38,324 nt of DNA from Candidatus Poribacteria bacterium (GTDB lineage: Bacteria > Poribacteria > WGA-4E > WGA-3G): contig JAJECD010000191.1 of NCBI GenBank assembly GCA_022822215.1, forward strand, positions 1-38,324. Direction: 5' to 3'. Below, one piece after another: positions 1-38,324 of the stretch. Each line of letters starts with the position of its first letter. Position 1 is the stretch's first letter. The notes below the pieces were generated by a model. It worked only from the letters and a program-made list of their open reading frames with translations. It was not told the origin of the DNA and ran no database searches. Position numbers and translations under genes: made by a program.

Positions 1-2
1 CT

Positions 3-1754
3 ATTCGACTGTGGGATGCAGATACGGGAAAACTCAGTGGTACACTTAAGGGATCTGAAGACGTTGTAACCCTCGCGTTTTCGCCGGATGGCACAATGCT
101 TGCCAGTAGTGGCAAATGGCCCGACTATCCGATTCGATTATGGGATGTAGCCACGCGTCAACCTCGGGATACGCGCTTTGACAACACGGGTTCCCCTTAC
201 GCCATTTCGTTCTCACCCGATGGAAAAACCCTTGTGAGTGGCGGACGGGATAACACAGTTCGATTGTGGGATGTCCAGACTGGAGAACTTAAGAATCGTC
301 TTAAAGGACACCGAGACGATGTTAATGCTGTTATATTTTCCGAAGATGGGGAAATGTTCGCCAGTGGTAGTGACGACGGAACGGTTCGGTTGTGGAATGT
401 TCGCACTGGAGAGACTGTCGTTACGCTGAAAGGAGATACTAAATTCCCAGAAGAAATCCGGGACCTCGCGTTTTCTCCGAATGGTACAACCTTAGCAAGC
501 GCGACAACTGATGAGATTTGGCTGTGGGATATCGACACGAAACAGATTATACGGATTCTCGAAGGGCATACGTGGCAGGTCAGTGCCCTCGCGTTTTCGC
601 CAGATAGCGAGACTATCGCCAGTGCCGGTTGGGATTGGACCCTCAGGTTATGGGATGCCGGGACCGGGAAACTCCGCAAGACGTTTGGGGAACATACAAG
701 TGCTGTCAATACGGTCGCGTTTTCGCCCGATGGGAGAACCCTTGCCAGTGCCAGTTGGGGGTTGATTCGCTTGTGGCATACGAGTGGTGTGCCACTTCGG
801 TTATGGTATGCCCGTACCGGAGAGCACCTCGAAAATTTCATATACCATATTGATTATGTTTGGACCGTTGTATTTTCGCCGGACAGTAAACACCTTGCAA
901 GCGGCGGTAACGACAGTCGGCTCCGATTGTGGGAGGCGAACACTGGAAACCATATTGCGACGCTGAGAGGCGGTGGAGATGCCGTGGCATTTTCGCCGGA
1001 TGGAAAACTAATCGCAAGCGAGTATGGGGGAGACGGCATCATCTCGACAATAGGCTTGTGGGATGTCTACAGCGGTGAACTTCATCACGTTCTCAATGGA
1101 CATTACAGTCCATTGACTGGCATGGCATTTTCGCCAGACGGTAAAACACTTGTGAGCGCGAGTCGAGATTCCGAGATTGTTTTGTGGGATATCCCTACGC
1201 TCCAACGCCGTCTGAGTATTACAACACAACACACAAAAGCTGTCTGTTCTGTCGCATTTTCCCCTGATGGTGAAACACTTGCGAGCGGTAGTTTCGATCG
1301 GACGCTTCGATTATGGGACCCACATACCGGGGAACGTAAGGCGGCGTTGCAGTATCCAGATGCAGTTACCGCTGTTGCGTTTTCCCCTGATGGCAGAAGC
1401 CTTGCTGTCGCATGGGGCGAGTGGATAAACAATCAAATACAACTGTTAGATACAGAGACACTCCAACCCATTGAGACCTTGGTGGGGCATACAGAAGATG
1501 TTACCGCTGTTGCGTTTTCCCCTGATGGCAGAAGCCTTGTTAGTAGTAGTTGTGATGGTACGATTCTCCTATGGGAAATGCCGGATGACGCAGCACCGCA
1601 AGATGTCAACGGCGATGGGAGTGTAAATATTGAAGATTTAAGGTTCATTGCTGCTCGCCTTGGACATGTTGGGAAAGGACATACGGCGGATGTTAACGAT
1701 GATGGGATTATCAGTATTCTTGATCTTGTTATGGTTGCAGGTGCGCTGGAGTAA
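3..1754 (+). CDS. WD40-repeat beta-propeller protein with C-terminal dockerin-type module; N-terminus lies upstream of the window
   Basis: The frame of the 96..1754 ORF stays open back to nt 3 (IRLWDADTGKLSGTLKGSEDVVTLAFSPDG...), so the Met at 96 is internal. About 13 consecutive ~40-aa units of form AFSPDG.TLAS...D.T(I/L/V)RLWD..TG. The C-terminus has two Ca-binding dockerin-like segments, DVNGDGSVNIEDL and DVNDDGIISILDLV. Confidence 0.9.
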   Translation: MRLWDADTGKLSGTLKGSEDVVTLAFSPDGTMLASSGKWPDYPIRLWDVATRQPRDTRFDNTGSPYAISFSPDGKTLVSGGRDNTVRLWDVQTGELKNRLKGHRDDVNAVIFSEDGEMFASGSDDGTVRLWNVRTGETVVTLKGDTKFPEEIRDLAFSPNGTTLASATTDEIWLWDIDTKQIIRILEGHTWQVSALAFSPDSETIASAGWDWTLRLWDAGTGKLRKTFGEHTSAVNTVAFSPDGRTLASASWGLIRLWHTSGVPLRLWYARTGEHLENFIYHIDYVWTVVFSPDSKHLASGGNDSRLRLWEANTGNHIATLRGGGDAVAFSPDGKLIASEYGGDGIISTIGLWDVYSGELHHVLNGHYSPLTGMAFSPDGKTLVSASRDSEIVLWDIPTLQRRLSITTQHTKAVCSVAFSPDGETLASGSFDRTLRLWDPHTGERKAALQYPDAVTAVAFSPDGRSLAVAWGEWINNQIQLLDTETLQPIETLVGHTEDVTAVAFSPDGRSLVSSSCDGTILLWEMPDDAAPQDVNGDGSVNIEDLRFIAARLGHVGKGHTADVNDDGIISILDLVMVAGALE

Positions 1755-1763
1755 GATGGGATT

Positions 1764-1796
1764 CAAAAAAGAGAGGCGCGCTCGAAAGGCGCGCCT
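1764..1796 (-). terminator. Rho-independent terminator for the minus-strand lipoprotein gene (hairpin shared with the convergent WD40 gene)
   Basis: Perfect 8-bp GC stem aggcgcgc(1774-1781)/gcgcgcct(1789-1796) with a 7-nt loop. On the minus strand it is followed by ctc+TTTTTT (plus-strand A-run 1765-1770). It lies 27 nt past the stop at 1823. Confidence 0.6.
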
Positions 1797-1822
1797 ACGG
1801 AAAGATGTCGGACTGTGAGATA

Positions 1823-2587
1823 TTATTCGTTAATATAATCCGAGCGTAACTCAAATGTGTGGTTCACCCAACTACCGGCGCGGACATCAAGTTCAGTCTC
1901 AATTGCCATTATAGCTTCCAGTTCCTCGTAGGCAGTAGCATCCGCTTGGCTCGCAAACCCAAATTCGACAAGTCGGTGTGGATTTTCGCCGTTATAGTTG
2001 TCGTAAGAGGCTACCGCTTTCAGCTGCTCGGGGAAAACCAACGCATCAGAAACAGAGGCGACCCACTCAAGATACGCTTGTTTTCCACCAAGGGGATATT
2101 CAACGAAAATAATGCCTTTAATCGGCCAATCATCTTTCTCTGTTTTCGAGTAGTCGGAACGCTCAATGAATGTATGTGCGCTCACTCGGGAGGCGTGGTT
2201 GGGGAGGTCTTCAAAAACGGCAGCGATCTCTGGATGGTTCATATAGGTCATCGCATCGACGAAACTGTCAAATTCAAACTCAACGAACCGATGTGGACTG
2301 ACTTCCTCGGTATTGTCATAGGATCTTATCCGATTGACCTCTTCAGGGGCTTGCAGCGTTGGTGCGACGGAAGCTATCCATGCAAGATAAATATCCTTAC
2401 CACCTTCCGGGTAGTCGACTAACCAGACTAATTTCACTGGTGTTGTTTCCATATCCATCATAGCCTCATCCATCGTAGCATCTGCGGGTGTGACATCCAA
2501 CACACTTCTTTGTGCCCTATCGCACCCTACCAAAGCAACCAACGCGATGAGAATTATCAGGGACAGGTTTGCTAATCTCGAAATCAT
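1823..2587 (-). CDS. Hypothetical lipoprotein made of two tandem homologous ~100-aa domains
   Basis: Lipobox LVALVGC after a hydrophobic N-terminus. AAGGAGG lies upstream of the ATG at 2587. Internal duplication: YPEGGKDIYLAWIASV...SYDN...PHRFVEFEFDS... versus YPLGGKQAYLEWVASV...SYDN...PHRLVEFGFAS... Confidence 0.75.
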   Translation of the reverse strand: MISRLANLSLIILIALVALVGCDRAQRSVLDVTPADATMDEAMMDMETTPVKLVWLVDYPEGGKDIYLAWIASVAPTLQAPEEVNRIRSYDNTEEVSPHRFVEFEFDSFVDAMTYMNHPEIAAVFEDLPNHASRVSAHTFIERSDYSKTEKDDWPIKGIIFVEYPLGGKQAYLEWVASVSDALVFPEQLKAVASYDNYNGENPHRLVEFGFASQADATAYEELEAIMAIETELDVRAGSWVNHTFELRSDYINE

Positions 2588-2626
2588 AATTTTTCCTCCT
2601 TTTGAAAAAATAAATTAAAAATTTGC

Positions 2627-3169
2627 TTAAGACTCCCAAATCGGTTCCGAAGTGTTCGCTCGGAAGTTCACCGTCCGAGCGAGAACAAACAGAAGGTCCG
2701 AAAGTCTGTTTAAACTCCGAAGTATTTCTGGGTTGACTTCGGTTTCACGTGCAAGTCGAACGACGCACCGTTCGCTTCGGCGGCATACGACGCGCGCGAT
2801 GTGTAAAATAGCACCGGCGGGACAGCCACCGGGTAAAATAAAATTCCTGAGAGGCGGAAGTGCCTCTGAAAGCGTATCTATCGCAGCTTCCATCTCTGTT
2901 GTGAAATCCTCTGATATTCGCATTTCAGCAGATTTCGTATGTGTCAGAGGTGTTGCCAAATCCGCACCAACTGCGAAGAGGTGATTTTGGACGCGAGCCA
3001 GTAACACTGAAAGGTCAGAATCGCCAATCAACGTCTGTACATAACCGATATAGGCGTTCAGTTCGTCAACTGTGCCGATCGCCTCAAATTGTGGCGCGTC
3101 TTTTCCTAATCTCGCTCCGCCGTACAGCGCGGTTTCTCCAGTATCACCGAATTTAGTATAGATTTTCAT
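2627..3169 (-). CDS. ATP:cob(I)alamin adenosyltransferase, PduO/MMAB type
   Basis: The N-terminus MKIYTKFGDTGETALYGG.R..KD is the hallmark PduO-type ATP-binding motif. The ~180-aa size fits. AAAGGA RBS upstream. Confidence 0.9.
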   Translation of the reverse strand: MKIYTKFGDTGETALYGGARLGKDAPQFEAIGTVDELNAYIGYVQTLIGDSDLSVLLARVQNHLFAVGADLATPLTHTKSAEMRISEDFTTEMEAAIDTLSEALPPLRNFILPGGCPAGAILHIARVVCRRSERCVVRLARETEVNPEILRSLNRLSDLLFVLARTVNFRANTSEPIWES

Positions 3170-3213
3170 ATCCTTTTATTATATACTTTGTGGAAAAAGG
3201 AGTCAATCCAAAT

Positions 3214-4584
3214 ATGAAAATTTCAGGACAATCTATGGCACGTTTTGGCTTGCAAGTTTCGCCAAAAGTTGAAAAAGTTAACGTTGTCGATCTGCGCGTG
3301 CCGACCTCAGACACACTCCTCGGTTCTGATCCGTTTCACAAAAAACCGAACTATTCTGCAGTGCTAACGACACTGGAGACGGACACAGGGCATCGCGGCA
3401 TTTCAGGCGCTTTCACTGCCGGGGCTGGCAATGATTGGATTGCTTACGGGGTTAAAGACCTCGCAGAACTCGTTGTCGGGATGGAGATGGACACGTTTGT
3501 CGCTGACCCAGGGGAATTCCACAGATTGCTCGTTGACCATCACCAATTGCGTTGGCTTGCAGATGGTGTCAACCGGATGGCGATCGGGAGCGTCGTCAAC
3601 GCGGTGTGGGACCTCTGGGCGAAACTGGTGAATAAACCGCTCTGGAAACTCCTCGTCGATTTACCACCGGAGAAGATTGTACAGTCTATTGATTGGCGGT
3701 ATTTACGAGATGCGTTGACACCTGACGAAGCGGCGGAGATACTCGACAAACACGGGGATGGTCGCGAAGCCCGCGAACAGATGCTTCGTGTGCAGGGACC
3801 GAAGGCTTATTCCACTGCAGGATGGCTCGGTTTAACGGACGAACAGATCATCGAGACGGTGAATCAAGTGAAAGCGGCGGGGCTCGACTGCTTCAAGATG
3901 AAGGTCGGTCAAGATCTCGAATTTGACAAAAAACGACTCGCCTTCATCCGCGAGGCAATCGGTCCCGAAGCGCGCTTGATGCTCGATGCCAATCAGATTT
4001 GGGGTGTTGATGAAGCCATCGCTTATATGGAAGAATTAGCGGATTTTAACCCGACATGGATTGAAGAACCGACAGCGCGCGATGATGTCCTCGGCTTTGT
4101 GAAAATTTCACGTGCTTTAGAGAAACACGGTATCGGTGTCGCAACAGGCGAACAGGTGCCGTCCCCTGTTATCTTCAAGCAATTAATCACGAGTGGCGCG
4201 ATCCAATACTGTCAGATTGATGCGACGCGGCTCGGAGGGGTCAACGATGTATTAGGGGTTATCTTAATGGCAGCAAAGTATGATATACCTGTCTGTCCGC
4301 ACGGGGGCGGCATCGGTTTATGCAACATGATTCAGCACTACGCGATATGGGATCAAATCTGTGTTGCGGCGCATTCGGATACACAGGTCGTTGAATACCT
4401 CAATTTCCTCCAGAAGGACGTTTTCCTACATCCGATCCAAGTACGCAACGGTGCCTATGTTACACCAACGGTTCCAGGTTGGGGACTTGAGATGTACCCG
4501 AACTTCGTTGAGGAACACATCTATCCGACAGGTGTCGTCTGGCAGGGGAGAGAGGCGTCTGGTGGAATAACGTTTCTGGCGTAA
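3214..4584 (+). CDS. Enolase-superfamily dehydratase, L-fuconate dehydratase-like (mandelate racemase subgroup)
   Basis: Motifs KMKVG, LMLDANQIWG, WIEEPT, ATGE, QIDATRLGGVNDV and CPHGGGIGLCN match the metal-ligand and catalytic strands of fuconate-dehydratase-type MR enzymes. Start moved from GTG 3190 to ATG 3214 because AAAGGAG (3195-3201) precedes it. Confidence 0.85.
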   Translation: MKISGQSMARFGLQVSPKVEKVNVVDLRVPTSDTLLGSDPFHKKPNYSAVLTTLETDTGHRGISGAFTAGAGNDWIAYGVKDLAELVVGMEMDTFVADPGEFHRLLVDHHQLRWLADGVNRMAIGSVVNAVWDLWAKLVNKPLWKLLVDLPPEKIVQSIDWRYLRDALTPDEAAEILDKHGDGREAREQMLRVQGPKAYSTAGWLGLTDEQIIETVNQVKAAGLDCFKMKVGQDLEFDKKRLAFIREAIGPEARLMLDANQIWGVDEAIAYMEELADFNPTWIEEPTARDDVLGFVKISRALEKHGIGVATGEQVPSPVIFKQLITSGAIQYCQIDATRLGGVNDVLGVILMAAKYDIPVCPHGGGIGLCNMIQHYAIWDQICVAAHSDTQVVEYLNFLQKDVFLHPIQVRNGAYVTPTVPGWGLEMYPNFVEEHIYPTGVVWQGREASGGITFLA

Positions 4585-4604
4585 CTGTCTTAGCCAATTT
4601 CTTT

Positions 4605-4729
4605 TTATAGTGGATCCCATAATTAATTGCACATTCGGTGGGCATCGGGCTGGGGGACCCAGCCCCTACGGAGGCACAGGCTAACAGCCTATGCTACAAG
4701 TGTAAACTTATTTTCGGATTTTACTATAA
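4605..4729. repeat. MITE-like intergenic element, family A copy 1 (imperfect ~30-bp terminal inverted repeats)
   Basis: The left end ttatagtggatcccataattaattgcaca is matched by the reverse complement of the right end, ttatagtaaaatccgaaaataagtttaca. The same ends occur at 16549..16689. Internal GC hairpin gggctggg/cccagccc followed by ctacgg. Confidence 0.6.
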
Positions 4730-4731
4730 TT

Positions 4732-4790
4732 AAAATGGTAGACGAGGTTTATAACCTCTTAAAATGGTAGGCGAGGTTTGTAACCTCGCC
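4732..4790. repeat. Tandem ~29-nt direct repeat, each unit containing a hairpin
   Basis: aaaatggtagacgaggtttataacctctt followed by aaaatggtaggcgaggtttgtaacctcgcc. The second unit has a perfect 9-bp stem, ggcgaggtt/aacctcgcc. It lies just downstream of the minus-strand aldolase stop, so it may act as a terminator. Confidence 0.6.
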
Positions 4791-4812
4791 GGTCCGCTTG
4801 TAAGAGAGCAAA

Positions 4813-5568
4813 TCACGACTTCGCGCCTGCTGCACGCTCTTTAAACGCCGCTGCCCCTACTGTAATCCATCCGCCGACACCCGTCATTAAAAACCGTACG
4901 CCTGCCTTGACATACTTTTCAACAGTCGCATCGGTCGTCAAAGTGCCAGCGACCCGTCCCGCTTCTTGGATACGAGCAAGGGCAGCATCAAGTGTATTCT
5001 GGACATCTGGATGCGTGAGGTTCCCGATATGCCCCATAGATGTCGCTAAATCTGACGGCGCAACGAAGAATACATCAACGTGATCGACGGTGAGAATTTC
5101 GTCAAGGTTATTGACTGCTACAATATCTTCAATCAGAACCATAACGAGTGTTTGTGCGTTGGCTTCTTCAAAATAGGTATCGACACCGTAGCCTTGGCGA
5201 CTGGTGAACATACCGCGGTGACCGATGGGTGCAAACTTCGCACCATCCACGACGTTTTGTGCTTCTGCCTTCGTGTTAACGTGCGGAACACAAATACCCA
5301 TTGAACCGCAATCCAGTGTCCGATAGATGAGCCCTTGGTCGTTCCGATTGACACGTGTGATAGAGGTCATACCCCAGAGGTCGCACGCACGCGTCAGGTC
5401 CCCAATGCGTGATGCATCGACAGCACCGTGTTCACCTTCCAACCAGACACCGTCGAATCCGTTGGGACCGAAAATATCTATATCATCGGCACTCGTTAGT
5501 CCTGAAATAACGTAGGCGAGGTCGCCAGCTGCTAACTTCTCTTTAACTCGATTCGGTCTTATTTCCAT
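4813..5568 (-). CDS. HpcH/HpaI-family class II aldolase (2-keto-3-deoxy-sugar-acid aldolase type)
   Basis: 251 aa. The family-typical N-terminus N..K..L..G..., the GFDGVWLEGEHG segment and the DxE/D acidic metal-site context fit. GGGAGA RBS upstream. It converges on a sugar-acid dehydratase gene. Confidence 0.8.
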   Translation of the reverse strand: MEIRPNRVKEKLAAGDLAYVISGLTSADDIDIFGPNGFDGVWLEGEHGAVDASRIGDLTRACDLWGMTSITRVNRNDQGLIYRTLDCGSMGICVPHVNTKAEAQNVVDGAKFAPIGHRGMFTSRQGYGVDTYFEEANAQTLVMVLIEDIVAVNNLDEILTVDHVDVFFVAPSDLATSMGHIGNLTHPDVQNTLDAALARIQEAGRVAGTLTTDATVEKYVKAGVRFLMTGVGGWITVGAAAFKERAAGAKS

Positions 5569-5673
5569 AAATTTCTCCCGTTAAATTGTTATCTTCTGTA
5601 GAAGGGATTTCCGAATCCCGACTTCTGATTCTCTTAGATGTAAAGCGTATCAAGAATCTCTAAAATTGTCCAT

Positions 5674-5710
5674 AAAAAAGCAAAGTGCGCACTTGAAAAG
5701 CACGCACTTT
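5674..5710 (-). terminator. Rho-independent terminator of the 5745..6179 gene
   Basis: Stem aaagtgcg(5682-5689)/cgcacttt(5703-5710). On the minus strand it is followed by a T-run (plus-strand A-run 5674-5679). It lies 35 nt past the stop. Confidence 0.6.
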
Positions 5711-5744
5711 ACATTCATATCCGTAGTAGTGATTTTATTATTGT

Positions 5745-6179
5745 CTATCCGCTGGCACTGGTGCGCAGTAAATGGACCCCCATCGCACCGTTCAATAACG
5801 GGAGTGCTGCATCCAAGAGAATCCAAACCAAGGATCGGGTGCCATGGTCGACTCCGGTAAAGTCTTGACCGATATCGCTGATGCCGAACCAGTTCCAAAG
5901 GAAGATGATCGCTGCAAACATGAATCCATAGAAGAGTGTGTTCGCTGCTATGAATTCTTGAACGCTTGCGTCCGCACCGGCACGCCGCATGCGAATGTAG
6001 CCGAATATCACCCCTAATATTATGGAAATCAGGGAGAGTGGATTGATATAGTCCCAGGTGGAGCTATACGGACTATCTATGGTGGAAGTGTGGTAAATTG
6101 GTTCGAGTACTGTTTGGATAGCGATTATCGCCGCGATGACGATAAGCACAACGCCTATAATTCGCTTGAGGGTCTCCAT
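5745..6179 (-). CDS. Small integral membrane protein (about 4 TM), unknown function
   Basis: Four hydrophobic spans (IIGVVLIVIAAIIAI, LSLISIILGVIFGYI, LFYGFMFAAIIFLWNWF, LVWILLDAALPLL). AAGGAGAA RBS upstream and a terminator downstream. Confidence 0.7.
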   Translation of the reverse strand: METLKRIIGVVLIVIAAIIAIQTVLEPIYHTSTIDSPYSSTWDYINPLSLISIILGVIFGYIRMRRAGADASVQEFIAANTLFYGFMFAAIIFLWNWFGISDIGQDFTGVDHGTRSLVWILLDAALPLLNGAMGVHLLRTSASG

Positions 6180-6330
6180 GATTTTCTCCTTAGCCCTGAG
6201 TGGGTGTAGTTAAATCTTGTCCCAAGAAACGAAATTGACGATAGCATTGTTATCACGCGTTACAGAAAAATTTACCAGATGTACGCGTATTATACAGTTT
6301 CTAACATTTTAAGTCAAAATTTAAGAAGTG

Positions 6331-6359
6331 TTGACGTTTTCGGTGTGATGTGGTATTCT
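6331..6359 (+). promoter_or_regulatory. Candidate sigma70-type promoter for the 6407 gene
   Basis: TTGACG (6331-6336), a 17-nt spacer, then TATTCT (6354-6359), about 50 nt upstream of the ORF. Confidence 0.35.
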
Positions 6360-6406
6360 TAATGCTAACATTTCGTTCTGCTTCAACCTATGTATAAAAA
6401 ATATTA

Positions 6407-9400
6407 GTGTCTACACAGATGTGTCCCGTTATCAAGAAAATGATGAAAACTTTCAAGTTCGCACTAATTTTAATTATTCTGACTGTAGGAGGGATTTGCA
6501 ACCCCGACTCTTATAGCGACGCTTTTATCTACCACTGGGAAATAGATGAAACCCCAGAAGGCAGTGAAAGTGCAACCGTAATCGAACCTGTAGAAGTGAC
6601 GTTGTTGGATGAACCTATACAGGTCGTATCCCATAGTGCATCCTTAGCGTTACTGCGAAAGTATTCTGTACATCTTGGCACTGAATGGAACGCGAGGCGT
6701 GCCTATAGGTTACTTCAAACTTTTGAATCTATACCGCAAGAGACAAATAACCCTTATGAGGAAAGCCCCACGGTGGAATCTTCTATATGGAGACTCAGTA
6801 ACCGACACATTCAAGGGGACATCACCGTCGAATACCAAGGCGGCCAACGAGTTGTTACTATTGCTCAGACGGTGTTTACTTATGCGCAGCCGCTGTTAGC
6901 TGAAATTGAAGGTGTACGAGGCAGGTATTTCTCTAAACGCCTCCATCGTGCAGTGGTCCGCTTTGTTACCGATAGCGGTGCAGATAGATACGCCCTTGAG
7001 CGGATATTACGAGAACGCTACGCCATCAGTATAAACATTCCAGATTATAGCCAACTCACACGACACACAACCGGAGAACATGCCGGACGTTTTTCTGGAT
7101 TCAAAAACGAAGAACTGATAGCATTGATCTCCATGCTTGAAGAATTCCCGATAGGTATGATCAAGACTCCGGGGCTCAACTATTTTGTTCGTCGGTTAGA
7201 TGGTACACCGCATCCGCTTTATCCGAGTGCCCCTGCAGTCGCCTGGCCCACTGCAGGCTATATTGAGTTTATGGAATCTGCTTTTAAGGAACAAGGTCTC
7301 GATTATATCCATCGCCTGATTCTTCACGAAAAAGCACACTTTTTATGGCATCATCTCTTTGATGCACAACTCAAACAGGACTGGATCGAGCTCGGCGGTT
7401 GGTTTGAGAATCCCGACGATCGAGACGGTTGGTCAACGACAAAACAGGTCGAGTTTGTTTCTGCTTATGCCCACGGCATCAATCCGAATGAAGATATGGC
7501 AGAAAGTATCAGTTATTACATTGTAAATCCTGACAAACTTCGTTCGCGTTCACCTGCGAAATATGAATTTATTCAAAATCGGATTATGCACGGTACACGC
7601 TATGTCTCACAGATTCGTGAAGATTTAACGTTTGAGGTTTACAACCTATACCCGGACTATGTATATCCAGGACGAATCGTACGGATTGATATAAAGGTTG
7701 AAGGTGAACCAGAAGAAGATAAACGCATAACAGTTGAGATTGAAATTCACGGCGAAAGTGAATTAGATGCTGCCCAAAGTGCTTATATCCGTGTTTTTAG
7801 TAACAAAGGCACTTTTTTTGACCTTGCCTGGATGACTCTGGTTGATGCAAATGGACAGCAGGTTGCTGCTGGACATATTTTACGTGGACAAGCGACATTA
7901 TCAAAATATGCAGCAGATGGCTATTGGAACCCTGACCAGATCCGAATCTGGGATGCCCAGGGGAATGAGAGACTTGCATCCCAAACCGATTATGGCTGGC
8001 AACTCCATATTGACAACCCGCTCGCGGATTGTGAGCCACCGGTTTATGTTAAAAACTCGATGACCCTTTCACTGTCGAAAGCCACTACACCTGATGGTAA
8101 ACCTTATCAGATCGTTACAGCAAGTTGGGAGGTCATAGAAAAGACAGGTATACAATTCGTTTATGCGGCTTTAAATGATGATTTAAGGGAGACACATTCA
8201 ATATATAGACAGTCTGAATATGGGGGTTATGATAGCAAGTTGGATAGAGTCGTTGTGAAATTCAAGTTCCCTGAGTATATGCCAAGTGGTCTTTACAGTC
8301 TTAACAATATTACTATGTCAGATATTGCCTTGAATGAATCCAGTGTCTATTTCACAAATGATGGTACAGATGAAGCACCAAAAACTATTAAGATAAAAAC
8401 AAATACCCCGGACCTTGAACCGCCTGTTTTGGATGTCAACCGTATTACTATTAAAGCTGAGCCTACGATACCAGAAGCACCCAATGGTGAAACAATTGTT
8501 GATATTTCCTTTAGGATTAAAGACAACATTAGCGGCTATGAAATAAGTAGCCTGAATTTAAGAGACCCTCAAGGGGTTATGCACCATTTTTATCACTATC
8601 CAGATGGATATGGAGGGTTGTATTTTAATGGCAACCCCACACTTTTTAAGGAATACCACCAGAGGATAGTCCTACCTATAGGCAGTGCCCCTGGGATATG
8701 GGGACTTGCCGAGATGACAGTATTTGATAAAGCAGGAAACACACAACGACATGACTTCACCGAAATTGTCCGTTTTGAGGTAGGAGAGGAACCTGTCTAT
8801 ACCCAATACGATGTAAATCAAGATGGCAAAGTGGACAATACTGATTTGGGTCTGATAGCAGCAGCCTTAGGAGAGAATCCACCTATCAATCCGCGGGTAG
8901 ATGTTGATGGGAGTGGAACTGTTGATGGCAATGACTTGCTACTCGTGATAGAAAATTTTGACGAATCATCAGATGCTGCCCCGTCGGCTATTACGGTTAA
9001 AATTATTGGGCTCAGTCGAGATCAGATTCAAGCACAGATTGACTTGTTACTCTCAACGAATAACAACTCACTTGCAATGCAACGGACATTGACATTCCTT
9101 TACAACCTCTTAGCATCGGTATCTCCCGACAATACACAACTGCTCGCTAATTATCCGAATCCCTGCAATCCAGAGACGTGGATACCCTACCAACTCGCAA
9201 CCAGCAGCGATGTACAGATTACCATCTATGACGTGAAAGGCATCGTGGTTCGCAATTTGGAATTAGGACATCAGTCGGCGGGTTTCTATACGGGTAGAAG
9301 CCGTGCGGCGTATTGGAATGGTCGCAACGGTTTAGGGGAGCAGGTCGCCAGTGGAGTCTATTTCTATCAGCTGCAAGCAGACGAGATTTCACCTATGCGG

Positions 9401-9421
9401 AAGATGGTCATTTTGAAGTAA
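6407..9421 (+). CDS. Large secreted HEXXH (gluzincin-like) metalloprotease candidate with dockerin-type module and T9SS-type C-terminal sorting domain
   Basis: Signal peptide MMKTFKFALILIILTVGG; the true start may be ATG 6419 or 6440. HEKAH at 7325-7339, with NEDMAES about 47 aa downstream. Dockerin pair DVNQDGKVDNTDL / DVDGSGTVDGNDLL. The last 90 aa, NYPNPCNPETWIPYQL...GVYFYQL...KMVILK, is a Por_Secre_tail-type domain. Confidence 0.85.
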   Translation: MSTQMCPVIKKMMKTFKFALILIILTVGGICNPDSYSDAFIYHWEIDETPEGSESATVIEPVEVTLLDEPIQVVSHSASLALLRKYSVHLGTEWNARRAYRLLQTFESIPQETNNPYEESPTVESSIWRLSNRHIQGDITVEYQGGQRVVTIAQTVFTYAQPLLAEIEGVRGRYFSKRLHRAVVRFVTDSGADRYALERILRERYAISINIPDYSQLTRHTTGEHAGRFSGFKNEELIALISMLEEFPIGMIKTPGLNYFVRRLDGTPHPLYPSAPAVAWPTAGYIEFMESAFKEQGLDYIHRLILHEKAHFLWHHLFDAQLKQDWIELGGWFENPDDRDGWSTTKQVEFVSAYAHGINPNEDMAESISYYIVNPDKLRSRSPAKYEFIQNRIMHGTRYVSQIREDLTFEVYNLYPDYVYPGRIVRIDIKVEGEPEEDKRITVEIEIHGESELDAAQSAYIRVFSNKGTFFDLAWMTLVDANGQQVAAGHILRGQATLSKYAADGYWNPDQIRIWDAQGNERLASQTDYGWQLHIDNPLADCEPPVYVKNSMTLSLSKATTPDGKPYQIVTASWEVIEKTGIQFVYAALNDDLRETHSIYRQSEYGGYDSKLDRVVVKFKFPEYMPSGLYSLNNITMSDIALNESSVYFTNDGTDEAPKTIKIKTNTPDLEPPVLDVNRITIKAEPTIPEAPNGETIVDISFRIKDNISGYEISSLNLRDPQGVMHHFYHYPDGYGGLYFNGNPTLFKEYHQRIVLPIGSAPGIWGLAEMTVFDKAGNTQRHDFTEIVRFEVGEEPVYTQYDVNQDGKVDNTDLGLIAAALGENPPINPRVDVDGSGTVDGNDLLLVIENFDESSDAAPSAITVKIIGLSRDQIQAQIDLLLSTNNNSLAMQRTLTFLYNLLASVSPDNTQLLANYPNPCNPETWIPYQLATSSDVQITIYDVKGIVVRNLELGHQSAGFYTGRSRAAYWNGRNGLGEQVASGVYFYQLQADEISPMRKMVILK

Positions 9422-9522
9422 AATTTGAATAGACATCAGAGCGCAAAATCAGGTATAATACGTAAATGGCACAATATGATATTAGTGCGAAGTATCTATT
9501 GCTTGAACACGCCAAAGTCCTC
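9149..9522 (+). repeat. Duplicated 374-nt block, copy 1 (T9SS-tail coding region + intergenic + first 19 codons of the Rpn-like gene)
   Basis: Collinear, with no indels by hand alignment, to 11174..11547. The encoded tails are 81/90 aa identical. The intergenic aggtataatac and the ATGGCACAATA(T/C)GATAT start region are conserved. Confidence 0.8.
9454..9459 (+). promoter_or_regulatory. Consensus -10 box (TATAAT) 6 nt upstream of the Rpn-like ATG; possible leaderless transcript
   Basis: TATAAT at 9454-9459 and ATG at 9466, with no SD between them. The same arrangement occurs at 11479-11484 / 11491. Confidence 0.4.
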
Positions 9523-10473
9523 ATTGAATACTTCCTTGGCAGACAAGGCATAGAAATCTTAGAACATCTAAATACCGATCAACCCACATTCAAAACACAT
9601 CGTGGAGATAGCACAACAAGAGTCCGTATTGAAGGCGAAGAAGCGATAGTCCACCTGGAAGTGCAATCTGGCAATAGCCCCAAACCGATGTGGGCGCGAT
9701 TAGCAGCGTATTGCGGATTTCTCATCAGTGAATTTCAGATGCCGGTTTATTGCATTGTTTTGTATCTCGGACCCACCGCGGGACGGAACGACCCCGGCTA
9801 CTATGCGTATGAAACCGCAGAGTTCCGTTATTTAATCCAATATAAAGTGATCAGACTTGCGGAGATAGAGGGTCAGGCTGTATTGGAGACACAGGCACCT
9901 ATGCTACTGCCATTCACACCGCTGATGAAACCGCCGACCGATGTAAGTGCGGAGCAATGGTTAAAAAGATGCGTTACCGCCGCTGAGATGGCACCGGTTG
10001 AGAAATCCGTTCGCGATGACTTGGTTGCGATCCTTGGCATCTTCAGTGCTTTAGCTTATGATGAAGCCCTCGTGAATCAATTAATAAAGGAGGAGATTGT
10101 GCAAGAATCTACATTTTTTCAACACCACCTTGAAAGAGCGACAAAACGTCTGGAAGCAGAAACAGAACGCCGCACGCAAGAGGCACTCGAACAAGGTCTC
10201 GAACAAGGTCTCGAACAAGGACTTGAACAAGGACTTGAACAAGGTCTCGAACAAGGGGCAAAAAAAGGGGCAATTGAGGTTATCCTGTCATTTTTGGCTG
10301 CAAGATTCCAACCCAGAGCTGTGTATGCCTTAAAACCATTACTTGAAAATATTGACGATTTGGAACACCTCAAGCAGTTGGGAAGTGCAGCAGCAGCGTC
10401 ACAGAGCCTTGAAGCATTTTTGCAGACCTTGGGGGCACGAACAAACGCACAGAACGGAACGGATACCCCCTAA
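9466..10473 (+). CDS. Rpn/YhgA-like PD-(D/E)XK recombination-promoting nuclease (putative transposase family) with DUF4351-like C-terminal domain
   Basis: N-terminal YDIS.KYLL, the core IVHLEVQS....P..MWARLAAY (hlEhQ motif of the PDDEXK_2 family), YKVIRLAEIE...LLPFTPLM, then ESTFFQHHLE, E-Q-G repeats and a helical tail (ILSFLAARFQP...LEHLKQLG...LEAFLQTL). All are typical of the cyanobacterial-type family as I recall it. Confidence 0.85.
   Translation: MAQYDISAKYLLLEHAKVLIEYFLGRQGIEILEHLNTDQPTFKTHRGDSTTRVRIEGEEAIVHLEVQSGNSPKPMWARLAAYCGFLISEFQMPVYCIVLYLGPTAGRNDPGYYAYETAEFRYLIQYKVIRLAEIEGQAVLETQAPMLLPFTPLMKPPTDVSAEQWLKRCVTAAEMAPVEKSVRDDLVAILGIFSALAYDEALVNQLIKEEIVQESTFFQHHLERATKRLEAETERRTQEALEQGLEQGLEQGLEQGLEQGLEQGAKKGAIEVILSFLAARFQPRAVYALKPLLENIDDLEHLKQLGSAAAASQSLEAFLQTLGARTNAQNGTDTP
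10099..10473 (+). CDS. Candidate internally initiated C-terminal-domain product (RpnS-like) of the Rpn-like gene
   Basis: AAGGAGG (10087-10093), a 5-nt spacer, then GTG (10099), in frame with the 9466 ORF. It sits exactly at the boundary of the C-terminal domain and at the deletion junction of the paralog. There is no direct evidence of use. Confidence 0.3.
   Translation: MQESTFFQHHLERATKRLEAETERRTQEALEQGLEQGLEQGLEQGLEQGLEQGAKKGAIEVILSFLAARFQPRAVYALKPLLENIDDLEHLKQLGSAAAASQSLEAFLQTLGARTNAQNGTDTP
10189..10256 (+). repeat. 12-nt tandem repeat (5 full units plus a partial) encoding (EQGL)n
   Basis: gaacaaggtctc x2, gaacaaggactt x2, gaacaaggtctc, then gaacaagg. It translates to EQGLEQGLEQGLEQGLEQGLEQG. 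Confidence 0.95.
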
Positions 10474-10488
10474 AGTTTCGTTATATAC

Positions 10489-10653
10489 CATTACGACTTA
10501 CGCACTGCCTCTTACCTCCCCTCTGATAAGGTGCGGTGAATGCCCTAAGGCATTCATACCGTTGATTCTTTAAGGGGTTAAAAGATGAAAAAATACCGAT
10601 TTTTGCCTCCAAAGGTCTGATATTTGGTCATTTTGCGTAAGTCCTGAGTAATT
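10489..10653. repeat. MITE-like intergenic element, family B copy 1 (ACTTACGCA / TGCGTAAGT ends)
   Basis: The left end attacgacttacgcactg and the right end cattttgcgtaagtcctgagtaat are inverted repeats. The same two end types occur at 38060..38195 in the opposite orientation. The GAATGCC hairpin repeat (10535-10575) is nested inside. Confidence 0.55.
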
Positions 10654-10717
10654 ACGGGATATACTATAAGTCTTGGTTAACGTCTGCATTCTATTATAGG
10701 AAAGGAGCATAAAACAC

Positions 10718-11446
10718 TTGAAAAACAAAAACCTTTATCTTTTTCTTTTACTTTTCGTTCCAATTTTTTATCTGCCAGACACCTTTGCCCAAGGTTTTAC
10801 ACAATTGGGCTTGCCCGAAGGTGCTACAGCTCGCCTTGGAAGAGGAGGCATAGTAACGTCTGTGGCATATTCTCCAGATGGTAAGACGCTCGCCAGCGGG
10901 AGTTCCGGTCGGGTAGATTTATGGGATGCTGAGACCGGAGAACACAAGTTAACTCTTACCGATGGTGGTCGTTCAGTTGCATATTCTCCAGATGGTCGCA
11001 CCCTTTCAAGTGGAGGAACTTTGTGGGATGCGGAAACTTGGCACCGCAAGTTGACGCTTTCTGGGTTTTCAGGCTATGTTGATTCGGTTGTATACTCTCC
11101 AGATGGTCGCACCTTAGCAGGCGGTGGTTCCAATGGGATTCGTTTATGGGATGCGGAAACAGGACTTCTACCGAACTATCCCAATCCCTTCAACCCAGAA
11201 ACGTGGATCCCTTACCAATTAGCCACCAGCAGCGATGTGCAGATTACGATTTATGACATGAAAGGCACTGTCGTTCGCAATCTGGCATTAGGTCATCAAT
11301 CCGGGGGCTTTTATACCGGTCGAAGTCGTGCAGCGTATTGGGATGGCCGTAACGGTTTAGGGGAACGCGTTGCGAGTGGAGTCTATTTCTATCAACTGCA
11401 AGCAGATGATATTTCAACCATGCGCAAGATGGTTATTTTGAAGTAA
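10718..11446 (+). CDS. Secreted protein: three shortened WD40-like units fused to a T9SS-type C-terminal sorting domain
   Basis: TTG start preceded by GGAAAGGAG. Signal peptide MKNKNLYLFLLLFVPIFYLPDTFAQG. Three AYSPDG(K/R)TL..G....LWDAETG units. The tail NYPNPFNPETWIPYQL...KMVILK is 81/90 identical to that of the 1004-aa protein. Confidence 0.8.
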   Translation: MKNKNLYLFLLLFVPIFYLPDTFAQGFTQLGLPEGATARLGRGGIVTSVAYSPDGKTLASGSSGRVDLWDAETGEHKLTLTDGGRSVAYSPDGRTLSSGGTLWDAETWHRKLTLSGFSGYVDSVVYSPDGRTLAGGGSNGIRLWDAETGLLPNYPNPFNPETWIPYQLATSSDVQITIYDMKGTVVRNLALGHQSGGFYTGRSRAAYWDGRNGLGERVASGVYFYQLQADDISTMRKMVILK

Positions 11447-11547
11447 AGCTTAAGTGGACATCCCGACGGAAGATTAGGTATAATACCTATATGGCACAAT
11501 ACGATATCAGCACGAAATACCTGTTGCTTGAACATCCGAAAGTACTC
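11174..11547 (+). repeat. Duplicated 374-nt block, copy 2
   Basis: See 9149..9522. Same length and collinear. Confidence 0.8.
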
Positions 11548-11886
11548 AAGGAGGAGATTGTGCAAGAATCTACTTTTTTTCAACACCACCTTGAAAGAGC
11601 AACAAAACGCCTTGAAGCGGAGACAGAACACCGCACGCAAGAGGCACTTGAACAAGGACTTGAACAAGGCAAAGCACAAGGACTTGAACAGGGCATGCGG
11701 GAAAGCACTATTGAAAGCATCATTGATGTTCTGGAGGTGCGATTCCAGCCCAGTGTCGCACAAGCCTTAAAGCCAGCACTTGAGAGAGTTACCGATCTGC
11801 GGCAGCTCAGGCAGTTACTGCGCACAGCGGCACAGGTCCAAACCCTTGAAGCGTTTACGCAATCTTTAATGGCAAACGGCAATTAA
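11491..11886 (+). CDS. Nuclease-deleted paralog of the Rpn-like gene (first 19 codons joined in frame to the DUF4351-like C-terminal domain)
   Basis: MAQYDISTKYLLLEHPKVL|KEEIVQESTFFQHHLERATKRLEAETEHRTQEALEQGLEQG... The junction corresponds to loss of 9523..10086 (564 nt, 188 codons) of the full gene. The AAGGAGG-N5-GTG is retained at 11548-11562. Confidence 0.75.
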   Translation: MAQYDISTKYLLLEHPKVLKEEIVQESTFFQHHLERATKRLEAETEHRTQEALEQGLEQGKAQGLEQGMRESTIESIIDVLEVRFQPSVAQALKPALERVTDLRQLRQLLRTAAQVQTLEAFTQSLMANGN

Positions 11887-12061
11887 TTAATACCAATCCT
11901 TAAATGTGAGTATCGTGCATTTGCCCTATTTCGTGCCGTTGGATACCAGACTTGCCCGAATTTGTGCAGTGATCCTCAGCATCTCGCAAAGAATCCTACC
12001 AATGTAGTCTTGTGCAGACTGGCACAAAATTTGCTAACATCACAACAAAAGGAGTTTTCAA

Positions 12062-12961
12062 ATGGAAACCGAACAGAAATATCGTGCTGCCCCCCCTGGA
12101 TTTACGACGGATCAGTGGGAAACCTTTAACAAAGATGGTATTATCTTTATTGAGGATGCCATCTCCGATGAAGATATTCAGACCTATATTGACGCAATCG
12201 ACCGAGCCGCTGCTAACAATCCGAAGTATACACCCGGCGGCTATCTCGGCATGCAAAACATCGTCGAACGCGACCCTGTTTTTGCAAGCTTAATCGACCA
12301 TGAGCGGCATGTCGGGTATGCGTATGATCTTTTCGGCGAACTCCTCAAGCTTCACATAAGCCAATTTTTCCTGAGACCGCCCGGTGGCAAACAGTACAAT
12401 CAGTGGCACCCCGATGGCGCGCGTGCGTTGCCTTATGGTGTGTTCTCACCTCATCTTCCCTTACAAATCAAGGTCGGATATTGGTTAACCGATCTGCCGA
12501 GACCGAAGATGGGCAACCTCGTTGTTTTACCCGGCAGTCATCGGCATCAGTACATGGAGGGTTACGATACCCATGAGAGTGTTCCTGGAGAAATGATTGT
12601 CTGTCCCCGTAAAGGGACAATGACAGTGATGCACTCGAGTATCTGGCATCGCGTAGAGCCGAATGAAAGCGATGTCGTACGTTACAATATCTTCATGGCT
12701 TATTGTCCGTCATGGCTGACCCCCGCAGATCGCTTTCACTCTTCACCAGAGTGGCTGGAGACGCTCAACCGTGAACAACGGATTATCATGCGCAGTTACA
12801 ACAACGCGTATCACAACGCCAAACCACCGGCGTCCGAGTTCCCGCTCTTCCTTGAACGCGACACGAGGATTGAAAAAGATACAGACACGTATCATGAACA
12901 CGTCGAACTGCATCGCCGTAAACGGTTGACGATGCATGAAAGGCTCTCCCAAAACTTATAG
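12062..12961 (+). CDS. Phytanoyl-CoA dioxygenase (PhyH) family Fe(II)/2-oxoglutarate oxygenase
   Basis: WHPDG (HxD facial-triad element) and the distal HSSIWHRVEPN. 299-aa size. AAAGGAG RBS 7 nt upstream. Confidence 0.8.
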   Translation: METEQKYRAAPPGFTTDQWETFNKDGIIFIEDAISDEDIQTYIDAIDRAAANNPKYTPGGYLGMQNIVERDPVFASLIDHERHVGYAYDLFGELLKLHISQFFLRPPGGKQYNQWHPDGARALPYGVFSPHLPLQIKVGYWLTDLPRPKMGNLVVLPGSHRHQYMEGYDTHESVPGEMIVCPRKGTMTVMHSSIWHRVEPNESDVVRYNIFMAYCPSWLTPADRFHSSPEWLETLNREQRIIMRSYNNAYHNAKPPASEFPLFLERDTRIEKDTDTYHEHVELHRRKRLTMHERLSQNL

Positions 12962-13089
12962 CGAGCATCAACATTGACATTGACTGAGTTTCAAAAGTTT
13001 GTAGCTTGAAACGAAGTGGAAAGCGGTTCTACGGCGTGGCACTTCCAACGTCCAATCTATCTTATCGAACCGCAAGGAAAGTTAAAAGT

Positions 13090-14220
13090 ATGAAAACCTT
13101 ATTCCTCAAAGACATGCGGTACCGCCAAGCGAGAGTTGTGCTAACAGCACTCGGTATTACCGTGCTGATTTCACTCATCTTGTTATTAGGCGGTATCATG
13201 AACGGTATGCGTATCCAAGCGCGACAGTACGTCGAATCGACAGGGGCAGACCTGTGGATTTCCGCTGAAGGTTCCGGCGGTGCTTTTATCGGATTCTCCC
13301 TCGTCGTTGAGGAATACATGGCGTTCCTGAATGCGGGGCAAGGTTTAGTGCCAGATTCTGCTTCACCCTTAATTTTTGCGCAAGCGCGCCCGAATGTGCG
13401 AGGGAAATCCACCAAGGCGATTGTTGTCGGCTACAAACTCGGAAAACTCGGCGGACCCAAACGAGCCATTGAGGGTAGAATGTTTACCCCCAGCAATTTT
13501 GAGGACTATAGACCCGAAGATCCAGTCCCTTATGAGGTGGTTGTTGATGAGAAAATGGGGTTGGAGATTGGGGAACAGATTACCCTCGGTGATGAGAAAG
13601 TGCGGGTCGTCGGAAAAACGGAAAGTTTGATGTTCGTTTTGGACACGCCGCTCCTCTTTATGGATGTCCGCATTGCCCAAAAACTCTTACTCGGTAACAC
13701 ACCACATGTTAACATGATGGTCGCCAAAGTCAGTGAGAACTTTCCTGTTCCAGAGGTTTCAACGCAGTACGATGAATTTGAGACGATTGAAACGCGCACC
13801 TTAAAACAGACAGTCGGAAATATTATTGAGTACTATGTCGATGAACCGATGAAAGCCGTGCAATTCTTGCGGGTAATGCTCTGGTTAGCGGCAGGTATTC
13901 TTGTCGGGATGATTACGTATGTAACCATGCTTGAGAAAACGCAGGAAATCGGTGTGTTGAAAGCGATCGGGGCTGCGAATCGTTATGTCATGGCACTCCT
14001 GCTAAAACAGGTAGCACTGATGTCCGCTGTCGGTGTGATACTTGGGCTTATTTTGTCTTATGTCTTTGCGGCGGCGGCACCAATTTTCGTTGCGATTCAT
14101 TTTGTGGAATCCGTCATCGTTGCGTGTATCAGTTTTGCCGTCTGTTGTGGGAGCGGTTATTTGGCGGCACGCAAGGCAATCACGGTGGATCCGATGATTG
14201 CGTTCCGCGGTGAAATCTAA
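13090..14220 (+). CDS. ABC transporter permease, FtsX/MacB-like (periplasmic domain between TM1 and TM2)
   Basis: N-terminus MKTLFLKDMRYRQARVVLTALGITVLISL, a ~230-aa extracytoplasmic segment, and a C-terminal FtsX-type 3-TM bundle (LKAIGAANRYVMALLLKQ...). Start moved to ATG 13090 (AAGGAAAG upstream); the 13006 extension is non-hydrophobic. Confidence 0.85.
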   Translation: MKTLFLKDMRYRQARVVLTALGITVLISLILLLGGIMNGMRIQARQYVESTGADLWISAEGSGGAFIGFSLVVEEYMAFLNAGQGLVPDSASPLIFAQARPNVRGKSTKAIVVGYKLGKLGGPKRAIEGRMFTPSNFEDYRPEDPVPYEVVVDEKMGLEIGEQITLGDEKVRVVGKTESLMFVLDTPLLFMDVRIAQKLLLGNTPHVNMMVAKVSENFPVPEVSTQYDEFETIETRTLKQTVGNIIEYYVDEPMKAVQFLRVMLWLAAGILVGMITYVTMLEKTQEIGVLKAIGAANRYVMALLLKQVALMSAVGVILGLILSYVFAAAAPIFVAIHFVESVIVACISFAVCCGSGYLAARKAITVDPMIAFRGEI

Positions 14221-14232
14221 CTTTATTAACTA

Positions 14233-14283
14233 TTAAATCTGGGCTGCTGCGTCCGATGTCCTTGCAGGCTTCTAATTGTGAAT
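14233..14283. repeat. Short intergenic repeat (inverted copy of 16701..16759), lying between the permease and ATPase genes
   Basis: The reverse complement reads attcacaattagaag...gacgcagcagcccagatttaa. Compare cacaattagaag...gacgcagcaggtcagatttaa at 16701-16759. Confidence 0.5.
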
Positions 14284-14336
14284 AAGCCATTCATGACTTA
14301 AAACAGGTTTTTTTACCCAAAAAAGGCGCATAGAGT

Positions 14337-15011
14337 ATGACAGCAATCGTAGAAGGAAACGGCTTAACCAAACGCTTCGGCACAGGCGACGCAACCGTCG
14401 TCGCTGTAGATGCCGTTGATGTCGCTATTCAAGAGAGCGAATTGGTCATGATTATGGGAGATAGCGGGTGTGGGAAGACAACGCTCATCAGTCTTCTCGG
14501 CTGTATTTTAACGCCCGATGCCGGTCAGATCCGCATTGAGGGTGAGGCGATTGACCCAGCAGCACAAGATATGAGCGTAATCCGCCGCGAGAAGATTGGG
14601 TTCGTGTTTCAGTTGTTCCATCTGCTCCCCTATCTCACTGCCCTTGAGAACGTTATGATAGCGATGGACCTTGCTCAGACAAAAACCGACGCGGCAGAGG
14701 ATCGGGCAATGGAACTCCTGACGCAGGTCGGCTTAAGCGAACGGTTTCACCATCGTCCCGCCCAACTTTCCGGTGGTGAGAAACAACGCGTCTCTTTTGC
14801 CCGGGCACTCGCCAACCGACCGAAGGTCATCTTTGCCGATGAACCGACCGCCAACTTAGACAGTCGCCAGAGTGATAATTTAATGAGCCTGATCCAGGAG
14901 CTGCGTCAGGAACACCAAACGACTGTCGCGATTGTGACCCACCACGAAGGGTTGAAGAAGAGTGCTGATCGTATTATCCAGATGAGAGATGGAAGGATTT
15001 TTGGTGAATGA
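14337..15011 (+). CDS. ABC transporter ATP-binding protein (MacB/LolD-type)
   Basis: Walker [10 protein letters not shown]-loop FVFQ, signature LSGGEKQRV, Walker [10 protein letters not shown]-loop VTHH. Confidence 0.92.
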
Positions 15012-16447
15012 GCGGACTTAGTTTTTTTTCAAATGCGGAGATACAGAAATACCTCTCGATTTCCGCAACAATTGCAATTTTATCTTTTTTCCTTATTCTA
15101 CCTATTACTGCTCAAGATGAATCACGATCTGGACCCGCCGAGGAAGATAGAGCCCTAAACGAAATAGGACAATCTGATTTTCTAAGCGGGTTGTACGGCG
15201 GGGGTCTAACCTTTATTGATGGTGATGCCTACATTCAGTTGCAGCTTCAGCCAGATATACCGCTTGGGAAAGTCGGTATCGGGTTAGATTTGATTTTGCT
15301 CTATAATCCTTATGCAGAGGGCACAGAACCGCAGCTCCTCGCCGAAGATGGTGAATCCTGGGACAGCCCGAGTACGTGGTTAAGACTCATCCGTTACGTC
15401 CGCTACGGTCGTCCTTATGATCCGTTCTACGTTCGCTTCGGGGAGTTGGATTACCTGACAATCGGGCACGGCTCGATTATGTCTGGTTATTCTAACTACG
15501 ATCGGCGGGGATTACGCCTGAATTTCAGGGATTCTAAAAACCGTTCCGGTGTCGAAACAATGCTCAATGACATCGGGAGTCCCTCTATTTTCGGGGGGCG
15601 CGCATTCCTGCGTCCGTTCCAACGGGAAGAGAATAACAACTTTCTGACGCGATTTGAAATCGGGGTTACCTATCTCACCGACATCAACCCGAATTTGCGG
15701 GCGGAAGGCGAGGAACCCTTGAGCGCGATTGGGCTTGATGTCGGGTTCCCTCTCTTTGAAACGAGTACATTTCGGTTGGATCTCTACGATGATATCGCCT
15801 TTCTCAACACTTTGTCCGATACAACTGAATCGGAATCAGAGACTCGTGCTGTGGAAGGCAGCGGCACGACAGCGAACCTCGCGTGGGGAAATGCTGTCGG
15901 TATAGGCTTCGCTTTTACGCAGGCAATCTTCAAAATTGAATACCGCATCTTCGGAGATGGATACATCCCTTCCGTGTTCGACTATACGTATGAATCGGCG
16001 AAATCGCTGTCGCCAGAGCCGAATATGCCACAGTTTTTGGGGGTGGAGGCAGCTACGGAACCGAGACGCGGTTTTTACTCACAACTTATCTGGCAGCCAC
16101 TGCCACAAATCCACTGCCTTGGTACACTTGAGGATTATACGAATATTGAACCCAAACTCTATGTCGGAACGACTGTGTCGAAATTAGTGCCACGTCTCTC
16201 ACTGCGAGCGTTCTATACAAAACGGGATATAGGTGCGGGAGGCGAGACGAATTTCTTCGGGGACCTTTTCGATCTCGATGAGAAGTCGGCGTTCAGTGTG
16301 GAAGCCCGTTATGCAGTCTTTCCACCCGTTGAAACGATTGTCCTACGTGAGTACCGATTCAGGCGTGTTGAAACTGCGGCAGGTGTCTCTCAATTTGAAC
16401 CTATCCATAAGACGTCATTCATAGTAGGCATTAGCACAGATTTTTAA
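15008..16447 (+). CDS. Putative outer-membrane beta-barrel protein of unknown family, translationally coupled to the ABC ATPase
   Basis: ATGA start/stop overlap at 15008-15011. Signal-like LSISATIAILSFFLILPITAQD. Many alternating hydrophobic strands. C-terminal ...IVGISTDF, with the terminal Phe typical of BAM substrates. Confidence 0.6.
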   Translation: MSGLSFFSNAEIQKYLSISATIAILSFFLILPITAQDESRSGPAEEDRALNEIGQSDFLSGLYGGGLTFIDGDAYIQLQLQPDIPLGKVGIGLDLILLYNPYAEGTEPQLLAEDGESWDSPSTWLRLIRYVRYGRPYDPFYVRFGELDYLTIGHGSIMSGYSNYDRRGLRLNFRDSKNRSGVETMLNDIGSPSIFGGRAFLRPFQREENNNFLTRFEIGVTYLTDINPNLRAEGEEPLSAIGLDVGFPLFETSTFRLDLYDDIAFLNTLSDTTESESETRAVEGSGTTANLAWGNAVGIGFAFTQAIFKIEYRIFGDGYIPSVFDYTYESAKSLSPEPNMPQFLGVEAATEPRRGFYSQLIWQPLPQIHCLGTLEDYTNIEPKLYVGTTVSKLVPRLSLRAFYTKRDIGAGGETNFFGDLFDLDEKSAFSVEARYAVFPPVETIVLREYRFRRVETAAGVSQFEPIHKTSFIVGISTDF

Positions 16448-16484
16448 CGATTGTGTCTGGGCGGTGTTTCCGTTGTCAACACCC

Positions 16485-16525
16485 GGGGAATGCCTCACGG
16501 CATTCATACCGTTGATTTTCTAAAA
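16485..16525. repeat. Hairpin-containing intergenic repeat (second copy at 10535..10575)
   Basis: ggggaatgcctcacggcattcataccgttgattttctaaaa versus ggtgaatgccctaaggcattcataccgttgattctttaagg. Stem gaatgcc/ggcattc. Confidence 0.6.
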
Positions 16526-16548
16526 TTGGTAAGAAAGGCTTTTTAGAT

Positions 16549-16689
16549 TTATAGTAGATTCTGTAATTATTTATACACTTAGCATTGGTGCGGTTAGGAA
16601 TGCACATCGCATTTGGTCGAGTACGCCGCAAAACCGCACCTACCGGGCCTGGGCCAAAAGTGTGTATTTATTTTTGGAATTTACTATAA
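16549..16689. repeat. MITE-like intergenic element, family A copy 2
   Basis: The left end ttatagtagattctgtaattatttatacac is matched by the reverse complement of the right end, ttatagtaaattccaaaaataaatacac. Internal 9-bp stem ggtgcggtt/aaccgcacc followed by taccgg. Confidence 0.6.
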
Positions 16690-16700
16690 AATCCTTTTTT

Positions 16701-16759
16701 CACAATTAGAAGATTGTATGCTCACTGCGGAGTAAATCGACGCAGCAGGTCAGATTTAA
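16701..16759. repeat. Short intergenic repeat (inverted copy of 14233..14283), abutting the Rieske gene stop
   Basis: See 14233..14283. It contains the hairpin ctgcg-N11-cgcag. Confidence 0.5.
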
Positions 16760-17070
16760 TCGTTTAAAGTATCTACTTTGACTTCCTCATCTTCAACAAC
16801 TACAGGGTACGTTCTGACACGGAGGCGTGGGTCGGTTTGACATTCTCCCGTTTTTGTATCATAAGCATAACCGTGAACAGGACACACAGCAATGCCGTTC
16901 CGAATTCTGCCTCTACCGAGAGAACCGAGCGCATGTGGACAGGTGTTGTCCACGGCACAGAATTTACCGTTTTCGTTGAAGATAGCAATTCGCCTTCCGT
17001 TGACCGTAAACGCTTTTCCGCGGCCTTCACGGATGGCTGACGTTTTCGTGACCGTTGTGTAATCTGACAT
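16756..17070 (-). CDS. Small Rieske [2Fe-2S] protein (NirD/ferredoxin-type)
   Basis: CPHALGSL...(17 aa)...CPVHGYAYD gives CxH...CxxH ligands. Start set to ATG 17070, which is preceded by AAGGAG; the 17118 extension would overlap the upstream gene. Confidence 0.85.
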   Translation of the reverse strand: MSDYTTVTKTSAIREGRGKAFTVNGRRIAIFNENGKFCAVDNTCPHALGSLGRGRIRNGIAVCPVHGYAYDTKTGECQTDPRLRVRTYPVVVEDEEVKVDTLND

Positions 17071-17074
17071 TGTT

Positions 17075-18787
17075 TCACTCCTTGACGCTTCCCAGGGTAA
17101 TTCCTTGCACAAATTCACGCTGCATCGCTAAAAACAGAATAACAATCGGCATCAATGAAAGCAGTGTTCCCGCCATCAGCATACCGTAGTCTTGGCGATA
17201 GATGCCGACAAGATTCGCTAAGCCAATCGGTAGTGTATACTTCGCTTCATCGCGTAAAATGATAAGGGGCCAGAGGTAGCCGTTCCACGATCCCAAGAAA
17301 GAATAGATGGTTAAGGCACCGAGTGCTGGTTTGATAATGGGTAGCACAACCCGGTAGTAGATACCGAACTCGGAACAGCCGTCAATGCGTGCTGCATCCA
17401 ACAATTCCGATGGAATCGTGACAATGAATTGGCGCATCAGAAATACCCCGAACGCGCCGACCGAAAATGGGATAATGATCGCTTTGTAACTGTTGAGCCA
17501 GCCAATATCATACATCAATCCGAATAGCGGCACAAGCAGGACCTGAAAAGGCACCATCATTGAGGCAAGAAGGATACCAAACAGGATTTTTTGACCCCGA
17601 AATTGATACTTCGCAAACGCATAACCACCGAGAGAACAGAAAAACAGCGTCAATAGCGTTGAAGCCGTGGCGATAAAAACGCTGTTGATGAAATACTGGT
17701 TGTATGGCACCGTCTTCCACAAATTTCGGTAGTTTGAGGTAAACTTATCCCACACAATCGATAGGTAGCCGGGCTGATGAATCGTTAATTGCAGGAGCAG
17801 TTGTGTTCCTACGCCTGTTTCTACAGCGGAAGGCGTTGTGAGGTCCGTTTCTATTTGTTCCATTGTGATGTGTGCGGATTCCAGTTCGCCGGGAGTGCCG
17901 TGCAATCGCCATACCGTATCTTTCCACAAGGCACTCTCCAAAATGAAAGGACGGGTTGGTTGATACGTCACGCTGTGGGCGTTACCGGCAGATTGTAGCA
18001 CGGACACGCTTAAATCGAGATGGTGATACGAGGCATCACCACGAATGGGCAGGATAATCCGCCGAATCTGTTCGACTGGAATGGGTGAGGAGATGGTCGT
18101 TGTCATGCGGACGGTTTTGTCATCTCGGAATTCGTAGGATATATTCGCTGCAGTCTGCGGATCGGCAGATATGCGGAGGCGCGTGCCTGTTTCTGCTTCC
18201 CACTCGGTCCCTTCAACCGATGGACGATTGAAGTCGAGGTCTTCTATCTGGAGTGCTCCGACGGCAACTTCTCTATACACCGAACTCCAGATTGTGTCAA
18301 CCGCTTCTGGAATAATCGCTTCTTCCACCGCCTCAATGATTGAAGGTGTTGTACCACCCCAAACTTCGTCCGGTAGTCCCGCTACCAGTTGTTGCCATAA
18401 CCCTTCAACTGCTTCTCTTTGTAATTCCTCAGATGCGACGTAATTGGAAAGTTGAGGGTTTGCCGCGAGGTGTACTTGCGCCTGCTGCCAAACAATCTGT
18501 GTGAGTTCTGGTGCTAACGTCTGCCACGCCGTTTCGTCAACTGCTTTTGGTTTCTCTATTTTCCGATAAGCATTTTCGAGAATATAAGGCGATGACGCGA
18601 CGCGCGGCGGTAGACTCGGAAACCATTGAATCGGAACCGAGAATATCTCATTTGCGGTCTTAAAAGAGGACGTCAACAACCAGAGCATCGGTATCATTGT
18701 GCAGAAAGCTGCACTTACCAAAAGAAGGTAACCAACGCCTCTGAAAATTTTTATTTTAACCTGTCGGTTTTTATGCTTTTCATTCAT
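17075..18787 (-). CDS. MalG/UgpE-type (carbohydrate-class) ABC importer permease with a ~315-aa insertion in the first periplasmic loop
   Basis: The C-terminal half carries the family core, including the EAA loop ELLDAARIDGCSEFGIYYRVVLPIIKPAL. N-terminal TM1 (GYLLLVSAAFCTMIPMLWLL...IQWFP) is separated from FTSNYRNLW...YFINS by a long soluble segment. ATG 18787 overlaps the MoxR stop (TAATG). Confidence 0.85.
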   Translation of the reverse strand: MNEKHKNRQVKIKIFRGVGYLLLVSAAFCTMIPMLWLLTSSFKTANEIFSVPIQWFPSLPPRVASSPYILENAYRKIEKPKAVDETAWQTLAPELTQIVWQQAQVHLAANPQLSNYVASEELQREAVEGLWQQLVAGLPDEVWGGTTPSIIEAVEEAIIPEAVDTIWSSVYREVAVGALQIEDLDFNRPSVEGTEWEAETGTRLRISADPQTAANISYEFRDDKTVRMTTTISSPIPVEQIRRIILPIRGDASYHHLDLSVSVLQSAGNAHSVTYQPTRPFILESALWKDTVWRLHGTPGELESAHITMEQIETDLTTPSAVETGVGTQLLLQLTIHQPGYLSIVWDKFTSNYRNLWKTVPYNQYFINSVFIATASTLLTLFFCSLGGYAFAKYQFRGQKILFGILLASMMVPFQVLLVPLFGLMYDIGWLNSYKAIIIPFSVGAFGVFLMRQFIVTIPSELLDAARIDGCSEFGIYYRVVLPIIKPALGALTIYSFLGSWNGYLWPLIILRDEAKYTLPIGLANLVGIYRQDYGMLMAGTLLSLMPIVILFLAMQREFVQGITLGSVKE

Positions 18788-19662
18788 TACTGTAAACCTA
18801 ATTCGGAGAGTTGCACTGTGCGTGCGCGTTGAATGTCGTCTTGATATTTGAAGACGCATCCAAGCGTTTCCGTAACAACCTCTGCATCAAGTTGTGCCTT
18901 GCCGAGTGCGATGAGTGCCAATGCCCAATCCAGCGTCTCCGCGACCCCCGGTTTCTTGTAGTAATCCCCTTGCCGCCAGAGCTGCATAATTTGACACAAC
19001 TGCTCCGCGAGGTGTTCGTCAATATCCGGCAGCTTCGTCTGAACGATCGCCAGCTCTTTCTCAATAGTCGGGTAATCAATCCATTGGTAAAGGCAGCGGC
19101 GTTTGAGTGCTTCGTGGACCTCTCGCGTCCGGTTTGAGGTGAGCACAACGTGCGGAATGTATTTCGCTCGGATAGTGCCGATTTCGGGGATCGTAATCTG
19201 AAAATCGGACAAGACTTCAAGTAGGAACGCCTCAAATTCACTGTCGCTCCGATCTACCTCGTCAATGAGTAAGACCGGTGGAACATCATCGTCGCTCTGA
19301 ATGGCTTCCAGCAAGGGACGTTTCAGCAGAAACGCTTCACTGAACAGATCCGTTCCGATGTCTTCTTTATCACGTCCTTGTGCTTCATCAATACGGAGCT
19401 GTAAAATTTGCCGTGTATAGTTCCATTCATACAACGCGCTGTTGGCATCCAAGCCTTCATAGCATTGCAATCGGATGAGTTTGGCGTTTGTTGCGTCCGC
19501 AAGAACTTTGGCGACTTCTGTTTTACCGACCCCCGGCTCGCCTTCGAGAAAGATAGGCTTTTTGAGATGGTGTGCGAGGTAAAGAGTTGTCGCCAAACCC
19601 TTATCTGCGATATACGCATGTTTTGCACATGCGGTTTGAACATTTTCGATAGATGTGAACAT
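18787..19662 (-). CDS. MoxR-family AAA+ ATPase
   Basis: Walker A EGEPGVGKTE, Walker B LLIDEVDR, a single AAA+ module of 291 aa, and LQCYEGLD...LYEWNY as in MoxR/CoxD-like proteins. Confidence 0.88.
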   Translation of the reverse strand: MFTSIENVQTACAKHAYIADKGLATTLYLAHHLKKPIFLEGEPGVGKTEVAKVLADATNAKLIRLQCYEGLDANSALYEWNYTRQILQLRIDEAQGRDKEDIGTDLFSEAFLLKRPLLEAIQSDDDVPPVLLIDEVDRSDSEFEAFLLEVLSDFQITIPEIGTIRAKYIPHVVLTSNRTREVHEALKRRCLYQWIDYPTIEKELAIVQTKLPDIDEHLAEQLCQIMQLWRQGDYYKKPGVAETLDWALALIALGKAQLDAEVVTETLGCVFKYQDDIQRARTVQLSELGLQ

Positions 19663-19839
19663 TTTTTAAATGGTCGGCCTTCGCGCTGCCCTCCACTTCG
19701 TTTCGGGCAAGTTTCCGATCTGTTCCAACCCATTGGGAATCTGTAAGGTTAGAAAACCGTCGTACTCCCTGCTTACACTTTGAATTGTCAATATTACTAT
19801 GCAGGCTACCGTCACAGTACCCGTCTGCCTTTTAACACA

Positions 19840-20511
19840 TCATTCAAACAGTTGTGCCACGGAACAAGTAAACCCTGACACGACATCCTCACCTGTCAAC
19901 ATGGCTTCACGCGTAAGGGTTTCAATGTCGCTTTCAGAGCGATATACCGTCACCGTTTTGGACACAGGGTCAAGGACCCAGACGAGGCGAGTCCCTGCGG
20001 CCAGATAGTCGAGTGCCTTACGGACAACCCGCGAGTGAACATCTGATGGTGACACCACCTCAATCGCCAGATCGGGCGGGATCGGGAACGTTGCGTCTTC
20101 GTCTACATCCAGGCGGTCGGTTGAAACGAACGCCACATCCGGCTTCATCATACGGTCACCAACTTGAAATATCGTCTCTGCTGTATACAATTCCCCCAAC
20201 CCATTTTCATAGACGTACCGATCCAAATGTCGAATGATGCTGATACTAATCTTACCATGTCTTCTCGTCGCTGGCGACATCGGTATTAATTCTCCCTTTG
20301 CGTATTCATATCCTGGGACATCGTTCTCAAGAAATTCCGCCGGTGTCATCGTCGTGGGGATCGGCAGGTGCCTTTCTGGCGGTGATTTCAGGACTAATAC
20401 ACCGTCAATATATTCATATCCTGGGACATCGTTCTCAAGAAATTCCTCCAATGTCGCCGTGGTGGGTATTGACTCGGGAATTTCTGAGGCGTTTTTGTGA
20501 GGTGCTTTCAT
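19840..20511 (-). CDS. Uma2 (DUF820) family endonuclease with a duplicated N-terminal segment
   Basis: YEYAKGELIPMSP...H, KPDVAFV, PDLAIEVVSPSD, K...YLAAGTRLVWVLDP...VTVY are the Uma2 PD-(D/E)XK hallmarks. Start set to ATG 20511, which is preceded by AGGGAGGG. Confidence 0.85.
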   Translation of the reverse strand: MKAPHKNASEIPESIPTTATLEEFLENDVPGYEYIDGVLVLKSPPERHLPIPTTMTPAEFLENDVPGYEYAKGELIPMSPATRRHGKISISIIRHLDRYVYENGLGELYTAETIFQVGDRMMKPDVAFVSTDRLDVDEDATFPIPPDLAIEVVSPSDVHSRVVRKALDYLAAGTRLVWVLDPVSKTVTVYRSESDIETLTREAMLTGEDVVSGFTCSVAQLFE

Positions 20512-20549
20512 GTTTTTATCCCTCCCTAATATGTTTACGAGGCAATCTT

Positions 20550-21155
20550 TCATTTCTCCTGCAGGGCGCGTTTGTAATCTTCTGGGTAATCAATATCCCG
20601 CAACACCCAATCCGTATCTACGGTCACATAGTGAATATCGTCGTTGTATGTCTTGAAAAGCGTTCGCACGCCACCGCTTTCTGCGTCTAAGGCAAGGATT
20701 TCACGGGCATATCGTTGGTGAAAGACAACCGGATGTCCGCGTTTGTAGTTATAGCTGGGGAGCGCAATTCCCTTGTCTGTTTGAACATAGGCATCGACGA
20801 CCTGATTAATTAACGCAGTGGTAATAAAGGGTTGATCTACGAGCATCAACGCAAACGCCTCGCTCTGTTCCAGTGCCTTTATACCCGCCTGTGCCGAGGT
20901 TAGCATCCCTTCACGATAGTTAGGATTAAGGACGATTCTGACCGGACGCGTCCGCAGTTTTTCCTGAATCTCGGCTGCGCGGTGTCCGACGACGACGATA
21001 ACCTCATCAAACTTAGCACCGAGCATGTTGTCCACTACGGTTTCAACGATAGTGCTTTCTCCAAACCGAAGGAGCTGCTTCGGTTCTCCCATTCGAGAGG
21101 AGAGTCCGGCTGCAAGGAGGATTCCAGATATGAAAGGAGACGATTTCTGAGTCAT
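20550..21155 (-). CDS. MobA/MocA-like nucleotidyltransferase (molybdenum cofactor cytidylyl/guanylyl-transferase family)
   Basis: N-terminus GILLAAGLSSRMGEPKQLL. ~200 aa with a Rossmann-like GT-A fold pattern. The start is 2 nt after the upstream stop. Confidence 0.8.
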   Translation of the reverse strand: MTQKSSPFISGILLAAGLSSRMGEPKQLLRFGESTIVETVVDNMLGAKFDEVIVVVGHRAAEIQEKLRTRPVRIVLNPNYREGMLTSAQAGIKALEQSEAFALMLVDQPFITTALINQVVDAYVQTDKGIALPSYNYKRGHPVVFHQRYAREILALDAESGGVRTLFKTYNDDIHYVTVDTDWVLRDIDYPEDYKRALQEK

Positions 21156-21157
21156 GT

Positions 21158-22135
21158 TTAATACCGAATACCGAAAGTCTCATATTCTCCAGTGAAAGCG
21201 CGTGCGTCGATTTCAATCGAATCGACTCTTGCGTAACGCGGTCCCTTTTTTACTAACGCAACTAACGCATCTAACTGCGCCTTATCACCCTCCGCGACAA
21301 TCTCAACTTTACCGTTTGGTAGGTTCTTCGCATAACCGTTAACACCGAGTTGTTTCGCGTTAAGCTGCGTAAAATTACGGAAGCCTACACCTTGCACCTT
21401 GCCACTGATGAGCACGTACAACTGCATTTTCTGGTTGACCTCAATCGTAAGTGTGATAGGTGTGCCAAGTTCCGGGAGCAAGGCATCATTTTTTTTATAG
21501 ATATTCTCCTCTGACGATTCAGGAAGCGGGTTCTGGAAGAGTGCGCTCGCATCGAACACCCGCAAAGCGACGATATCATTACTCATAAATGCTTGCGGCA
21601 TCATCGCATCTTCGTCTTCACTGTCCAAGTCTGGCACAATACGTGAGCCGGAGTAGATCCAAGCGACCGGTTGCAGCGGCTTTTGGGTTTTGACGTTGAG
21701 AACAAGTTCTTCGGCGCGCACTTTTTTCCCCGTATCAGAAGAGTTGCCGTCTTTCCACGCAACGGACATAATAAACGCAGTACCCGTTGGCGGTGTCGGT
21801 GCATCTTTTTCTGCGTCGTAGCCGGGCGGTGTGCCGACTTCAACGCCGAGTTTACTGAGAGCGTCGTATATTTCCTTCGTTGTCGCATCGACAACAATGA
21901 TACTTTCATATTCCTTGCCATCGCGTCCGCAGACGAGGTATTCAACCGCGCCTCTTAAATGTGAGTCGTATTCACCGAGTGCTTTAGAAATTTCGCCAGT
22001 TAAGACGAGTTGTTTTTCTTTTTCCATTACCTTGAGATGTCCATCACCCCATCCGATGCTGGGCAGCGCAACAAGGCAAACGGTTAAACAGATTTTGATC
22101 CCCACCTTCCAAATATAGAATTTCACCTTCTGCAT
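21158..22135 (-). CDS. Exported or anchored protein with an N-terminal domain of unknown function fused to a C-terminal acylphosphatase domain
   Basis: Both acylphosphatase signatures are present: ISGKVQGVGFR and GYAKNLPNGKV. N-terminal hydrophobic KICLTVCLVALPSIGWG. Start set to ATG 22135, which is preceded by AAGGAGGG. Confidence 0.8.
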   Translation of the reverse strand: MQKVKFYIWKVGIKICLTVCLVALPSIGWGDGHLKVMEKEKQLVLTGEISKALGEYDSHLRGAVEYLVCGRDGKEYESIIVVDATTKEIYDALSKLGVEVGTPPGYDAEKDAPTPPTGTAFIMSVAWKDGNSSDTGKKVRAEELVLNVKTQKPLQPVAWIYSGSRIVPDLDSEDEDAMMPQAFMSNDIVALRVFDASALFQNPLPESSEENIYKKNDALLPELGTPITLTIEVNQKMQLYVLISGKVQGVGFRNFTQLNAKQLGVNGYAKNLPNGKVEIVAEGDKAQLDALVALVKKGPRYARVDSIEIDARAFTGEYETFGIRY

Positions 22136-22153
22136 GAAAACCCTCCTTTTTTT

Positions 22154-22230
22154 TCGCGAATAGCGGTTAGCCAATAGCCAATAGCAATGCGCGAACTACT
22201 AACAGCAAACTGCTAACAACCGACAACCCT
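22154..22230. repeat. Heptanucleotide-phased intercistronic spacer (~11 units)
   Basis: tcgcgaa tagcggt tagccaa tagccaa tagcaat gcgcgaa ctactaa cagcaaa ctgctaa caaccga caaccct. C at position 4 is invariant. On the coding (minus) strand it starts right after the stop as GGGTTGTCGGTTGTTAGCAG... Confidence 0.55.
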
Positions 22231-23069
22231 TAAAAAGTATACCGCAAACCGTTAAAAATTTCCACATCATGTTTTCGGATAGTGGTCGGAGGTTCGCTAT
22301 CGTATCGGAAATTGACTCGCAACGGAAACGCCAATTTTGTTGTCAAACGGAAAGTCACGCTTCCCTCAAAGAGAATACGATAGTCTTGAAAACGCCGCAC
22401 GTGGAATTGATAATACCCCGTTGCGCCGGTCGTGATCCGTTCATCTAACCGCCATGTCCAGTTGATATAGTTTGTTGCGCGAACGATGCGGGTTGTGATT
22501 TCGCCGAGTGTTTTGTCATTAATACGTTCATGCTCCCACATGGCACCGACACCGAGATAAACCTTAAATCTGGAATTGGGTGAATATAATCCAAACCTCG
22601 CACCGCCACCTGCTAAATTCCGGTCGTTCAATAAAATGGATTCGTTGAATTGTTTCTGAATGAACGATTCGACAAAGAGGTGCTGCGTTAGACGCCGTAT
22701 AATTCGCGCATGCGCCATGCCTTTATTTATAAAGAACTCACCGCTTCTTCTACCTTCTTGGAGGCTTCCGAAGACAAAACCGTGATAGGTTTTTGACAGG
22801 TAATCTGATCGAAATCGGGTCCGCGCCGTGAGCAGGTCTGTGTTTCCCGTGCGATAGGTCAAATCCATCGTGATGCTGTTATACCAACCCGGTTCCAGCT
22901 GCATCTGTTTTGTCGTTTCATCCGTAAAAATATTAACTTGCGCTGCGAGGGGGAAACAGAAGGTAAGACATAAGACAAAACAAGTACCCAGAATCTGTCT
23001 GTATCTGTCCTGATCGGCAGTGTCGTTAGCAAGGTACATTTGGTTTTCTATAATTGCAAGGCGTGCCAT
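22230..23069 (-). CDS. Outer-membrane beta-barrel protein, possibly DUF481/YdiY-like
   Basis: Signal-like ILGTCFVLCLTFCFPLAAQ, alternating-strand pattern, C-terminal ...FNGLRYTF. Start uncertain (Met at 23069 or 23039). Confidence 0.55.
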   Translation of the reverse strand: MARLAIIENQMYLANDTADQDRYRQILGTCFVLCLTFCFPLAAQVNIFTDETTKQMQLEPGWYNSITMDLTYRTGNTDLLTARTRFRSDYLSKTYHGFVFGSLQEGRRSGEFFINKGMAHARIIRRLTQHLFVESFIQKQFNESILLNDRNLAGGGARFGLYSPNSRFKVYLGVGAMWEHERINDKTLGEITTRIVRATNYINWTWRLDERITTGATGYYQFHVRRFQDYRILFEGSVTFRLTTKLAFPLRVNFRYDSEPPTTIRKHDVEIFNGLRYTF

Positions 23070-23093
23070 TGTGGAGGAAATTAAAAAAATAAC

Positions 23094-23122
23094 TTGCCTA
23101 TTTTTGATATATCTGATACACT
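23094..23122 (+). promoter_or_regulatory. Candidate sigma70-type promoter for the 23225 gene
   Basis: TTGCCT (23094-23099), a 17-nt spacer, then TACACT (23117-23122). Confidence 0.35.
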
Positions 23123-23224
23123 ATTCAAACCAGTTTGGGTGGCACTGCGAAGCATGCCGACAAGGTATGTCTGCCACCCTCCGACCTTCGCAGGGGGATA
23201 AATCAACTGGCACTGGAACACCCG

Positions 23225-23596
23225 ATGAAAAAGATACTCGTTCTCTCGATACTCTTCTGTGCAATCGCGATGCCAACTCTTGGGGAGTTGACAGATGCGG
23301 ATCTTGATAAAATTCGCTTGATTGTCAATGATTCCGAAAAGCGTGTTAAAGAGGAAGTCAAAGCAGAGATCGCTATAACCCACACAAAAATAGACGGTTT
23401 AGACACTCGGTTGCGAAACGTCGAAACGGACATTGCAAAGTTGCGTGGACACCGGATCGCTCTTTCGGCAATAAAAGACTGGGGCGTAGTTCTCTGCGCT
23501 TTAGGTGCTTTGATTGTATCAATCATTGCTTTACGGAAAAAGCAGCCCACCCGCCCACAGAACGCACAGGATGTCCCCAAAGCAGTGTCTGAATAA
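23225..23596 (+). CDS. Small exported coiled-coil protein with a C-terminal TM anchor, unknown function
   Basis: MKKILVLSILFCAIAMPTLG signal, heptad-rich middle, WGVVLCALGALIVSIIAL anchor. The 23135 extension lacks an RBS and overlaps the structured leader. Confidence 0.6.
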   Translation: MKKILVLSILFCAIAMPTLGELTDADLDKIRLIVNDSEKRVKEEVKAEIAITHTKIDGLDTRLRNVETDIAKLRGHRIALSAIKDWGVVLCALGALIVSIIALRKKQPTRPQNAQDVPKAVSE

Positions 23597-23607
23597 GAAA
23601 GCAAACG

Positions 23608-24570
23608 ATGCAACGAATCCTCATAGATACCGACCCAGGTGTAGACGACGCTTATGCGATTTTCCTCGCCATGCGTTCGCCTGAATTGTGTGTAGAAGCG
23701 ATAACGACTGTCTGCGGAAATGTTCCGGTCGAACAGGCAACGCAAAACCTGCTCACTATTCTCGGATCGCTTGACTTAGATGAATTTCCCCTTATTGCCC
23801 AAGGCGAAGCAGCGCCCCTTGTAAAATCTCTCGTAACAGCCGCACACGTCCACGGTGATGACGGATTGGGCAATACCAGTCATCTGCGAGATACCGATGG
23901 CAATCCACGCTACTCCCCCGCGAATACCACACTCTCATCACTGTCAGGAGTTGATCTCATTCTCGAGGCAGCCTCACAGTATCCCGATGAGTTAATCATC
24001 GTAGCACTCGGTCCGCTGACGAACCTTGCAAAAGCGATCCGTAAAGATGCTGCTAAGATGCGAAGGCTTCGGAAAATAATCGTGATGGGTGGTGCTTTTG
24101 AGGACTACGGTAACGTTACAACGACAGCGGAATTCAACATCTTCGTCGATCCGCATGCTGCCCAAGAAGTCTTCCAATTCGACGTGCCTGTTCATATCTT
24201 TCCACTTGACGCAACACACCAAGTTATTCTGACGGGTGAACGCTTACGCGCTGAAATTGAAGGGCGAGACGATAATATTTCTCGCTTTCTCTGGGATGCG
24301 ACACAAACCTGCATGGAATTCTATCGTCAACACGTCGGGTTCTGGGGATTTCATATCCACGATGCTCTCCCCATTGCCGCGTTAACATCCCCAGACTATT
24401 TTGAGAGTGTTGATGCGTCGGTACAGGTCGAAACCGAAGGCGATTTGACGAACGGTATGACGGTTGCCGATTTACGTCCTGAACGCCAACCTCACAATCC
24501 AAATGCACAAGTCTGCGTGAAGGTAGCTGCCGAGGCGTTTTTGGATAGGTTTTTCGAGAGGCTTCGCTAA
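23608..24570 (+). CDS. Inosine/uridine-preferring nucleoside hydrolase family protein
   Basis: N-terminal ILIDTDPGVDDAYAI (DxDxxxDD Ca-binding fingerprint). ~320 aa. Confidence 0.9.
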   Translation: MQRILIDTDPGVDDAYAIFLAMRSPELCVEAITTVCGNVPVEQATQNLLTILGSLDLDEFPLIAQGEAAPLVKSLVTAAHVHGDDGLGNTSHLRDTDGNPRYSPANTTLSSLSGVDLILEAASQYPDELIIVALGPLTNLAKAIRKDAAKMRRLRKIIVMGGAFEDYGNVTTTAEFNIFVDPHAAQEVFQFDVPVHIFPLDATHQVILTGERLRAEIEGRDDNISRFLWDATQTCMEFYRQHVGFWGFHIHDALPIAALTSPDYFESVDASVQVETEGDLTNGMTVADLRPERQPHNPNAQVCVKVAAEAFLDRFFERLR

Positions 24571-25088
24571 AACGTGTTTATTCCACCGAGCGGGTGATTC
24601 GGAATATAGCGGAGATCGTTGTAGGGATCACGCTGGAGCATCAGCGGCACTTCCAGTTTCGGGAGTTTCAAGTCCGCGAATTTGACCCGTTGTGCATCTG
24701 TGAGTTCTAAGGCGACCTCTTCAATGAGTTTATTGATTTCATGCATGAAGATCTCGCGTTGCCTCAGAAACTTGCGTGCCTCATCCCGGAAGGCATTGAG
24801 TTCCCGTCGGGTTCGCATGTCCGTGAAGCCGCTTTCATATCGATCGTAATACCGATTTGTGAGACCGGCGCGAAACACCTGATAATCCGCCTCTAACTGC
24901 TTCTTCTCAAAGTCGTAATCATCAACAATATCGCGAATCAGTTTCAATTTCGGCTGGATGGTCTGCTGTTGGACCGTTGTGAGTTGAAGTACGGTTGTAC
25001 TTTTGGGGACATCCAGTAATTTGGTGCCGCCACATGCTTGCAACAGACCACAGAGGAGTAGAATGAGGAACATCTTGACGTTTCTCAT
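24567..25088 (-). CDS. Hypothetical lipoprotein
   Basis: MRNVKMFLILLLCGLLQACGG lipobox. GGAGA RBS before ATG 25088. It lies 30 nt downstream of the M32 gene stop. Confidence 0.65.
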   Translation of the reverse strand: MRNVKMFLILLLCGLLQACGGTKLLDVPKSTTVLQLTTVQQQTIQPKLKLIRDIVDDYDFEKKQLEADYQVFRAGLTNRYYDRYESGFTDMRTRRELNAFRDEARKFLRQREIFMHEINKLIEEVALELTDAQRVKFADLKLPKLEVPLMLQRDPYNDLRYIPNHPLGGINTF

Positions 25089-25118
25089 AATCAGTTCTCC
25101 ATTTATTCGGATATACAC

Positions 25119-26690
25119 TTACGAGGCACCCTCACCCGGCCACGCCTTGACCATATCTTCCCATTGCTGAGTGCCAGCATCGCCTAAATCGTAAAAATAT
25201 CCATATTTCAGTTTAAGATATGCGATATAAGGTTTAATGGACAGGGGACTCCCCGTTGCGCGTTCAACGATTTCGGGTGCCGTGTACTTTGACCCGTGTT
25301 GGTAAAGGTTCTCTTTCAACCAATTGTGAAGCGTCCTGAACTGACCTTTCCTCTTAATTTCCGTAGGGATTTCCGGGTGTGCTTTAAAGGCAGAGACGTA
25401 AAATTGCGAGGCTAAGATATTGCCGAGTGTGTACCCTTGAAATCCGCCACCGATGAGGCTATAATACCAGTGTACATCTTGCAAAACACCGTCCTTGTCA
25501 TCTGGTGGCACGATGCCGAAATCGGCTTCAAAGCGTTCACGCCACGCGTTACGGAGGTCTCGGATCTCAAGTTTACCTTCTAACAGTGCCAATTCAAGAT
25601 CAAAGCGCAGCATAACGTGGAGGTTATATGTCACCTCGTCGGCATTTGTGCGGATGAGAGAGCATTCTACTTTGTTAATGGCGCGATTGAATGTATCCCG
25701 CGACACATCACCGAGTTGTTCAGGAAAAACGCTTTGGAGTTTTGGATAGTAATAATACCAAAACCCACGACTCCGCCCAACCAGATTCTCCCAGAGTCTC
25801 GACTGACTTTCGTGGACGCCGGAGGAGGTGCCACGGGCGAGCGGTGACCCTTCAAAATCCATGCGGATGCCTTGCTCATACAGCGCGTGTCCCGTCTCAT
25901 GGAGCGTGCTGAACAACGCATCACCGAGAAAATTTTCCTTTGTTCGCGTCGTAATCCTAACATCGCCGAGTGAGAACTTCGTCATAAATGGATGGTGCGT
26001 CTTATCTTGCCGTCCACGATTCATATCGTAACCGAACTGCTTCGCAACTTCTAATCCAAATTCGAGTTGTTTTTCTTCTGGAAAGTATTGGTGCAAACAC
26101 GAATCATCGGCGGGTTCCTGTGATGTGATGGCGGCAACAATTGGAACGAGTTCTGCCCGGAGTTCGGCGAAGATACGACTCACTTCTGTCGCTTTCATCC
26201 CGTACTCGCTCGCTTCGATGAGTGGGTCTGCGATATGATCGTAGCCCGGAAAGAAATTTGCTGCCTGCCGACTATAATCCAGCGTTTTTTCCAAGTACGG
26301 GCGGACCCGCGCAAAGTCGTTTGCCGGACGCGCCTCGGTCCACACCTGAAAAGATTCCGCAGAGTGATTTGCCACCTCGGCTGTGAATTCTGCAGGTATT
26401 TTAATGGCGCGTTCATATTTTCGGCGTGTAACGCGGATCAGACTCGCTTCGTCGGAATCGTAGGAGAGACTTTTTTCGTAAGATTCAAGGGCATCAAGCA
26501 ATTTCCCGATGGCGGGGTCTGTAAATTTTTCGTGTGACAAACGACTGAGCGTTGCCATTTGACGACCTCTCGCTGCGGCACCGCCGGGGGGCATATAGGT
26601 GGATTGGTCCCAATGGAGCAATCCCGCAGCGGACGATATATCGTTCACCTCAAGCAGCCGGGTTTTAAGTTCCTGAAATTTTGCTTCCAC
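25119..26690 (-). CDS. M32 carboxypeptidase (Taq-type metallocarboxypeptidase)
   Basis: HETGHALYEQG (HEXXH), HPF, DVRITTR, GVHESQSRLWEN and LQDVHWY are all M32 signature segments. GTG start with GAGGAGA RBS. Confidence 0.9.
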   Translation of the reverse strand: MEAKFQELKTRLLEVNDISSAAGLLHWDQSTYMPPGGAAARGRQMATLSRLSHEKFTDPAIGKLLDALESYEKSLSYDSDEASLIRVTRRKYERAIKIPAEFTAEVANHSAESFQVWTEARPANDFARVRPYLEKTLDYSRQAANFFPGYDHIADPLIEASEYGMKATEVSRIFAELRAELVPIVAAITSQEPADDSCLHQYFPEEKQLEFGLEVAKQFGYDMNRGRQDKTHHPFMTKFSLGDVRITTRTKENFLGDALFSTLHETGHALYEQGIRMDFEGSPLARGTSSGVHESQSRLWENLVGRSRGFWYYYYPKLQSVFPEQLGDVSRDTFNRAINKVECSLIRTNADEVTYNLHVMLRFDLELALLEGKLEIRDLRNAWRERFEADFGIVPPDDKDGVLQDVHWYYSLIGGGFQGYTLGNILASQFYVSAFKAHPEIPTEIKRKGQFRTLHNWLKENLYQHGSKYTAPEIVERATGSPLSIKPYIAYLKLKYGYFYDLGDAGTQQWEDMVKAWPGEGAS

Positions 26691-26882
26691 AATGTTCTCC
26701 TCGCTTGTAATTTAATATTATGTGAGTCTGGTACAGATAATATAGCACGATTCGCCTCTGAAAACCAAGTAAAAACCGACAGCCATTCTGCTGACAGTCT
26801 TGTGGAACGCCTTTCCTTTTTCCGACGATGATAACAAATTACAAAAATTTTGAATTTTGTCTTATTTTCGTAACAATTAAAT

Positions 26883-26890
26883 GCTATAAT
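26883..26890 (+). promoter_or_regulatory. Extended -10 element (TGcTATAAT) upstream of pstS
   Basis: tgctataat at 26882-26890, about 33 nt upstream of the start, with AAGGAAGG RBS at 26907-26914. There is no good -35; an AT-rich phased region replaces it. Confidence 0.4.
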
Positions 26891-26922
26891 TTACGGTAAA
26901 ATCAAGCAAGGAAGGCAAATTG

Positions 26923-27843
26923 ATGCGGATGAATAGTCGGTTCAGTTATCTTATCATAAAAATCATTCTCGTTTTGGCGTATGGTTTTGTTATCAGCAGT
27001 TGTTCGCCGAAAGATAGCGAAAGTGTGGCGAGTAAAGCGGCTTCTCATGTCACCATCAAGAACAAAGGCTCGGATACAATGGTGAATCTCGCGCAGGCGT
27101 GGGCAGAAATGTACACAGGGGTCACCAGCAGTGCATCCGTAGAGGTATCGGGTGGCGGTTCTGGGACAGGTGTTGCTGCACTCATCAACGGCACCGTAGA
27201 CATTGCTAACTGCAGTCGCCAAATTAAACCCAAAGAGTTGGAACTTGCAACGCAAAATACAGGCAAAGCCCCTCAGGAATTTATTGTCGGGTACGATGCC
27301 CTTGCGGTTTATGTCCATCATGATACACCCATTGATAAGATTACAATCCCACAGCTCGCGGAAATCTATGGTGAAAACGGCACGATAAAAGAGTGGCGCC
27401 ATCTCGGTATCACGCATACTGCCTGTCCAAGCGACAAAATTATTCGCATCAGTCGGCAATCTAATTCGGGGACGTATTTCTATTTCCGAGAGGCACTTCT
27501 TGGGACAGATCGCGACTTTCGTATCGGTTCGTTGGATTTGCACGGCTCTAAAGATGTGGTGGAAGTTATTGGAAGAACGCCCTGCGCGATTGGCTACAGC
27601 GGTATGGGGTATGCCACCTCACATGTCAAAATGTTAGAAATCGCTACGACCTCCGATGCACCTTACTATGCCCCGACCCTTAAAAATGTCCTCGCGAAAA
27701 CCTATCCTATCGCCCGTCCGCTTTACATGTACGCCTTGGGTGAACCGACAGGCGCAATTAAAGCATATCTCGACTGGATTTTGTCTGCCGAAGGTCAAAA
27801 AATTGTCGAAAAACTCGGTTTCGTCCCATTAGAAAGTAACTAA
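26923..27843 (+). CDS. pstS: Phosphate ABC transporter substrate-binding protein PstS
   Basis: Signal or lipo-type N-terminus (...VISSCSP). GSDTMVNLAQAWAE..., SGGGSGTG and GYSGMGY are typical of PstS-family PBPs. It sits first in a pstSCAB-phoU context. Start is 26920 (TTG) or 26923 (ATG). Confidence 0.88.
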   Translation: MRMNSRFSYLIIKIILVLAYGFVISSCSPKDSESVASKAASHVTIKNKGSDTMVNLAQAWAEMYTGVTSSASVEVSGGGSGTGVAALINGTVDIANCSRQIKPKELELATQNTGKAPQEFIVGYDALAVYVHHDTPIDKITIPQLAEIYGENGTIKEWRHLGITHTACPSDKIIRISRQSNSGTYFYFREALLGTDRDFRIGSLDLHGSKDVVEVIGRTPCAIGYSGMGYATSHVKMLEIATTSDAPYYAPTLKNVLAKTYPIARPLYMYALGEPTGAIKAYLDWILSAEGQKIVEKLGFVPLESN

Positions 27844-27849
27844 AAATAT

Positions 27850-28755
27850 ATGAACATTCTACGCAAAAAAAGCACAGCGAACCTGCCGTTTTCCGAAACA
27901 GCAATTGAACTGTTTATTCGCTTATGTGGTATTAGTTCTATTCTCTTTGTATTCGGTATCTTTTTCTTTGTATTTCGCGAAGGGGCAGGCTTCCTTTTCA
28001 ACGGTTTAGACGTGAAGGAGTTTCTGACAAGTGTAGAATGGCAACCGACCTCACTCAATAATAAAAGATATGGGGCGTTCGCACTGATAGTTGGCACTTT
28101 TAGCGTCACGATCTTGGCGATGTGTCTCGCCGTTCCGTTTGGACTCGGCGCAGCGGTCTTTGTATCAGAATTCTGTAGCCCGAAGTTCAGAGAGACTTTC
28201 AAGATTATCATCGAGCTGCTCGCTGCGATCCCGTCGGTTGTGTGGGGGTTCATTGGATTGACGTTGATGAACCAATTGATTATTGTTGTCTTTAAAGCAC
28301 CCATCGGTTTAACGATGCTCAACGGGGGCATTATGTTGGCGTTGATGAGTGTCCCGATCATCGTTTCTATAGCGGAGGATGCCCTAAAAGCCGTACCAGA
28401 TTCGTATCGCGAGGCAGCGGAGGCACTCGGCGCAACCCGATGGCAGGTGGTTTACCGTGTGCTTCTCCCTGCGGCAAAAAACGGACTATTGGCAGCTGTC
28501 TTGCTCGGTGCCGCACGTTCTATCGGTGAAACAATGGCGGTCCTAATGGCAACCGGACACTCCGTTAACATTCCGTCGGGTCCGCTTTCTTGGATTCGCA
28601 CGCTAACCGCGACAATCGCCGCAGAACTCGGGGAAGTCGCCAGAGGCGATGAACATTACCAAGTCCTCTTTATCATCGGTATTCTCCTCTTTACTATCAC
28701 ATTTGTCGTGAACCTCATCGCTGATTTGGTTATCAAAGGCATCCGTCAAGAGTAA
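27850..28755 (+). CDS. pstC: Phosphate ABC transporter permease PstC
   Basis: EAA-loop region DSYREAAEALGATRWQVVYRVLLPAAKNGL...RSIGETMAV. Six hydrophobic spans. Confidence 0.9.
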   Translation: MNILRKKSTANLPFSETAIELFIRLCGISSILFVFGIFFFVFREGAGFLFNGLDVKEFLTSVEWQPTSLNNKRYGAFALIVGTFSVTILAMCLAVPFGLGAAVFVSEFCSPKFRETFKIIIELLAAIPSVVWGFIGLTLMNQLIIVVFKAPIGLTMLNGGIMLALMSVPIIVSIAEDALKAVPDSYREAAEALGATRWQVVYRVLLPAAKNGLLAAVLLGAARSIGETMAVLMATGHSVNIPSGPLSWIRTLTATIAAELGEVARGDEHYQVLFIIGILLFTITFVVNLIADLVIKGIRQE

Positions 28756-28798
28756 TACCTTGTGAAACAGAAAGGCATTTTAAGGATAATACGGAGAT

Positions 28799-29716
28799 AT
28801 GAACACTGACATACAGGTATCGCCACAAGAGATGTTTACGGAAACACCGATTGACCGGCAAAAACGGCGTATAGAAGGCATAATGCGGGTTTTCCTGCTT
28901 GTAATAACAAGTATGATGATTCTCCCGTTGCTTCTTATTATCGGCTATCTCCTTTATAAGGCGCTGCCGGTCCTCTCTTTTGAATTTCTGTTTACGAACC
29001 CGAAAGACAACATGCGTGCCGGTGGACTCTGGGCACCCTTCCTTGGAACGATCTATTTAGTGGTTGTATCTCTATTGGTGTCTGCCCCGATCGGTGTATT
29101 CGCTGCTGTGTATCTCAACGAGTATGCCCGTGAGAATTGGTTTACACGGATCACAAATTTGGCTGTTGTGAATCTGGCTGGCGTGCCGAGTATTGTACAT
29201 GCCCTGTTCGGGGTCGGTGCATTTGTCCTCTTTGCCGGTTTAGGTGAATCTATACTCGCAGCGTCATTGACGCTTGCAATCATGACGCTGCCGGTGATTA
29301 TCGCCAGTACAACGGAGGCACTTAAAGCCGTGCCGATGTCCTTTCGGGAGGCGTGCTGGAATCTGGGAGCGACACGCTGGCAAACAATTCGCCGTATTGT
29401 GCTACCCAACTCGATTAGCGGTATCCTGACGGGTGTGATTCTACAGGTATCGCGCGCAGCGGGTGAAACGGCACCTATCATGTTCACCGGTGCGGTTTTC
29501 TATAAGGCTATTGCAGAAGGAAACCTTTTCGCCTATAATATAATGGAACAGTGTATGGCACTCTCCCTACATCTTTTTACAATTTCAACACAGGTGCCAG
29601 ATGTTACCGAGGGAATTCCGTACGGGACTGCAATAGTGCTTGTCGCCACTGTTTTACTCGTCAACGCCGCATCAATTGCGCTAAGGGTTTATCTCCGAAC
29701 TCGAAAGAAATGGTAA
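28799..29716 (+). CDS. pstA: Phosphate ABC transporter permease PstA
   Basis: MSFREACWNLGATRWQTIRRIVLPNSISGILTG...RAAGETAPIMFTG. GGAG RBS. Confidence 0.9.
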   Translation: MNTDIQVSPQEMFTETPIDRQKRRIEGIMRVFLLVITSMMILPLLLIIGYLLYKALPVLSFEFLFTNPKDNMRAGGLWAPFLGTIYLVVVSLLVSAPIGVFAAVYLNEYARENWFTRITNLAVVNLAGVPSIVHALFGVGAFVLFAGLGESILAASLTLAIMTLPVIIASTTEALKAVPMSFREACWNLGATRWQTIRRIVLPNSISGILTGVILQVSRAAGETAPIMFTGAVFYKAIAEGNLFAYNIMEQCMALSLHLFTISTQVPDVTEGIPYGTAIVLVATVLLVNAASIALRVYLRTRKKW

Positions 29717-29720
29717 AAGG

Positions 29721-29776
29721 GTTGTCAGTTATCGGTTATCGGTTTTCAGTTAAGAGGAACTGACAACTGCTAACTA
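29721..29776 (+). repeat. Heptad-phased spacer with a 10-bp perfect inverted repeat between pstA and the channel gene
   Basis: gttgtca gttatcg gttatcg gttttca gttaaga ggaactg acaactg ctaacta. The inverted repeat is gttgtcagtt (29721-30) / aactgacaac (29758-67). Confidence 0.55.
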
Positions 29777-29783
29777 TAAAAAC

Positions 29784-30539
29784 ATGAATAAAGAAAGACT
29801 ACGATCCCTTGTTGAAGGGAGTGCATTTACCGCCGTCATCCAGTTTCTGATTCTTGCATCCGCTGTCGTTTTTGTGCTTGAATCTGATAGAGATGTGTGG
29901 GGATTAGCCGAGTATGCAACGCATTTTCTTATTTTAGACTGGTTGTTTTTTGTTTTATTTTCAGCAGAATATGTACTCCGGGTCTACATTGAGCCCAGAA
30001 AACGGGATTTCATTTTCAGTTTCTATGGTATAATTGATTTGCTCGCAATTTTACCGTCTCTGTTCCTTCTACCTGGATTTCGTGTGCTACGCGTTCTCCG
30101 ATTCTTGCGGATTTTCAGAATCTTCAAGGCGACGCGTTTTATTCTTGCAGTGGATCGGCTCGCATCAGCACTCCGTGGTATCCAGCAAGAACTCTTAGCA
30201 CTCGCTATTTTATCGTTGATGCTCGTTTATCTCGCTGCATGCGGGATACACTACTTTGAAAGAGATGTCCAACCTGAGGCGTTCGGGACTATTATCGATT
30301 CGATGTGGTGGGCTGTCGTGACCTTGACGACTGTCGGTTATGGAGATGTCTATCCAGAAACAGGAGGTGGAAAGGTTTTCACTGCGCTCGTTACCCTTAT
30401 TGGCGTAGGGCTTATCGCGATTCCTTCTGGATTGTTGGCATCGGCTTTGACTGAGGCGCGCGTGGAACGCGAAATAGCAGAAGAAATAGTGGAGGAAATT
30501 AAAGAAGAAATAACAGAGGAAACGAAAAAAGAAAGTTAA
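29784..30539 (+). CDS. Voltage-gated (6-TM, KvAP-like) potassium channel
   Basis: S4 with basic residues at every third position (FRVLRVLRFLRIFRIFKATRF). Selectivity filter TTVGYGD. S1-S3, S5 and S6 hydrophobic spans. Acidic EEI-repeat tail. Confidence 0.88.
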   Translation: MNKERLRSLVEGSAFTAVIQFLILASAVVFVLESDRDVWGLAEYATHFLILDWLFFVLFSAEYVLRVYIEPRKRDFIFSFYGIIDLLAILPSLFLLPGFRVLRVLRFLRIFRIFKATRFILAVDRLASALRGIQQELLALAILSLMLVYLAACGIHYFERDVQPEAFGTIIDSMWWAVVTLTTVGYGDVYPETGGGKVFTALVTLIGVGLIAIPSGLLASALTEARVEREIAEEIVEEIKEEITEETKKES

Positions 30540-30578
30540 TCTACGGAAAACAGGAATATAAAAAGTGGATAAAACATA

Positions 30579-31364
30579 ATGAACACGAATAGCGATAGGC
30601 GTTCACACACGGCACCTATCATTGAAATCAATGACCTAACGGTCCGGTACGGCGATAAGCCCGCGCTGAACGGAATCTCTTTTGATGTGTATAAAAATGA
30701 GATTCTCGGTATCATCGGCCCCGCGCAGTCGGGTAAGACTACGCTCTTGAAGGTTATCAACAGAACGCTGGAATTTACGGCAGGAACGACCGTAGAAGGT
30801 TCTGTCAAACTCGATGGCGTAGATGTCAACACTGTTGGTGATGTTTATGGCTTGCGTCGAAAGATCGGTATGGTGTTGCCGTTGCCGGTAGGACTACCCC
30901 TTTCAATATACGATAACGTCGCTTTCGCACCACGGACAGCAGGCGTTCGGGCAAAATCAGAATTAGACGAAATCGTTGAGCGGTGTCTACAGCAAGCTGC
31001 GCTCTGGGATGAAGTAAAAGATAGGTTGAATACGCTGGGGACGAAGCTCTCAGGTGGACAACAACAACGCCTTACAATCGCTCGGGCGCTTTCGCATCAA
31101 CCGGAGATCCTCTGTCTTGATGAGTTTTCGATTGCCGTTGATCCTATTACAACGATGCGTATTGAAGATGTCCTGAAAGAGTTACGTGCGGAAATGACGA
31201 TTCTTCTGGTTACCAACCTTGTTCAACAGGCGAAACGGTTAGCAAACCGCACGGCTTTTATGCTCAATGGCGATCTCGTTGAGATTGATACAACCGATGT
31301 AATTTTTTCTGACAGCCCGGGAAGTCAAGCCACTTACGATTACGTCAACGGCACTTTTGGATAA
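30579..31364 (+). CDS. pstB: PstB paralog 1: signature motif intact, Q-loop Gln and switch His lost
   Basis: GPAQSGKT, MVLPLP (no Q), LSGGQQQRLTIARAL, LCLDEF..VDP, VTNLV (no H), C-terminal Y.NG.FG like PstB. Confidence 0.85.
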   Translation: MNTNSDRRSHTAPIIEINDLTVRYGDKPALNGISFDVYKNEILGIIGPAQSGKTTLLKVINRTLEFTAGTTVEGSVKLDGVDVNTVGDVYGLRRKIGMVLPLPVGLPLSIYDNVAFAPRTAGVRAKSELDEIVERCLQQAALWDEVKDRLNTLGTKLSGGQQQRLTIARALSHQPEILCLDEFSIAVDPITTMRIEDVLKELRAEMTILLVTNLVQQAKRLANRTAFMLNGDLVEIDTTDVIFSDSPGSQATYDYVNGTFG

Positions 31365-31366
31365 AA

Positions 31367-32152
31367 ATGGATCCGCAAAATATGCCCCTAAATTATAGCA
31401 TTGAAACTGAAAATCTCAGTCTCTGGTACGGTGATTTTCAAGCACTCATTGATGTCAACGTCAGGATACCCGATGGTCAGATAACTTCTCTGATTGGGCC
31501 TTCTGGCTGTGGGAAATCGACGCTCCTTCGCTGTTTTAATCGGGTCAACGAGCGTTACGGCAACGTTACGACCAAGGGGAAAATTGAGGTGCTCGGAAAA
31601 AATATCTACGATTCCGATGTCTCTTTACCAGAACTCCGAAAAGCCGTTGGGATGGTGTTCCAACGCCCGAATCCATTGCCGATCTCGGTGTATGAGAATA
31701 TCTTGTTCGGTTTGCGGATTCACTCGCCAATGGGCAGCCTCACGCGGACAGAATGCGACGAGATCGTTGAGGAGGCACTGACCTCCGTTTTCCTCTGGGA
31801 GGACCTAAAGGATAGATTGAAGGTCCGCGCAACATCACTCCAGCTTGAACAGCAACAGAAACTCTGTATTGCGCGGCTATTACCGCTTAAGCCAAAAATT
31901 ATCCTCATGGATGAGCCGTGCTCCGCATTGGATGCCAAAGGAACGCTCGCTGTTGAAGAACTTATGGAAGCACTTGCAGGAACGTACACGTTCTTAATTG
32001 TAACGCATAATATGGCACAAGCGCGACGCGTGAGTAAAGAGTGTATCTTCATGCTCCTTGGTGAACTTATTGAACATAGAGAGACACAAGCCCTTTTCCA
32101 GACACCAGAACACCCAAAAACTGCAGACTATGTGCAAATGCGGTATGGATAG
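31367..32152 (+). CDS. pstB: PstB paralog 2: catalytic motifs intact, signature motif degenerate
   Basis: GPSGCGKSTLLRCFNR, MVFQRPNP, LQLEQQQKLCIARLL in place of LSGGQQQRL, ILMDEPCSALD, VTHNMAQA. Confidence 0.9.
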   Translation: MDPQNMPLNYSIETENLSLWYGDFQALIDVNVRIPDGQITSLIGPSGCGKSTLLRCFNRVNERYGNVTTKGKIEVLGKNIYDSDVSLPELRKAVGMVFQRPNPLPISVYENILFGLRIHSPMGSLTRTECDEIVEEALTSVFLWEDLKDRLKVRATSLQLEQQQKLCIARLLPLKPKIILMDEPCSALDAKGTLAVEELMEALAGTYTFLIVTHNMAQARRVSKECIFMLLGELIEHRETQALFQTPEHPKTADYVQMRYG

Positions 32153-32169
32153 CCACGACAGCCAACACC

Positions 32170-33009
32170 ATGAATTCCTTAATGAGCCGTCCGAATCCGA
32201 AACAAAAATTCGCTTTGCAGAGTATCGCACTCCTTACGCTTGGGGTGGTATCCGTTCTGGTATGGAATGTTCTGAAAAAGACCTATCTGTCTGATGTACA
32301 GGTATTATCGGTAGCACGCGTATCCGATCCGTTACCGAACCTGTTTGGGGACATCTATTTTTTCTTATCAATCAGTTTCCTTGGCGTTTTGCTGGGTATT
32401 ACATGTGCCTTTTACTTGGAAGAGTGGTTACCAGAAACAAATTGGGTTCGATGTTTGATTGAGGGGCAAGTCAGTATTTTAAGCGGTGTGCCTTCGCTTT
32501 TGTATGGGCTTTTGGTCGTTACAGTCTTCTTGCCTTATAGTGGTGCCTTCCAGAGAACGCAAGGATTTCCGCCTGCTGGGGACCTGAATACAGCTTCACT
32601 ACAGGTGTCGTCTTTTCAAGGCGATACGACGCTATTCTACATTGCCGTATTAACTTTCGTGTTATTGGTGGTACCGCGGGTTATTAAGGCGACCCAAGAA
32701 GCCCTTCGATCGGTCCCGATACCGATACGTGAATCCGCTTACGCACTCGGGGCAAACCGATGGCAAGTGTTGACAAAACATGTCGTGCCGCTTTCACTTC
32801 CTCGTGTGGTTGCTGGTGCGTGTCGTGCGATGTCTTGTGCTTTGGCAGTATCGGCACTGTTCATCGGTATTTATATTTCCGGGTATACAATTCAACCCGG
32901 GCAGATGTCCGGCAGGTTTGCGCTGTTTTTAGGGGCAGCTTTGTTGTTAAGTATCTTTTCAAGTTTCCTGAGCCAGAGGTATCCTCTTGCTTCGACCCGG
33001 CACATTTAA
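32170..33009 (+). CDS. Additional PstA/PstC-like permease-family membrane protein (divergent)
   Basis: EALRSVPIPIRESAYALGANRWQVLTKHVVPLSLPRVVAG resembles the Pst EAA loop. The following GET motif is absent. About 5-6 hydrophobic spans. Confidence 0.7.
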   Translation: MNSLMSRPNPKQKFALQSIALLTLGVVSVLVWNVLKKTYLSDVQVLSVARVSDPLPNLFGDIYFFLSISFLGVLLGITCAFYLEEWLPETNWVRCLIEGQVSILSGVPSLLYGLLVVTVFLPYSGAFQRTQGFPPAGDLNTASLQVSSFQGDTTLFYIAVLTFVLLVVPRVIKATQEALRSVPIPIRESAYALGANRWQVLTKHVVPLSLPRVVAGACRAMSCALAVSALFIGIYISGYTIQPGQMSGRFALFLGAALLLSIFSSFLSQRYPLASTRHI

Positions 33010-33083
33010 CCTCTACTGGATGAATTCTTAAGTCGGAGGCATATTCTACCTCTAACGTGCGGATTTCAAAAACGGTGCCGATT

Positions 33084-33851
33084 ATGAAAACTGAAAAAGG
33101 GCAACCTATTCTAAACGTTCGTAATCTAAATATCTGGTATGGTGATAAGGATATTCTGGGTTCTCTCTCTTTTGAAGTTCAAGAAAAACAGGTAACGGCT
33201 TTCATCGGGCCCGCTAACTGCGGTAAAAGCACCCTTGTCCGGTGCTTCAATCGATTAAACGACTTTACACCAAACTTCAAATTCACCGGTGAAATCCTTT
33301 TTAAGGGGAGATCTTTGTATGCCGAGCAGGATGCGACGACTGTGCGGAAACAGATCGGGATGGTGTTCCGAAGACCCACCTTATTCCAAGGGTCTATCCA
33401 CGAAAATGTCGCTTATACCGCTCGGATTTCAAACGTAAGTCGAACCTCCGAACTGAATGCTATTGTTGAGAAAAACCTACGAAGAACTGGACTCTGGAAT
33501 GAGGTCGAGGGCATCTTAGACGAAACACCAGCGCAATTGTCCACGGGACAACAGCAGCTTCTCTGTGTCGCACGCGCCTTGGCTGCGGAACCAGAGGTTT
33601 TGATATTCGATGAGCCGTGTGGTGAGCTCGATCCTATTGAAACTGTTAAGATTGAAACGCTTATGCGGGAGTTGGCAAACGATTGCACACTTATTTTTGC
33701 TACGAATAAAAGAAGGCAAGCCGCTCGCGTTTCTGATGTCGCAGGGTTTCTCTACGGTGGCGAGTTAATCGAATTTGGAGCAACGGAGAGAATCTTTACC
33801 AACCCGCAGGATAGTAGAACGGAACAGTATGTAACAGGTAGGATGGGATAA
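33084..33851 (+). CDS. PstB paralog 3: probably non-catalytic
   Basis: GPANCGKSTLVRCFNR, MVFRRP (Q to R), LSTGQQQLL, LIFDEPCGELDP, FATNKR (no switch His), C-terminal EQYVTGRMG. Start set to ATG 33084; GTG 33057 is possible. Confidence 0.8.
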   Translation: MKTEKGQPILNVRNLNIWYGDKDILGSLSFEVQEKQVTAFIGPANCGKSTLVRCFNRLNDFTPNFKFTGEILFKGRSLYAEQDATTVRKQIGMVFRRPTLFQGSIHENVAYTARISNVSRTSELNAIVEKNLRRTGLWNEVEGILDETPAQLSTGQQQLLCVARALAAEPEVLIFDEPCGELDPIETVKIETLMRELANDCTLIFATNKRRQAARVSDVAGFLYGGELIEFGATERIFTNPQDSRTEQYVTGRMG

Positions 33852-33993
33852 AATTTAGCGACTTGCTGTTAGCGGTTAGGGGTTAACGAAAAAAATATAA
33901 AGGAACTTTATAGCCCCAGCCCAGTATAAATGTACCAAATATCCTGTTTCCGACAACGGAGGAAACAGGCCCGGAAGGCTAATAGTTAAAAAA

Positions 33994-34635
33994 ATGTTAG
34001 CGAATGAAATTAGAGAACTTCAGTACAAACTTTTGGAAATGGCAGGACTTTCCGAACAGATGCTACGCCAAGCCATCGAATCCGTTTTAACGCGGGACGA
34101 GGCATTAGCGGAGACAGTCATCGCGACGGATGATCAGGTGGATCAATTTGAAAACGAAATCGAAGCAGCGTGCATCCAATTAATCGCACTCCATCAACCC
34201 GTGGCATCTGAACTCCGTTTTCTGACAGTGGTGATGAAAATCAGCCACGACGTTGAACGACTTGCAGATAAGAGCGTTGCTATTGCGAGACGGAGCCTTG
34301 AATTATTAGAGTATCCGCCAGTCAAACCCTTCGTGGACCTGCCCTACGTAGCACAAGTGATTCAAACTATGGTAAAAGATGTACTGGATGCCTTCGTCAA
34401 CCGTAACGCCGAACTCGCTTTAGAGGTTCGGGAACGTGACAACGAGGTTGACGATATCTATGAAAAGATGCTCCATGAACTGCTTACCATTCTCAGCGAA
34501 CATCCGGCACTCATCCCACCGGGTATCAGTATCTTACTCCTTTTCCGGCATCTCGAACGCGTAGGCGATCTCGCAGTAAATATTAGTGAAGAGGTCTACT
34601 ATCTCGTCAAAGGCGACATCATCCGACACTCTTAG
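33994..34635 (+). CDS. phoU: Phosphate signalling complex protein PhoU
   Basis: 213 aa. Two repeated three-helix units with D(D/N)xVD motifs (ATDDQVDQFENEIE; ERDNEVDDIYEKM) and a RHLERVGD-type helix. Confidence 0.9.
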   Translation: MLANEIRELQYKLLEMAGLSEQMLRQAIESVLTRDEALAETVIATDDQVDQFENEIEAACIQLIALHQPVASELRFLTVVMKISHDVERLADKSVAIARRSLELLEYPPVKPFVDLPYVAQVIQTMVKDVLDAFVNRNAELALEVRERDNEVDDIYEKMLHELLTILSEHPALIPPGISILLLFRHLERVGDLAVNISEEVYYLVKGDIIRHS

Positions 34636-34667
34636 ACCCATATAGTCTCTATAGGTCTGAAGCCCTA

Positions 34668-36947
34668 CTAATCAATTGAAATCTCCGCAATTGAATGAAC
34701 GAACAGGACATCGTTTGCTCCATCGTACGCCTGTAGTCTTTGTGTCAACTCGTCGGAATTGAGAGTTTCTGCTGTCAACCCAACAATAACCAAATCTGCC
34801 TGATCGGAGCGGCGGGCTACCTCCGCTTCCAGAGCCTCTTTGCTATCGTATGATACGGAAGTGACCTTTTGCATTGAGATCGGCAGCCGACCTTCCCGCA
34901 TGAGCGTTGAGAGTCTATCTGCTTCACGTTCGGCATCCGTGGTTTCCGAACAAGCAAAAAGCCGTATTTCAGCATGTCGCCAATCCGGATGTCCGACGAT
35001 GATATACGCCAGCAGCATCATCATCGGTGCGTTTCTCAAGTTATCTTCTGTCACCCAAACATGAATAGAGGATTTATAGCCGAAGCGATACCCTGACGAG
35101 CGTAAAATTAAGACGTTGAACATTGTATTCGCAATGAGACGCGCACCTTCTTGAATCTCCTCAATTTCGTTCGGACTCTCTCGATCGAATTCAAGGAGGA
35201 CACAGTTATTCGGTAAGCCAGAAATCCCCGGCATCTGCAATATCTGCGCCAGAGCGAGTTTAAAGGTCGGGCAAGTTATGGCATCAACAAAGATGCCGGC
35301 TCTACTCACTTCCGTTCTTCTGATTAATCCGTCGACATGGGTACGTGACCGAATCTCACTGGAAAATGAATATTCACCGTGGAGCAGCCGGATGAAGTGT
35401 CCGAATCCGTGCCTGTGGCAGATCCAGCGAAGTAAATCGAAGTGTCCAAGTCGTCGTTCTCCGAATCGGGTTATAGCAACAATCGATGGACGCCAGCCGT
35501 CTTCGGATGAGATGACACGGCTTTTTTGTAGTGTCGTCTGTAACCATCGTGTTAATTGAAACATGGTCCCTTGAAAGATCGCTGTCAAGTCACGCTGTCC
35601 ACGTAGACTCCGACGGAGCCCAAGGTAAGTGATTGCCATGAGTCCGACTGAGATAAAGGCGTATAGCGTGCTTATCTGGATCATCATTAAACCGCACATC
35701 ACCGTCCCTACGAGAGATACATACCAGCGCGAATGAAACGTCGGGCGATAGGATGGATTGCTCGCGAAGTGCTCCAAGAGAGACACAGCACACAATGTCC
35801 CATAGGTTACCATGAAAAACATCGTCAGAATCTGGGCGATAAAGTCCAGTTCACCGATTGCTACGAACACTACTGCTATTACGCCCGATACACATGTCGC
35901 GTACACGGGTTCTTGTGTTTTTCCCACACCTTTTTCCATGAGCCGGTTGAGGTGGGAGATAGGCAGGACCTTGTCGCGACCCAGCATCTGAAGTGTTCTC
36001 GGAGCAACCATAATTGAACCGAGGGCGGAAGACAACGCGGCTGCACCTAACCCGATGTAGATTGCGGGACCCCACAGAGCAATCTTCGCCATGACGAAAT
36101 AGTCATCAGCAAGTACTTGCGGCGTAGCACTGAGTGCCAATTTGATAGCAACAAGGATGTATATGAGCATCCCCGCCAGTGTTGCACCAATCGTGCCGAG
36201 CGGTATACTTTTCTGAGGGTCCTTGAGATCACCAGAAAGCCCTAAACCGGCAATCATACCGGTAAAAGCGGGAAAACACGTCGCGAAAACCGTGCCGAAA
36301 TTATCTGGATTTTCAATGATTGTTGTAAGGTTCAATCCGCTGGGTCGAAGTGCTTCTTGTTGGTGCCCTTCTCCCAACAGAAACGCAGCAATTGACGCAG
36401 CAAGGATGACACAAACAACCCACAAGACACGAACACCGAGGTCCGCCCCCTTCGTAAGCATAAGCGCAATAATCAGGACAGTACCGGGGAGACTGACGAA
36501 ACGGGAATCAAGATTTATGCCGTGAGCGGTAGCCAGCCAATCATAAACCGGATTGAAGGCTTCCGCAAAAGCGACGATATAGAAGGCGATGGAGATCGCT
36601 TGGGAGATATAGAGTGCGATGCCGATAGTGCCGCCGATGCTGGCACCAAAGGAACGGCTGACAATATAATACGCGCCGCCCCCGGCGACGCGACGGTTCG
36701 TTGCAATCTCAGAAACCGCCAAAACCGTCGGAATCGTCACTAAATGTCCAAGCATGATAACCATTAGGCTGCCCCAGAGCCCAACATGCGCGACAGCATA
36801 ACCAAATCGTAGGAAAAGAATCGCACCGAGGATGGTACTAATTGAGGCAAGGAATACGGGGGCGGTGCCGAAACCGTGTCCTTGTTGCGGATTTGTGGAA
36901 TGACCGCCACGTTCGGACTCAGATGAGCCCTTCGGGTTCAAAGACAT
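34668..36947 (-). CDS. APC-superfamily transporter with a large cytoplasmic C-terminal domain (cation-chloride cotransporter / SLC12-like)
   Basis: About 12 TM in the N-terminal ~480 aa with an amino-acid-permease-like pattern, then a ~280-aa soluble domain. ATG 36947 is preceded by AAAGGA; the track start at 36977 is a TTG. Confidence 0.75.
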   Translation of the reverse strand: MSLNPKGSSESERGGHSTNPQQGHGFGTAPVFLASISTILGAILFLRFGYAVAHVGLWGSLMVIMLGHLVTIPTVLAVSEIATNRRVAGGGAYYIVSRSFGASIGGTIGIALYISQAISIAFYIVAFAEAFNPVYDWLATAHGINLDSRFVSLPGTVLIIALMLTKGADLGVRVLWVVCVILAASIAAFLLGEGHQQEALRPSGLNLTTIIENPDNFGTVFATCFPAFTGMIAGLGLSGDLKDPQKSIPLGTIGATLAGMLIYILVAIKLALSATPQVLADDYFVMAKIALWGPAIYIGLGAAALSSALGSIMVAPRTLQMLGRDKVLPISHLNRLMEKGVGKTQEPVYATCVSGVIAVVFVAIGELDFIAQILTMFFMVTYGTLCAVSLLEHFASNPSYRPTFHSRWYVSLVGTVMCGLMMIQISTLYAFISVGLMAITYLGLRRSLRGQRDLTAIFQGTMFQLTRWLQTTLQKSRVISSEDGWRPSIVAITRFGERRLGHFDLLRWICHRHGFGHFIRLLHGEYSFSSEIRSRTHVDGLIRRTEVSRAGIFVDAITCPTFKLALAQILQMPGISGLPNNCVLLEFDRESPNEIEEIQEGARLIANTMFNVLILRSSGYRFGYKSSIHVWVTEDNLRNAPMMMLLAYIIVGHPDWRHAEIRLFACSETTDAEREADRLSTLMREGRLPISMQKVTSVSYDSKEALEAEVARRSDQADLVIVGLTAETLNSDELTQRLQAYDGANDVLFVHSIAEISID

Positions 36948-37000
36948 GGAAGGTTCCTTTCTGTGTTCAATTGGCAATTAACTGAACCCGGTTAACCGGG

Positions 37001-38047
37001 TTACAACGTTGCGAGTTCCACGTTGTCGAAATTTCGGCGGTAATACTTCATATACTGTACTTTCCGCTCTAATGCTTCAATGACAGCCGTGTTAAAATTC
37101 ACCTTCTCAAACCGTTGTGCACTCCCCAAACCACCAGGACTGAAAACATTAATCTCCATGAGTTTGTCCCCTACGATGTCCAACCCAACTAAGAACATAC
37201 CGTCCTGGACCAATTTGGGCCTCACCATTTCTACGAGTTCTAATGCAACATCTGTTATTTCCGCCTGCCGGAGCCGTCCCCCCGCGTGAACGTTACTCCG
37301 CATATCACCCCCGGAGCGGACACGCCGGAAACCCGCGTATTTGTTACGATACCGCAAGGGTTTACCGTTCATGACAAACAGACGCGTGTCCCCCTCAGCG
37401 GCTGCGGCGAGATATTCTTGGGCGATGACATATCCATCTCGACTCACAGCATCTATCATCTGATTGAGGTTTGGAATGTCGTCTGGACGCACGAGAAAGA
37501 CGCTTTGTCCGCCTGAGCCCTGAAGCGGTTTCAATACAATAGTCCCGCCTTGCTCTTGGGCAAACTTCTTAATCTCTTCATGGTTTCGGGTGATGAGCGT
37601 CTTGGGACGGACTTCTTCGGGAAAGTGCTGGAAGTACATCTTGTTAAGTGCCTTGGATAAGCCGTTGGGATCGTTGAGAACGATGACACCATGGCGCATC
37701 GCGACTCTTCCAAAAATGAGCCCTGCGTTTTGTGCCCACGGGCGAGTTATCGCATCATCTGCCGGATTGTTCCGCAGTAGCAATACATCAAGTTCATCAA
37801 CGGTAATCCGCTCTACTCTTGCCCTTTTGCTCTTCAAGTCCGCAAAATAGGTTTCATGTGACTTATAATTACTTCGGGGTACCATGTAGGCATGTGCGCG
37901 AATATACTCATCCGGATCGTAGGCGAGATCGCCGACCGGTATAACCCATGCTTCGTGCCCCATATTAACGGCTTGCATTCCAAGCCGAGTCGTTGTAAAA
38001 CTTGCTGATTCAGTTTCTAAATCGTTGATAACAAATCCAATTCTCAT
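37001..38047 (-). CDS. gshB: Glutathione synthetase-like ATP-grasp enzyme
   Basis: Collinear with prokaryotic GshB as I recall it: MRIGFVIND..., DVLLLRNNP, VLNDP...NK, ILKPL.GSGG.S.F, GD.R......G, R.N...GG, GLDI.GD.L.EINV.SP. AAGGAG RBS. Confidence 0.8.
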   Translation of the reverse strand: MRIGFVINDLETESASFTTTRLGMQAVNMGHEAWVIPVGDLAYDPDEYIRAHAYMVPRSNYKSHETYFADLKSKRARVERITVDELDVLLLRNNPADDAITRPWAQNAGLIFGRVAMRHGVIVLNDPNGLSKALNKMYFQHFPEEVRPKTLITRNHEEIKKFAQEQGGTIVLKPLQGSGGQSVFLVRPDDIPNLNQMIDAVSRDGYVIAQEYLAAAAEGDTRLFVMNGKPLRYRNKYAGFRRVRSGGDMRSNVHAGGRLRQAEITDVALELVEMVRPKLVQDGMFLVGLDIVGDKLMEINVFSPGGLGSAQRFEKVNFNTAVIEALERKVQYMKYYRRNFDNVELATL

Positions 38048-38059
38048 TTTTTCTCCTTT

Positions 38060-38195
38060 TTAATTAATAGGACTTACGCAAAATGCGGTTATTCTGTCTA
38101 TTACGCCATTAGAAGTTGTGGAGATCCGCGGTATCTATCAACGCCCAGATTGCACAAACTAACAGTTTATGCTACAGTGCGTAAGTCCTAATTAA
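38060..38195. repeat. MITE-like intergenic element, family B copy 2
   Basis: ttaattaataggacttacgca (38060-38080) and tgcgtaagtcctaattaa (38178-38195) are inverted repeats. The internal motif cacaaactaacagtttatgctacagtg is shared with family A copy 1. Confidence 0.55.
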
Positions 38196-38324
38196 ATCAA
38201 GCACTGACATACCTTCGCGAAGCCGCCCCAGTTTTACGGTTGTGTCTGGAGACTCCATATAGCGCGGGCGCAAAGGGGACGAGATTAAAACCTTGCGCCA
38301 TTGTAATTCTTGAATGAGTGGTAT

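Follow-up and report, generated by a model that had tools for sequence, protein, structure and literature searches.

A candidate gene-within-a-gene of the RpnL/RpnS type and a nuclease-less relative downstream of it in Candidatus Poribacteria

Introduction

In Escherichia coli, RpnA-E and RpnP2 occur as long and short forms (RpnL/RpnS) that constitute toxin/intragenic antitoxin systems (Kingston et al., 2017, PMC5350276; Zhong et al., 2023, PMC10400941). The short forms depend on an internal Shine-Dalgarno (SD) sequence followed by an in-frame start, an arrangement proven to initiate translation in the rpn genes of both E. coli and C. difficile. Five residues of E. coli RpnA (D11, D63, E82, Q84 and R94) have been shown experimentally to be necessary for activity. 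Rpn proteins also carry four-residue repeats, which begin 8-20 residues after the short-form start and vary in number among close relatives; in E. coli, a mismatch in these repeats abolishes neutralisation of the long form by the short form. In addition, E. coli possesses YpaA (RpnESs) and RpnCSs, free-standing second RpnS copies located downstream of rpnE and rpnC. The PDB contains no full-length Rpn structure.

Here, we describe a locus of the sponge symbiont Candidatus Poribacteria lying within a stretch of 38,324 nucleotides (GCA_022822215.1, JAJECD010000191.1:1-38324), referred to below as the window; all features discussed are on the plus strand. The locus contains a long gene, ORF A, and a shorter relative, ORF B. 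Its layout matches the published Rpn toxin/gene-within-gene antitoxin system and is not that of a new system. On balance, we consider it reasonably probable that ORF A is built as a gene-within-a-gene in the manner of RpnL/RpnS, working through restraint of its nuclease, and that ORF B is a free-standing nuclease-less relative.

Relationship of ORF A to the Rpn nucleases

ORF A (9466-10473) encodes 335 amino acids and represents the long, RpnL-like form. A PD-(D/E)XK-type domain (approximately residues 1-207) is followed by a helical C-terminal domain. The sequence IVHLEVQS contributes H63, E65 (9658-9660) and Q67 (9664-9666), and D48 is encoded at 9607-9609. This organization was already recognized in the initial annotation. 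An AF2 model (pLDDT 83) shows an alpha/beta N-domain and a C-terminal domain made of one 63-residue helix (216-278) and four short helices. The top PDB fold matches of the model are weak (E 0.03, TM ~0.2) and are PD-(D/E)XK nucleases, namely EndoMS/NucS, Cap4 and BamHI.

All five residues required in RpnA have counterparts in ORF A. D5, D48 and R78 were paired with RpnA D11, D63 and R94 by hhalign; E65 and Q67 were paired with E82 and Q84 through the hhhE-x-QS motif, hhalign placing them two columns off. Among 33 family sequences D5 is invariant, and conservation of D48, E65, Q67 and R78 reaches 90% or more. The family lacks the PDDEI motif of the transposase_31 domain, and LLPFTPLMKPP stands in its place.

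The initial annotation had proposed an Rpn/YhgA-like nuclease with a DUF4351-type tail, to be checked by HMM searches, and these searches failed to recover either assignment. At E<=1, neither ORF A, ORF B nor 31 relatives matched the Pfam models PF04754 and PF12784; PF14261 (DUF4351) likewise went unmatched in these 33 members and in ten free-standing short relatives. TIGR01784 remained below threshold (20.9 bits against a cut-off of 52.1; E 2.7e-4) and aligned only to residues 199-281, in the tail. Profile-profile comparison, the one method by which the link is seen, supports placing ORF A on a distant branch of the Rpn/YhgA-like nucleases (COG5464): the whole protein matches a reference profile built from RpnA/B/C/E and one Poribacteria PF04754 protein (98.4%, E 4.1e-15, 265 columns). 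The link rests mainly on the tail and the order of motifs, because the N-domain alone scores weakly (E 0.006 and 0.015). The proposed identity is thus upheld by this comparison and by the five key residues, but not by any plain HMM match.

The same applies to the tail. With the repeats excluded, the post-repeat region of the family aligns with the DUF4351-positive tails of PF04754 proteins (92%, E 6.7e-7, 56 columns), and the same tail type is carried by the PF04754 proteins L004:120-1175, P0275 and P0343. By these profiles, the ORF A/B tail is a divergent sister type of DUF4351: it shares the RF...I..I.D...L..L pattern and, like DUF4351, is found both as an Rpn nuclease tail and in free-standing small proteins, but differs in having no match to PF14261 in Pfam. 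Over 1,400 entries of the protein collection belong to the family, and a scan of one genome per species yielded 509 encoding stretches, mostly from Poribacteria with some from Latescibacterota.

A predicted internal start conserved at the nucleotide level

Within ORF A, the sequence AAGGAGG (10087-10093), which encodes K208-E209-E210, precedes by 5 nt the in-frame GTG 10099 (codon 212), so that the signal spans 10087-10101. The internal frame (10099-10473) has a predicted RpnS-like product of 124 residues. The duplex energy with the anti-SD sequence is -11.6 kcal/mol, within the top 0.9% of positions in the gene and the strongest among all ORF starts tested in the window. The initial annotation had noted this signal at the beginning of the C-terminal domain, and comparison with 82 full-length relatives both bears it out and extends it.

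In all 82 relatives, an SD-like site lies 5-8 nt ahead of an in-frame start at the same column. The mean duplex energy is -9.8 against a background of -2.4, and 94% of the sites rank among the best 5% of positions in the gene concerned. The start column holds ATG in 62 genes, GTG in 15 and TTG in three, and in the remaining two ATG comes one codon later. GGAGG is present at the site in 76 of the 82, whereas elsewhere in these genes it occurs 39 times in 76,320 nt (0.008 per scanned window). What is conserved is the nucleotide signal: xxG-GAG-Gxx is retained across 23 different amino acid triplets (in one case in a different frame), 74 of 82 genes have GAG at the site although GAA accounts for 64% of their Glu codons, Pro at the site is always encoded by CCG, and Val in the start column is always GTG. 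Where the Met is shifted (L069-L071, L085 and L089), GGAGG shifts along with it and the 5-8 nt spacing is preserved. Furthermore, free-standing homologues are common and their first residue corresponds to the internal start (MQES.., MLES.., MDAIMRES..), and deletion derivatives of family genes retain the SD and start in every case. Judging from this pattern, the internal site should give a separate small C-terminal protein.

Main start and promoter-like sites

The main start of ORF A is of a different kind. A sigma-70-type promoter-like site (9430-9459; TAGACA-18-TATAAT, 11 of 12 consensus matches) has its -10 box ending 6 nt ahead of ATG 9466; this start has no SD and a duplex energy of only -3.8. 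Since TATAAT lies so close to the ATG and an SD is missing, the mRNA is probably leaderless. Most Poribacteria relatives share the layout TTGACA-N17/18-TATAAT-N5-7-ATG upstream. ORF B is preceded by an equivalent site (11455-11484; TGGACA-18-TATAAT, 11/12), also 6 nt from its ATG. A further promoter-like site inside ORF A, upstream of the internal SD (10034-10062; TTGGCA-17-TATGAT, 10/12), is doubtful, being weak and not kept in relatives. Downstream of ORF A, the hairpin GAATGCC-N4-GGCATTC (10535-10556), which has a second copy at 16485-16506, could mark a transcript end or be a repeated palindromic element.

Four-residue repeats

The long first helix of the ORF A C-terminal domain contains LEQG six times, encoded by a 12-nt tandem repeat (10186-10256, 5.9 copies); all lie within helix 216-278 of the model. 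In ORF B the corresponding repeat (11646-11690, 3.8 copies) reads LEQG-LEQG-KAQG-LEQG. Across 82 genes the number of hEQG repeats ranges from 2 to 14. ORF A has six, its orthologue at locus L001 three and ORF B four, and tandem paralogues likewise differ from one another (10 vs 5; 11 vs 14). The repeats begin about 13 residues after the internal start in most of the family, and about 30 residues after it in the clade to which the window belongs.

Origin and structure of ORF B

ORF B (11491-11886; 131 amino acids) lacks the nuclease and is RpnSs-like: a 19-residue N-terminal stub, predicted to be disordered, runs at 11547|11548 directly into the C-terminal domain. Relative to ORF A, codons 1-19 are joined to codon 208 onward, leaving an in-frame gap of 564 nt (9523-10086 of ORF A), with a microhomology of only 1 nt at the junction. 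AAGGAGG (11548-11554) and, 5 nt further, GTG 11560-11562 (codon 24) are retained, with a duplex energy of -11.4 and a predicted product of 108 residues. The view that ORF B is exactly the nuclease-deleted form of ORF A therefore holds for the junction and the internal signal, but is overstated for the remainder: the first 55 shared codons are ~95% identical, whereas the last 76 aligned residues are only ~54% identical, and four repeats replace six. A tail of such low identity cannot be a recent copy of that of ORF A. A fresh or direct deletion of ORF A is ruled out by the repeat numbers, the tail identity and a mosaic structure; ORF B is a mosaic from a relative about equally distant (dS ~1.1), and dN/dS between the two ORFs is 0.19. 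A fold search with the ORF B model (pLDDT 78) returned no match at E<2 and did not list the three-helix bundle dimer of RpnA_S (PDB 7TH0), a weak negative given that the method performs poorly on small helical domains.

The duplicated unit is larger than the two ORFs. The segment 9149-9523 matches 11174-11548 at 81.6%, promoter included, and its left end falls inside the C-terminal sorting domain (FlgD_ig/Por_Secre_tail; 9149-9421) of an upstream gene of 1004 amino acids. Between ORFs A and B lies an ORF of 242 amino acids (10718-11446) with a signal peptide, WD40 repeats and the second copy of the sorting domain (11174-11446); orthologous loci do not contain this ORF. A long gene with a downstream short copy is also found at loci L011, L050, L064, L070, L072 and L080, and all six of these short copies retain the SD and start.

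Comparison with the E. coli systems

ORF A resembles RpnL/RpnS in the residues of its N-terminal PD-(D/E)XK core, with D...E-x-Q and flanking D and R, in its variable helical C-terminal domain, and in the in-frame SD and start at the domain boundary. First-helix repeats that combine a single hydrophobic residue with charged ones or Gly, variable in count among close relatives, and tandem duplications are also common to both. Differences are, besides the sub-threshold scores with PF04754/TIGR01784 and the lack of PDDEI, a larger predicted short product (108-124 residues here vs 49-61 in E. coli), a long form apparently translated from a leaderless mRNA, and the lack of a conserved internal promoter, which E. 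coli has for a short transcript. Moreover, ORF A lies outside any defence island. The surroundings are metabolic and devoid of defence genes, with neighbours that encode an HpcH aldolase, PhyH, a MacB/ABC transporter and secreted sorting-domain proteins. PADLOC matched no known defence system in the locus, and only the repeat region gave matches.

ORF B is comparable to YpaA and RpnCSs as a nuclease-less copy of the C-terminal domain that arose by local duplication downstream of a full-length gene and differs from the neighbouring tail by whole four-residue repeats; relative to the RpnE tail, to which it is 75% identical, YpaA carries an additional KLEG. Unlike these proteins, ORF B retains the promoter and first 19 codons of the long gene, so that it represents an in-frame deletion from within the gene and not a copied tail, and another gene stands between it and ORF A.

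A proposed mechanism

From the features described above, we infer the following chain of events, covering transcript ends, both initiation events, protein-protein contact, toxicity and neutralisation. The promoter at 9430-9459 would produce a leaderless or near-leaderless mRNA, whose 5'-terminal ATG 9466 would be used for the 335-residue PD-(D/E)XK nuclease. AAGGAGG 10087-10093 would recruit ribosomes to GTG 10099, yielding a helical protein of 124 residues identical to the C-terminal domain of the nuclease. If E. coli RpnA is a guide, the short protein would pair with the long form and restrain the nuclease, contact being made through the long helix that bears the LEQG repeats. With a weak leaderless start for the long form and a strong SD-led one inside the gene, a single mRNA could supply more short than long protein. 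ORF B would be a free-standing nuclease-less relative like YpaA/RpnESs, with its own copies of the promoter and internal start; it would have arisen when a diverged copy of the whole unit, composed of sorting-domain end, promoter and gene, underwent an in-frame deletion.

Whether ORF B serves ORF A is another matter. With four repeats against six and a diverged tail, ORF B should not neutralise ORF A if the E. coli rule applies, and such a role is doubtful. The idea of a free-standing antitoxin-like copy gains from the recurrence of the long gene/short copy layout, as in rpnE-ypaA, and loses from the repeat mismatch, from the further deletion of the same allele in a sister genome and from the fact that ORF B does not derive directly from ORF A.

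Alternative explanations

ORF B might have no role, being the decaying remnant of a duplicated copy and a pseudogene that happens still to be open, while ORF A functions as proposed; we take this possibility seriously, but lean against it. The orthologous locus L001 has no ORF B, the sister genome (L094/L095) has an allele sharing its junction that underwent one more deletion, leaving a product of only 64 amino acids, and independent disruptions of family genes are seen elsewhere (an out-of-frame deletion in L002-L009, in-frame ones in P0123 and L045, a frameshifted copy in L039). The disordered stub and a repeat number unlike that of ORF A fit decay as well, and the low dN/dS may predate the deletion. 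However, the 131-codon frame of ORF B is open, and its 11/12 promoter, SD and GTG are preserved. It differs from the L094 allele at seven positions in 117 nt, changes that must have arisen after the deletion because the junction is shared, and all seven are synonymous; by our own estimate, the chance of this is ~1e-4 if ~72% of random changes are non-synonymous. Nuclease-less copies with the internal start recur in at least six other loci, free-standing forms dominate the top matches to ORF B, and YpaA, a protein of the same kind, is annotated as a pseudogene and yet is produced.

A role of a different nature would be that downstream nuclease-less copies, ORF B included, are stored C-terminal specificity variants rather than antitoxins of their neighbours, and that recombination, possibly by the Rpn nuclease, swaps them in and alters repeat number and tail for toxin and antitoxin together. 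Several observations agree with this, such as a repeat number that differs between every adjacent short copy and its long neighbour (6 vs 4 in the window, 7 vs 6 in both L050 and L064, 2 vs 5 and 1 in L080, and one repeat between RpnE and YpaA), the mosaic nature of ORF B, the mixture of A-like and B-like stretches in the L094 allele, and the joining of the same N-domain (72-77% identical) to two unrelated tail types in the clade of ORF A. Zhong et al. (PMC10400941) also describe the joining of the N-terminal part of rpn to the rpnSs region, and suggest RpnL as a possible driver. Nevertheless, we judge it unlikely: none of the loci compared revealed a recombination event between a long gene and the short copy next to it, no site-specific recombination signals were found, the microhomology at the ORF B junction is only 1 nt, and simple slippage after duplication also predicts mismatched repeat numbers. 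The internal start itself could be questioned, if GGAGG and the following Met/Val were an interdomain translational pause signal or a conserved peptide motif of a protein made only at full length. How SD-like sequences within genes act on ribosomes during elongation has been discussed in the literature, and the [IL]-M-Q-E-S motif is conserved at the protein level too. This is very improbable in view of a nucleotide motif that persists while residues vary and moves with a shifted Met, of invariable GTG and CCG codons, of free-standing genes that begin at precisely the same codon, of deletion derivatives that always keep the signal, and of the proven initiation at the same arrangement in E. coli and C. 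difficile rpn.

Significance

Mismatched nuclease-less neighbours, E. coli YpaA included, raise the question of what role they play if they are unable to pair with the adjacent gene. Two readings, both outside what is published for Rpn, are entertained here with little confidence, namely that the toxin/antitoxin ratio is set purely by translation on one leaderless mRNA and that the mismatched neighbours are stored specificity cassettes. If the former were true, the toxin would come from a 5'-terminal ATG and the antitoxin from a strong internal SD, and any shift between leaderless and SD-led initiation, as in phage takeover or stress, would arm the nuclease. If the latter were true, recombination into the expressed gene would make a variation system for the toxin-antitoxin pair.

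With our preferred reading of ORF A as a gene-within-a-gene, the conserved, probably leaderless main start points to a straightforward route to an excess of antitoxin over toxin from one mRNA. The evidence for the internal start consists of comparative nucleotide data rather than ribosome profiling, and such evidence matters because these sponge symbionts cannot be cultured. Three traits form a signature with which more hidden internal genes may be searched for: an SD that persists while the codons change, a start codon that shifts along with this SD, and the existence of free-standing genes whose first residue is the same. On the preferred reading, the Rpn gene-within-gene arrangement extends to a large clade that carries no annotation in current domain databases.

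The predicted internal start of ORF A and its conservation

ORF A (9466-10473, forward strand; 335 aa) is a predicted Rpn-like gene of the long form and contains the motif IVHLEVQS. Inside it, on the same strand, the Shine-Dalgarno (SD) sequence AAGGAGG at 10087-10093 is followed after 5 nt by an in-frame GTG at 10099, codon 212, and an identical AAGGAGG-N5-GTG (11548-11562, forward strand) is found in ORF B, the nuclease-less copy. These features, reported in the initial annotation, check out. Anti-SD pairing at the internal site of A reaches -11.6 kcal/mol, the strongest of the positions tested in the window, compared with -3.8 kcal/mol at A's own ATG and -8.2 to +2.7 kcal/mol at other ORF starts. 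The longer ORFs of the window, scored at their first possible start, mostly display weak or no SD pairing, so that both internal AAGGAGG sites stand out against the local background.

We aligned 82 full-length relatives taken from the fetched loci. These share ancestry, so that the counts are not independent trials; their protein identity spans 40-85% and silent sites elsewhere are saturated. At the column of V212, 62 relatives have ATG, 15 have GTG and 3 have TTG; in the remaining 2, ATG follows one codon downstream. Every relative has an SD-like site 5-8 nt before the start. The mean duplex energy of these sites is -9.8, against -2.4 when the rest of the positions in these genes are scored, and 94% of them belong to the top 5% of their own gene. 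GGAGG is present at the internal site in 76 of the 82, compared with 39 occurrences in the 76,320 nt found elsewhere in the same genes. The three SD codons read xxG-GAG-Gxx across 23 amino-acid triplets (PEG, KEE, PEE, PEA, LEA, MEE, TEE, REE and others). Within these codons Pro is encoded by CCG every time and Glu by GAG in 74 of 82 relatives, whereas across these genes 64% of Glu codons are GAA; wherever the start column encodes Val, the codon is GTG. In one relative (L054) GGAGG is placed in another reading frame, and in the Latescibacterota members Met comes 3 or 4 codons earlier and GGAGG has shifted along with it. To judge from the alignment, the internal SD motif is preserved as nucleotides and not as protein.

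Free-standing genes lend independent support. Most of the 150 best-scoring matches to B in a representative library are 64-200 aa long, and many start at exactly the internal-start residue (MQESVVYQ.., MQESSVYQ.., MLESATYQ.., MDAIMRESSF..). The conserved internal start, as predicted from these comparisons, is the strongest result of our analysis. Two other proteins, P0132 (271 aa) and P0133 (275 aa), consist of three tandem short C-terminal domains, each opening with an MxES..Q motif, and are fusions of three RpnS-like units.

Silent divergence between A and B falls to a pS of 0.31 just past the internal start (10087-10194 versus 11548-11655), compared with 0.57-0.77 in other segments. Gene conversion between A and B might produce such a dip, but the same stretch is also better conserved in comparison with orthologues. 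General constraint is thus the more likely cause, and the low pS suggests constraint on the RNA around the start site. A position-for-position equivalence of K208-E209-x-x-V212 with K240-E241-x-x-M244 of RpnA was also considered and dropped, since hhalign places RpnA M244 near the repeats.

A probable distant branch of the Rpn nucleases

The profile matches proposed in the initial annotation did not materialize: Pfam yielded no match to PF04754, PF12784 or PF14261 for A, B or 31 relatives, and TIGR01784 of NCBIfam scored 20.9 bits against a cut-off of 52.1, with a match on the tail only. Overall, Pfam, NCBIfam and PADLOC scans of A, B and the relatives assigned no family, and a profile search of PDB sequences returned nothing useful. 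None of the 1,486 matches to A's family in the protein collection has a recorded Pfam domain. When one genome per species was scanned, 509 stretches encoding such a protein turned up; nearly all of the top 80 come from Candidatus Poribacteria, and a few from Latescibacterota.

Profile-profile comparison nevertheless connects the family with E. coli RpnA/B/C/E and one Poribacteria PF04754 protein (98.4%, E 4e-15, 265 columns), bearing out the proposed Rpn-like nuclease as a distant homologue. Much of this score derives from the tail, and the N-terminal domain alone gives weak values against the four E. coli Rpn proteins and 18 PF04754 proteins (E 0.006 and 0.015). Additional support for the link is threefold: some bona fide Poribacteria PF04754 proteins (L004:120-1175, P0275 and P0343) carry the same tail type as A's family; the tail following the repeats matches PF14261-positive tails of other Poribacteria Rpn proteins (92%, E 6.7e-7), which also upholds the suggested DUF4351-like tail; and five catalytic counterparts are retained. 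In RpnA, residues D11, D63, E82, Q84 and R94 are needed for activity (Kingston et al., 2017; PMC5350276); their counterparts in A's family, D5, D48, E65, Q67 and R78, are either invariant or conserved to at least 90%. The PDDEI motif of the PF04754 domain is absent from the family. The AlphaFold model of A (pLDDT 83) comprises an alpha/beta N-terminal domain, a 63-residue helix and four short helices, and its best PDB matches are PD-(D/E)XK nucleases, with weak scores. The model of B retrieved no match, and RpnA_S (7TH0) was not recovered. Given the profile link and residue counterparts, the weak fold matches and the missing PDDEI, we file A's family as a putative distant Rpn-nuclease branch with a DUF4351-like tail, not as strict PF04754.

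Repeats and the RpnL/RpnS architecture

In the published system, the short product RpnS binds and blocks the toxic nuclease RpnL. The first helix of RpnS contains repeats of four residues, of which one is hydrophobic and the others are charged or Gly; the repeat number varies among strains, and RpnL and RpnS must match for neutralisation. RpnS can also be encoded on its own, in some species under the annotation DUF4351; rpnE and rpnC are each followed by a second copy (ypaA in the case of rpnE), and rpn arrays originate by tandem duplication (Zhong et al., 2023; PMC10400941). The window agrees with this description on every sequence-level point, namely repeats, their variable number and downstream short copies. 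A 12-nt tandem repeat encoding LEQG occupies 10186-10256 in A (5.9 copies) and 11646-11690 in B (3.8 copies), both on the forward strand. Repeat counts range from 2 to 14 among the 82 aligned genes; A has 6 and its closest orthologue 3, and tandem paralogues have 10 versus 5 and 11 versus 14. A long gene followed by a nuclease-less copy recurs at six other loci (L011, L050, L064, L070, L072 and L080), and the SD and start are retained in each of the six short copies examined, which come from L011, L050, L064, L072 and L080 (the last with two). Tandem arrays occur at L011, L078, L042 and L087. That at L011 (OY282383.1, 4001-7145) comprises two long genes and then a short one, whose repeat counts are 10, 5 and about 6, respectively; at L078 there are two genes, both full-length, one with 11 repeats and the other with 14.

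Homology and layout thus support the architecture put forward in the initial annotation, in which the gene for an Rpn-like nuclease with a DUF4351-like tail has a conserved internal start and is accompanied by free-standing copies. Because the window agrees with Zhong et al. point by point, this is an already described architecture; the new elements here are its occurrence in this lineage, a family that lacked annotation and the predicted leaderless main start.

Main start and a proposed leaderless model

A and B are each preceded, on the forward strand, by a promoter-like site (TAGACA/TGGACA-18-TATAAT) matching 11 of 12 consensus positions, with 6 nt between the end of the -10 box and the ATG, and no SD. 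TTGACA-N17/18-TATAAT-N5-7-ATG is likewise found upstream of most Poribacteria relatives. The long form would be translated from a leaderless mRNA and the short form led by a strong SD, an arrangement through which a single transcript would give little nuclease and much short protein. E. coli rpn genes differ in that an internal promoter yields a separate short transcript (Zhong et al., 2023; PMC10400941). A promoter-like site just 5' of the internal SD of A (10034-10062, forward strand; TTGGCA-17-TATGAT, 10 of 12) recalls this, but it is not conserved in the relatives and was set aside as an internal promoter.

The genomic neighbourhood includes an HpcH-type aldolase, PhyH, a MacB/ABC transporter and secreted sorting-domain proteins. 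A PADLOC scan found nothing, and there is no sign of a defence island, prophage or transposon around A and B. A palindromic element, GAATGCC-N4-GGCATTC then ATACCGTTGATT, occurs at 10535-10556, about 60 nt past A's stop, and at 16485-16506, past a 479-aa ORF, with a folding energy of -24.6 kcal/mol (z -3.7) for the first copy. The element is either a terminator-like element without a T run or a REP-like repeat.

Origin of the short copy

ORF B (11491-11886, forward strand; 131 aa) joins codons 1-19 of A to codon 208 onward. The earlier description of B as exactly A without its nuclease holds for this junction and for the first 55 shared codons, which are near-identical in protein; it fails for the tail, with about 54% identity over the last 76 aligned positions of the proteins, and for the repeats, 4 in B versus 6 in A. 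The duplicated unit exceeds the ORFs: 9149-9523 matches 11174-11548 with 81.6% identity, beginning within the C-terminal sorting domain (FlgD_ig/Por_Secre_tail) of the 1004-aa upstream gene and taking in the intergenic promoter. Between A and B lies a 242-aa ORF (10718-11446, forward strand) with a TTG start and SD. Its product combines a signal-peptide-like N-terminus and three WD40-type repeats with a sorting domain that is a duplicate of the one ending the 1004-aa gene. The ORF is missing from the orthologous loci L001 and L094 and looks like a chimeric gene created by the duplication.

An orthologous locus whose A is 85% identical has the order sorting-domain protein, Rpn-like gene, PhyH, without the WD40 gene and without B. 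In its 5' part (sorting-domain end, promoter and first 19 codons) B shares about 82% identity with A and likewise with several orthologues, its tail is about equally distant from every clade (50-59% identity), its 3' flank corresponds to that of the ancestral locus, and A-B synonymous divergence is about 1.1. For these reasons B stems from a diverged copy of the unit and not from a recent duplication of A. A transposon reading was rejected: terminal repeats and target duplications were not observed, both ends of the inserted segment fall within multi-copy sorting-domain sequence, and Zhong et al. (PMC10400941) argue against transposition. Microhomology at the deletion junction (1 nt exact, 6/9 loosely) is too slight for a mechanism to be read from it. 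The A-B dN/dS of 0.19 was discarded as a sign of a functional B, as most of the divergence may predate the deletion.

The possible role of the short copies

A sister genome (L094, GCA_022825465.1, JAJDWT010000014.1, 5700-6400; also L095), with flanks 93% identical to the window, contains neither A nor the 1004-aa and WD40 genes. All that is left there is a 64-aa ORF in which B's 19|208 junction is combined with a second deletion and an end of A type; the shared junction therefore predates the split of both genomes. All 7 differences in the 117 nt shared by B and this allele are silent, which points to protein-level selection on the B-type allele after the deletion, the 19-residue stub included. 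Alternatively, they may have been imported by gene conversion from full-length paralogues, since the L094 allele is part A-like and part B-like in sequence. B as a neutraliser of A seems doubtful, given the second deletion in the sister allele, the predicted disorder of the 19-aa stub and the repeat mismatch. Repeat numbers of adjacent short copies differ from those of the long neighbour in every case examined, and E. coli K-12 YpaA has one extra KLEG relative to RpnE, at 75% identity. Neighbour pairing as shown for RpnC is not the obvious answer to what the short copies do.

Other derivatives were also observed. In L002-L009 (e.g. L002 5607-6366) a syntenic orthologue is split by an out-of-frame deletion of about aa 122-203 into a 142-aa N-terminal fragment with the catalytic motif intact and a 117-121-aa ORF from the same SD-GTG, a state that is the same in several samples. 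L045 (OZ241845.1, 2625-2978) is an in-frame mini-derivative joining the first 57 residues to the last ~55, with the promoter kept and the internal start lost; a full-length paralogue lies 1.3 kb downstream. A third independent in-frame deletion of the nuclease core is seen in the 192-aa protein P0123.

To a specialist acquainted with the 2023 paper the main finding will be unsurprising. The comparisons make a clean and useful case for an internal start in this clade, which is both uncultured and unannotated, and the leaderless/SD arrangement together with the mismatched neighbours leads to testable questions.

Follow-up and report, generated by a model that had tools for sequence, protein, structure and literature searches.

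Tandem PstB paralogs with complementary motif losses point to a phosphate importer with one consensus ATP site in Poribacteria and other phyla

We examined a pst locus of a Candidatus Poribacteria bacterium (contig JAJECD010000191.1 of assembly GCA_022822215.1; the window is the whole stretch analysed, 38,324 nucleotides). All genes of the locus lie on the plus strand with short gaps between them, and the reading frames of the pst genes are all intact. The locus begins with pstS, encoding the phosphate-binding protein (26920..27843; TIGR02136, 219 bits, above the cut-off of 207), followed by the permease gene pstC (27850..28755; TIGR02138, 270 bits, above the cut-off), whose product carries an EAA loop (28411-28446) and the R-x-x-G-E-T motif ARSIGET (28513-28533). 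The second permease gene, pstA (28799..29716; TIGR00974, 256 bits), encodes an EAA loop (29348-29383) and the motif SRAAGET (29450-29470), the counterpart of R220/E224 of E. coli PstA in an alignment to 9k3x_A. A gene for a voltage-gated-type K+ channel (29784..30539; Pfam Ion_trans 3e-33 and Ion_trans_2), with a TVGYGD filter (30330-30347) and an Arg-repeat S4 segment (30081-30128), sits between pstA and the first ATPase gene, a place that it also takes in 6 further Poribacteria loci. The two ATPase genes, pstB1 (30579..31364) and pstB2 (31367..32152), were assigned by TIGR00972, alignment and homologs; each encodes 261 amino acids, and 2 nt separate the pstB1 stop from the pstB2 ATG. Coordinates and strand of both agree with the original prediction, which counted two paralogs and overlooked what lies just downstream: pstA', encoding a divergent PstA/PstC-like permease (32170..33009; TIGR00974, 98 bits, below the cut-off of 193; Pfam BPD_transp_1), and pstB3, a third degenerate PstB paralog (33057..33851), assigned by TIGR00972, alignment and its own clade. 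The gene phoU, for the phosphate signalling complex protein (33994..34635; TIGR02135, 204 bits, above the cut-off), follows. A scan for promoters and terminators in the operon gave counts at chance level.

The motifs were read against E. coli PstB (PDB 9k3x, chain C) in MAFFT alignments. The motif regions align without gaps or shifts, ruling out that Q, H or signature residues are present in shifted positions and masked by misalignment. PstB1 retains Walker A (GPAQSGKT, 30717-30740), the signature (LSGGQQQRL, 31047-31073) and D181 and E182 of Walker B (ILCLDEF, 31107-31127), with the D-loop IAVDP at 31131-31145. Its Q-loop (GMVLPLP, 30867-30887) has P101 where E. coli PstB has Q98, and its H-loop (VTNLVQ, 31209-31226) has N213 where E. 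coli PstB has H210. PstB2 keeps all catalytic motifs, namely Walker A (GPSGCGKS, 31496-31519), the Q-loop with Q99 (GMVFQRP, 31649-31669), Walker B (IILMDEP, 31898-31918), the D-loop (SALDA, 31922-31936) and the H-loop with H214 (VTHNMA, 32000-32017). Its signature reads LQLEQQQKL (31838-31864), in which Ser is replaced by Gln, the first Gly by Leu and the second by Glu. Both sets of losses had been noted, and the alignment to PstB demonstrates that the residues are truly replaced.

TIGR00972, the PstB equivalog family, is the top match for PstB1 (280.1 bits), PstB2 (313.6 bits) and PstB3 (300.9 bits), and all three fall below its curated cut-off of 343.2 bits; they are PstB family members, but divergent ones. 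PstB2 is the paralog nearest to canonical PstB, with 48% identity to the E. coli protein as against 41% for PstB1. A full consensus set of ABC motifs in one polypeptide is absent from PstB1, PstB2 and PstB3 alike. When the two adjacent paralogs are placed together, all their non-consensus residues fall in one composite site and the reciprocal site is fully consensus, so that the losses pair up exactly as had been proposed.

The same residues recur in other organisms. The PstB1 motif pattern is present in 120 of the 120 closest database homologs of PstB1, and LQLEQ in 117 of the 120 closest to PstB2, the remaining 3 having xLEQ variants. LSGGQQQRL is invariant in all PstB1-type sequences examined; the A-loop Tyr, Walker A Lys and Walker B Asp and Glu are kept in 107-109 of 109 (the catalytic Glu in 109 of 109), and the position of the Q-loop Gln holds Pro, Ala, Gly or Asp. 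The PstB2-type signature varies at positions 2 (S/Q/T/L/P) and 5 (Q/E/K/A/G), with positions 3 and 4 held as Leu and Glu/Asp. Constraint on the two signatures is asymmetric in the way that a heterodimer model would predict. Both genes are under strong purifying selection, with pN 0.09-0.14 and pS 0.63-0.84 for pstB1 against its orthologs, and pN 0.05-0.09 and pS 0.63-0.82 for pstB2. Neighbour-joining trees group P-type PstB1 with bootstrap 1.0, PstB3 with 1.0 and PstB2 with 0.8 (0.4 without the motif columns). A single origin of all PstB1-type proteins was not established, as P-type and A-type PstB1 join with a bootstrap of 0.17.

We surveyed genomes for tandem pstB genes with these substitutions, using the PstB2-type signature as the search key. 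The scan yielded 117 genes and 120 species, and its matches span more than a dozen phyla. Carriers include Poribacteria, Planctomycetota, Verrucomicrobiota, Acidobacteriota, Gemmatimonadota, Myxococcota, Nitrospirota, Ignavibacteria, Rhodothermales and others, as well as Gamma- and 'Delta'-proteobacteria, among them Accumulibacter and Thiodiazotropha. One culturable carrier is Saltatorellus ferox Poly30 (locus L072). A PstB1-type gene lies directly upstream of the PstB2-type gene in 103 of 104 assessable loci (99 by an automated rule and 4 on inspection); 13 PstB2-type genes lay at locus edges. Most of the 120 genome loci show the order pstS-pstC-pstA-B1-B2(-phoU). Likewise, a reverse scan of metagenomes keyed only to the PstB1 motif D-E-F-S-I-A-V/I-D-P found the two types adjacent in 96 of 97 assessable loci, and the downstream partner had a non-LSGGQ signature in all 96 visible cases and an intact Q and H in 92 of 92. 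Subtypes co-vary, P-type PstB1 occurring with ...QQKL PstB2 (87 pairs) and A-type PstB1 with ...QQRL PstB2 (n=12). Together these counts place the motif pattern far beyond chance. Two loci of Elusimicrobiota, L115 and L021, each have next to phoU a PstB2-type gene (LTLEQ) that stands alone, with no PstB1 nearby; either another part of the genome encodes its partner, or PstB2-type homodimers can be functional. A plasmid collection searched for annotated PstB1-type genes in cultured organisms returned only canonical PstB, at less than 50% identity. As originally supposed, the complementary pair does not seem to have been described before: a literature search found no account of it in Pst systems, the nearest reports being the tandem pstB genes of E. 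faecalis and the PstBA/PstBB models of B. subtilis.

In E. coli PstSCAB the ATP sites are formed head-to-tail, with one PstB per permease (PMC12976172). Judging from the motifs, PstB1 and PstB2 are likely to be an obligate heterodimer in which one ATP site is consensus and the other degenerate, and so the two unlike ATPase subunits of a single PstS-PstC-PstA phosphate importer; both heterodimer formation and the loss of hydrolysis are what we infer here. The consensus site would join Walker A/B, Q-loop and H-loop of PstB2 to the LSGGQ of PstB1, hydrolyse ATP and drive the inward/outward switch. The degenerate site would be made of the A-loop Tyr, Walker A and Walker B of PstB1 and the LQLEQ of PstB2; it probably still binds Mg-ATP with poor or no hydrolysis. 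Its role would be that of a stable clamp or an allosteric site, like its counterpart in heterodimeric ABC exporters, and each cycle would then consume about one ATP. The heterodimer would be obligate because either homodimer would be without a complete site: Q-loop Gln and H-loop His would be missing from both sites of a PstB1 homodimer, and LxLE would replace SGG in both sites of a PstB2 homodimer. Donation to the PstB2 site would also supply a reason for the invariance of LSGGQQQRL in PstB1, and since the NBDs dock one to a permease, on PstA or on PstC, the asymmetry would have a set orientation towards the membrane domains. The original prediction spoke of a competent and a dead site. Its composite-site geometry holds, and 'dead' goes beyond what the motifs say, as PstB1 keeps the catalytic Glu and the ATP-binding residues. 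The typical deviation of a degenerate site is replacement of the catalytic Glu by Asp (PMC7756269); PstB1 retains its Glu rather than carrying the Asp, Ser or Met typical of degenerate exporter sites. Furthermore, an H-loop His to Asn change in NBS2 of MRP1 leaves transport wild-type-like (PMC7756269), and some activity may thus remain at the degenerate site.

That tolerance of Asn, together with the near-universal retention of Walker A, Walker B Asp, catalytic Glu and A-loop Tyr in PstB1, would also fit a heterodimer in which both composite sites hydrolyse ATP and the substitutions retune kinetics or coupling. We regard this as quite unlikely, since the PstB1 site has lost its Q-loop Gln as well and lies opposite a signature whose two glycines are replaced by Leu and Glu/Asp; free drift at signature positions 2 and 5 is what would be expected once the contact with the gamma-phosphate is no longer selected. 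Simple decay or assembly error in redundant copies, a pseudogenisation after tandem duplication, can appeal to the sub-cut-off TIGR00972 scores of the three paralogs and is scarcely credible. Pseudogene and sequencing error are refuted by the intact frames, by selection (pN about 0.05-0.16 per site against pS 0.63-0.84, synonymous sites being near saturation) and by conservation, hundreds of independent assemblies from more than a dozen phyla having the same 'degenerate' residues fixed.

A PstB2 homodimer might instead power transport despite its odd signature, with PstB1 as an accessory or regulatory protein outside the motor, for example facing PhoU/PhoR. The lone Elusimicrobiota gene and the closeness of PstB2 to canonical PstB speak for this. 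So does E. faecalis, whose PstB1 and PstB2 have non-equivalent functions: PstB2 is the essential one, and PstB1 has an accessory part in which excess PstB2 can take its place (PMC12096839). The E. faecalis paralogs, however, both have intact motifs, with Walker A, LSGGQ and also the H-loop identical to E. coli PstB (PMC12096839), and therefore this precedent is not directly transferable. A PstB2 homodimer would also leave the invariant LSGGQQQRL of PstB1 without a reason, and the pair is almost never separated. Both its sites would carry the acidic residue in the signature; where the second signature Gly becomes acidic, as in CFTR G551D, ATP-dependent function is abolished, and changes of this kind inactivate other ABC proteins. 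On this balance we judge a PstB2 homodimer unlikely. The one-site heterodimer has its own points of friction, namely the catalytic Glu of PstB1, the tolerance seen in MRP1, the lone Elusimicrobiota gene, the ability of one overexpressed tandem PstB to stand in for the other in E. faecalis and possible competition from PstB3 in Poribacteria.

The proposed one-site heterodimer resembles heterodimeric ABC exporters (TAP1/TAP2, TM287/288, BmrCD, PatAB, CFTR, MRP1), which likewise combine two unlike NBDs and have one fully consensus site; their other site pairs the non-consensus H-loop of one NBD with the non-consensus signature of its partner (PMC7756269), as here. The originally drawn likeness to these exporters thus holds, but degenerate sites are not exclusive to them, being known from the importers RbsA and NupO (PMC11466899). 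In contrast to the exporters, the Poribacteria system is a type I binding-protein-dependent importer with NBDs and permeases on separate polypeptides, its degenerate site keeps the catalytic Glu and has lost the Q-loop Gln, and the PstB2 signature has changed from LSGGQ to LxLE[Q/E] rather than to the LSxGx or LAAGQ types. CUT2-type importers with fused NBDs (RbsA, NupO, MglA) are also binding-protein-dependent and have one of two ATP sites degenerate (PMC11466899), but both their NBDs lie on one polypeptide of another ABC family, their substrates are sugars or nucleosides, and their motif losses affect the Walker A Lys and Walker B. The canonical E. coli PstSCAB2 (PDB 9k3x, 9k3s, 9k3y; PMC12976172) shares the operon core pstS, pstC, pstA and phoU, the NBD family and the Pi-coordinating Arg/Glu motifs in PstA and PstC, whereas its PstB subunits are both the same protein and its two ATP sites are both consensus. 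Adjacent non-identical pstB genes in a pst(-phoU) operon are also found in Firmicutes (E. faecalis PstB1/PstB2 and B. subtilis PstBA/PstBB, the latter modelled as a heterodimer; PMC11466899) and as pstB2/pstB3 in Nostoc punctiforme. Unlike the E. faecalis proteins, the Poribacteria paralogs have each lost different, complementary motifs, and neither should work alone; this motif contrast is drawn from E. faecalis, the Nostoc and B. subtilis pairs being compared by arrangement and description only.

The third paralog, PstB3, shows losses of the same kind as PstB1. Its motifs are GPANCGKS (33207-33230), GMVFRRP (33357-33377, Gln replaced by Arg), LSTGQQQLL (33537-33563, a signature of the LSTGQ form that keeps Ser and the second Gly), VLIFDEP (33597-33617), GELDP (33621-33635) and ATNKRR (33699-33716, His replaced by Asn). 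PstB3 and PstA' were found in Poribacteria only; in each of 8 Poribacteria loci the genes pstA' and pstB3 are neighbours and lie between pstB2 and phoU. PstB3 is under purifying selection (pN 0.15-0.26, pS 0.68-0.79 against orthologs). PstA' keeps its EAA coupling loop (32731-32766); in its CRAMSCA motif (32821-32841; alignment to 9k3s_B) the Arg is kept and G-E-T is replaced by S-C-A.

With three paralogs in this genome, PstB2 may have two alternative partners. Probably, though speculatively, PstB3 and PstA' either give PstB2 a second choice of partner or make up a module that is linked to PhoU and does not transport. Put in specific terms, PstB2 would pair with PstB1 or PstB3, PstA'+PstB3 replacing PstA+PstB1 or PstC+PstB1, or PstA', PstB3 and PhoU would sense phosphate as a complex without transport activity; we offer this tentatively. 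It is an addition to the PstB1/PstB2 heterodimer and not exclusive of it, although PstB3 could act as a competing partner in Poribacteria. The constant adjacency of the two genes, the independent, selected PstB3 clade, its PstB1-like losses, and the coupling loop of PstA' with the loss of its G-E-T Glu are consistent with such a module. Some other taxa, for example at locus L040, carry a second pstC-pstA-pstB-phoU set directly after B1-B2, which suggests that pstA' and pstB3 originated from a second Pst system. On the other side, PstA' orthologs evolve fast (39-51% mutual identity), and the missing G-E-T Glu of PstA' says little because mutation of E224 in E. coli PstA has no effect on transport (PMC12976172).

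Tandem pstB genes with intact motifs were already known (reported for Firmicutes and Nostoc, the motifs having been read for E. faecalis), and the complementary loss is the new part. Whether these genes mark a large unrecognised class of Pst systems, running on a single hydrolytic ATP site with obligately complementary PstB subunits in more than a dozen phyla, and elaborated in Poribacteria by a third, catalytically impaired NBD with its own permease that may serve PhoU-linked phosphate sensing in place of transport, seems to us evenly balanced. If so, the class would include Accumulibacter, which accumulates phosphate in wastewater, Thiodiazotropha, a symbiont of lucinids, and many Planctomycetota, Verrucomicrobiota, Acidobacteriota and Gemmatimonadota, and would represent a natural type I ABC importer of 1 ATP : 1 substrate design. 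For decades, engineered mutants of two importers, those for maltose and for histidine, have served to debate the need for two hydrolytic sites in ABC importers and the number of ATP spent per substrate transported. A natural, widespread importer with one fixed consensus and one fixed degenerate site would be a clean experimental system for that debate, and the family could reveal the function that a degenerate site has in importers. The heterodimer would furthermore present PhoU with a pair of non-equivalent faces, a point that matters for the way in which Pst signals phosphate status. Annotation pipelines name both subunits 'phosphate ABC transporter ATP-binding protein', and PstB1 and PstB2 are thus treated as redundant copies in metabolic models of Accumulibacter, sponge symbionts and soil phyla and in studies of their phosphate uptake.

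We aligned the three PstB paralogs of the window to E. coli PstB (sequence of PDB 9k3x, chain C) and found no gaps in the motif regions. Walker A, GPSGCGKS in E. coli, reads GPAQSGKT in PstB1 (30579-31364, +), GPSGCGKS in PstB2 (31367-32152, +) and GPANCGKS in PstB3 (33057-33851, +). In the same order, the Q-loop GMVFQ (Q98) reads GMVLP (P101), GMVFQ (Q99) and GMVFR (R105), the signature LSGGQQQRL reads LSGGQQQRL, LQLEQQQKL and LSTGQQQLL, and Walker B, LLLDEP, reads LCLDEF (D181, E182), ILMDEP and LIFDEP. The D-loop SALDP reads IAVDP, SALDA and GELDP, and the H-loop VTHNM (H210) reads VTNLV (N213), VTHNM (H214) and ATNKR (N217). The original prediction was thus exact in stating that PstB1 lost the Q-loop Gln and switch His while keeping LSGGQ, and that PstB2 has intact catalytic motifs with an LQLEQQQKL signature. 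Its count of two paralogs describes PstB1 and PstB2 correctly but overlooked PstB3 and the divergent PstA-like permease PstA'. TIGR00972 (PstB equivalog) is the top match of all three ATPases (280, 314 and 301 bits, respectively, all below the cut-off of 343), and databases label PstB1 and PstB2 alike as 'phosphate ABC transporter ATP-binding protein'.

An ATP bound in an ABC dimer is sandwiched between the Walker A/B motifs, Q-loop and H-loop of one monomer and its partner's signature. Structures of E. coli PstSCAB show this head-to-tail geometry for PstB, and in them PstA and PstC each bind one PstB (PMC12976172). A PstB1 homodimer would lack Gln and His in both sites, and a PstB2 homodimer would carry Leu-Glu for Gly-Gly in both. 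Given this geometry and the complementary losses, only a PstB1/PstB2 heterodimer would have one all-consensus site, made of the PstB2 catalytic side and the PstB1 LSGGQ. We infer both heterodimer formation and loss of hydrolysis: PstB1 and PstB2 would pair obligately, and of their two sites one would hydrolyze ATP and the other would bind it with poor or no hydrolysis. The degenerate site probably still binds Mg-ATP, because the PstB1 A-loop Tyr, Walker A Gly/Lys/Thr and Walker B Asp-Glu are kept in 107-109 of 109 sequences.

Tandem pstB genes with the same complementary substitutions were found in many phyla by scans in both directions. The forward scan, over one genome per GTDB species, used a degenerate DNA pattern for L-x-L-E-[Q/E]-Q-Q-[K/R]-L-C-I-A-R and returned at least 120 loci. 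Among the matches listed are Poribacteria, Planctomycetota (including cultured Saltatorellus ferox), Verrucomicrobiota, Acidobacteriota, Gemmatimonadota, Gammaproteobacteria (Accumulibacter, Thiodiazotropha, Chromatiaceae, Lysobacterales), 'Deltaproteobacteria'/Myxococcota, Nitrospirota, Ignavibacteria, Rhodothermales, Binatia, Firestonebacteria, Fibrobacter, KSB1 and Elusimicrobiota. By an automated rule for PstB1 type (LSGGQ retained, Pro, Ala or Asp at the Q-loop Gln position, Asn for the H-loop His), 99 of the 117 PstB2-type genes listed directly follow a PstB1-type gene on their own strand, and inspection added four more (L038, L045, L089, L094). Thirteen of the 117 lie at a locus edge with the upstream side out of reach, and PstB1 is clearly absent upstream of only one (L115, Endomicrobium).

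The reverse scan searched metagenome contigs for PstB1 D-E-F-S-I-A-[V/I]-D-P, a pattern that excludes the Q-loop, H-loop and signature, and returned at least 120 contigs. Wherever those regions are visible, PstB1 carries SGGQ and the H-loop Asn; at the Q-loop position, 107 of the matches listed have Pro and one has Gly. The downstream partner signature, visible in 96 of the contigs listed, is never LSGGQ; it reads LQLEQ (38), LSLEE (27), LSLEQ (6), LTLEQ (5), LLLEQ (4) or, more rarely, LxLD, LxLE[K/A/G], LQLGP or LQLAE. These partners retain the Q-loop Gln (96/96) and, where visible, the H-loop His (92/92). Of the remaining contigs, 23 end too early and a short one, L143, carries a PIN-domain insertion after PstB1; there (375-1287, -) genes for a PIN-domain protein and its small partner, a toxin-antitoxin-like pair, take PstB2's usual place. 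Gene-call neighbourhoods at L001, L003, L004, L006, L127 and L129 agree with the pairing, L129 adding the signature variant LSAEQ. The genes usually run pstS-pstC-pstA-B1-B2, and phoU precedes or follows them; this makes the pair the motor of a true Pst system.

Both members are under constraint. All 120 best homologs of PstB1 share GPAQSGKT, MV[L/Q]P, LSGGQQQRL, LCLDEF and VTNL; among the best 120 of PstB2, 117 have LQLEQQQKL and three xLEQ variants; and the best 120 of PstB3 all have GELDP and TNKRR (SNKRR in one). Against five Poribacteria orthologs, the three ATPases differ at 0.05-0.16 nonsynonymous changes per site in most comparisons (up to 0.26 for PstB3 against its most divergent ortholog) and at 0.63-0.84 per synonymous site, near saturation. 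The fixed motif variants and low nonsynonymous versus saturated synonymous differences rule out decay. The PstB1 LSGGQQQRL is invariant; positions 2 and 5 of the PstB2 signature vary, and Leu at 3 and an acidic residue at 4 are retained, a pattern that fits the heterodimer. Together, pairing, constraint and motifs support the proposed asymmetric dimer with one consensus and one degenerate site.

Some observations point the other way. PstB1 retains the catalytic Glu that classic degenerate sites usually lack, and a His-to-Asn change in the H-loop of MRP1 NBS2 preserves transport (PMC7756269), so residual hydrolysis at the PstB1 site is possible. In Endomicrobium/Elusimicrobiota, the only lineage among the matches listed with the pair apparently split, a lone PstB2-type gene (LTLEQQQRL) is followed directly by phoU (L115:1242-2669, L021:422-1957), with no pstSCA or PstB1 within the 1.2 kb (L115) or 0.4 kb (L021) upstream flank. 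Its partner may be encoded at another site; alternatively, PstB2-type proteins may function as homodimers. In E. faecalis, PstB1 is replaceable by excess PstB2, both having intact motifs (PMC12096839).

The subtypes of PstB1 and PstB2 co-vary. PstB1 with Q-to-Pro, LDEF, IA[V/I]DP and VTNL (P-type) pairs with PstB2 carrying ...QQKL and VTHNMA (86 pairs, and one further with Arg for Lys, ..QQRL), and PstB1 with Q-to-Ala/Asp, DEP, SGLDP and VTNN (A-type) pairs with PstB2 carrying ...QQRL and VTHNMQ (12 pairs). Neighbour-joining bootstrap was 1.0 for P-type PstB1 (0.97 without motif columns), 1.0 for PstB3, 0.8 for all PstB2 (0.4 without motif columns) and 0.17 for P-type and A-type PstB1 together; a single origin of PstB1 and two parallel origins are both possible. 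PstB3 is 39% identical to PstB1 versus 47% to canonical PstB, and we rejected it as a recent PstB1 copy.

Heterodimeric ABC exporters with a degenerate site share the working principle proposed for the PstB1/PstB2 pair; the importers RbsA and NupO, with fused NBDs, also have degenerate sites (PMC11466899). Tandem pstB genes are already known in Firmicutes and Nostoc and were termed 'unique and unstudied' in 2025 (PMC12096839). In the literature searched, PstB pairs with complementary losses of motifs were not described. Breadth across phyla and direct testability add to the pair's importance.

In the window, nine plus-strand genes with gaps of 2-142 nt span 26920-34635: pstS (26920-27843), pstC (27850-28755), pstA (28799-29716), a voltage-gated-type K+ channel gene (29784-30539; TVGYGD selectivity filter, Arg-repeat S4 segment), pstB1, pstB2, pstA' (32170-33009), pstB3 and phoU (33994-34635). 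The names of close homologs assign the organism to Candidatus Poribacteria, and nothing in the flanking genes, which include some for WD40-repeat proteins, speaks against it. In 8 loci from Poribacteria or closely related metagenome contigs, and in no other type of locus compared, pstA' and pstB3 lie next to each other, each time flanked by pstB2 and phoU; Poribacteria-labelled L087 and L111 have pstA-B1-B2 only. Both proteins are under purifying selection, PstA' evolving fast. PstB3 shows PstB1-like losses (Q to R, H to N) with an LS[T/I/R]GQ signature, and could be an alternative signature donor for PstB2. In PstA', the EAA coupling loop is kept, as is the Arg that corresponds to PstA R220, and S-C-A replaces the G-E-T of PstA/PstC; this loss says little, since mutating E. 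coli PstA E224 gave no transport phenotype (PMC12976172). As some other taxa, such as L040, carry a complete second pstC-pstA-pstB-phoU set directly after B1-B2, we speculate that pstA'-pstB3 is a reduced, repurposed remnant of a second Pst system, perhaps an alternative half-transporter or a PhoU-linked sensing module. An Acidobacteria MAG (L073:600-1484, -) has a third, very degenerate PstB-like gene after B1-B2 (GAAGSGKS, no Q-loop Gln, signature LTTSM, H-loop ATNDLK); degenerate NBDs have thus been added to the system more than once.

A fully canonical pstB lies at most a few kb from the B1-B2 operon at L040:6631-7458 (with its own pstC-pstA and phoU), L064:68-994 and L093:3005-3763; those genomes would therefore combine a homodimeric with a heterodimeric Pst system. 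In several non-Poribacteria operons, a gene fusing PhoU to a low-molecular-weight phosphatase/ArsC-like domain (PF01895 + PF01451) lies just upstream of or within pstSCA-B1-B2 (L001:2713-3837, L003:1027-2151, L006:5142-6233), and L001 and L003 have a polyphosphate kinase gene after the operon. The K+ channel gene interrupts the operon between pstA and pstB1 likewise in six other Poribacteria loci (L002, L010, L029, L046, L079, L103) and in none of the non-Poribacteria loci compared; one possible reason is that K+ flux is coupled to the uptake of phosphate or polyphosphate. Elsewhere on the plus strand, the window encodes a large WD40 beta-propeller protein (96-1754), a 1004-aa protein with dockerin, FlgD-Ig and Por-secretion-tail domains (6407-9421) and a smaller WD40 protein with a Por-secretion tail (10718-11446), eukaryote-like repeat proteins of a kind often reported for sponge-associated Poribacteria.
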